Shown here: one piece after another, positions 1-32,000 of the stretch
Numbering within the stretch: position 1 is the first letter of the stretch
How the letters are laid out: every line of letters begins with the position of its first letter
Assembly (NCBI GenBank): GCA_008932965.1
Contig: WBXG01000012.1
Span: 1 to 32,000 of the forward strand
Source: Verrucomicrobiota bacterium
GTDB taxonomy: Bacteria; Verrucomicrobiota; Verrucomicrobiia; Chthoniobacterales; UBA6821
Direction of reading: 5' to 3'
DNA: 32,000 nucleotides
Position numbers and translations under genes: made by a program
Notes under the pieces: model-generated
Told to the model about the DNA's origin: nothing
Databases searched by the model: none
The model's input: only the letters and a program-made list of their open reading frames with translations

Positions 1-1
1 G

Positions 2-1828
2 AAAGCCCAAAGAGTAAATGAAGAAATTGCCAAGGCAACTCAACGTCCTTATGAAGAGAGCTCCATTTTTGAAAATGCCAATGACGTACAAGCCTCTTCC
101 ATAGAGGAACATGAGGTTGCACAGGTAGAGAAACAAGATATTTATCCTTTATCCCTGACTCGTTTATCAGCAGAAGAGGAGGAATATTATCCTCAGAGTA
201 CTATTATCAGTTCTTACGAGTACGATGGTCCTGAAGAAAATCAATGCACCCGGGTACGTGTTTTGAAAACAAAGGGGATTTATCAAGATAATAAACATCG
301 CTATATTAGAACGGAGGAAACAATTGATAAAGTAACAGGCTATGTCATTACACATTTCGGAGAATCAATAGCTAATCACCTGTTGCTAGATCTCCCAGAG
401 GGCATGTCAGCTAGGGATTTTATTTCAAAATTACGTCACCCTGAGTTTATTCCAAAATTACGCGACCCTGAGTTTATCTCAAAATTACACCACCCTGAGG
501 ACACGCACCTTCAACTCAAGCTTTATCAAGGGAATCCCCATGAGTTGGTTTATGAATATTCTGAGGAGGGCTCCTTAGCAGAAATTTCTACTGAAATTTA
601 CAATAGGATTTGGGAAGAATTTCCAAGCGCTCTCTGTGAGCGTAATCACATAGCTCATCTCGATGCCGGCTCTCAGGGTAAAAATAAGAAACCTGATTTT
701 AGTGAAACTCAATGGAATCTTAATAAAATTCAGGCAAAGAGTGAATGGTGCAACTTATCTCCAAAAAATCCAGATAAGAGAGTAATTGTTGCTGTTATTG
801 ATTCGGGAATAGATTTAAGTCATCAAGCACTGAATCAAAATTTTCATGACTCATTCAACGGCATCGCTCTTTCGCATGATATCGATCACGATGTTACCGA
901 TGATGTGAATCATGATGTTACCGATAATTTGGGTCATGGGTCACATGTGGCAGGAATCATTGGGGGTTACAGTGAGAATAAATTTTTTGGTGTTGCTGGA
1001 AAATCAGTAAGACTGATGATCTGCAAGGCCTTTGATAACGATCAATCTCGTATGGACTCAAGGAATGATTTAGGTCATGAGGCCTCTTTTTTAAAATCTC
1101 TTCGTTACGCTGTTGAAAATGGTGCTAAAATCATTAATTACAGTGGTTCTTTTGGAACACGACCTTCTATTCAAGTTCTAAATGCACTTTTAGAGGCTCA
1201 AAGAAAAGGGGTGATTATCGTTCTCTCAGCTGGCAATGGAAAAGATACTAGTAAGGAAATATTTAACCCGTTAAGTTTCGGAAGCAATCTTGATGATGCT
1301 TCTGTTTTTCCATACAACAAACTACAAAATGACACCTCACTTGACACAGTGAATCAAAAATTGAGATCTTTTATACCCAACAAACCCTCAAGATATCCTC
1401 TTAAATACCAATTAGATAATATGGTTGTCGTTGCTGCAACTACTGCAGATGATAAATTGGCACCATTTTCCTTTTATGGAGTGGAGGCAGTTCATATTGC
1501 GGCTCCTGGAGAATATATTTTGTCAGCATGGTCTAATAAGAAGAATGGTCCTACTTATAAGATGGTAAGTGGAACCTCTCAAGCAGCACCGCATGTCACA
1601 GGAGCATTAGCACTTTTAATGACTCGTTATCCAGAAGAACACTATGCCAAAGCTAATAATCACCCTATTAGACCTAATGAGGGTGAAGCATACTATCAAT
1701 TTATTATTCGTATTTTATTGGAAAATGCAGAGAAACTCCCATCCTTAGAGGGGAAAATAAAAGAAGGAAGAAGGCTAAATATAGCAAGAGCGATGAATCC
1801 TGAAAAACAAACATTTGACTCGCTCTAA
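2..1828 (+). CDS. Subtilisin-like (peptidase S8) serine protease, 5' end outside the window
   Basis: This frame is open from nt 2, with no stop before the TTG at 263 used by the ORF track, so the CDS probably enters from the left edge. S8 catalytic motifs occur in order: VAVIDSGID (Asp), GHGSHVAGI (His), SAGNG (Asn), SGTSQAAPHVTG (Ser). Confidence 0.85.
   Translation, partial: KAQRVNEEIAKATQRPYEESSIFENANDVQASSIEEHEVAQVEKQDIYPLSLTRLSAEEEEYYPQSTIISSYEYDGPEENQCTRVRVLKTKGIYQDNKHRYIRTEETIDKVTGYVITHFGESIANHLLLDLPEGMSARDFISKLRHPEFIPKLRDPEFISKLHHPEDTHLQLKLYQGNPHELVYEYSEEGSLAEISTEIYNRIWEEFPSALCERNHIAHLDAGSQGKNKKPDFSETQWNLNKIQAKSEWCNLSPKNPDKRVIVAVIDSGIDLSHQALNQNFHDSFNGIALSHDIDHDVTDDVNHDVTDNLGHGSHVAGIIGGYSENKFFGVAGKSVRLMICKAFDNDQSRMDSRNDLGHEASFLKSLRYAVENGAKIINYSGSFGTRPSIQVLNALLEAQRKGVIIVLSAGNGKDTSKEIFNPLSFGSNLDDASVFPYNKLQNDTSLDTVNQKLRSFIPNKPSRYPLKYQLDNMVVVAATTADDKLAPFSFYGVEAVHIAAPGEYILSAWSNKKNGPTYKMVSGTSQAAPHVTGALALLMTRYPEEHYAKANNHPIRPNEGEAYYQFIIRILLENAEKLPSLEGKIKEGRRLNIARAMNPEKQTFDSL
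419..499 (+). repeat. In-frame tandem repeat, 3 x 27 bp, inside the subtilase CDS
   Basis: Units 419-445, 446-472 and 473-499 each encode F-I-[S/P]-K-L-[R/H]-[H/D]-P-E. A few substitutions separate the units. Confidence 0.9.
884..925 (+). repeat. Imperfect 24-bp in-frame duplication (HDVTD motif) just upstream of the catalytic His
   Basis: GATCACGATGTTACCGAT (884-901), then GATGTG, then AATCATGATGTTACCGAT (908-925). Encodes DHDVTD-DV-NHDVTD. Confidence 0.6.
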
Positions 1829-2004
1829 TAATTCTGACGGATCGTGATGAGGGAGCTGCGAAGGTTGATGGATAGGGTTCAGGCGAACAATGAGATCTAA
1901 CAACGGCTATGTGTGTACATACTGCCCGAGGAAGACTTTGGGATCAACGTAGCATCCACCTGACTTCCCGGCTTCCGTAGTAGATCAGAATGAAATATTT
2001 GGGC
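1829..2004 (+). mobile_element. MITE-like element, subfamily A, left arm truncated
   Basis: Aligns over most of its length with 2694-2870 and 20781-20957. The right arm GATCAGAATGAAATATTTGGGC is followed by TA. Only ATTCTGA (1831-1837) survives of the left arm. The element begins right after the subtilase stop codon. Confidence 0.8.
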
Positions 2005-2007
2005 TAG

Positions 2008-2049
2008 CTTCCCAGCTTCCGCAGGTTATTAGTATGAAACATTCAGGTT
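2008..2049 (+). mobile_element. 42-nt right-end fragment of a subfamily-A element
   Basis: CTTCCCAGCTTCCGCAGGTTATTAGTATGAAACATTCAGGT matches the last ~42 nt of copy 20781-20957 with a few substitutions. It sits directly downstream of the preceding copy. Confidence 0.6.
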
Positions 2050-2116
2050 TAAAACCTCACGATTATTAATAAAATTTTAAAACAATGTGACGATCACCCT
2101 ATAGCCATACAATCCT

Positions 2117-2713
2117 ATGCAAACTAGTATACCAAGATATCAAGATGCTACTCATTCTTCACCCAGTAGCGTGTCAGCTACTGATTCACTCACAACTAAC
2201 AGCTCTCACGCAGAAAGCAAAATCGGAGACTTTTTAGGAACAAAAATTTATGAAGGTTCAAGCTCTACTGGCGAAGTGAAGCGATTAGTTTCACAGATAG
2301 AGGAAAAATTAAATCGTCAGAAGGTCAATCAACAAATTGTGAAAGGCACGCCTAGGATCTATCCAGGGTATCCAGTCTCAAATGATTTGGATGTTACAAT
2401 TAATCCATGGCATTCTAATATCGCAGATTTTTATTCTGAAGACTCAAAAGTATTAGATTCCAATAATCCCTCACGTTCCCATAGTCAAGATGCTTCAGAT
2501 ACTTCAGATGCTTCAGAAATAGATCCTGATGGTCTCACTATGGAGAATATTTATACCGAGGACCCAGAAATTACGCCCCGAACAAATCCATTAAAAAATC
2601 CCAATGAGAGTGAAAGCACTCATTTCACAATGGGGTCGCTCAAAAGAGGAAATCTTGTCATAGGAGAAAAGGAATATCCAAGAGAGTCACTTAACCCGGA
2701 TATTTCATACTGA
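2117..2713 (+). CDS. Hypothetical Ser/Asp/Asn-rich, probably disordered protein (198 aa)
   Basis: ORF only. I recognise no motif and no TM segment, and the composition is low-complexity. The stop codon TGA (2711-2713) lies inside the left arm of the next element. Confidence 0.45.
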   Translation: MQTSIPRYQDATHSSPSSVSATDSLTTNSSHAESKIGDFLGTKIYEGSSSTGEVKRLVSQIEEKLNRQKVNQQIVKGTPRIYPGYPVSNDLDVTINPWHSNIADFYSEDSKVLDSNNPSRSHSQDASDTSDASEIDPDGLTMENIYTEDPEITPRTNPLKNPNESESTHFTMGSLKRGNLVIGEKEYPRESLNPDISY

Positions 2714-2870
2714 TCGTGACGAGGAGGCCACGAAGGCTGATGGGGCAAGGCGAGTGATGAAGTCTGACGACGGCTGTATGTTTCATACTGCCCGAGTAAA
2801 ACTTTGAGATCAACGCAGCATCCATCTGGCTGCCCAGTCTTCGCAGGTGATCGGTATGAAATATCCGGGT
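2694..2870 (+). mobile_element. MITE-like element, subfamily A, full length (177 nt)
   Basis: 22-nt arms 2694-2715 and 2849-2870 pair with a single T:G. TA (within TTAA) flanks both sides at 2692-2693 and 2871-2872. No conserved ORF. Confidence 0.85.
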
Positions 2871-2973
2871 TAACAAGATGAATTTTTTTGACTTAGTTCT
2901 TGCTATAAAAAAGGCAATAGAGCATCTTATCGAACTAATTTTTGAACCAATTTTTTGGAACACATCTTCGGCC

Positions 2974-3327
2974 ATGACTATTATTGAAACTATCGAACAG
3001 GAGCAACTCAGAACGGATCTTACCCCCTTTGAAGTGGGTGACACGATTCGCGTCCATACACGCGTTATTGAAGGCGATAAAGAACGCATTCAGATTTATA
3101 CAGGAATTGTGATTGGTCGTAGAGGAACCGGCATTAATGCTTCTTTTACAGTACGTCGTGTTTCTTACGGAGAGGGAGTAGAACGTGTGTTCCCTCTTCA
3201 CTCCTCGGGTATTGCTAAGATTGAAGTTGAAAAACGAGGATCTGTTCGTCGTTCAAAGCTCAATTATCTTCGCACTCGCAAAGGAAAGTCAGCAACGACG
3301 GTCAAAGAACGGGCTGCAGACAAGTAG
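2974..3327 (+). CDS. rplS: 50S ribosomal protein L19
   Basis: Typical L19 sequence ([20 protein letters not shown]..., RRSKLNYLR). The start is placed at the in-frame ATG 2974, giving a 117-aa protein. The 32 extra N-terminal residues of the tracked ORF are not L19-like. Confidence 0.9.
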
Positions 3328-3453
3328 ACTTCGTTAGAATTTTACTCAGGCCAAGTGCTTTGGCCCTATGGTAATTAGGATCTCTTATTCTCAGTCATGA
3401 AGGGTATGATGCATTGCTGCGTTGATTCACTTTGCTTTTGATAATCAATAAAG

Positions 3454-4116
3454 ATGCAACCTGTCGTATCATCTTCAAAAAACTTTCCAACGCTCGAGGC
3501 TGAAGCCCTTTTATTATCACGAGGAATACGACCTGTAGCTGGAGTAGATGAAGCTGGTCGCGGACCCTTAGCGGGCCCTGTAATTGCTGCAGCCGTTATT
3601 TTGCCAGAAATTCTCGATGGTCCCTTAAAAAAAGCCTTGTCACGTTTGGATGATTCCAAAAAATTGAGGCCTAAAATTCGAGAAGAACTTTTTATCATCC
3701 TAACAACAGATCCTCATATTTGTTGGGCTTTGGGAGAGTCCAATGTAGAGGAGATTGGAGACCTCAATATTCTTCGTGCAACAGCTCTTGCCATGAGACG
3801 TACCCTACTTGCATTAACAAGAACACCAGCTCATGCCTTAGTCGATGGATTACCCGTGCGTGATCTCCCTGTACCTCAGACAGCTCTCGTTGGAGGAGAC
3901 GGGCTCTCCCTTAGCATTGCTGCAGCAAGTGTGATTGCTAAGGTCACCCGAGATCGCATTATGGATGAATTAGATCATGCATTTCCTCAGTATGGGTTTA
4001 GACATCATCGAGGTTATGGAACTTCAGAGCATTTAAAAAAACTCAACCAATATGGACCTTGCCAGCATCATCGACGCGGTTTTAAACCTGTGGATCAAGC
4101 CTCCTTCAACTTCTAA
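3454..4116 (+). CDS. rnhB: Ribonuclease HII
   Basis: N-terminal GVDEAGRGPLAGPV catalytic motif. Length ~220 aa. C-terminal HRRGFKPV-type tail. Confidence 0.9.
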   Translation: MQPVVSSSKNFPTLEAEALLLSRGIRPVAGVDEAGRGPLAGPVIAAAVILPEILDGPLKKALSRLDDSKKLRPKIREELFIILTTDPHICWALGESNVEEIGDLNILRATALAMRRTLLALTRTPAHALVDGLPVRDLPVPQTALVGGDGLSLSIAAASVIAKVTRDRIMDELDHAFPQYGFRHHRGYGTSEHLKKLNQYGPCQHHRRGFKPVDQASFNF

Positions 4117-4489
4117 AGGCCCCAAGGCCCTTGGATTATGGGGAGAACGTTATGCAGCACAAACCTTGCGCCGTCACGGCGTTAAGATTCTTTATCGTAA
4201 TTATCGAGCTCCGCAGGGAGGAGAAGTCGATTTAGTCTGTCGAGATAGAGAGACACTTCTTTTTGTAGAGGTCAAAACACGGCGTGTTGAAAAAAACTTT
4301 CGTCCTTTAGATGCAGTAAATCATAAAAAACAAATGTTAATTAAACGAGGAGCACTCTCGTGGCTTCGCTTACTGGGCAATCCTGATATCCCTTTTCGAT
4401 TTGATGTCATCGAGGTGATTGCCACTCACCCACCCCAAGCACGTTGGATTGAGAATGCTTTTTTACTACCAGATCCTTTTCGATATTAA
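4052..4489 (+). CDS. yraN: YraN-family (UPF0102) putative endonuclease
   Basis: GERYA..., GGEVDLVCRD and LLFVEVKTRR motifs of the YraN family. The start is uncertain: ATG 4052 overlaps rnhB by 65 nt and I saw no later canonical start in frame. Confidence 0.75.
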   Translation: MDLASIIDAVLNLWIKPPSTSKGPKALGLWGERYAAQTLRRHGVKILYRNYRAPQGGEVDLVCRDRETLLFVEVKTRRVEKNFRPLDAVNHKKQMLIKRGALSWLRLLGNPDIPFRFDVIEVIATHPPQARWIENAFLLPDPFRY

Positions 4490-4667
4490 CCTGGATACTT
4501 CATACTGAAGTGTCATGAGGCGCCGTGCAAAGCTTATAAGTACAAGGCGGGCGAAGGATTGCGACGACGGCTACATATTTCATACTGCCCGAGGAGCAAT
4601 TCGAGACTAACGCAGTATCCATTAGGTGTTCGCAAGCCGCAGCAGAATCAGTATGAAATATCCGGGT
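4489..4667 (+). mobile_element. MITE-like element, subfamily B, full length (179 nt)
   Basis: Arms ACCTGGATACTTCATACTGA and TCAGTATGAAATATCCGGGT. Flanked by TA at 4487-4488 and 4668-4669. It fills the whole space between two convergent stop codons. Confidence 0.85.
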
Positions 4668-7033
4668 TAACGCTCTTGCAACACGGAATGCTCTATCAAT
4701 GCTTGTATTGCTTGTAGAAAAGGGGCTCTCTCACTTGAATCGAGTGCCAGTTTTTTTTGAATCCACAATTCTGCTTTTTGTTGTGCACTCTTGAGCGCTT
4801 CATGGACTGCATTTGCATTAGTAATACATAGAATTAGTTTTTCTAATGATCCCTCCTGGAGAAGATCATTACGTTTTCTTAAGTTTTCAGCAATCCGGGC
4901 AATCTGTTTTTCATCATGGTAATCATGAAACTGAGCAAGAATTGACCTCATATCCTCTACTCCCTGTGCAGCATCCATTCGCCCTCTATGTGCAGCATGA
5001 TAGGTCTCAATCAAATAAGGGTGAAGCCATGAAGTCTCTCGAAGCATTTTTCCAGTATCAGCTTCCAGCAAGCTCATGAGCTGATCTCCGCACAAAGTAT
5101 TCCATTCAGCCAAATCAAACAACGTGCTGGAGTCAGAATAATATTTTTCAAATCGATCGAGGAGCGGAGTGATTGAAGAAGAAAAAGTCTCACTAACCGA
5201 TTTAGAAATATGATCACAGGAAGTGGCAGCCTGTAAGGCATGCTTGGAATCTTCTAATATTTTTTCATTTTTACTCGGAGAATGAAATATACCTGATCTT
5301 TTCTTTTCTTGGAGTGGAGTGCTCTGCTTCTGCACCTCTACTAAAGAGTCTCGAGCAGAGGTTAATTTAATTTGATTAAGTGCTTGCCCATTTTTAAAAA
5401 AACTTTGGGCAGCATTAAAATGAGTAGTGATGATTTTAGCAGCACTAGATCGCTCATTTTCAATACCAGCAAGTTTAGAGTCTATAGATTCAACTCTAGT
5501 ATTAATTTCATCGGCAACTAAATTAGGATCCTTTATTTCAGCTCTTAATTTCCAAAGAAGAGATTTCTTACTTTGTAATTTCTTCATTGACTCAAGATAG
5601 AGATCCAATCCTCGTTGCACTTCATGATACTGATTCTCGAGCTGACGATAAACTCCCTGCTCTTGATCTGCATCAAGAGCCTTGCAAGCTACTTTATCGA
5701 GGTACTGCAATTGTATCGTAAGGCAATACCGTGTTGCTTCACAGAGCATCTGTAAGGAGGTGAGCGATGGCTTTGATCCATCTCTATTGTCGGATCCTGC
5801 TGCAGTAACTTGATGGAAAGCTGAGTGCTTTTCTAACTTAGAGATGTGAGAAATGAGAGCACCTAACTTGTGTTGTTTAGCATGCTCTGTTCTAAAATGA
5901 GTTAATCGCTTTTCTCGTAATAACCTCTCCTCACTTTCGTGCTGATTCTGTAAGTCAACCATCGCTTGCAAGCGTTGTTGTATTTCTTGATTTTCTTTTT
6001 TTAATCTTTCGATTTCCTGAGTGTGAGCATCTTCTCGAGCGGTAAAGTTAACATGAAAAGCTGCTATTATTTTTTCAAAGAGAGGATGGGGCTTGACTTC
6101 TGATGAGGTCGATCTGGAAAGAGGAAAATAAGAAGCAAGGTCTCTAAAGAGAAATTTCACTTCTTTATGAGAAGTACTATTTTGACCATTACCAAAGTCC
6201 TCTCTTGTTATTAGATTTCCTTGAGCATCGACCCTCCAATTATCTTTTACATCAATCTCTTGTATATTCTTTGCTTTTTTGAAGGCTTCTATATTGGGGT
6301 AAGGATAGAATGACTTGGTCTGCGCATAGATGACTTTTTGAAAAAAAGTACGGCTTTGAGGTAGTGGATCAATATCAGGAAAAAACTCCACCTGATCAGC
6401 CCCTTCATAAAATGAATAGATAGGGCGTCTTCCTCTCAACCCATCAGCAAAACCCTTCATACAGGAACGTTGATCTGGTTGGAATAGAGTAGTGACGGTT
6501 GCATGCCCAGTAATATCATCAACCATAACACTTCCACCAGTAAGGCCTGCCCTTTCAAGCTCTGCTCGTTCTTGAGCATTTTGATGCACTATTGCTAACT
6601 CTTGGGGGGAACTATTCCCTCCTTGGACTCCTTCGATATCAGGATGCAAGCAACATGAATCTAACACTCTATAACTCCCATGAATCAGGGGCCCCATGAT
6701 CAGTGCTCCAGCCAAAAGAACAGAACATTTTTCAAAAGTGGTGAGACTATCCCAATTGGAAAATCCTGCCTCCATGCTGGATCCTTCCTTTACTATTTTT
6801 GAAGAAGTTAACTGAAAAAAAAGAATGTTAGATTTAAGATCGGGGTCAGTTTGAGCAGGCGTTAAAGAAAATGATGGGTCATAGGAATTTTTCCAATCAC
6901 AGTAACTCTTGGTATCATTCCAAGAAAGAAAGCAAATGGGATGATCTAAGGTTTCAACATTAATAACCTCATAGTGATACTCTCCAGGGCTACCAGTACG
7001 TTGAATAGAAAAAACACTGGAGCCTCTTCCCAT
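4667..7033 (-). CDS. Large hypothetical protein (788 aa), C-terminal two-thirds coiled-coil / Gln-Glu-Lys rich
   Basis: Long uninterrupted ORF. One hydrophobic stretch (CSVLLAGALIMGPLIHG) near residue 105. Heptad-like, charged, Q-rich sequence from about residue 330 onward. I recognise no catalytic motif. Confidence 0.8.
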   Translation of the reverse strand: MGRGSSVFSIQRTGSPGEYHYEVINVETLDHPICFLSWNDTKSYCDWKNSYDPSFSLTPAQTDPDLKSNILFFQLTSSKIVKEGSSMEAGFSNWDSLTTFEKCSVLLAGALIMGPLIHGSYRVLDSCCLHPDIEGVQGGNSSPQELAIVHQNAQERAELERAGLTGGSVMVDDITGHATVTTLFQPDQRSCMKGFADGLRGRRPIYSFYEGADQVEFFPDIDPLPQSRTFFQKVIYAQTKSFYPYPNIEAFKKAKNIQEIDVKDNWRVDAQGNLITREDFGNGQNSTSHKEVKFLFRDLASYFPLSRSTSSEVKPHPLFEKIIAAFHVNFTAREDAHTQEIERLKKENQEIQQRLQAMVDLQNQHESEERLLREKRLTHFRTEHAKQHKLGALISHISKLEKHSAFHQVTAAGSDNRDGSKPSLTSLQMLCEATRYCLTIQLQYLDKVACKALDADQEQGVYRQLENQYHEVQRGLDLYLESMKKLQSKKSLLWKLRAEIKDPNLVADEINTRVESIDSKLAGIENERSSAAKIITTHFNAAQSFFKNGQALNQIKLTSARDSLVEVQKQSTPLQEKKRSGIFHSPSKNEKILEDSKHALQAATSCDHISKSVSETFSSSITPLLDRFEKYYSDSSTLFDLAEWNTLCGDQLMSLLEADTGKMLRETSWLHPYLIETYHAAHRGRMDAAQGVEDMRSILAQFHDYHDEKQIARIAENLRKRNDLLQEGSLEKLILCITNANAVHEALKSAQQKAELWIQKKLALDSSERAPFLQAIQALIEHSVLQER

Positions 7034-7298
7034 CTTTTCATCGTAGAGATCCTGAGAATATATTGTTGCAGAAATCTAATCTTTCAAATGAAGTGATGAA
7101 CTCTGCTGAGACTCAAGAAAATCAGAATACTCGAAAGTATTTATTTGAAGAAAAAGTGCATCTTGGGGTGCCTTTTCCTGAGTCTCCCTGGAGGAGGAGT
7201 TTGTCAAACTCACTACAAATGCTAAAACACAAAATAAATACTTTAATTTCACACTTAGTCCTTTCTTAGAAAAATAGGTAAATTTATAGTCACTAGGA

Positions 7299-9518
7299 AT
7301 GAAAAAACGTAGGACTTCCTCCACAATTCAAGAAAAAACAGGTGGAGGACCTGAAGATGCTATTAGCGGCCTAGTGGAACGGGTTACTTTCCATAATGCA
7401 GAGAATGGATTTTGTGTTTTAAAAGTCAAAGTAGAAAATCATCGTGATCTCATAGCCGTCCTAGGAACCCTTCCTAGTGTCGCTCCAGGAGAGTGGATCA
7501 CTGCCCAAGGTGTATGGGAACGAGACCGCGAACATGGCCTTCAAATGAAGGCACGAACTCTTAAAACGCAACCACCAACTTCACTTGAAGGAATTGAAAA
7601 ATATCTTGGAAGCGGCCTTATTAAAGGCATTGGTCCAGTCTATGCCACCAAGCTCGTTCAAAAGTTTGGAGAGGATGTCTTCGATATTATTGAGCACCAA
7701 TCCAAACGTCTTCAAGAAGTAGAGGGAATAGGAATAGAACGTCGCAAAAGAATCAAAGAAGCATGGGCAGAACAAAAAGTAGTTCGTGATATTATGCTCT
7801 TTCTTCATGCACATGGACTAAGCACCAATCGTGCTACTCGTATTTATAAAACCTATGGAGAGGGAGCCGTTGAAACTATCCGCGCAAATCCCTATACCCT
7901 CGCTCGTGACATTCATGGAATTGGATTCCATTCTGCTGATGCTGTTGCAACCAAGCTGGGGTTTGAACAGGACTCACTCCTACGTGCCCGTGGAGCAATC
8001 GATCATCTACTTACGGAAGCAACGGGAGAAGGCCATTGTGCTTTACCTCGTGAAGATCTCATTCAAGGAGCCATTCATCTTTTGCAAGTAGACGAGGAAG
8101 TAGTCATAGGTGCTTTAGAGCGGCATCTCCACGATGGCCATGTCACATTAGAAAGAATCGGTGGAAAAGAGCTTGTCTTTCTGCCACACCTTCGAGTTGC
8201 CGAGGAGATTATTGCACGACAACTCCTACGACTTGCCTCATCCGAATCCCCCACCCCACTCATCGACCCACACAAGGCCATTCCTTGGGTTGAAGAAAAA
8301 ACAAAACGAATACTCTCCGAGAGCCAACGTAACGCCTTGGCTAAGGCGTTACAACACCGTGTGGTTGTGATCACGGGTGGCCCAGGTGTTGGTAAAACAA
8401 CCCTCGTGCAATCACTCCTAACCATTTTAAGAGCAAAGAAGCTGCGCTGTCTTCTTGCTGCTCCCACAGGAAGAGCAGCCCAGCGTCTTGGGGAGGCCAC
8501 CGGGTTAGAGGCAAAAACATTACATCGTCTTCTTGAATTTGTTCCTGCCACAGGAACATTTGCGCGCAATATCGATCATCCTCTAGAGGCAGATGCACTC
8601 GTGGTAGATGAAATTTCTATGGTCGATGTCCCTCTTATGAGTCGTCTTCTCTTAGCACACCCACCGAATGCACGTTTAATTTTAGTCGGAGATGCCGATC
8701 AATTACCAAGTGTGGGACCAGGCCTTGTGCTCCCCGACATCATTCGTAGCGGTTTAGTTGAAGTCGTCGCCTTAAAGGAGATCTTCAGACAAGCAGAAGG
8801 GAGTCAGATCATTCAGGCAGCACATGCAATCAATCAAGGAATCCTACCTGATCTCACTCTTTCCAATGAACATTCTGATTTCTTTTTTCTTGAGCGCGAA
8901 GATCCCGAGCAAACGGTAGCAACCCTAATCACGATGATTCGAGAGCGCATTCCAAAACGTTATGATCTCGATCCTATCGATGATGTCCAAGTTCTCTGCC
9001 CCATGCATCGAGGAAGTCTGGGCATTCAAGAACTCAACCTTCAACTCCAAGCAGCACTCAATCCAAAAAGCCCTCATCTCAAAGAACATCTTGCCTATGG
9101 GCTTTTATTCCGAGAAGGAGACAAAATTATTCAAATGAATAACAACTATGAGAAGGAAGTTTTTAATGGTGATATTGGACGTATTCTTTCTATCGATCCT
9201 CAGGAAAAAACAATGACGTTGCGTTTTGGAGAGCGTCGCTTCAACTATGATTTTAGTGAACTTGATGAAGTGACTCTTGCTTATGCTATCACGATTCACA
9301 AAAGCCAAGGCTCGGAATTTCCAGTAGTAGTCATGCCACTTGCAATGCAACAATACCTACTGCTCCAACGCAACTTGCTCTACACGGGAGTCACACGAGG
9401 ACGCCAGCTTGTGCTTCTTGTGGGACAACGTAAAGCCCTCATTACTGCGACCCACAATGCCTCCACACGCTACCGACATGGAGGACTCTTCAGCAGATTA
9501 GAAGCCTTGTGCAAATAG
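7299..9518 (+). CDS. recD2: RecD2-type SF1B DNA helicase (ATP-dependent RecD-like helicase)
   Basis: Walker A GGPGVGKTT, AAPTGRAA, Walker B VVDEISMVD, and C-terminal AITIHKSQGSEF. The N-terminal OB/HhH region is typical of RecD2. Confidence 0.9.
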   Translation: MKKRRTSSTIQEKTGGGPEDAISGLVERVTFHNAENGFCVLKVKVENHRDLIAVLGTLPSVAPGEWITAQGVWERDREHGLQMKARTLKTQPPTSLEGIEKYLGSGLIKGIGPVYATKLVQKFGEDVFDIIEHQSKRLQEVEGIGIERRKRIKEAWAEQKVVRDIMLFLHAHGLSTNRATRIYKTYGEGAVETIRANPYTLARDIHGIGFHSADAVATKLGFEQDSLLRARGAIDHLLTEATGEGHCALPREDLIQGAIHLLQVDEEVVIGALERHLHDGHVTLERIGGKELVFLPHLRVAEEIIARQLLRLASSESPTPLIDPHKAIPWVEEKTKRILSESQRNALAKALQHRVVVITGGPGVGKTTLVQSLLTILRAKKLRCLLAAPTGRAAQRLGEATGLEAKTLHRLLEFVPATGTFARNIDHPLEADALVVDEISMVDVPLMSRLLLAHPPNARLILVGDADQLPSVGPGLVLPDIIRSGLVEVVALKEIFRQAEGSQIIQAAHAINQGILPDLTLSNEHSDFFFLEREDPEQTVATLITMIRERIPKRYDLDPIDDVQVLCPMHRGSLGIQELNLQLQAALNPKSPHLKEHLAYGLLFREGDKIIQMNNNYEKEVFNGDIGRILSIDPQEKTMTLRFGERRFNYDFSELDEVTLAYAITIHKSQGSEFPVVVMPLAMQQYLLLQRNLLYTGVTRGRQLVLLVGQRKALITATHNASTRYRHGGLFSRLEALCK

Positions 9519-9567
9519 GGATAGGGAGTGATAATTACAGGATCATTTTTTGTTCAGATCATTTAAA

Positions 9568-10719
9568 ATGAATTCCTCAATCTCATCTCGAACTACTCCA
9601 TCAGCTGTTCCTGCTTCGGCAGTTTTAGAAGTCAATGGTGAAGAGTGTATCATCCATATCCGTGGTCATTGGTTGCTCAATTCCTCAGTTCCTTCGTGGC
9701 ACAAAACCATTAAAAATAACACAGCTACGATTATTAAGATTCTTGCAGAGGACCTAAAAACATGGGATACGGCCCTAGTGCTTTTTTTAATTCATGGAAG
9801 AACATGGTGCTTAGCAAAAAAAAAGAAACTGGAGATCACAGCGCTTCCTGAAAACCTACAGCTCATTCTCAGCCATATTGAAGCAGAACCTCATCCCAAA
9901 GCACGAGGAAAACGTGACTCTTCGTTTGACCTTCGATGTGCCATAGGAGGCAAGGTCCTAGAGTTCTTTTCAGGAATGAGAGAGGCTGCGGAGTTTCTGG
10001 GTAATTGTGCCATTGGACTTTTTCAAATGATTCGAGGCCGTCAAAAATTTCGATGGATCGATTGCTTTGTAGAAATGCAGCAATGCTGGTCTTCATCGCT
10101 ACCGATTGTGAGCTTCATTAGTTTTTTAGTGGGGGTCATTTTGGCTTTTCAAGCTGCAATTCAACTTCAACGGTATGGTGCAGGCATCTTGGTTGTGGAC
10201 CTTGTCAGTCTCTCTATTGTTCGAGAAATGGGACCAATCATGGCAGCCATTGTTGTTGCTGGTGGAACCGGAGCAGGCTTTGCTGCTCAATTAGGAAATA
10301 TGAAAGTCGATGAAGAAATCGATGCTCTACAAACGTTAGGAATTTCTGAAATCAATTTTCTAGTTCTCCCTCGACTTCTTGCCGTTGCCATTATGATGCC
10401 GATCCTTGCCATTTATTCCGATGTTTTGGGAATCTTAGGTGGAATGTACATCTCAGCAACCATGCTCCACATTCCAATAGCTGTCTATTTTAATGAAATG
10501 CAAAATCGACTCAGCTTCACAGATGTCTCCAGTGGTATCACCAAGAGTTTTATCTTTGGAATGATCATCGCTCTTGCAGGATGCATGCGTGGTATTCACT
10601 GTGAACGTAACACCGCCGGTGTCGGCCATGCAACTTCATCAGCAGTCGTCACTAGTATTATGATGATCATCCTTGCTGATGCTATTTTTTCGGTAATTTA
10701 TAACACCCTTGGAATTTAA
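9568..10719 (+). CDS. mlaE: MlaE-family lipid ABC transporter permease with ~125-aa N-terminal extension
   Basis: The C-terminal ~260 aa are MlaE/YrbE-like (GPIMAAIVVAGGTGAGFAAQLGNMKVDEEIDALQTLGI). The start is placed at ATG 9568; the ORF track uses TTG 9550. Confidence 0.85.
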   Translation: MNSSISSRTTPSAVPASAVLEVNGEECIIHIRGHWLLNSSVPSWHKTIKNNTATIIKILAEDLKTWDTALVLFLIHGRTWCLAKKKKLEITALPENLQLILSHIEAEPHPKARGKRDSSFDLRCAIGGKVLEFFSGMREAAEFLGNCAIGLFQMIRGRQKFRWIDCFVEMQQCWSSSLPIVSFISFLVGVILAFQAAIQLQRYGAGILVVDLVSLSIVREMGPIMAAIVVAGGTGAGFAAQLGNMKVDEEIDALQTLGISEINFLVLPRLLAVAIMMPILAIYSDVLGILGGMYISATMLHIPIAVYFNEMQNRLSFTDVSSGITKSFIFGMIIALAGCMRGIHCERNTAGVGHATSSAVVTSIMMIILADAIFSVIYNTLGI

Positions 10720-10732
10720 AATTTTAAAAACC

Positions 10733-11482
10733 ATGCAACACACTACTGATGCCATTAAGGTAGAAAATATCACGTTTTTGTATGATGATACCGTTGTCCT
10801 AGAAAAGATTTCATTTACCGTAAAGACTGGAGAGCTTTTTTTTATTATTGGTGGAAGCGGTTGTGGTAAAACAACTCTTTTACGATGCATGACAGGATTA
10901 CTCGAACCTGAGAGAGGGGAGATTTTCTATTTTGGAAAAGATTTTTTAAACAATGACTCTCGTGAAAGAGAGATGTTATTAAAATCATTTGGGGTCCTTT
11001 ATCAAAGCAGTGCCTTATGGAGCTCCATGACAATCGGGGAAAATGTATCACTCCCCCTGGAACAATATACAAGACTCGATAAAAATGACCGCCGAGAAAT
11101 AGTTGCCCTCAAACTCGCTCAGGTGGGCCTTGCAGGAACTGAGGAACTTTATCCTAGCGAATTAAGTGGGGGAATGAAGAAAAGAGCGGGGCTTGCTCGT
11201 GCTTTAGCTCTTGACCCTAAAATTGTTTTTTTTGATGAACCCTCAGGGGGGCTTGATCCTGTAACCTCTAAGGAAATTGATGAATTAATTTTAGAAGTGC
11301 GTGACACCTTAGGTACCACCATGGTTATTGTATCGCACCAACTTTCAAGTATTTTCAGAATTGCCGATCGTATCATGGTACTAGATCATACCACTAAAGG
11401 AATCATTGCTAATGGGACTCCCCATCAACTTGCTAGAATGAGCCATGACCCCCGTGTTATTAATTTCTTAAATCAGTCATGA
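10733..11482 (+). CDS. mlaF: MlaF-like ABC transporter ATP-binding protein
   Basis: Walker A GGSGCGKTT, signature LSGGMKKR, Walker B IVFFDEP. The start is placed at ATG 10733; TTG 10709 would overlap the end of mlaE. Confidence 0.9.
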   Translation: MQHTTDAIKVENITFLYDDTVVLEKISFTVKTGELFFIIGGSGCGKTTLLRCMTGLLEPERGEIFYFGKDFLNNDSREREMLLKSFGVLYQSSALWSSMTIGENVSLPLEQYTRLDKNDRREIVALKLAQVGLAGTEELYPSELSGGMKKRAGLARALALDPKIVFFDEPSGGLDPVTSKEIDELILEVRDTLGTTMVIVSHQLSSIFRIADRIMVLDHTTKGIIANGTPHQLARMSHDPRVINFLNQS

Positions 11483-12216
11483 AATCTAAATGGAATCCAG
11501 TAAGCGTAGGGAGTTTTGTGATTGGAGCTATTATCCTTATCACACTAGGACTCATCTACTTTAAATCACTCTCATTATTTCATAAACCACTTCGATTTGT
11601 TTCTTATTTTGATCAATCGGTACAAGGGTTAAGCGTTGGCAGTGATATCAAAATGCGAGGGGTTCTCGTTGGAAGCATTGTGTCGCTTCATGTTTATTAC
11701 GACTGGAACAAAAACAAATCAGCTATTGCGGTGATTGGAGAGCTCAATAATAACGCTTTGATTGATGATTCTGGACAAAAAATTGATATGAACAATTCCT
11801 TAAACCTAGAACACCTTATTAGAAATGGATTACGCGCTGAAATTGATTTATTAGGCATCACCGGAATGCAGTATGTCCAACTTGCCTTCTTCGATCCCAA
11901 AAAACAATCGACTAACGATCTTTCAGGAAATTCCCCCTACATTGTTATTCCCACTGTGGATTCTGGTGTTTCAAAATTCACCGATAACCTTTTCACTATC
12001 ACTGAAAATTTCAGCAAAGTAGATATGGCCGGTATTTCTAATGATCTCAAGGCCCTCTTAGCTTCTCTCAATAAAAAAACAGAAGAACTGGATCTTAGAA
12101 AAATAACGATTCAAGTCTCTTCGGCTGCAGAAGCTATCAAACAACTTGCTCAGTTTATAGAACAGAACCCCTCTTCCCTAATCTTTGGAAGAAAGCCAGC
12201 ACCTAAAAAAAGATAG
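11479..12216 (+). CDS. mlaD: MlaD / MCE-domain protein
   Basis: N-terminal TM helix followed by an MCE-domain signature (GLSVGSDIKMRGVLVGSI). ATGA start/stop overlap with mlaF. Confidence 0.8.
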   Translation: MKSKWNPVSVGSFVIGAIILITLGLIYFKSLSLFHKPLRFVSYFDQSVQGLSVGSDIKMRGVLVGSIVSLHVYYDWNKNKSAIAVIGELNNNALIDDSGQKIDMNNSLNLEHLIRNGLRAEIDLLGITGMQYVQLAFFDPKKQSTNDLSGNSPYIVIPTVDSGVSKFTDNLFTITENFSKVDMAGISNDLKALLASLNKKTEELDLRKITIQVSSAAEAIKQLAQFIEQNPSSLIFGRKPAPKKR

Positions 12217-12283
12217 CAAGGAACAAGTCCCCCCTATCCTGGTTAATCAGAATCAACTCTACCTCAGTAGAGTTTGAAGGAGA

Positions 12284-12811
12284 TTACCACCCTTCAGAGA
12301 CTTTGCTCACAATAGCCTCTGCCGCCCTCTGAGCTGCAATTGGATAATTGATATTTTGATCTGTTATGAGATCCGAATTAACACTATCAGAATTGACAAA
12401 GAAAGGAACGTGGCCTTCTGCTCTGCCTTTGAGCAGAAGAGCACCGGTGAGACGATCTTTAACTGTATATTCGACATTGAGAACCAATTCAAATTCTGAG
12501 GTCTGCATCACATTATTGGCATAGACTCGCATCGGCTGACGCTTCACGCTCACAATAGCTGCAGTTAAGTTTGCATCAGCACGATCTGCAGTTTCTATAC
12601 GGTAGGTACCATCTTGTTGAAATTGCTTCGCCACAGCATCAGCAGTTTGGGACTCTAAGCGAGGGATCAAAGTATCATTTTTAAAAGTTCCAACAGAAAT
12701 GCTATTCACACGCCGCATGGTAGTGGGCCTGATCTCTCCCAATGTGTAACCACATCCCGAGAGAAAGAGATCGACAGCAATAAAAATGACACAAGCAAAT
12801 AATGATCTCAT
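12284..12811 (-). CDS. lptE: LptE-like LPS-assembly lipoprotein
   Basis: Signal peptide with lipobox LSGC followed by GYTLG, as at LptE N-termini. About 175 aa. Overlaps the upstream TPR gene by 4 nt (ATGA). Confidence 0.55.
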   Translation of the reverse strand: MRSLFACVIFIAVDLFLSGCGYTLGEIRPTTMRRVNSISVGTFKNDTLIPRLESQTADAVAKQFQQDGTYRIETADRADANLTAAIVSVKRQPMRVYANNVMQTSEFELVLNVEYTVKDRLTGALLLKGRAEGHVPFFVNSDSVNSDLITDQNINYPIAAQRAAEAIVSKVSEGW

Positions 12812-13950
12812 AAAGGCGAAGAAGAATGTGTTGGGGTAGAAGAGGGAGTGACTTCTTTAAAATTAGTACGCATTTGGGGAAGAGGTATTGTATCGGAATG
12901 AGGCATGATCTCCTTTTTCGGAGGACCATCATAGGTGGCAAGGGCAGTTGTTTCGACCTGCACTTGCATCTTACGGCGCAGAGCCATCTGAGCTCCAGAA
13001 ATAGGAGTTTGTTGACCGATACGTAAAGCATCTTCACCAACCTCATTTTTAATCTCGGCAAGACGTGCTTTGGCAATCAAGGCATTGGGGGTTTGCGGAT
13101 ATTTTCGAATCACCTCGTTATAGTAAATAGCTGATGATTTGTAGTCTTTGGAAAAATCATAAAAACGAGCAATACGCAATGTATCGGTACATTCTCGAAC
13201 CACCATAGCATCGATATTATCACGTGCTTGGAGCAATTTTTCATTGTTAGGATATTGAATGAGGAAATCCTCAAAGTTATTCTCCCCTTCCTTCAGTGCG
13301 GAAAGATCTTGGGAATGTCCCTGCATCCCAAGACTCATGTAGACATAGCCAATCTGATAGAGTGCATGATCACAAATATTACTCGTAGGATATTTATCAA
13401 TGAGTTTTTGATAAGCAGCAATGGCCTCGGTTGTCTTTCCTTGACGCTCCAAGGCAAGCCCGAGGTTAAATTGTGTTAAAGCAGCATATTTACTGTAGGG
13501 GGCATTGGCTAAAACTGTTTCGTACATTTCCTGGGCACGTTCCAATGCAGTAAAAGCAGGAATTCCGAAAATTTTGATTTTCCGACCCTGCAAGTAAGAA
13601 TTGGCTATCTTAATTTGCTCGGCAACGGCTTCTTCAAAATGAGGTGTCTCAGGATATTTTTTGAGAAGGTAAGTATAAGCTTTGAAAGCACCATTATAAT
13701 CCCCTTTTTTTACAAGGAGTTGAGCAGTTTGAAATTGAGCATCTGCAGCATCTTTTGAAAAGGGATGATTTTTGACAATGAGCTGATATTGATGAATAGC
13801 CGAATCTAACTGATTGGAAGCTACCAGTTCTTCTGCAATGGAAGCCTCTGAATTCGATGAGGTATCTTCTGCCGCAGACGCTCCTAAAAGGAAACTAGAA
13901 AGCAGCACAGAAAGAAGCAGTAATAAGGATATCCTAGGGAAAAAAATCAT
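12808..13950 (-). CDS. Secreted TPR-repeat protein, BamD/YfiO-like
   Basis: Signal peptide with no lipobox Cys, then multiple TPR-like repeats (KGDYNGAFKAYTYLLKKYP, GKTTEAIAAYQKLIDKYP). Sits in an operon with the lptE-like gene. Confidence 0.5.
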   Translation of the reverse strand: MIFFPRISLLLLLSVLLSSFLLGASAAEDTSSNSEASIAEELVASNQLDSAIHQYQLIVKNHPFSKDAADAQFQTAQLLVKKGDYNGAFKAYTYLLKKYPETPHFEEAVAEQIKIANSYLQGRKIKIFGIPAFTALERAQEMYETVLANAPYSKYAALTQFNLGLALERQGKTTEAIAAYQKLIDKYPTSNICDHALYQIGYVYMSLGMQGHSQDLSALKEGENNFEDFLIQYPNNEKLLQARDNIDAMVVRECTDTLRIARFYDFSKDYKSSAIYYNEVIRKYPQTPNALIAKARLAEIKNEVGEDALRIGQQTPISGAQMALRRKMQVQVETTALATYDGPPKKEIMPHSDTIPLPQMRTNFKEVTPSSTPTHSSSPL

Positions 13951-14068
13951 GAAATTTTACAACTCAAAAAAAAGAGAGGCTTCAGGTTGCCTCAGGTAAG
14001 CACTTTTTGGAAGTTTCATTTTTACTAAGTTCTTCCAGCTTCTTCCCAAATAATTTTATGAAATGGGG

Positions 14069-14748
14069 TCAGGGCAAGGAAGAGTCTTCAGCAACTATTG
14101 GAATGTGCAATGGCAGAGGTAGCTCATTGGTGAAGAACAATTTTTTTAAATTATCATATTTTAAACTTAAAAGAAAGTTTGAAAAGTAATGGGAAATAGT
14201 GATCGCTGGCCTATCAACGTACCTATAAAAAACAACTGAGACCAAGATAGAGATGAGCGAGTAGAGGAAAAAATTTAGTAAAAGAGCTAGAGAGGTGTGG
14301 GGTAAAAAAAGATAGAAGGCACAGGAGAGAGAGCAGAGGATGAGAAAATGGAGTAGATAGAGTCCATAGGAGATCCTTCCTAAAAATTGAAAAATTGGAG
14401 CCTCAAAGATTTTTTTGCCATATCCTTTAACAATAGGAGCTACTAATAAGACAGCTCCAATGGTCGTATAAAAATCTTTTTTCCTAAATACTCCCACAAG
14501 CGGAAGAAAGTCATAATATCTATTTTCAAATTGAAAAGCCCCAAAATAAAAGTGCAATAAGAATAACATAGGGAACCCATTTTTTGGAAATAGTAACGGC
14601 ATGCAAGAGCGACCCAATCATGATTGCAAAGAGAAAAAGTAAAACAGGCCATACCACGTAATCCATCCGCATTTTTATTAATACCGCTCTTTTTGGTAAC
14701 ATCGAAAGTTGAGAATAACCTAGATTCATCAACCCTTGCGACCTCCAT
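14069..14748 (-). pseudogene. Decayed acyltransferase-3 (OafA/YrhL-type) gene: frameshifted and internally shortened
   Basis: The N-terminal family motif DGLRGMA (14647-14667) is in one frame. Its expected continuation VLLFLFAIMIGSLLH is in a second frame, a 1-nt shift near 14646. The C-terminal motif FLGRISYGLYLLH...RYVDRP is in a third frame (ORF 14069-14617). Only ~90 codons separate the motifs, against the roughly 250 I would expect for this family (from memory, not checked). Confidence 0.55.
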
Positions 14749-14751
14749 GTT

Positions 14752-14775
14752 AGAATTGGCATGAAATATCCAGGT
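14752..14775 (+). mobile_element. Right-arm remnant of the MITE-like element
   Basis: AGAATTGGCATGAAATATCCAGGT followed by TA. The core ATGAAATATCC(A/G)GGT matches the right arm with one mismatch. Confidence 0.55.
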
Positions 14776-14955
14776 TAAAAAAACAGTAGCCTTTTTCAGT
14801 AAAATCGGAGGTCTCATACCTGCTCTTGGACACCATAGATCCAACTTTGTTCAAATTAACAAAAAAAAGCTTGCCTCTTTCGCCAAAGAACTTAATGGTT
14901 ATCGGCACTTTTATTTTAGATGTTTTCTCATCATCTAATGCAAAAAAATTATTAA

Positions 14956-15027
14956 GGGCAGTTAGCTCAGGGGTAGAGCGGCTCGTTTACACCGAGTTGG
15001 TCGGGGGTTCAAATCCCTCACTGCCCA
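14956..15027 (+). tRNA. tRNA-Val (anticodon UAC)
   Basis: Hand-folded cloverleaf. Acceptor GGGCAGT/ACTGCCC, D arm GCTC-AGGGGTA-GAGC, anticodon arm GCTCG-TTTACAC-CGAGT, T arm GGGGG-TTCAAAT-CCCTC, discriminator A. No encoded CCA. Confidence 0.9.
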
Positions 15028-15037
15028 CGTTTTTTCT

Positions 15038-15112
15038 GGCGAGGTAGCCAAGTGGTAAGGCTGGGCTCTGCAAAAGCCCCATTCGTCGGTTCGATTCCGA
15101 CCCTCGCCTCCA
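15038..15112 (+). tRNA. tRNA-Cys (anticodon GCA), CCA encoded
   Basis: Acceptor GGCGAGG/CCTCGCC, anticodon arm GGGCT-CTGCAAA-AGCCC, T arm GTCGG-TTCGATT-CCGAC, discriminator T followed by CCA. Confidence 0.9.
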
Positions 15113-15179
15113 ACTCTCCTGGTAATGGGGCAATAAGCTCCGAGAATCTTGATGTTGATCCAGATGGAGGAGTGTATGG

Positions 15180-16172
15180 CTATATCACTAGCACCACGCA
15201 TCCATCAGCCGTTTCATCCTTCACTGCTTGTAGAGCTTTGTTGGCTTCTTCCAGGGGAAAACATGTCACTTGTGGGCGTATTGGAATGGTGGTTGCGAGT
15301 GTTAAAAAATCACGGGCATCGTGGCGGGTCATGTTAGCCACACTTCGAATTTGTCGCTCACCCCAGAGTAGAGTGTCGTAGTCAAAAGAAGGCATCGAGT
15401 CGAGATGAATGGCATTAATGGCAACAATTCCTCCCTTACGAAGAGAGGAGAGAGCGCTAAGAACTACCTCTCCACTGGGAGCAAAGGTAACAGCACGATC
15501 TAAGATGACAGGAGGTTTCTCTTTTTCAGAACCTACCCACGTGACTCCAAGGGCAAGAGCATGTTTGCGGTGTTTTTCTCCACGTGTTGAAACGTAGATT
15601 TCACAATTCCAGGATTGAAGCAGAGGAACCATCAAACTTGCAGAGGCCCCAAAACCAAAAAGTCCAACACGATCTCCTGGCATCACTTCGGCAACCTGAA
15701 GGCTTCTAAAGCCGATAATACCTGCACAAAGAAGCGGCGCTGCAGAAACAGGATCCATCTCTTTTTCTAAAGGAATCACAAAATCATTTCTCACCAATGC
15801 ATATTCGGCATATCCCCCATCAAGACTATAACCAGTGAAGGTGGGGTTATCACAAAGATTTTCCATCTGATGACGACAATAAAAACAACTCCCATCGACC
15901 CCTCCCATCCAAGAAACACCCACACGCGACCCGAGTGGAAATTCTTGAGTAGCCCCTTCTATAATCTCCCCTACAATTTGATGTCCAAGAATGAGCGGCT
16001 TGTGAAGCAGTGGTAAATCCCCCTCCACAATATGAAGATCAGTGCGGCAGACACCACATGCCAAAACACGCAGCAAAAAATATCCCTCTTTCCAAATAGG
16101 TGCAGGAACTTCTTCTATTGAGAGATACTCTTCACCCGAGGCCGTAGGTCCTTTAAATAAGGCAGCTTTCAT
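15180..16172 (-). CDS. Zinc-dependent alcohol dehydrogenase (MDR family)
   Basis: GVCRTDLH zinc-ligand motif, a second Cys cluster (CFYCRHQMENLC), and a GLFGFGASA Rossmann motif. The start is placed at ATG 16170-16172 (MKAALFKG), 5 nt after the copA stop; the longer tracked ORF overlaps copA. Confidence 0.85.
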   Translation of the reverse strand: MKAALFKGPTASGEEYLSIEEVPAPIWKEGYFLLRVLACGVCRTDLHIVEGDLPLLHKPLILGHQIVGEIIEGATQEFPLGSRVGVSWMGGVDGSCFYCRHQMENLCDNPTFTGYSLDGGYAEYALVRNDFVIPLEKEMDPVSAAPLLCAGIIGFRSLQVAEVMPGDRVGLFGFGASASLMVPLLQSWNCEIYVSTRGEKHRKHALALGVTWVGSEKEKPPVILDRAVTFAPSGEVVLSALSSLRKGGIVAINAIHLDSMPSFDYDTLLWGERQIRSVANMTRHDARDFLTLATTIPIRPQVTCFPLEEANKALQAVKDETADGCVVLVI

Positions 16173-16176
16173 AACT

Positions 16177-18258
16177 CTAAAATCGTATGCGACGTAGTCG
16201 AAGAGAGTTGGCAATAACAGAAAGAGAACTCAGACTCATAGCAGCGGCAGCGAGCATGGGGCTTAGCAGGAGGCCAAATAAAGGATAGAAAATTCCAGCT
16301 GCAATCGGAATACAAAGGATATTATAAGCGAAAGCAAAAAAAAGATTTTCTTTAATAACCTTCAAGATCTCACGACTAATTTTTATCGAAGAGACAATCC
16401 CTTCTAAAGAGGGGTTCAAAAGGATGATTCCTGCCGTTTCCTTTGCAATATCGGAGCCTAACCCCATCGCTATTGATGTTTCTGCTACAGCAAGTGCCGG
16501 GGCATCATTGATCCCATCACCCACCATAGCCGCATGAAACCCCTCCCTCTTCCAGGATGTGAAATGATCAGCTTTTGCCGATGGAGAAAGTTCCGCATAA
16601 AATCTAGTAATACCGAGCTCCCTAGCCACAGCCTCTGCTGTGCTTGTAGCATCGCCGGTAAGCATCACTGTCCGCACACCCAGAGCACTCAATTTTTGGA
16701 TAACAGTTTTAGCTGAGTCTCGAATAGTATCTCGAAAAATAAAGGCACCAGCAGGAATTCCCCCGACAGCTATGGCCACGAGCCCTTCACCAGGCTTTAG
16801 AGAAATCAAGTTCCATTGTTCGGGTGGCATACCACGGCCCTTAAGAAACTGAGGTGTTCCTAGCAGGAGCTCTTTTTCATCAACAACGGCACTTATCCCA
16901 CCTCCAGGGAAAGCTTTAAAAGAAGATGATTTCAAAATTGGAATTCCTTGATCTTGTGCATGGAGCAAAAGGGCTCTAGCAAGGGGATGTTCGCTTCCTT
17001 GTTCTGCTCCAGAGGCAAGTGCTAATAGATTTTTTTCTACAAAAGGATCGATTGTATGAATCGAGACTAGCTTGGGTTTTCCCTCGGTCAATGTGCCTGT
17101 CTTATCTAGAGCCAATAGATTTGTTGATGCCAGATTCTGAAGGGCAGAAGCAGAGCGAACGAGAATTCCGCATTGAGCTGCCTTGCCAATACCGACCATT
17201 AACGCCATCGGAGTGGCCAATCCCAAAGCACAGGGACAGGCAATCATAATCACTGCAACAGCAGCGTTCAGTGCATGAAAAAAATGGGGAGCAGGCCCTG
17301 CCATCATCCAGATTGCAAAGGTGAGGATGCTGATACCCATCACTATTGGAACAAAAAGAGCTGCCACACGATCCGATATTTGTTGGATGGGAGCCTGACT
17401 GCGCTGAGCTTGTGCTACCAAACTAATAATCTGTGAGAGAGCTGTATTAGTACCTGCATGGGAAACCTCAACCACAAGGCTACCTGAGGCATTGATCGTT
17501 CCAGCAGAAACGGGAGATCCATGGGATTTCTCTACAGGGAGTGCTTCTCCGGTTAACATCGACTCATCGATGGAGCTCTCTCCCTCAGAAACTATGCCAT
17601 CTGCTGGAATTTTGCTTCCAGGTAGAACCCTCAGATAATCCCCTACCTTTATTTCGGAAATAGGAATTTGATGATCTAACTCCCCCTCTTTTCCGACAAT
17701 CAGAGCCATAGGGGGAGTGAGATCAAGTAGTTCACGAAGGGCTGATCCAGCCTTAGCTCGCCCTCTGGACTCAAGCCATTGACCCATGAGTACCAGAACC
17801 ATCATCACCGTGGCTGCCTCGAAATAATAATCCTCTACAGGTGAACCTGCAGTGAAGAAACAACCTAAAAAGAGCATTGTAATACTGTAAAGAAAAGCAA
17901 CACCCGTCCCAAGAGTGATCAAGGAAAACATATTTAGAGAAGCGCTTTTAAAGGAACGAAACCCCTTTCTCCATACCTCACAGCCACACCAGAAAATAAC
18001 AGGAATTGAGAGAAGGCACTCGACTCCCCCTGCCATCCTTCCATGAAGCAAGGTGAGTCCGACCATAGGTCCCATAGCAAGAATAAGAACCGGAATTCCA
18101 AAAAGCAGTGAAATCCAAAATTGTTTTTTTAGAAGTGCAGATTCCGATTTCTCCTCACTGGGAATAACTGATTCGAGGCTCATCCCACACTTGGGGCAAT
18201 CACCCATGCTCTCCTGGAGTATTTCGGTGTGCATGGGGCAGGTATAAAGAGAACTCAT
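16177..18258 (-). CDS. copA: Copper-translocating P1B-type ATPase
   Basis: CPC in TM6 ([11 protein letters not shown]), [16 protein letters not shown]-terminal CPMH...CPKCGM metal-binding module. The start is placed at ATG 18256-18258; the ORF track uses TTG 18264. Confidence 0.9.
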
Positions 18259-18287
18259 TGTCAAAAAAATTCAAATTAGCAACAGAG

Positions 18288-18344
18288 AATTTCATCATGA
18301 AGTGACATGAGGTGCTATGCAAAGTTTATTAGTATAAGGAGGGG
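18288..18344 (+). mobile_element. Left-half fragment of a subfamily-B element
   Basis: By hand alignment to 31057-31113, about 46 of 57 positions are identical (AATTTCATCATGAAGTGACATGAGGTGCTATGCAAAGTTTATTAGTATAAGGAGGGG). It overlaps the last codons of comEC. Confidence 0.7.
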
Positions 18345-20677
18345 TAACCCGAAGCATTTAGAATCTCCCAATCTTTGTGATCCAAAAACTGATGTAATCT
18401 CACCCTATCTCTTAAAACCTCTAGAATGATTGCTCCTGTTTGCACCTGATCTAGCACGGTGATCCCAGATCCATAAAGGCTCGATTCCAGCTCTTGAAAT
18501 GAGGGACTGGAATGATGTTTTTTAAAAGGATCATTTCCCAAAATCACACAACGTGGTGCTACTGCTTTTATAAAGTCTTCCTCCATTTTTTTCTCCATCG
18601 ATGGAAAAAGAAGAATTGTCGCATGTAATTTCTCAAGTGAGCTATGTTCTAGCAGCCAGGTTTGAAGAGAAATCGAGGAATTAGGAATCCACAAAAGGCT
18701 TGCTTTGCCTAATTGAAACTTTAGGACAAGAGCAGAATCAGAAGAGCCAACAGGTGGATACAAAACTTCTGCAGAGCAGCTCGGAGAAAAATTCAGCTGA
18801 TCCCCCTCACGAAGAACTGTTAACTGCATACCTGATTCGCCGAGCTTTCTTAAAAAATGTTTGAACACAAAAGAATTTCCTTTTTCCTCAGAGGAGAAAA
18901 AAGAGGAGGGTTGAATCTCCTCTAAGAGGGGCACGAGACCGCCTATGGTGGCAGCTCTCTTTTCAGTAATCACGATTCCTTGAAGAGCTGATATTCCATT
19001 TTCTGCAAAAAAGGGAAGGAGGCAATGAGCTGCCTTGTTAGCATTTCCAGTATTGATCATCCATGCATTGCCCTCCACTTGGAGCATCGCAGCTTGTGCA
19101 ACAGGAAAATCAAAAATAGTAAGTTTTGGAGAGCGATTCATTGAAAAGCCAACTGAAAACGAAGTCAGAGGAAGCAGGCTGCATCCATGAACGACCATCA
19201 AGAGAATTTTGGCACAGAGCCAATTGCTATTATTAAAAACAGGTGCCACCCATGGAAAGAAGGGCGCAACAAGAACTGCTAAAACTGCAAGAGCAAGAAT
19301 TAAAAAGGCTATTGGAACAGCAATCACATTGGCCACCAAGGAAGAAAAAGAAAGAAGATGAAAATAAAAAAGTGTTGGAAGTAAAGAACCGATCCATGCG
19401 GCAGCAGAAACAGCCACAAGCTGAGTAAAGTGATGACACAAGTCATAGCGCCATTTCTGAAATGGGGTGATTATTCTTTTTGGAAGGAAAGGATCATGCT
19501 TGTAGAGCGGATGAAGTATTTTTTGAAATGGAGTTGCTAAAAAAAGAATAGAGAAGACCACGCAGAAGGAAAATTGCCACCCTATGGAAAAAAGAAGATT
19601 TGTTTGCGATAGGAGCAGACAAAAAGCTGCTGCTGCAAGGCTATTGATCATCTGGGGTCGTCGAGATACAAGAAAACCAATGAGAAAGAGGGAGCTCATG
19701 AAAGCCGCTCTAAGACTTCCAATTCGAAAGCCAGTGATGGCTACATAAAAAAAAAGAAGCGGAATCGTCACAAGAACAGCAGACCAACGTGGCAGCCGAA
19801 GCATTTTTAAAAAAAACCAAATAATGACCGCAAGCATCCCAACATGGAGTCCACTCACAGCAAAAAGATGCATTGTTCCAGTTAGTTTAAAATCATCTAT
19901 GAAATCAACAATTTCCTCTTCTTGAGAGCCAAGAGCAATAGCCTTAATAAGCTTCATCGCAGTAGAATCATCCGTGATCCCAAGAGTGATCCATTCTCCT
20001 ATCTTTTGGCGACACTCCAGAGCCATCCTCATGAGTTGATGGAGCTCCCCAGAGGAAAGAATACGACCTGGATCTGAGGGATCCATTCTAAGTTCAGTGA
20101 AGACTTCTTTGCGAGCTAGCCACGTTTTGGCATCAAACTCCCCTGGATTTCGTGGGCCTTGAGGGGAGATTGCCTGGGCTCTCAACGATACTCTCTCTCC
20201 ATATAGCAGAGGAGGTCCCTCCCAATGAACAAACATCGTCACTGGGAGAGTTAGCTCGGATATTCTATCTGTTTGGAGAAAAAATGAACTGTAATGATTT
20301 GAAGAGACCTTTACCTCACTAGCCACCCTCCCCTCTACAGCAATATCATCACCTCTTTTTTCTAAAAGAGAAGCAACCTGATATGCTGGAGATTCCTTCC
20401 ATTGCCATGCATGAAGAGTTGCAAAGCAGAGTGCAATAAAGAGAAAGAAGAGACCCTGCTCTATGATGCAGGAAAGGGGGTTTTTCCAAATGAAAAATAA
20501 AAGAACTCCTCCTAAGAGAAGACTCCCCAAAAAAATCCCCCAGCTTGGAAAAGAAAAAATCTCCTCTGTAAGAATCCCTACAATCGCTGCTAAGACGAGC
20601 CCTAGAAAAGGGAAACGCCTGTTCTTTAGTGAAAAAAAATCACTAAAACGAGAACAGGGCAGTAATGGCCATTTCAT
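18329..20677 (-). CDS. comEC: ComEC/Rec2 DNA internalisation channel protein
   Basis: Competence-domain motif HLFAVSGLHVG and many TM helices. The C-terminal region is metallo-beta-lactamase-like but lacks the canonical metal-binding motif (see findings). Confidence 0.85.
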   Translation of the reverse strand: MKWPLLPCSRFSDFFSLKNRRFPFLGLVLAAIVGILTEEIFSFPSWGIFLGSLLLGGVLLFFIWKNPLSCIIEQGLFFLFIALCFATLHAWQWKESPAYQVASLLEKRGDDIAVEGRVASEVKVSSNHYSSFFLQTDRISELTLPVTMFVHWEGPPLLYGERVSLRAQAISPQGPRNPGEFDAKTWLARKEVFTELRMDPSDPGRILSSGELHQLMRMALECRQKIGEWITLGITDDSTAMKLIKAIALGSQEEEIVDFIDDFKLTGTMHLFAVSGLHVGMLAVIIWFFLKMLRLPRWSAVLVTIPLLFFYVAITGFRIGSLRAAFMSSLFLIGFLVSRRPQMINSLAAAAFCLLLSQTNLLFSIGWQFSFCVVFSILFLATPFQKILHPLYKHDPFLPKRIITPFQKWRYDLCHHFTQLVAVSAAAWIGSLLPTLFYFHLLSFSSLVANVIAVPIAFLILALAVLAVLVAPFFPWVAPVFNNSNWLCAKILLMVVHGCSLLPLTSFSVGFSMNRSPKLTIFDFPVAQAAMLQVEGNAWMINTGNANKAAHCLLPFFAENGISALQGIVITEKRAATIGGLVPLLEEIQPSSFFSSEEKGNSFVFKHFLRKLGESGMQLTVLREGDQLNFSPSCSAEVLYPPVGSSDSALVLKFQLGKASLLWIPNSSISLQTWLLEHSSLEKLHATILLFPSMEKKMEEDFIKAVAPRCVILGNDPFKKHHSSPSFQELESSLYGSGITVLDQVQTGAIILEVLRDRVRLHQFLDHKDWEILNASGYPSLY

Positions 20678-20688
20678 TCGATATAAGG

Positions 20689-20750
20689 GACGCCGCTCTT
20701 CGCCGCCTCAGTAGAGACCTGGAGAATATCAAAAACCGTGTCGCAAACTC
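20689..20750 (+). repeat. 28-nt direct repeat copy 1 (20689-20716) plus 20-nt inverted-repeat arm a (20731-20750)
   Basis: GACGCCGCTCTTCGCCGCCTCAGTAGAG recurs exactly at 21013-21040. AAAAACCGTGTCGCAAACTC is the exact reverse complement of 21038-21057. Confidence 0.9.
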
Positions 20751-20780
20751 GCTGAGTCGGATGAAGAGCAAGGAGTCAAG

Positions 20781-20957
20781 ACCGAATATTTCATACTGAT
20801 CGTGACGAGGAGGCCGCGAAAGCTGATGGGGCAAGGCGAGCGATGAAGTCTGACGACGGCTGTGTGTGTACACACTGCCCGAGGAAGACTTCGAGCTCAA
20901 CGCAGCATCCATCTGACTTCCCGGCTTCCGCAGGTGATCAGTATGAAATATTCGGGC
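20781..20957 (+). mobile_element. MITE-like element, subfamily A, full length (177 nt)
   Basis: Perfect 20-bp arms 20782-20801 and 20936-20955. TA follows the right end. The left flank (CAAG) has diverged from TTAG. Confidence 0.85.
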
Positions 20958-21012
20958 TAAGAGCAGAGCCGAGGAGTGTATAGTTAATACACGACGAGGC
21001 GAGCACCGCAGC

Positions 21013-21057
21013 GACGCCGCTCTTCGCCGCCTCAGTAGAGTTTGCGACACGGTTTTT
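21013..21057 (+). repeat. 28-nt direct repeat copy 2 (21013-21040) overlapping 20-nt inverted-repeat arm b (21038-21057)
   Basis: Exact matches to 20689-20716 (direct) and 20731-20750 (inverted). It abuts the stop codon of the lipoprotein gene at 21058-21060. Confidence 0.9.
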
Positions 21058-21582
21058 TTAATTGAAAGAAAATGGGGAGTAACACGACTCCTCATACACC
21101 GAATCATACCAGTCATCAACAATCGGTTCATTGTAAAAGAACGGCTGCTTATCCTGATTTAACATGGAGTTAGCCCGTATATATTTTGGAACTTTGAAAC
21201 CCGAGGAGGCTGTTTTATTATTTCCATAAAAACCTTGAGTCTCGGTTAAATAATTAACTAACTCTCGTGAAGCTCCCATAGCGCGCAGGTGGTGAAGTTG
21301 CACATAGGTAAAATGATAAACAGCTTCGGTACTTCGCAAATATCCCACAATGACATAGGTAGGAACTTTGCTTTTCACTAGGTTCATGATATCGTCATAG
21401 TCTAAGTGCTGACCATGATTGATTTTATTACGTGTTACGGGGTAGACATCATGAGCGCTTACGATCGAGGTTACTTGAGGATCGACTGTCGGTCCATTGG
21501 CGCAACCGGCAATCAAAGTAAGAATTAATCCAGTAAGCATTAAAACAGCAGTCACTGTGAGCAGAGATATTGTACTCTTCAT
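21058..21582 (-). CDS. Hypothetical lipoprotein (174 aa)
   Basis: Signal peptide with lipobox LIAGC. No recognisable family motif. Confidence 0.7.
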   Translation of the reverse strand: MKSTISLLTVTAVLMLTGLILTLIAGCANGPTVDPQVTSIVSAHDVYPVTRNKINHGQHLDYDDIMNLVKSKVPTYVIVGYLRSTEAVYHFTYVQLHHLRAMGASRELVNYLTETQGFYGNNKTASSGFKVPKYIRANSMLNQDKQPFFYNEPIVDDWYDSVYEESCYSPFSFN

Positions 21583-21656
21583 TTGAAAAGAGCTATCCGG
21601 TTATCCCCTTTCAAGCAACCTAAATTCAATTTTGAGAATTATTTTCTCTCAAAAAC

Positions 21657-22430
21657 CTACCTTACAATCCCTCGTTTGCTATGGGAGATAAAGTCGATTA
21701 AGGCTAGCACTAAAAGGGATTGTTGGTATTTTTCGTGAAGAACCTCGAGAGCTTGAGCAGTATTGAGTGATCCACGATAGATGATTTTATAGGCCTCACG
21801 TAGATCACGAATCTCTGAAGAGCTCATTCCATGGCGTTCTAAGCCGATTTGATTAATACCGCGCACCTCTGCTGGGTTTCCATCAGCAATCATGAAGCTT
21901 GGAACATCCTGAACAATTTTGGTGCATCCTCCAATGATGGCATGTTGACCAACACGACAAAATTGATGGACTGCACTCAGACCTCCAAGCACAACATTAT
22001 CCTCGACACTCACATGCCCAGCAAGTGTTCCATTGTTAGAAAAAATCACATGATTTCCAACCACACAGTCATGAGCAATGTGGGCATATGCTAAAAAATT
22101 CCCATGGCTTCCAATAACTGTCTTTCCATGAGGAGCGGTAGCACGATTCACAGTGACACATTCTCGGAAGCAATTGTGATGACCAATTTCTAAAAAGGTC
22201 GGCTCCTCGGCGTATTTAAGATCTTGAGTCTGCTGTCCAATCGAAGAGAAAGGATAAAATTCATTGTGAGCACCGATTGTTGTCGATCCTGCAATGGTAA
22301 CATGATTATGGAGTGTGCAATGTTCTCCTATAACCACCCCAGATCCGATCACACAGTAAGGCCCAACACGAGTTCCAGAGCCGATCTTGGCACTTGAATC
22401 AATAATAGCTGTGGAATGAATGGAGGACAT
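21657..22430 (-). CDS. lpxA: Acyl-ACP--UDP-N-acetylglucosamine O-acyltransferase
   Basis: Left-handed beta-helix hexapeptide repeats through the N-terminal two-thirds and a helical C-terminal domain. Lies immediately downstream of lpxC-fabZ. Confidence 0.9.
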   Translation of the reverse strand: MSSIHSTAIIDSSAKIGSGTRVGPYCVIGSGVVIGEHCTLHNHVTIAGSTTIGAHNEFYPFSSIGQQTQDLKYAEEPTFLEIGHHNCFRECVTVNRATAPHGKTVIGSHGNFLAYAHIAHDCVVGNHVIFSNNGTLAGHVSVEDNVVLGGLSAVHQFCRVGQHAIIGGCTKIVQDVPSFMIADGNPAEVRGINQIGLERHGMSSSEIRDLREAYKIIYRGSLNTAQALEVLHEKYQQSLLVLALIDFISHSKRGIVR

Positions 22431-22433
22431 AAT

Positions 22434-23738
22434 TTATCGATTGACCAATCCAAAGAGGAGCTTGGCCTCAGAGACGATAGTCCCATTAACAATGCACTGA
22501 CAGGTTGCCGAGCCCATATTTTTTCGAGCACGCGTGAGCTCTGCATGAATGAAAAGAGTATCTCCAGGCACTACCGGTTTTCTAAACTTCACTTCATCAG
22601 CACTCATGAAGTAACCAATCTTTCCAGCATTTTCAGTCTTTCGCATCATGATAATACTCGCAACTTGTGCCATCGCCTCTACTTGAAGAACCCCTGGCAT
22701 GACAGGATGTCCTGGAAAATGTCCTTGGAAATAAGGTTCATTGATCGTCACATTTTTAACACCGATTGCTTTCATCAATCCATCAAACTCCACAATACGA
22801 TCTACCATTAAAAAGGGATAACGGTGTGGAAGGACCTTCATCACTTCATCAATATCTAATACCGGTAACGATGACGTCATAGGATGAGGTGCCATCGCCA
22901 AAAGTTCTGAATGACTCTTAGTAATAAGCCGGGCTAGTTCGGTATTGGGTCCATGCCCTGGTCGTATCGCAACAACATGCCCTTGTAAAGGACGTCCTAC
23001 GAGTGCCAGATCACCAATGATATCGAGAATTTTGTGCCTGACAAATTCGTCTGCAAAACGAAGAGGTTCCTTGCTTAAGACTGAATCGCCTCGTACGACC
23101 AAGGCATTCTCGATACTTCCCCCCTTGATGAGGCCTTTATCCATGAGCTCTTTGACCTCTTCATAAAAAACAAAGGTCCTAGCTGGAGCAATCTCCTTTT
23201 CATAAATTTCAGGGGTAATCTCAAGCGACAAATATTGTGTAAAGCGTCCTTGAGGTCCAACCTGAGTGCAGGAAATTCGAAATCCAGAGCCAGGAAAAAG
23301 AGTCATGATCGATCCGGTCTTAGACTCTAGATGAATAGGCTCGTTGACATCAAAAAGAGTTCGTTCCTCCTTCTGTTCTACGATGCCAGCACGTTTAATA
23401 AGATCAACATAGGGTAACGCACTTCCATCCCCAATAGGTGGCTCATTTGCATTCATTTCAATGAGAACATTGTCAACCCTCATCCCTGCAAGAGCTGATA
23501 GCACATGCTCCACCGTATGAATTTTTGCATTTCCTTCGACTAAGGTAGTAGCTCGCTCTACGGTTTTGACATGCTCGGCCTTAGCCTCGATCATGGGTTC
23601 ATCAGGTAAATCGATACGCCTGAATTTATAACCATGACCAGTAGGAGCTGGATGCAGGGTTAAGGTAACATGACCTCCTGTATGCAAAGTACCACCGGTA
23701 AGACAAACTGATTGGGCGAGTGTGCGCTGTTTTTCCAT
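22434..23738 (-). CDS. lpxC-fabZ: Bifunctional UDP-3-O-acyl-GlcNAc deacetylase / 3-hydroxyacyl-ACP dehydratase (LpxC-FabZ fusion)
   Basis: LpxC motifs HTVEHVLSAL and HKILDIIGDLAL in the N-terminal ~290 aa. FabZ motifs LPHRYPFLMVDRI and FQGHFPGHPVMPGVL in the C-terminal ~145 aa. Confidence 0.92.
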   Translation of the reverse strand: MEKQRTLAQSVCLTGGTLHTGGHVTLTLHPAPTGHGYKFRRIDLPDEPMIEAKAEHVKTVERATTLVEGNAKIHTVEHVLSALAGMRVDNVLIEMNANEPPIGDGSALPYVDLIKRAGIVEQKEERTLFDVNEPIHLESKTGSIMTLFPGSGFRISCTQVGPQGRFTQYLSLEITPEIYEKEIAPARTFVFYEEVKELMDKGLIKGGSIENALVVRGDSVLSKEPLRFADEFVRHKILDIIGDLALVGRPLQGHVVAIRPGHGPNTELARLITKSHSELLAMAPHPMTSSLPVLDIDEVMKVLPHRYPFLMVDRIVEFDGLMKAIGVKNVTINEPYFQGHFPGHPVMPGVLQVEAMAQVASIIMMRKTENAGKIGYFMSADEVKFRKPVVPGDTLFIHAELTRARKNMGSATCQCIVNGTIVSEAKLLFGLVNR

Positions 23739-23778
23739 AGTAATTAAAAAAAGATCCGGTGATTCTCTTCCAATTCCA

Positions 23779-24585
23779 ATGACTAATCAAGCAGACTTCC
23801 AGATTATTGCAGAAACCAAGGACCTTCTTATCATTAGCAAGCCCCCTTTTCTTCTCGTCCATCCCACCAAACCAGGAGGTCCTATCACCCTCTGGGATCG
23901 ACTCAAGGAACTTCTGGCTTATGAAACAACCACAGGTGGACAAGTCTCACTCATCAATCGACTCGACCGGGAAACAAGCGGCCTCATGCTAGTAGCTAAA
24001 AATTATCAAGCAGCCCGCTCTTGTTCTATGGCCATGGAGCAGGGAAAAATTAAAAAAGAATATTTAGCCCTTGTGATCGGATTTCTAGAACAAGAAGAGC
24101 AAACCATCGATACTCCGATTCTACGCCTTAGTGAGGTGGCTCCCTCCAAAGTTTGGCTTCAACGTGCCACCCATCCTCTTGGAATTCCTGCAATAACTCG
24201 TCTGCGTGTTGAAAAGAAATTCATTCATCCCAAGTATGGCCCATTGACACTACTCCGCTGCTTTCCTATCACAGGACGCACTCATCAGATTCGTGTGCAC
24301 CTTGCTTCTATCGGACATTCGGTCCTCGGTGACAAAATCTATGGCCCTTCCGAAGAATGCTACCTCGAATTTATTAAGACGGGTTGGACCGCAGCATTAG
24401 CACAAAAACTGTGGCTTCCACGTCATGCACTCCATTCAACAGCACTCGAGATTTTTTATGATGGAGTTGAGTATCGCTGGGAAGACTCCTTACCAGCTGA
24501 CCTAGCCCGGATATGCGGGCTAGACGATCAATCAAAGAGCGTTGGCCCCTCCTCCACTACCTGCTTTCTAGAGGCTCTTCTCTGA
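23779..24585 (+). CDS. RluA-family pseudouridine synthase
   Basis: Catalytic-Asp motif NRLDRETSGLML and HQIRVHLASIGHSVLGDKIYG. The start is placed at ATG 23779 to avoid overlap with the divergent lpxC-fabZ start; the ORF track begins at 23722. Confidence 0.85.
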   Translation: MTNQADFQIIAETKDLLIISKPPFLLVHPTKPGGPITLWDRLKELLAYETTTGGQVSLINRLDRETSGLMLVAKNYQAARSCSMAMEQGKIKKEYLALVIGFLEQEEQTIDTPILRLSEVAPSKVWLQRATHPLGIPAITRLRVEKKFIHPKYGPLTLLRCFPITGRTHQIRVHLASIGHSVLGDKIYGPSEECYLEFIKTGWTAALAQKLWLPRHALHSTALEIFYDGVEYRWEDSLPADLARICGLDDQSKSVGPSSTTCFLEALL

Positions 24586-27056
24586 GGCATCCAATGGGAG
24601 GCTAACTGAGGACGGCCTTCGGCATTGAGTTCTGCTTTCTCAAGATTAACAAGAATTTCTTGAGCTCGTTCGATGACCCAATGTGGTAAACCTGCAAGGC
24701 GAGCAACCGCAATACCATAACTTCGGTCAGCAGCCCCAGGAACAATCTTATGTAAAAAAACAATCTCTTCATTTCTTTCACGCACAGCAACATTGAGATT
24801 TTTAATTCCTGGGCGCGTTCGAGCAAGATCGGGAAGCTCGTGATAATGAGTGGCAAACATCGTACGAGCCTTGAGAAAATCATAGAGATACTCCGCAACA
24901 CTCCAGGCCAGAGAGAGACCATCAAAGGTTGCTGTGCCACGTCCAATCTCATCGAGCAAGACAAGGCTTTTCCTTGTTGCATGGTGAAGAATTTTAGATG
25001 TTTCATTCATCTCCACCATAAAAGTCGATTGACCACGTGCAAGATCATCGCTAGCCCCCACACGAGTAAACAGTCGATCCACAATACCTAGATGCATTTT
25101 TTTAGCAGGCACATAGCTTCCCATTTGTGCCATGATGGTGAGAAGCGCGCACTGTTTTAAATAGGTCGATTTACCAGCCATATTTGGTCCCGTAATAATG
25201 GCCATACGATCTTCCTCTCCATCAAGAAGTGCATCGTTAGGAACAAACGTTTTTTCTCGCAGCTGCTGATCTATCACAGGATGACGCCCCTCAATAATCG
25301 AAAAAATGGTAGAAGTATCGATCTGAGGGCGCGTATATCCATAAAGTCGGGCGGTCTCTGCGAGAGAAGAAAATACATCGAGTGCCCCCGCAGCTGATGC
25401 TGTCTCTTGAATCTTAGAGACGGCATCAAGCAGAGCAGCCCTGAGCTCCTGAAAAAGAGCCAATTCCAAAGCCTTCGATCGTTCTTGAGCGCCAAGAATT
25501 TTCCCTTCCATCTCTTTGAGTTCCGGGGTGACAAAGCGCTCTCCATTAGCCGTTGTCTGTTTACGAATATAATCTGTAGGGACATGGGCTAAATTGGAAC
25601 TCGTAACCTCAATAAAATAACCAAAAATGGCATTAAAACGAACTTTCAGAGACTTAATCCCAGTACGTTGAATCTCCTGCTCTTGAAGCGATGCAATCCA
25701 CTTTTTTCCATCACTTGCACCTAAGCGAAGCTCGTCTAAGTCCCGATCAAATCCCTCACGAATCATCCCTCCTTCTTTAATAGTAGCTGGAGGCTCCTCA
25801 ACAAGAGCAGAAACTAGTTTGTCATGAAGGGGAGCTAACGTATGAAGTTGATCAATGAGCTTTTGTAGTAGAGGTGCCTCCGATGTGACAGCAGCTACGA
25901 GTGAGGCTCCTATTTTTTTCAAATGTGGAATGCGCCCTAATGAAGAACTTAATGAAACTAAATCACGTGCGTTGGCACTATTTTGACTCAAGCGAGAAAG
26001 AGAACGCTCCATATCACGAATCCCAGAGAGTTCTTCCCGAAGATCCCCAAGCAACAATGGGTGATCTAACAAGAGAGCCAACACATCAAGTCGAGCAGTA
26101 ATAGCAGCAGGCTCAGAGAGAGGACGCACCATCCACTCACGTAGCATTCGACTCCCCATCGGTGTCTTTGTCCGATCCAAGGCCCCTAGAAGGGTCATCC
26201 CGCGACCTGCGCGTGAATTCACGAGCTCTAAGTGAGACTGTGTTGTTGCATCAATGAGAAGATGATTGTGATGATGATACGGACGTAACGTCCGTAGATG
26301 GGAGACATCACGACGTAGTTTTCGAGTAAGGTAGTGAAGCAGTCCCCCTGCCGCTATTATACCCATGGGGACTTCATCAGCTCCGAAGCCATCAAGGGAC
26401 TGAACTTTAAAATGGGAAGAGAGAAGCTCGTGTGCACTCGTAGGATCAAAAAGATAATCCTCCAATAATTCGAGCGAGGAGAGATCTTTTTTTATGAGAG
26501 GAAGAGCCTCCTCTATTTTTCTCGGAGCCACTACTTCTGCAGGAGAGACCCGAACTATCTCGTCTAAGAGTGCTTCATAATTCGAGAGTTCCGTAACAAA
26601 AAACTCTCCAGTACTCAAATCGATAAAGGCCAGCCCAAAAGAGAATATGGCTTCCTCATTCTTTTTTTTGGAATGAACATGAATAGCTGCCGTAAAATTA
26701 TTCGTAGAGGACTCTAATCCTACATCCTCCAAGGTTCCTGGACTTAAGATTCGAGTGATTTGACGTTGTACGAGCTTTCCTGTTTGAACCTCTCCTACCT
26801 GCTCACAAAGTGCTACCCGCTTCCCTGCAGCGAGTAATTTTTCTAAATAAACCCGTGCTGAATGATAGGGAACACCGCACATCGGAGTCTCCCCTCGCTT
26901 GGTGAGAGCCACATTAAGAATGGGAGCAGCCTGTACTGCATCTTCTAGGAAAAGTTCATAAAAATCTCCAAGACGAAAAAGTAAAAATGTATCTGGAGGA
27001 AGATCACGTCGCAGTAAATGATACTGCTTCATCATTGGGGTTACAGTCTCAGACAT
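24528..27056 (-). CDS. mutS: DNA mismatch repair protein MutS
   Basis: 842 aa. N-terminal mismatch-binding region (TPMMKQY...GDFYELF), Walker A GPNMAGKSTYL, DEIGRGT, and an HTH-like C-terminus. Confidence 0.95.
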   Translation of the reverse strand: MSETVTPMMKQYHLLRRDLPPDTFLLFRLGDFYELFLEDAVQAAPILNVALTKRGETPMCGVPYHSARVYLEKLLAAGKRVALCEQVGEVQTGKLVQRQITRILSPGTLEDVGLESSTNNFTAAIHVHSKKKNEEAIFSFGLAFIDLSTGEFFVTELSNYEALLDEIVRVSPAEVVAPRKIEEALPLIKKDLSSLELLEDYLFDPTSAHELLSSHFKVQSLDGFGADEVPMGIIAAGGLLHYLTRKLRRDVSHLRTLRPYHHHNHLLIDATTQSHLELVNSRAGRGMTLLGALDRTKTPMGSRMLREWMVRPLSEPAAITARLDVLALLLDHPLLLGDLREELSGIRDMERSLSRLSQNSANARDLVSLSSSLGRIPHLKKIGASLVAAVTSEAPLLQKLIDQLHTLAPLHDKLVSALVEEPPATIKEGGMIREGFDRDLDELRLGASDGKKWIASLQEQEIQRTGIKSLKVRFNAIFGYFIEVTSSNLAHVPTDYIRKQTTANGERFVTPELKEMEGKILGAQERSKALELALFQELRAALLDAVSKIQETASAAGALDVFSSLAETARLYGYTRPQIDTSTIFSIIEGRHPVIDQQLREKTFVPNDALLDGEEDRMAIITGPNMAGKSTYLKQCALLTIMAQMGSYVPAKKMHLGIVDRLFTRVGASDDLARGQSTFMVEMNETSKILHHATRKSLVLLDEIGRGTATFDGLSLAWSVAEYLYDFLKARTMFATHYHELPDLARTRPGIKNLNVAVRERNEEIVFLHKIVPGAADRSYGIAVARLAGLPHWVIERAQEILVNLEKAELNAEGRPQLASHWMPQRRASRKQVVEEGPTLFD

Positions 27057-27259
27057 AGGAATAAACTGAAGGTTAAGAAAACTTACAAAATTGAATAGAA
27101 TCGAAGAGATAAAACAATGGGAAGATAAAGCATCCTAAAAATTCTAAAAAGAAATCACAGTTGACCGGCCCATTGCCATTTTTAGGTTGAACCCAGATCG
27201 ATCCTACTCATCGTAAAGAGAAGGCTGCGTAGAAAAAAAGACTTTGTTTGAGCGAATTT

Positions 27260-28057
27260 TTATTTTTCTAAGAAGGCTGTCAACGGACTCGTTGGCAACG
27301 CATGGTCTGCTCTTGAGGGAAGTCCTGCTGCAACAGCTTCAAGGGCACTTTCCACTGCTAGGCAAAAAGCTCTTGCCATACGGATCGGATCTGCTGCTGC
27401 TGCAATAGCTGTGTTAACCAAAACAGCATCGACTCCAAGTTCGAAAGCCTCAGCAACATGGCTCGGAGCCCCTAAACCAGCATCGACAATAACTGGAACG
27501 ATGGCCTGTGCCACAATGATTTCAATCATAGCACGAGTTTCCAGGCCTCGATTGGATCCAATAGGTGAACCAAGCGGCATAACGGCAGCAACTCCTACAT
27601 CTTGTAATCGTTTGGCTAGAACAGGATCAGCATTGATATAGGGAAGAACAGTGAACCCCTCTTTCACCAAAATCTCGGTAGCACGCAAGGTCTCAATAGG
27701 ATCGGGAAGTAAGTAGCGTGGATCGGGATGAATTTCCAACTTAACCCACGAAGGCAATCCAGCTGCAAGAGCTAATCGAGCGAGACGGATCGCTTCCTCT
27801 GCAGTGTTGGCACCACTTGTATTAGGGAGAATTAAATATTTTTCTTTATCTAAAAATTCGAGAATATTGGCAAACGGATCTTTTTTTCCGCTCAGATCAG
27901 CACGACGTAATGCCACAGTCACTATTTGAGCACCGCTGGCATCCAAAGCATCACGCATCACGTGAGAAGATGAAAATTTTCCCGTTCCTAAAAGAAGCCT
28001 TGAAGAAAAAGAACGACCAGCAATGATCACAGGAGCTCGAGGTTGTAGTAAGGACAT
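27260..28057 (-). CDS. thiG: Thiazole synthase
   Basis: Typical ThiG sequence ([34 protein letters not shown]). 265 aa. Confidence 0.9.
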
Positions 28058-28203
28058 GGTGATTTATGCTAACTTAGAACAAAAATAGATTCCATTAAGA
28101 AAAAATATTATCTCCATTCGATTCCTCATAAAGATACTATCTTTTAAAAAAATGGCCTATTCGTACTCACTCAATCTCTATTCATAGTATTTAAGATATT
28201 ACG

Positions 28204-29022
28204 ATGGATCTTTTTATTCCCACCAGTATCTCCTTTACTCAGGCCTGTTCAGAGCTCACCCATCTTGGAATTGGGGCCCATCAAGATGACCTCGAAATCA
28301 TGGCCCTGCATGGAATTTTGGAGTGTTATAAAAATCCCATACAACATTTTGGAGGAATTATCTGCACCCATGGCAGTGGTAGCCCGCGTTCAGGAACTTA
28401 TGCTTCCTACAGTGATCAAGAGATGGCCCATACCCGCAAAAAAGAACAACATCATGCTGCACGCTTAGGTGGTTATCACTTTGTAACCCAACTTGATTTT
28501 TCTTCCTCACTCCTACAAGACCCCTGTAGCCACGATCTCGTTGATGCCCTTTACGAAATACTCAAGCAACTCCACCCTCAGGTGATTTATACCCACCATC
28601 CTCTTGATAAACACCCTACCCATCGTGCTGTCTGCCGCGGGGTGATTGAGGCTCTCAGACGTTTACCAGCAACACAGCATCCAAAAAAGTTATTAGGAGG
28701 TGAGGTCTGGCGCAGTCTTGATTGGCTCAATGATGACGATAAAATCTCACTTGATGTCAGTGCTCATCCTCAGCTTACAGAAAAATTGATTTCTCTTTTT
28801 GATTCTCAGATTGCTGGAGGGAAACATTATGACCTCGGTACGCTTGGGAGATATAGAGCTAATGCCACCTTTACTGATCCTCATCGGGTCGATCTTGCAA
28901 CTCATATTGCCTATGCTCTTGATCTGAGACCCCTTTTAGAAAACCCACAACTCTCCCTCCAGGAATTTGCACTCGGTTTTGTCCGTCATTTCCATGAGCA
29001 AATTAAAAAAGAACTCTGCTAA
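28204..29022 (+). CDS. PIG-L / LmbE-family N-acetylglucosaminyl deacetylase-like protein
   Basis: GAHQDDLE variant of the AHPDDE motif near the N-terminus, and a downstream HPLDKHPTH His cluster. Confidence 0.7.
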   Translation: MDLFIPTSISFTQACSELTHLGIGAHQDDLEIMALHGILECYKNPIQHFGGIICTHGSGSPRSGTYASYSDQEMAHTRKKEQHHAARLGGYHFVTQLDFSSSLLQDPCSHDLVDALYEILKQLHPQVIYTHHPLDKHPTHRAVCRGVIEALRRLPATQHPKKLLGGEVWRSLDWLNDDDKISLDVSAHPQLTEKLISLFDSQIAGGKHYDLGTLGRYRANATFTDPHRVDLATHIAYALDLRPLLENPQLSLQEFALGFVRHFHEQIKKELC

Positions 29023-29039
29023 TCCGGATATTTCATGAA
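29022..29039 (+). mobile_element. Solo left-arm remnant of the MITE-like element
   Basis: ATCCGGATATTTCATGAA preceded by TA matches TA-ACCCGGATATTTCAT(ACT)GAA with one substitution and a 3-nt gap. No other element sequence follows. Confidence 0.5.
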
Positions 29040-30243
29040 TCTCCCCTTCCTCTTACTCCTTACTGCTAGCACTCTTTTATCTGGAATTTTTCTTGGATGG
29101 TGGCTTCGTACGCGACGAGCAACCCAAGAACTTTTCGAGGCTATTGCTCCTTGGAAAAAACAAGTCGACGATCTTCTAGCATCTGCAGATCGCAAGCAAC
29201 AGGAGCAGCTCCAACTTACGGAGATTATGACAGCTCAGTTTCGTAACCTTGCTACAGAAATCTTAGAAAAGAAAACAGAGCAGCTCACTCAAGAAAGCCA
29301 AGAGCAATTAACTCATGTTCTCTCACCTCTCAAAGAGAATCTCGAAATCTTTCGAAAACGTGTGGAGGAAATCCATGGAGCAAGTCTTCACCATCACGGA
29401 AGCCTTCAACAGCAATTACAACAACTTGCGGCTCTCAATCACCAACTCTCAACGGATGCTCAAAATTTAGCTTCGGCCCTGCAGGGAAAATCTCAACGAC
29501 GTGGAGCTTGGGGAGAGCTCATTTTAGAACGTACCCTCGAGCTCTCAGGCTTAGAACGAGGGCGAGAATTTGAGCTGCAAGTCTCGACTTCCGAGCGTCT
29601 TCGTCCCGATGCAATTATTTATCTTCCAGAAGATCGAATTATTATCGTCGATTCCAAAGTCTCTCTTGTTGACTATGAACGCGCCTGTAATACGACCACG
29701 GAGAGCGATCGACAGCAAGCACTCGCACGTCACGCTGCAGCAGTTCGCACCCATATCAAATCTCTTTCTGAAAAAGGATACCCTACTCTTTTCGAGGGCA
29801 AAACACTTGAGATGACCTTGATGTTTCTTCCTATTGAACCTGCCTTTGGTGCTGCACTTACTGCCGATTCTCAGCTTTTTGAATTTGCCTTTGCTCATCG
29901 CATTATCCTAGTCACCCCGAGCACTCTCCTTGCAGCACTGCGAACAATCCATCATTTTTGGAAATTTGAAAAACAAACCCGAAACGTTTTAGAAATTGCG
30001 CGTTTAGGAGGTGTACTACATGATCGTTTTGTCGATTTTTTAAGTCATCTTCTCAACATACGAACTCAACTAGCTAAAACACTCAACGCTCAGGATGAAG
30101 CTATTGCACGTCTCTCATCGCAAAAAGGAAACCTCATCACTACCGCACAGCGCCTCCAAACCCTAGGAGCCAAAACAGAGAAAAAAATGCCTCAAGAAAT
30201 CATCGATCAGGTAGCATTAGAAAAAGCCATCAAGGAGGAATAA
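29035..30243 (+). CDS. rmuC: DNA recombination protein RmuC
   Basis: N-terminal TM helix, a long coiled-coil, and a C-terminal nuclease-like region with RPDAIIYLPEDRIIIVDSKVSL. Confidence 0.85.
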   Translation: MNLPFLLLLTASTLLSGIFLGWWLRTRRATQELFEAIAPWKKQVDDLLASADRKQQEQLQLTEIMTAQFRNLATEILEKKTEQLTQESQEQLTHVLSPLKENLEIFRKRVEEIHGASLHHHGSLQQQLQQLAALNHQLSTDAQNLASALQGKSQRRGAWGELILERTLELSGLERGREFELQVSTSERLRPDAIIYLPEDRIIIVDSKVSLVDYERACNTTTESDRQQALARHAAAVRTHIKSLSEKGYPTLFEGKTLEMTLMFLPIEPAFGAALTADSQLFEFAFAHRIILVTPSTLLAALRTIHHFWKFEKQTRNVLEIARLGGVLHDRFVDFLSHLLNIRTQLAKTLNAQDEAIARLSSQKGNLITTAQRLQTLGAKTEKKMPQEIIDQVALEKAIKEE

Positions 30244-30256
30244 AAATCATTTCCTA

Positions 30257-31042
30257 ATGAACAAGTATCTTTTTGTACTCATCGCTCTCTTTTTTTCAAG
30301 CCTCCTAGCATGTCAAAAAAAATCGAGCTCACAGCCCTTACGTGTTGGCATGGACCTCTCTTTCCCTCCCTTTGAGATGATCGATGCTCAAGGAAATCCT
30401 GATGGTATCAGCGTTCAATTATCACAAGCACTAGGAGACGATCTCCATCGAAAAGTAGAGATAGAAAATATTCCTTTCGTGGGACTCATTCCTTCTCTTC
30501 AAACAAAAAAAATTGACCTGATTATTTCATCCATGACCGATACTCCAGAGCGTCGTCAAAGCATTGCTTTTTCTGATCCTTACTTAACACTCAGTATTGG
30601 AATTTTAACACATCAACAAAGCCCCATTCATCGTAGTAGTGACCTAAACCATCCAGGAATAAAAATTGCTGTGCGACAAGGAACCATTGGAGAGCAATGG
30701 GCAGAAAAAAACCTCACACAAGCAACCGTCATCATGTTTGATCAAGAGGCAACTGCTGTACTAGAAGTACTGGAGAATCGCGTTGATGGTTTCATTTATG
30801 ATGTGGTTAGTATTTGGAAATTTTATAAAGCACATCCTGATCAAACAGTAGCACTCTTAAATCCACTCGAAGTGAGCTCATCTGCTATTGGAGTACGCCT
30901 TGAGGACCAAGAGCTACTTCAAAAGGTCAACCACTTTTTAAAAACTTTTCGAGAGCAGCAGGGATTTGAAAAGCTCGGAAATCAATACCTCCGTGAACAA
31001 AAAGAATATTTCGCCGAGCAAGGGATTCCGTTTTATCTATGA
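30257..31042 (+). CDS. Family-3 (polar amino acid) ABC substrate-binding lipoprotein
   Basis: Lipobox LLAC. SBP_bac_3-like motifs DLSFPPFEM and IDLIISSMTDTPERR. No cognate permease or ATPase is adjacent. Confidence 0.8.
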   Translation: MNKYLFVLIALFFSSLLACQKKSSSQPLRVGMDLSFPPFEMIDAQGNPDGISVQLSQALGDDLHRKVEIENIPFVGLIPSLQTKKIDLIISSMTDTPERRQSIAFSDPYLTLSIGILTHQQSPIHRSSDLNHPGIKIAVRQGTIGEQWAEKNLTQATVIMFDQEATAVLEVLENRVDGFIYDVVSIWKFYKAHPDQTVALLNPLEVSSSAIGVRLEDQELLQKVNHFLKTFREQQGFEKLGNQYLREQKEYFAEQGIPFYL

Positions 31043-31049
31043 GGAGTTA

Positions 31050-31229
31050 GCCCGGATATTTCATACTGAAGTGTCATGAGGCGCCGTGCAAAGCTTATTA
31101 GTACAAGGCGGGCGAAGGATTGGGATGCCGGGCTGTATGTTTCATACTGCCCAAATCACAATTCGAGACTAACGCAGTAATGATGAGCTTTCCACAAGCC
31201 GTAATAGATTTAGTGTGAAATATGCGGGC
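31050..31229 (+). mobile_element. MITE-like element, subfamily B, right half degenerate (180 nt)
   Basis: The left ~75 nt are nearly identical to 4489-4565. The right arm TTTAGTGTGAAATATGCGGGC is decayed. Flanked by TA at 31048-31049 and 31230-31231. Confidence 0.8.
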
Positions 31230-32000
31230 TAGTCCGGATGTTTCGGAGTAACACTATTTTTCTTACGTTCTGCGAAACGCTCTAAAACCACAAAGAAAGA
31301 GGGAACCAAAACGACTGCCAAACAGGTTGAAGCTAGCATTCCTGAAGCAACAGCAATACCGAGTGATTTCCGAGCATTGGCACCTGCACCGGAGGCAAAG
31401 ACAAGGGGCATCACTCCAACAATAAAGGTGATGGAGGTCATTAAAATCGGACGAAAGCGATTAATAGCAGCCATCGATGCAGCCTCGATGATTGCGTGGC
31501 CTGCAGCACGATACTCACGAGCCATTTCTACTACAAGAATGGCATTTTTCGCAGAGAGTGCAATAAGAAGGACAAGACCAATTTGGACGTAAATATTATT
31601 GGCTAATCCTATTCCTCCTAATGCTACGACTGTTCCAAGTAAGGCGAGAGGAACGGCTAAAATAACAGCAACAGGGGTAATCCAACTTTCATACTGACCT
31701 GCAAGAACCAAATAAACCAAAAGAAGAGCAAGCCCAAAAACAAGATAGGTGGAGGCTCCTGCAAGTTTTTCTTGATAGGACATCGCAGTCCAGGAGGTTT
31801 TAGCACCAGAAATCAATTCTTCATCAGCAATCTTTTGTAACTCTTCTAATGCTTGTCCTGAACTCGTTCCATGAGAGGGAACTCCAATAATAGATGCAGA
31901 GGGGTAAATATCGTAGAGCGTTATTGTCGAAGGTCCAAAGGAGTGATCAATTTTTACTAGTGAGCCAAGAGGCACCATGGAATTTGTCTGGCCACTTGTC
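31229..32000 (-). CDS. RND (AcrB/HAE1-type) efflux transporter, C-terminal part; continues beyond the right edge
   Basis: AcrB-like TM7-12 region (AGQYESWITP..., SAKNAILVVEMA, RFRPILMTS). The frame stays open upstream of the tracked Met to nt 32000. Confidence 0.88.
   Translation of the reverse strand, partial: TSGQTNSMVPLGSLVKIDHSFGPSTITLYDIYPSASIIGVPSHGTSSGQALEELQKIADEELISGAKTSWTAMSYQEKLAGASTYLVFGLALLLVYLVLAGQYESWITPVAVILAVPLALLGTVVALGGIGLANNIYVQIGLVLLIALSAKNAILVVEMAREYRAAGHAIIEAASMAAINRFRPILMTSITFIVGVMPLVFASGAGANARKSLGIAVASGMLASTCLAVVLVPSFFVVLERFAERKKNSVTPKHPD

Follow-up and report, generated by a model that had tools for sequence, protein, structure and literature searches.

Which kind of element is the short repeat with inverted ends that recurs in this Verrucomicrobiota contig, and how can it persist where it is found, on the stop codons of genes and within genes? 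The 32,000-nt stretch that we analysed (the window) has a GC content of 43%, and its gene content is ordinary bacterial housekeeping (L19, RNase HII, RecD2, MlaEFD, ComEC, LpxA, an LpxC-FabZ fusion and MutS). The earlier note had described the repeat as a MITE-like, non-coding family in two subfamilies, bordered by TA or TTAA. We conclude that the family is very probably a non-autonomous DNA transposon (MITE) of Chthoniobacterales (Verrucomicrobiota), which inserts at YTAR targets and survives on stop codons as well as in frame inside genes.

A profile built from the window copies detected all five copies that had been reported for the window, with E-values from 1e-30 to 2e-57; the coordinates given before were 2-4 nt off, and the flanking 4-mers had been left out. 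In an alignment of the five copies (all given here on the forward strand, as are the remnants), the mean column identity was 75%. The copy at 2691..2873 is full length (183 nt, TTAA/TTAA, profile E 5e-57), has 25-nt arms that match at 96% and folds into a hairpin of -82.6 kcal/mol (z -7.2). The L19 gene lies directly downstream of this copy, while ORF 2117..2713 enters it from the other side in frame 2; its translation closes with NPDISY*, the stop being a TGA at 2711-2713 that belongs to the terminal repeat. The copy at 4486..4670 (185 nt, TTAA/TTAA, E 2e-57) is located between two convergent genes, 4052..4489 on the plus strand (YraN-like) and 4667..7033 on the minus strand, and both of its TTAA 4-mers serve as their stops. 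The copy at 31047..31232, recognised by its inverted repeats and by the profile (31047-31231, E 2e-55), has 186 nt and the flanks TTAG/CTAG; its right CTAG (31229-31232) supplies the TAG stop of ORF 31229..31978 on the minus strand. The degenerate copy at 1825..2006 (profile 1827-2006, E 1e-30, confirmed in the alignment) has an internal deletion in the left terminal repeat, and its left 4-mer CTAA (1825-1828) holds the TAA stop of the subtilase ORF 263..1828. In the window, copies are usually arranged so that a neighbouring gene has its stop codon on the duplicated TAR. The copy at 20777..20960 (profile 20779-20960, E 8e-55, flanks CAAG/CTAA) has the modal length of 184 nt and, as its translations show, a frame 0 open on both strands. 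It is inserted not in a gene but in a second, unrelated palindromic repeat (20686-20776 and 20961-21057).

Several remnants had also been proposed, and three of them are supported by the profile. A right-end remnant at 2008..2049 (profile positions 142-183, E 5e-4), also seen in the comparison of repeat families, stands in tandem directly 3' of the degenerate copy. Another right-end remnant, at 14704..14778 (positions 111-185, E 7e-4), ends with TTAA (14775-14778) upstream of the genes for tRNA-Val and tRNA-Cys. A left-arm remnant of the subfamily B type at 18289..18358 (positions 12-75, E 1e-6) contains the stop codon of the ComEC ORF 18329..20677 on the minus strand. By itself, the solo terminal-repeat remnant CTAA-TCCGGATATTTCAT at 29020..29037, recognised from its sequence, does not reach significance (E about 2); a partial copy is, however, present at the orthologous site of the Kiruna genome (L060:95-163). 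The remnant is positioned between ORFs 28204..29022 and 29035..30243, and the TAA of the CTAA at 29019-29022 is the stop of the former. The last of the proposed remnants, at 31232-31246, had no profile match; a possible terminal-repeat trace at 31229-31246 agrees with the repeat at 15 positions out of 19, with the shared CTAG included.

Every full copy, in the window and elsewhere, is bounded by terminal inverted repeats CCCGGATATTTCATACTGA... of 23-25 nt that are 91-100% complementary. The ends of the element start with CCCGGATATTT. Between the duplications the element measures 174-183 nt, and the modal length with both 4-mers is 184 nt. A repeat-encoded peptide of 60-61 codons makes up the sole open frames of the element, and there is no transposase gene inside. 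The body is an imperfect palindrome, and the centre GGCTGTATGTGTACATACTGCC carries the terminal-repeat core CATACTG again, as an inverted pair. Instead of the two subfamilies described before, we found at least seven sub-clusters in which left-arm and right-arm types are combined in matched or mosaic fashion; some arms seem to be flipped.

The consensus sequences of the seven sub-clusters each form one hairpin, with 66-73 bp and a free energy from -92 to -105 kcal/mol. Folding from end to end was observed in 80 of 89 copies (median 68 pairs), and the mean free energy of the copies was -86 kcal/mol, compared to -51 kcal/mol for shuffled sequences. On the mixed alignment of 89 copies RNAalifold recovered the terminal stem and the central hairpin only, because the arm subfamilies are out of register in such an alignment; folding per cluster was used in its place. 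A matrix of cross-arm complementarity showed weak covariation, at the level of modules only.

The two strands of the element are not equivalent. In 86 of 89 copies the sense strand folds more stably than the other. Where a change private to one copy breaks Watson-Crick pairing, the result is more often G.U (146) than A.C (61), and duplications of the TTAG/TTAG type were seen 9 times, compared to none of the CTAA/CTAA type. Selection acting on host transcripts does not explain these asymmetries because the orientation of the copies relative to host genes is unbiased. A plain cut-and-paste model predicts neither the strand asymmetry of the hairpin nor the absence of CTAA/CTAA. The asymmetry hints at a single-strand or hairpin step in mobility which, if true, would be a mechanistic novelty.

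The family is not confined to the window; its hosts are a group of freshwater Verrucomicrobia that have not been cultured. An exact 18-mer of the terminal repeat, CCGGATATTTCATACTGA, matched at least 88 stretches in species-representative genomes. Among the matches listed, nearly all were located in four metagenome-assembled genomes (MAGs) of Chthoniobacterales (Spartobacteria), namely Kiruna_bin-02438, Tobar2m-G38, Deming_bin.170 and SMAG_U8253, which come from a mine and from lakes. The window organism is a fifth species, with MutS and LpxC-FabZ DNA 75-79% identical to that of the Kiruna MAG. In 610 kb from the five genomes the profile produced 202 non-overlapping matches, 98-99 of them full length. 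The density was 1.6-4.5 copies per 10 kb over these 610 kb, and 20-kb loci, which were chosen for already holding one copy, had five to seven copies each. The check for further copies beyond the window thus gave a positive answer, and the family is a dispersed one.

In searches with the peptides encoded by the element, the sense query matched 25 proteins and the antisense query 94; the organism names given by the source in the sense-peptide search were two only, Verrucomicrobia and Chthoniobacterales. Rfam models, run on the whole window at gathering thresholds, matched two tRNAs and no element, and a run at E-values up to 1 on the stretch 2600-4750, which holds two full copies, did not match the element either. 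There was no match to the element in phage and plasmid collections, and the literature searched had no description of such elements in Verrucomicrobia. The novelty claimed earlier therefore holds at the level of the family: the MITE family is new and uncatalogued, while elements of this kind are already known.

The flanks of the copies show that the element inserts at 5'-YTAR-3' with a 4-bp direct duplication. Read in the orientation of the element, the flanking 4-mers were identical in 60 of 98 copies (TTAA in 29, CTAG in 22 and TTAG in 9), while the inverted arrangement TTAG...CTAA was seen once; the outer flank bases co-vary with the inner ones. Empty sites gave the same picture. The nested copy L050:2524-2710 sits inside another copy at gagtCTAAcgcag, and joining its flanks restores an intact element; about 35 intact copies have a gap of exactly 4 nt at this nesting point. 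A comparison of L062:1422-1605 with the empty site L051:4634-4735 leaves a single CTAG. Likewise, other copies of the palindromic repeat into which the window copy 20777-20960 is inserted carry a single 4-mer at the junction. We also observed 17 junctions of adjacent copies that share or overlap a 4-mer, as would be expected since each insertion recreates two YTAR targets. YTAR is the target duplication of IS5 (PMC5009759, PMC10359306). Between the two target types that had been considered, the 4-bp YTAR of the IS5 type is retained and the TA of the IS630 or Correia type is given up, because of the TTAG/TTAG flanks and the empty sites with exactly one 4-mer. Together with the terminal inverted repeats, the small size, the lack of a transposase and the dispersed copies, this duplication bears out the reading of the repeat as a MITE.

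The sequence next to the duplication determines what a ribosome would read on entering the element. A modal copy of 184 nt adds exactly 180 nt, or 60 codons. Frame 0, counted from the first base of the duplication, reads YTA-RCC-CGG-ATA-TTT-CAT-ACT-GAT (L-T/A-R-I-F-H-T-D). Frame 1 begins with the TAR of the duplication, an immediate stop. In frame 2 the six codons N/S-P-D-I-S-Y are followed by a stop, the TGA of CATACTGA. On the opposite strand the three frames behave in the same way by symmetry.

ORFs of 80 codons or more that reach the end of an element behave in three ways: 31 terminate on the duplicated TAR (30 of them without an extra codon), 11 terminate after another six codons, and 13 continue through the element. 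In five of the seven subfamily consensuses, all of which have 184 nt, frame 0 is stop-free on both strands, while each of the four other frames has one to seven stops. Both strands were open in only 2-5% of shuffled sequences in which the ends were kept, with the hairpin kept or not. At the level of the family, the statement that no reading frame is conserved between copies is thus not upheld. The encoded peptides are hydrophilic and of low complexity (GRAVY from -0.5 to -0.9).

The description of the family as purely non-coding does not hold either, as about one copy in six is in frame inside a protein gene. Full copies were found in frame inside long ORFs in 17 of 98 cases, where an ORF had to extend without a stop over 40 or more codons to either side of the copy, a definition from which the stop-free frame follows. 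All 17 were entered in frame 0, 8 in the sense and 9 in the antisense orientation, and 16 of them have 184 nt. Two of them, window 20777 and L082:6791, are artefacts caused by repeats next to the copy, and in two or three the upstream ORF is doubtful. The real hosts include Dxr, GlnD, a MacB/FtsX permease, a low-molecular-weight (LMW) protein phosphatase, an ArnT-like transferase, AroD, PyrF, a PD-(D/E)XK nuclease and RnpA.

In the host genes, the insert either lies between Pfam domains or interrupts one. For example, the alignment of the Dxr host to PDB 2c82 covers residues 8-44 and 144-448 and is interrupted by the insert, and the ortholog of the LMW phosphatase in L011, 65% identical, is without exactly the inserted block. 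A DsbH-like gene with a copy encodes 781 aa, compared to 685 aa in the ortholog, and a DUF2071 gene that holds a longer variant of the element encodes 308 aa compared to 217 aa. Independent gene calls on other contigs, including L095, span copies. The 94 matches of the window antisense peptide, obtained when 1.84 billion representative proteins were searched exhaustively with HMMER, are clusters that consist mostly of short spurious ORFs; the long hosts among them include aldose 1-epimerase, AroD, shikimate kinase, ACPS and FtsX. An RnpA insertion that seemed to be shared by two genomes was rejected, the similarity being that of the element peptide only. Copies outside genes have 182-187 nt and carry stops. 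We infer that the in-gene copies are translated, because only stop-free copies that add a multiple of three bases were found in genes.

The mechanism that we propose is that a DDE transposase with an IS5-type target choice acts in trans on the element. If the insertion is then entered in frame 0, YTA would be read as leucine without a stop, and the gene would gain, with the 180 added nucleotides, 60 hydrophilic residues. On entry in frame 1 the TAR of the target would be the gene's own stop, which the duplication would recreate. On entry in frame 2 the TGA of the terminal repeat would stop translation once six codons had been read. An insertion would therefore be nearly harmless in every frame and on either strand, owing to the sequence of the element, and copies could persist where they coincide with stop codons, in the space between convergent genes, or in frame within housekeeping genes.

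A source of the transposase was sought in several ways. No transposase was found in the 610 kb from the five genomes, nor among the genes called in about 90 kb of loci retrieved later. A BLASTP search with E. coli IS5 InsH against the ORFs of at least 120 aa in the 610 kb had no match, an all-against-all BLASTP comparison revealed no multicopy ORF there, and no transposase Pfam family was present among the genes called in the approximately 90 kb of further contigs that carry element ORFs. The 18-mer did not match viral contigs, and a 34-nt end query produced chance matches only in plasmids. Orphan terminal repeats with at most 4 mismatches, considered as candidate ends of a parent insertion sequence, turned out to be truncated copies, other arm subfamilies or chance matches in unrelated taxa. 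The ends of IS5-family elements usually begin with GG or GA; the ends of the element begin with CCCGG and are in this respect unlike IS5 ends. With such ends, an IS5 parentage is not shown, and the IS701 family likewise produces exact 4-bp duplications (PMC2266710).

Different modes of mobility have to be weighed against this reading. Every flank is centred on TA, as would be the case if the element were a Correia-like or IS630/Tc1-mariner-like MITE that duplicates TA, with the outer Y/R reflecting a target preference and the inner R/Y belonging to the terminal repeat; TTAA and CTAG are palindromic and cannot separate the two models. However, the nine TTAG/TTAG cases, in which the complementarity of the terminal repeats is broken, are what a direct repeat of 4 bp would give; outer and inner flank bases co-vary, and the gap at empty sites is 4 nt, not 2. 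We therefore consider duplication of TA alone highly improbable. We think it just as improbable that the element is a palindrome of the REP/RAYT or IS200/IS605 type, moved as a single-stranded hairpin without target duplication. The whole element is indeed a hairpin, one strand of it folds better in 86 of 89 copies, and G.U is favoured over A.C among the copy-private changes. On the other hand, the 4-bp target duplication contradicts such a mode of transfer, terminal inverted repeats of 23-25 nt are typical of DDE transposons, and no Y1 transposase gene was seen in the 610 kb. Moreover, REPs are 20-40 nt long and have GTAG or CGTC tags (PMC3733652), whereas the element has 184 nt and is without these tags.

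Other explanations would attribute the repeat, or its in-gene copies, to a role in the host or to RNA processing. A structured RNA or DNA signal of the host, such as a 3'-end stabiliser, an attenuator or a small RNA that is incidentally repeated, would fit the very stable hairpin and the many copies directly after stops and between convergent genes, and other MITEs (ERIC, Correia) affect mRNA stability (PMC2229807). Secondary effects of the copies on mRNA are possible. As the primary nature of the repeat we find a host signal very unlikely, given the lack of an Rfam match even at E-values up to 1, the occurrence in both orientations relative to neighbour genes and also inside coding sequence, and the nested and tandem insertions and target duplications, which indicate mobility; no T-run was noticed 3' of the hairpin in the copies inspected. 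It is very unlikely that the functional unit is the encoded 60-residue peptide, i.e. that a mobile protein module is selected for a role in host proteins. The inserts do persist in essential genes, and five of seven consensuses keep both strands open in frame 0, against a chance of 2-5% per consensus. Yet the two strands encode peptides that are unrelated apart from the ends and are used about equally, the proteins that carry inserts are unrelated to each other, the encoded peptides are hydrophilic and of low complexity, more than 80% of the copies lie outside genes, many with frameshifts or stops, and tolerance accounts for the data without a function. Finally, a long perfect hairpin between 4-nt direct repeats could in principle be cut out of the RNA like an intron, which would leave the proteins unchanged. 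Length and stops would not matter in that case, yet 16 of the 17 in-gene copies have 184 nt and all are in frame 0, while copies outside genes have 182-187 nt with stops, and no known intron family matches; we regard such excision as scarcely credible. A MITE with a YTAR target that is tolerated in and next to genes remains by far the preferred reading.

The copies of this MITE family resemble each other more than the genomes do. The nearest copy within the same genome is typically 93-94% identical (maximum 98.3%), and the nearest copy in another genome is up to 96% identical (93.9% for the window copy 31047 and its relative in L011). Housekeeping and flanking DNA of these genomes is 73-79% identical. 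An identity of copies above that of housekeeping genes suggests that the element may have spread horizontally or may be under strong constraint. Old insertions exist as well, as the decayed copies at the orthologous site of window 29020 and L060 show. More tentatively, the family may have been shaped by selection among element lineages for translational harmlessness in all entry frames and on both strands, combined with horizontal spread between species; we rate this scenario as conceivable, though somewhat doubtful. If true, this harmlessness would allow the family to colonise essential genes, and nature would here have a system by which segments of 60 residues are added to conserved enzymes again and again.

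Among known systems, the closest likeness is to the Rickettsia palindromic elements (RPEs). Both are palindromic repeats of 100-190 nt that form one long stem-loop (Ogata et al. 2000, as reviewed in PMC2229807 and PMC10969869). Both have intergenic copies as well as copies joined in frame to many unrelated conserved genes, whose reading frame stays intact, and neither has a known transposase. The Verrucomicrobiota element belongs to another phylum and has another sequence; the likeness rests on structure and behaviour. It differs from RPEs in having conserved terminal repeats of 23-25 nt and a 4-bp YTAR duplication, whereas the duplication of RPEs is listed as unknown (PMC2229807), and also in being open on both strands, used in both orientations and often located on stop codons. 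In Rickettsia, the effects of the insert in gmk were neutral or slightly harmful (PMC2229807).

IS5 and its MITEs share the 4-bp YTAR duplication (PMC5009759, PMC10359306), but no IS5-like transposase and no full-length insertion sequence with the ends of the Verrucomicrobiota element was found in the 610 kb and the later loci. Correia/NEMIS of Neisseria, ERIC/IRU of enterobacteria, YPAL/RU-2 of Yersinia and QMITE of Coxiella are likewise small and TIR-bounded or hairpin-forming, and some of their variants have open frames fused to genes (PMC2229807, PMC5896051). In particular, the intragenic forms of ERIC, Correia-107 and YPAL resemble the Verrucomicrobiota element in the way they work (PMC2229807, PMC10969869, PMC5896051). 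In this group, however, TA or variable targets are duplicated, the intragenic copies are a minority or restricted to certain variants, and none of the four was described in the literature searched as harmless in all three entry frames on both strands. What distinguishes the element is its defined target, its harmlessness in whichever frame and strand it is entered, and its frequent residence in essential genes of environmental bacteria.

For genome annotation, the presence of the family has direct consequences. Copies yield spurious short 'hypothetical proteins', break MAG assemblies and lengthen or truncate gene calls; enzymes such as Dxr and PyrF become 60-91 residues longer. Pairs of filled and empty orthologs are natural experiments on the tolerance of protein folds to insertions.

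In-frame selfish DNA in bacterial genes has been known mainly from Rickettsia, where the target and the enzyme are undefined. The Verrucomicrobiota element shows the same behaviour in another phylum and in environmental bacteria, and it does so with a defined 4-bp target and clear terminal repeats, so that the mechanism becomes testable. The sequence of the element itself explains how the element can live inside genes.

The two strands of the MITE were not equivalent. The sense-strand hairpin was the stabler one in 86 of 89 full copies, and among copy-private changes those giving G.U outnumbered those giving A.C (146 vs 61). In the same orientation, TTAG/TTAG was seen in nine target duplications and CTAA/CTAA in none. 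Gene orientation, considered as a cause, does not account for this asymmetry.

The family also varied in size. Longer variants of about 200-285 nt, in which an extra inner module is present, were found in the retrieved stretches (mostly from Chthoniobacterales MAGs) at L095:9424-9686 and L089:10094-10292, and from L013:5246, L038:1031 and L074:5606 onward. One longer variant is contained in a called DUF2071 gene, which exceeds its ortholog by 91 codons. At the other extreme, a minimal element of 58 nt (L026:7391-7448) has both terminal repeats, separated by a short spacer, and nothing else.

Between species, MITE copies were 94-96% identical (e.g., window 31047-31244 vs L011:327-524), compared to 73-79% DNA identity for housekeeping genes, and this difference in identity hints at horizontal spread. 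In a Coxiellaceae MAG contig, 19 nt (L040:86-104) match the terminal repeat exactly, but no element body accompanies them; they lie next to a long ORF that appears Fic-like by eye, and this match is probably due to chance or a mis-binned fragment.

The window and the retrieved stretches also contain a second family of palindromic repeats, each about 120 nt long and unrelated to the MITE. The window copy (20686-20776 and 20961-21057) is split by the MITE copy 20777-20960; with the MITE taken out, it folds at -92.7 kcal/mol. Further copies lie at L053:2018-2098 and 2671-2787, L035:601-717, L087:2549-2625, L011:4452-4542 and 4591-4681, and L016:3774-3865 and 3914-3999, some copies being arranged in tandem with a period of 139 nt.

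Among other window genes, the subtilase ORF (263..1828) carries three 27-nt tandem units (416-499, 87% identical) encoding a nine-residue peptide repeat. LpxC and FabZ/FabA-like domains are fused in one ORF (22434-23738, minus strand), which LpxA adjoins.

In public protein catalogues, dozens of "hypothetical proteins" of 50-150 aa are mere translations of the MITE, and such entries give rise to spurious gene families.

Follow-up and report, generated by a model that had tools for sequence, protein, structure and literature searches.

A MITE family of freshwater Chthoniobacterales in which matched changes between subfamilies preserve a long hairpin

The stretch at positions 20781-20957 is one non-coding MITE copy of a repeat family of about 180 nt, and among the subfamilies of this family the pairing of a long hairpin is preserved by matched changes on its two arms. 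The matched-change signal within subfamilies is weak, and a hairpin conserved in this way is a usual and already known trait of bacterial MITEs. What departs most from the ordinary is a consistent strand asymmetry that comes without orientation bias. The interpretation we favour, and regard as probable, is that this MITE is mobilized in trans, by a DDE transposase of IS5-like target preference, and that its fold is selected at amplification, with a minor contribution from template switching. Here, the window is the full 32,000-nt stretch of DNA that was analysed, and copies within it are named by their start coordinate. The window is ordinary chromosome of about 43% G+C, encoding among others a subtilase, rplS, rnhB, recD2, comEC, a P-type ATPase and tRNA-Val/Cys.

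The focal copy (20781-20957, plus strand) runs from a CCG... terminus to a ...GGG terminus and belongs to subfamily A2, its left and right arms having identities of 0.95 and 0.97 to the A2 consensus. Folded as RNA, the interval 20779-20960 reaches a minimum free energy of -94.1 kcal/mol, as compared to -55.0±4.0 kcal/mol for dinucleotide shuffles (z -9.8, 0/200); the equivalent z-scores are -7.2 for copy 2691 and -4.2 for copy 4486. Each full copy corresponds to one imperfect end-to-end hairpin. In the minimum-energy fold of the focal copy, the left terminal inverted repeat (20782-20802, plus strand) forms 21 bp with the right terminal inverted repeat (20935-20955, plus strand). Further in, the left strand of helix 2a (GGAGGCCG, 20809-20816, plus strand) pairs with its right strand (CGGCTTCC, 20922-20929, plus strand), an assignment that is based on the minimum-energy fold, on the subfamily folds and on matched A-T/G-C variants. 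The left strand of helix 3b (TGAAGTCT, 20844-20851, plus strand) has its partner at 20886-20893 (AGACTTCG), and this is the helix that is most divergent in sequence between subfamilies, yet its pairing is kept. The apical stem-loop (GGC.GTGTG....CACAC.GCC, 20858-20879, plus strand) is the best-conserved internal part of the element across subfamilies and a frequent breakpoint in chimeras. The left terminus and left flank of the focal copy have decayed, reading CAAGA followed by CCGAAT as compared to the expected YTAR followed by CCCGRAT, and its right flank is CTAA at 20958-20961. The copy sits in a block of small repeats at about 20730-21080, and this block is missing from the orthologous intergenic region of locus L131.

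Five full copies are found in the window, all on the plus strand (1826-2006, 2691-2873, 4486-4670, 20779-20960 and 31046-31231), together with three fragments; the uniform orientation of the five is compatible with chance. Copy 2691, of subfamily A, lies just upstream of rplS, its coordinates including the TTAA flanks at 2691-2694 and 2870-2873. Copy 1826, of A type, is old and diverged; its left end is damaged, its terminal stem is largely broken (-57.6 kcal/mol), and it is adjoined by a lone right-end fragment (2008-2050, plus strand). Copy 4486 is chimeric, with a left arm of subfamily B (0.92) and a right arm of subfamily C2 (0.90); it has TTAA on both sides and folds poorly (-63 kcal/mol). 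Copy 31046, a subfamily B copy (0.95 and 0.97 for the left and right arms), is flanked by TTAG and CTAG, lies between two convergent ORFs and folds well (-80 kcal/mol). The other fragments are a terminal one of about 52 nt (14727-14778, plus strand), positioned 178 nt upstream of tRNA-Val, which is a right-end fragment on the plus strand and fits the left-end model on the minus strand, and a degenerate left-end fragment of B type (18278-18343, plus strand).

Full copies are bounded by terminal inverted repeats of 20-25 nt, typically 24 nt, with the sequence CCCGGATATTTCATACTGATCG ... CGATCAGTATGAAATATCCGGG. These repeats are perfect or nearly so in copies 2691, 4486, 20779 and 31046, and are conserved across 113 copies. 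The target of the element is revealed by locus L086, which is syntenic with the window over 2.9-12.2 kb at 75-85% identity. The rnhB gene of the window contains an empty site with a single TTAA (3621-3628, ...CCC TTAA AAAAAG...), and the orthologous position in L086 is filled, reading TTAA-CCCGAATATC...ATATTCGGG-TTAA. Thus the element targets and duplicates TTAA, and its own termini are CCC...GGG. In the first 58 full copies CTAG occurs on both sides in 16 cases and TTAA on both sides in 14, so that the flanking tetramers are identical in 30 of the 58, and a few pairs are mixed or mutated; of the two targets, it is TTAA alone whose 4-bp duplication is proven by an empty site. Because the outer and inner bases of the flanking tetramers covary, a 4-bp duplication of palindromic Py-T-A-Pu is preferred over duplication of TA. 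IS5 duplicates Py-T-A-Pu, with CTAG used most often (PMC5493358), and the 4-bp Py-T-A-Pu duplication that serves to recognize IS5-type elements is present in this family. Neighbouring elements often abut, with one TTAA common to both. Both the window and L086 carry an element upstream of rplS; the two are offset by about 28 nt and represent different subfamilies, and are therefore independent insertions; for copy 31046, the corresponding comparison with locus L050 was too diverged to read.

One copy, L086:3721-3923, lies within the coding sequence of RNase HII as a 192-nt, stop-free, in-frame insert. One stop-free frame is kept in all subfamily consensus sequences; most copies lie between genes, and the usual inserted length (180 nt plus the 4-nt duplication) is not divisible by three.

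The source of the transposition activity was sought in the regions around the copies. No transposase domain was present in the ORFs tested, and no ORF recurred in all-against-all clustering across 1.09 Mb of flanks. Inverted pairs of terminal repeats spaced 2-4.5 kb apart, at loci L105, L091 and L068, were considered as candidate autonomous IS and turned out to enclose ordinary genes or ORFs without a Pfam domain, and 'orphan' ends that might have bounded an autonomous element are those of longer forms (270-400 nt) of this MITE. A cognate IS carrying these repeats was found neither among 396 occurrences of the terminal repeat nor among recurring ORFs, it being usual for MAG and metagenome assemblies to break at IS copies. 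An element of the REP/RAYT kind or a single-strand element of the IS200/IS605 type is excluded by the long terminal inverted repeats and the 4-bp duplication.

When the copies are clustered, seven subfamilies of three or more copies each emerge (A, A2, AD, B, C-Tanganyika, C2 and E), and all seven consensus sequences fold into one hairpin, at -86 to -110 kcal/mol. The layout is shared, consisting of a terminal stem, helices 2a and 2b, a small loop, helices 3a and 3b, and the apical stem-loop. Conserved in sequence are the apex (GGCTGTATG...CATACTGCC) and the loop motifs CAAGGCG and AACGCAG. The helices between them differ from subfamily to subfamily and yet pair, as with GAAGTCT/AGACTTC in A, GGATTGC/GCAATTC in C2, CATTTTGAT/ATCAAAATG in AD and GGATTGTGAT/ATCACAATTC in B. 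The arms are modular: about 10 of the first 58 copies, including 4486-4670, are chimeras whose arms come from different subfamilies and match poorly, and chimeras and diverged copies fold much worse. The poor fold of copy 4486 is explained by its B-left/C2-right composition. The same composition accounts for an apparent exception reported in a preliminary description of this DNA, in which no equivalent of the internal helix could be established for subfamily B; it arose from the chimeric nature of copy 4486, and the true B copy, 31046-31231, folds well.

The central evidence for preserved pairing comes from an alignment of the seven subfamily consensus sequences, for which RNAalifold predicts 65 pairs. 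A standard pair is formed in 95.2% of cells, as compared to 84.2±1.0% after column shuffling and 31-41% when partners are slid by 1-3 columns. Both sides have changed in 29 of the 65 pairs, as compared to 15.3±2.1 in column shuffles (0/500 reach 29) and 4-7 with slid partners; the pairing structure was predicted from the same seven related sequences, a circularity that the slid control corrects only partly. The double-changed pairs exceed both controls, which upholds the earlier proposal that the two arms do not decay independently. In addition, internal loops and wobble positions recur across subfamilies, the G.U pair at consensus columns 56/141 being found in six of seven, and the constraint therefore extends beyond transposase-binding ends to the fold itself. 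Applied to the raw MAFFT alignment of 58 copies, RNAalifold recovered the terminal stem alone, the internal fold being lost because the subfamilies are mosaics that are internally mis-aligned. As for the concern, raised in advance, that matched changes might trace to a few symmetric master copies, most of them do separate subfamilies, i.e. master lineages, which weakens the earlier claim; constraint on the fold is nonetheless seen among those lineages.

Within subfamilies the traces of constraint are slight. Paired sites accumulate 0.042 substitutions per site and unpaired sites 0.056, a rate 24% slower (p 0.006). Single changes at Watson-Crick pairs, counted as distinct events, produced G.U in 66 cases, A.C in 41 (p 0.02) and other mismatches in 56. 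Double changes that restore pairing occupy 11 cells (8 distinct events) as compared to 4.5±2.0 under a position-shuffling null (P 0.004), the 11 cells being non-independent and some of them representing polymorphisms shared between subfamilies. The claim that the arms are selected as a hairpin is thus supported in part, by covariation between subfamilies and much less so within them, where the signal is weak and old copies lose the fold. Taken together, the covariation between subfamilies and the weak maintenance after insertion indicate that constraint acts mainly on which variants amplify.

The individual examples from which the preliminary description had argued fare unevenly. Its counts for the terminal stem are right, with 19 Watson-Crick pairs and one T:G between 2696-2715 and 2849-2868, and 20/20 pairs between 20782-20801 and 20936-20955. 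The matched change between these two copies, GGATAT/GAATAT, was read correctly at the level of bases and is weak as evidence, since across 101 copies the site is multi-allelic (left base G, A or C) and Watson-Crick paired in 62%. The combinations there are G:C in 40 copies, C:G in 17, G:T in 14, G:G in 10, A:T in 6, C:C in 5, A:C in 4, A:G in 3, and C:T and C:A in one each, and copy counts are not counts of independent events. The association between the arms at this site is real and loose (chi-square p 1e-6, or p 0.007 without the Tanganyika subfamily). A second double change had been proposed in copy 1826, where ATTCTGA (1831-1837) and TCAGAAT (1985-1991) do pair at 7/7 positions; as an example of compensation it is weak, being dependent on indels, for the left arm of this copy shows either 5 mismatches in 13 positions when ungapped or else one substitution with a 4-nt deletion and a compensating insertion. 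For a 9-bp internal helix, the reported counts are accurate (8 Watson-Crick pairs and one G:T between 2731-2739 and 2835-2843; 7 Watson-Crick pairs, one T:G and one A:C between 20817-20825 and 20922-20930), and the register is not, the latter pairing being absent from the minimum-energy folds of both copies and from the consensus folds. In the minimum-energy fold and in every subfamily consensus, 20922-20929 pairs with 20809-20816, and 20818-20825 with 20913-20920. The 9-bp helix represents an alternative, neighbouring register, which is possible since two purine-rich motifs of similar sequence follow each other in the left arm.

The two strands of the element are not equivalent. With the plus strand defined by the element model, that strand folds better in 104 of 113 copies under RNA parameters (mean difference -11.4 kcal/mol) and in 101 of 113 under DNA parameters (mean -4.1), and it is the better-folding strand in all subfamilies. 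Isolated mismatches with two Watson-Crick pairs on each side are G.T in 67 cases versus A.C in 20, and pyrimidine-pyrimidine in 72 versus purine-purine in 10. The same preference is seen in the single changes within subfamilies (66 events to G.U, 41 to A.C) and at the multi-allelic terminal-repeat site (G:T 14, A:C 4). A plain arm-to-arm alignment does not display this asymmetry (G.T 275 versus A.C 245) because loop positions swamp the count. The plus strand is also purine-rich (G 5839, A 5687, T 5079, C 4840). The orientation of copies relative to co-directional flanking genes is random, with 15 in the +E+ arrangement and 18 in the -E- arrangement (16 versus 13 in an earlier, smaller sample), and thus the asymmetry belongs to the element itself, not to its surroundings in the genome. 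Intergenic copies lie between convergent genes in 17 cases and divergent genes in 19 in the larger sample, as compared to 23 and 11 in the first, smaller one. A link to the replicated strand was considered and rejected, adjacent copies having the same orientation in 33 cases and the opposite one in 30. In the two copies that were scanned there was no sigma-70-like promoter and no intrinsic terminator or terminator-like T-run. Among the features by which an independently transcribed structured RNA gene is recognized, covariation is present at the consensus level, and neither an own promoter or terminator, in the two scanned copies, nor a consistent orientation was seen.

This asymmetry is not explained by a simple double-strand cut-and-paste model, and it suggests selection on one particular strand, in the form of RNA or of single-stranded DNA. 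A stronger proposition is that this single-stranded form is functional and needed for the element's own spread, which we consider unlikely. If true, it could mean, for example, a transposon-borne structured RNA that assists or guides the transposase, or a hairpin single-strand intermediate in Py-T-A-Pu-specific transposition, and it would account for the imperfect fold on the same strand, the wobbles and the purine-rich loops in all subfamilies despite random orientation.

The mechanism that we favour would proceed as follows. A trans-acting DDE transposase of the IS5 kind, suggested by the Py-T-A-Pu target site only, would mobilize the element, and only those variants that fold correctly when single-stranded would leave many descendants, probably because the correct fold brings both ends within reach of the transposase or makes transcription of the element harmless. 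Compensatory differences would then build up between master lineages and not in resident copies, with occasional replication template switching over the quasi-palindrome adding matched changes at the DNA level. Resident copies are barely maintained, and instead decay, recombine to mismatched chimeras and lie in either orientation.

Three other explanations deserve to be weighed against this mechanism. The hairpin might be kept after insertion for a host-level RNA function, transcripts being stabilized, terminated or processed, for instance by RNase III. The strand-asymmetric fold and the excess of wobbles would suit an RNA, as would the slightly slower evolution of paired sites and the small excess of matched double changes within subfamilies; convergent sites outnumbered divergent ones in the first sample, and precedents exist in ERIC, Correia and bcr1 (PMC3184786). 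However, the excess of convergent sites vanished in the larger sample, the two scanned copies lack any terminator-like T-run or promoter, Rfam returned no match at E≤1 for the focal region or a long variant, and chimeras with mismatched arms persist alongside badly decayed copies. Nor does the orientation relative to co-directional genes, being random, give any indication that the element serves the host as RNA within read-through transcripts, and we judge this explanation unlikely. At the opposite extreme, there may be no constraint at all, the matched changes being inherited from a few symmetric founders or due to chance, and the hairpin a by-product of the element's origin. Such a history would fit the weakness of the first examples, the fact that most matched differences separate subfamilies and the decay of resident copies, yet double changes in 29 of 65 pairs and pairing in 95% of cells lie far above the shuffled and slid controls, and homologous subfamilies with shared loops would need selection or repeated arm copying to stay paired. 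A version in which unrelated sequences became palindromic independently is opposed by the conserved apex and loop motifs, and an absence of constraint seems to us very unlikely.

More direct traces have been left by copying of one arm from the other, either by a template switch over the quasi-palindrome or by recombination between inverted copies, which could in principle generate matched changes as their main cause and with no selection on the fold. In L026:6894-7090 the right arm is a perfect complement of the copy's own left arm, over a tract that extends at least 27 nt past the terminal repeat and includes a change private to this copy (ATTAGTC), and in L046:1467-1663 and L088:9446-9674 the right arm is the reverse complement of the left arm of another subfamily; judged from their sequences, the arms of L026, L046 and L088 look like products of replication template switches or of recombination at the palindromic apex. 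The terminal repeat of L034:4197-4392 carries a private A-T to C-G double transversion, and the mechanism is documented elsewhere and creates matched changes in stems (PMC7202029, PMC8604942, PMC8794818). The earlier suggestion of repair as a DNA hairpin is therefore correct in that the process occurs, but it is rare: a long, self-templated perfect arm is found in 1 of 113 copies, the longest perfect internal inverted repeat of a copy has a median length of 7 nt, and none of the left-left forms has multiplied. Arm copying would also leave the excess of G.T over A.C unexplained. Because it would erase bulges, loops and wobbles, which occupy the same positions in every subfamily (as with the G.U pair described above), arm copying is not the main source of covariation, and as a leading cause it appears improbable. 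Selection of the fold at amplification, with arm copying in a minor role, is thus the reading retained here.

The family is present in four Chthoniobacterales MAGs, identified by scanning one genome per species for the pattern of the element ('Verrucomicrobia bacterium K_DeepCast_35m_m1_007', 'Spartobacteria bacterium Kiruna_bin-02438', Chthoniobacterales Deming_bin.170 and Tobar2m-G38), and in lake metagenomes, where the terminal repeat occurs in at least 92 stretches. Pattern matches outside Verrucomicrobia in the genome scan do not fit the element profile and are therefore chance matches. A profile search of 1.09 Mb of loci from several genomes gave 343 non-overlapping matches and 113 distinct full-length copies; the samples used here are successive, consisting of the first 58 full copies and later of the 113, with the terminal-repeat site scored in 101. 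Some 8-kb MAG or metagenome loci hold about 10 or more full or partial copies, as compared to the five full copies of the 32-kb window. Elements are typically about 180 nt long, and the variants of 270-400 nt contain extra G+C-rich modules. Rfam at the gathering score identified two tRNAs only in the whole window, and its null result at E≤1 covers the region 20650-21100 and one long variant. The MITE family appears to be undescribed, a full-text literature search on MITEs in Verrucomicrobia having returned no paper whose title or abstract pointed to a description.

Although the known behaviour of bacterial MITEs is unchanged by it, the family is of interest as a very dense one in freshwater Chthoniobacterales, with a clean TTAA/CTAG target and recombining arm modules. 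It offers a useful case in which selection on master copies, selection after insertion and template switching during replication can be separated as sources of 'compensatory' change. For annotation, it accounts for many spurious ORF extensions and for at least one in-frame insertion into a housekeeping gene.

Several known systems share features with the family. To our knowledge, there is no resemblance between its terminal repeat (CCCGGATATTTCATACTGATCG) and the one of E. coli IS5. In common with IS5-derived bacterial MITEs, it possesses terminal inverted repeats, no transposase coding, dispersed copies and a TTAA/CTAG duplication that conforms to Py-T-A-Pu (PMC5493358). Unlike those elements, it has no cognate IS among the sequences searched, and its targets are predominantly the palindromic TTAA and CTAG, less often CTAA and TTAG. 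The piggyBac-type transposons of eukaryotes likewise duplicate a TTAA target and have 5'-CCC...GGG-3' termini; here, however, the host is bacterial and CTAG is used as often as TTAA, and the resemblance is a lead and not a membership. Rickettsia palindromic elements are known to insert into genes in frame, and the copy within RNase HII is similar to them, although it is one in-frame case in a family whose copies are mostly intergenic. Correia elements of Neisseria, ERIC/YPAL of enterobacteria, RUP of pneumococcus and bcr1 of the Bacillus cereus group are, like the present family, repeats of 100-200 nt that form long hairpins. They differ from it in sequence, host phylum and target, Correia and RUP duplicating TA and bcr1 duplicating 5 bp, and their expression and RNase processing are documented. 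In bcr1, compensatory changes preserve the RNA structure, and long RNA hairpins with compensatory changes are classic features of MITEs (PMC3184786). As compared to Correia, ERIC, RUP and bcr1, the Chthoniobacterales MITE is distinguished by its strongly modular structure and its frequent chimeras of left and right arms.

Comparison of the window with L086, a syntenic locus from a related genome, reveals differences in element content at corresponding positions. The copy beginning at 4486 and the 788-aa open reading frame that adjoins it (4667-7033, minus strand), which has no Pfam domain, are both missing from L086 (window 4503-7285), where the flanking genes lie only about 30 nt apart. Just upstream of rplS, an element is present in both genomes (L086:2617-2895 and window 2691-2873), but their positions differ by about 28 nt and they are members of different subfamilies; the one in L086 includes a 93-nt apical module. 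These elements are independent insertions into one intergenic region. Back-to-back elements with one common TTAA occur at L014:6491-6874, L017:244-488 and L118:7116-7360, an arrangement in which the next copy reuses the duplicated target of the first.

The focal copy at 20781-20957 is surrounded by a block of other small repeats, including a 31-nt direct repeat (20686-20716 and 21010-21040), a perfect 20-nt inverted repeat with arms 287 nt apart (20731-20750 and 21038-21057), as well as a unit of about 57 nt that contains a hairpin (20962-21017). This last unit is found again at 88-90% identity in L001 and twice in L038, with an overlapping 40-nt match in L026, and the block as a whole (about 20730-21080) is missing from the orthologous intergenic region of L131. 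Elsewhere in the window, the 5' part of a subtilase-family open reading frame (263-1828) carries three tandem units of 27 nt (GAKTTTATYYCAAAATTACRYSACCCT) at 416-499. Each of the five full-length copies that the window contains (1826-31231) lies on the plus strand; adjacent copies in other loci share the same orientation in 33 cases and differ in 30, and the uniform orientation in the window is thus consistent with chance.

The elements themselves also vary in structure. In three copies, the right arm reproduces a left arm as its exact reverse complement. The right arm of L026:6894-7090 (minus strand) mirrors its own left arm, including a private mutation, while those of L046:1467-1663 (minus strand) and L088:9446-9674 (plus strand) mirror the left arm of another subfamily, indicating recombination or template switching at the palindromic apex. 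Longer variants of about 230-400 nt (L076:8034-8435 on the minus strand, L081:10303-10560, L077:1458-1716, L105:10489-10749 and L118:9542-9799) possess additional G+C-rich modules, both at the apex and inserted in an arm, examples being ACCACCGGCGGCCCAAGAGACC...GGCAGACC and GGGCTGCCCCTAACCTAACGGTTACGGCAGTC. Pairing occurs between the modules. The 402-nt form has a folding energy of -183 kcal/mol (z -7.6), and no Rfam family matches the L081 variant at E≤1.

The minus-strand frame that begins at the target duplication lacks stop codons in the consensus of every one of the seven subfamilies, and four of the seven also have no stop in the corresponding plus-strand frame; over the 113 copies, the minus strand yields 51 stop-free frames and the plus strand 34. 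Such an open frame could be a by-product of palindromic symmetry, or a property that is tolerated when the element is translated. In L086, a copy (3721-3923) lies within the coding sequence of RNase HII, at a position orthologous to window 3621-3628 inside rnhB (3454-4116). The insert of 192 nt is in-frame and stop-free. The open reading frame that holds it (L086:3554-4408) encodes 284 aa, compared with 220 aa for its counterpart in the window, with conserved protein sequence on either side of the insert. In this respect, the in-frame RNase HII insert of L086 is similar to the Rickettsia palindromic elements.
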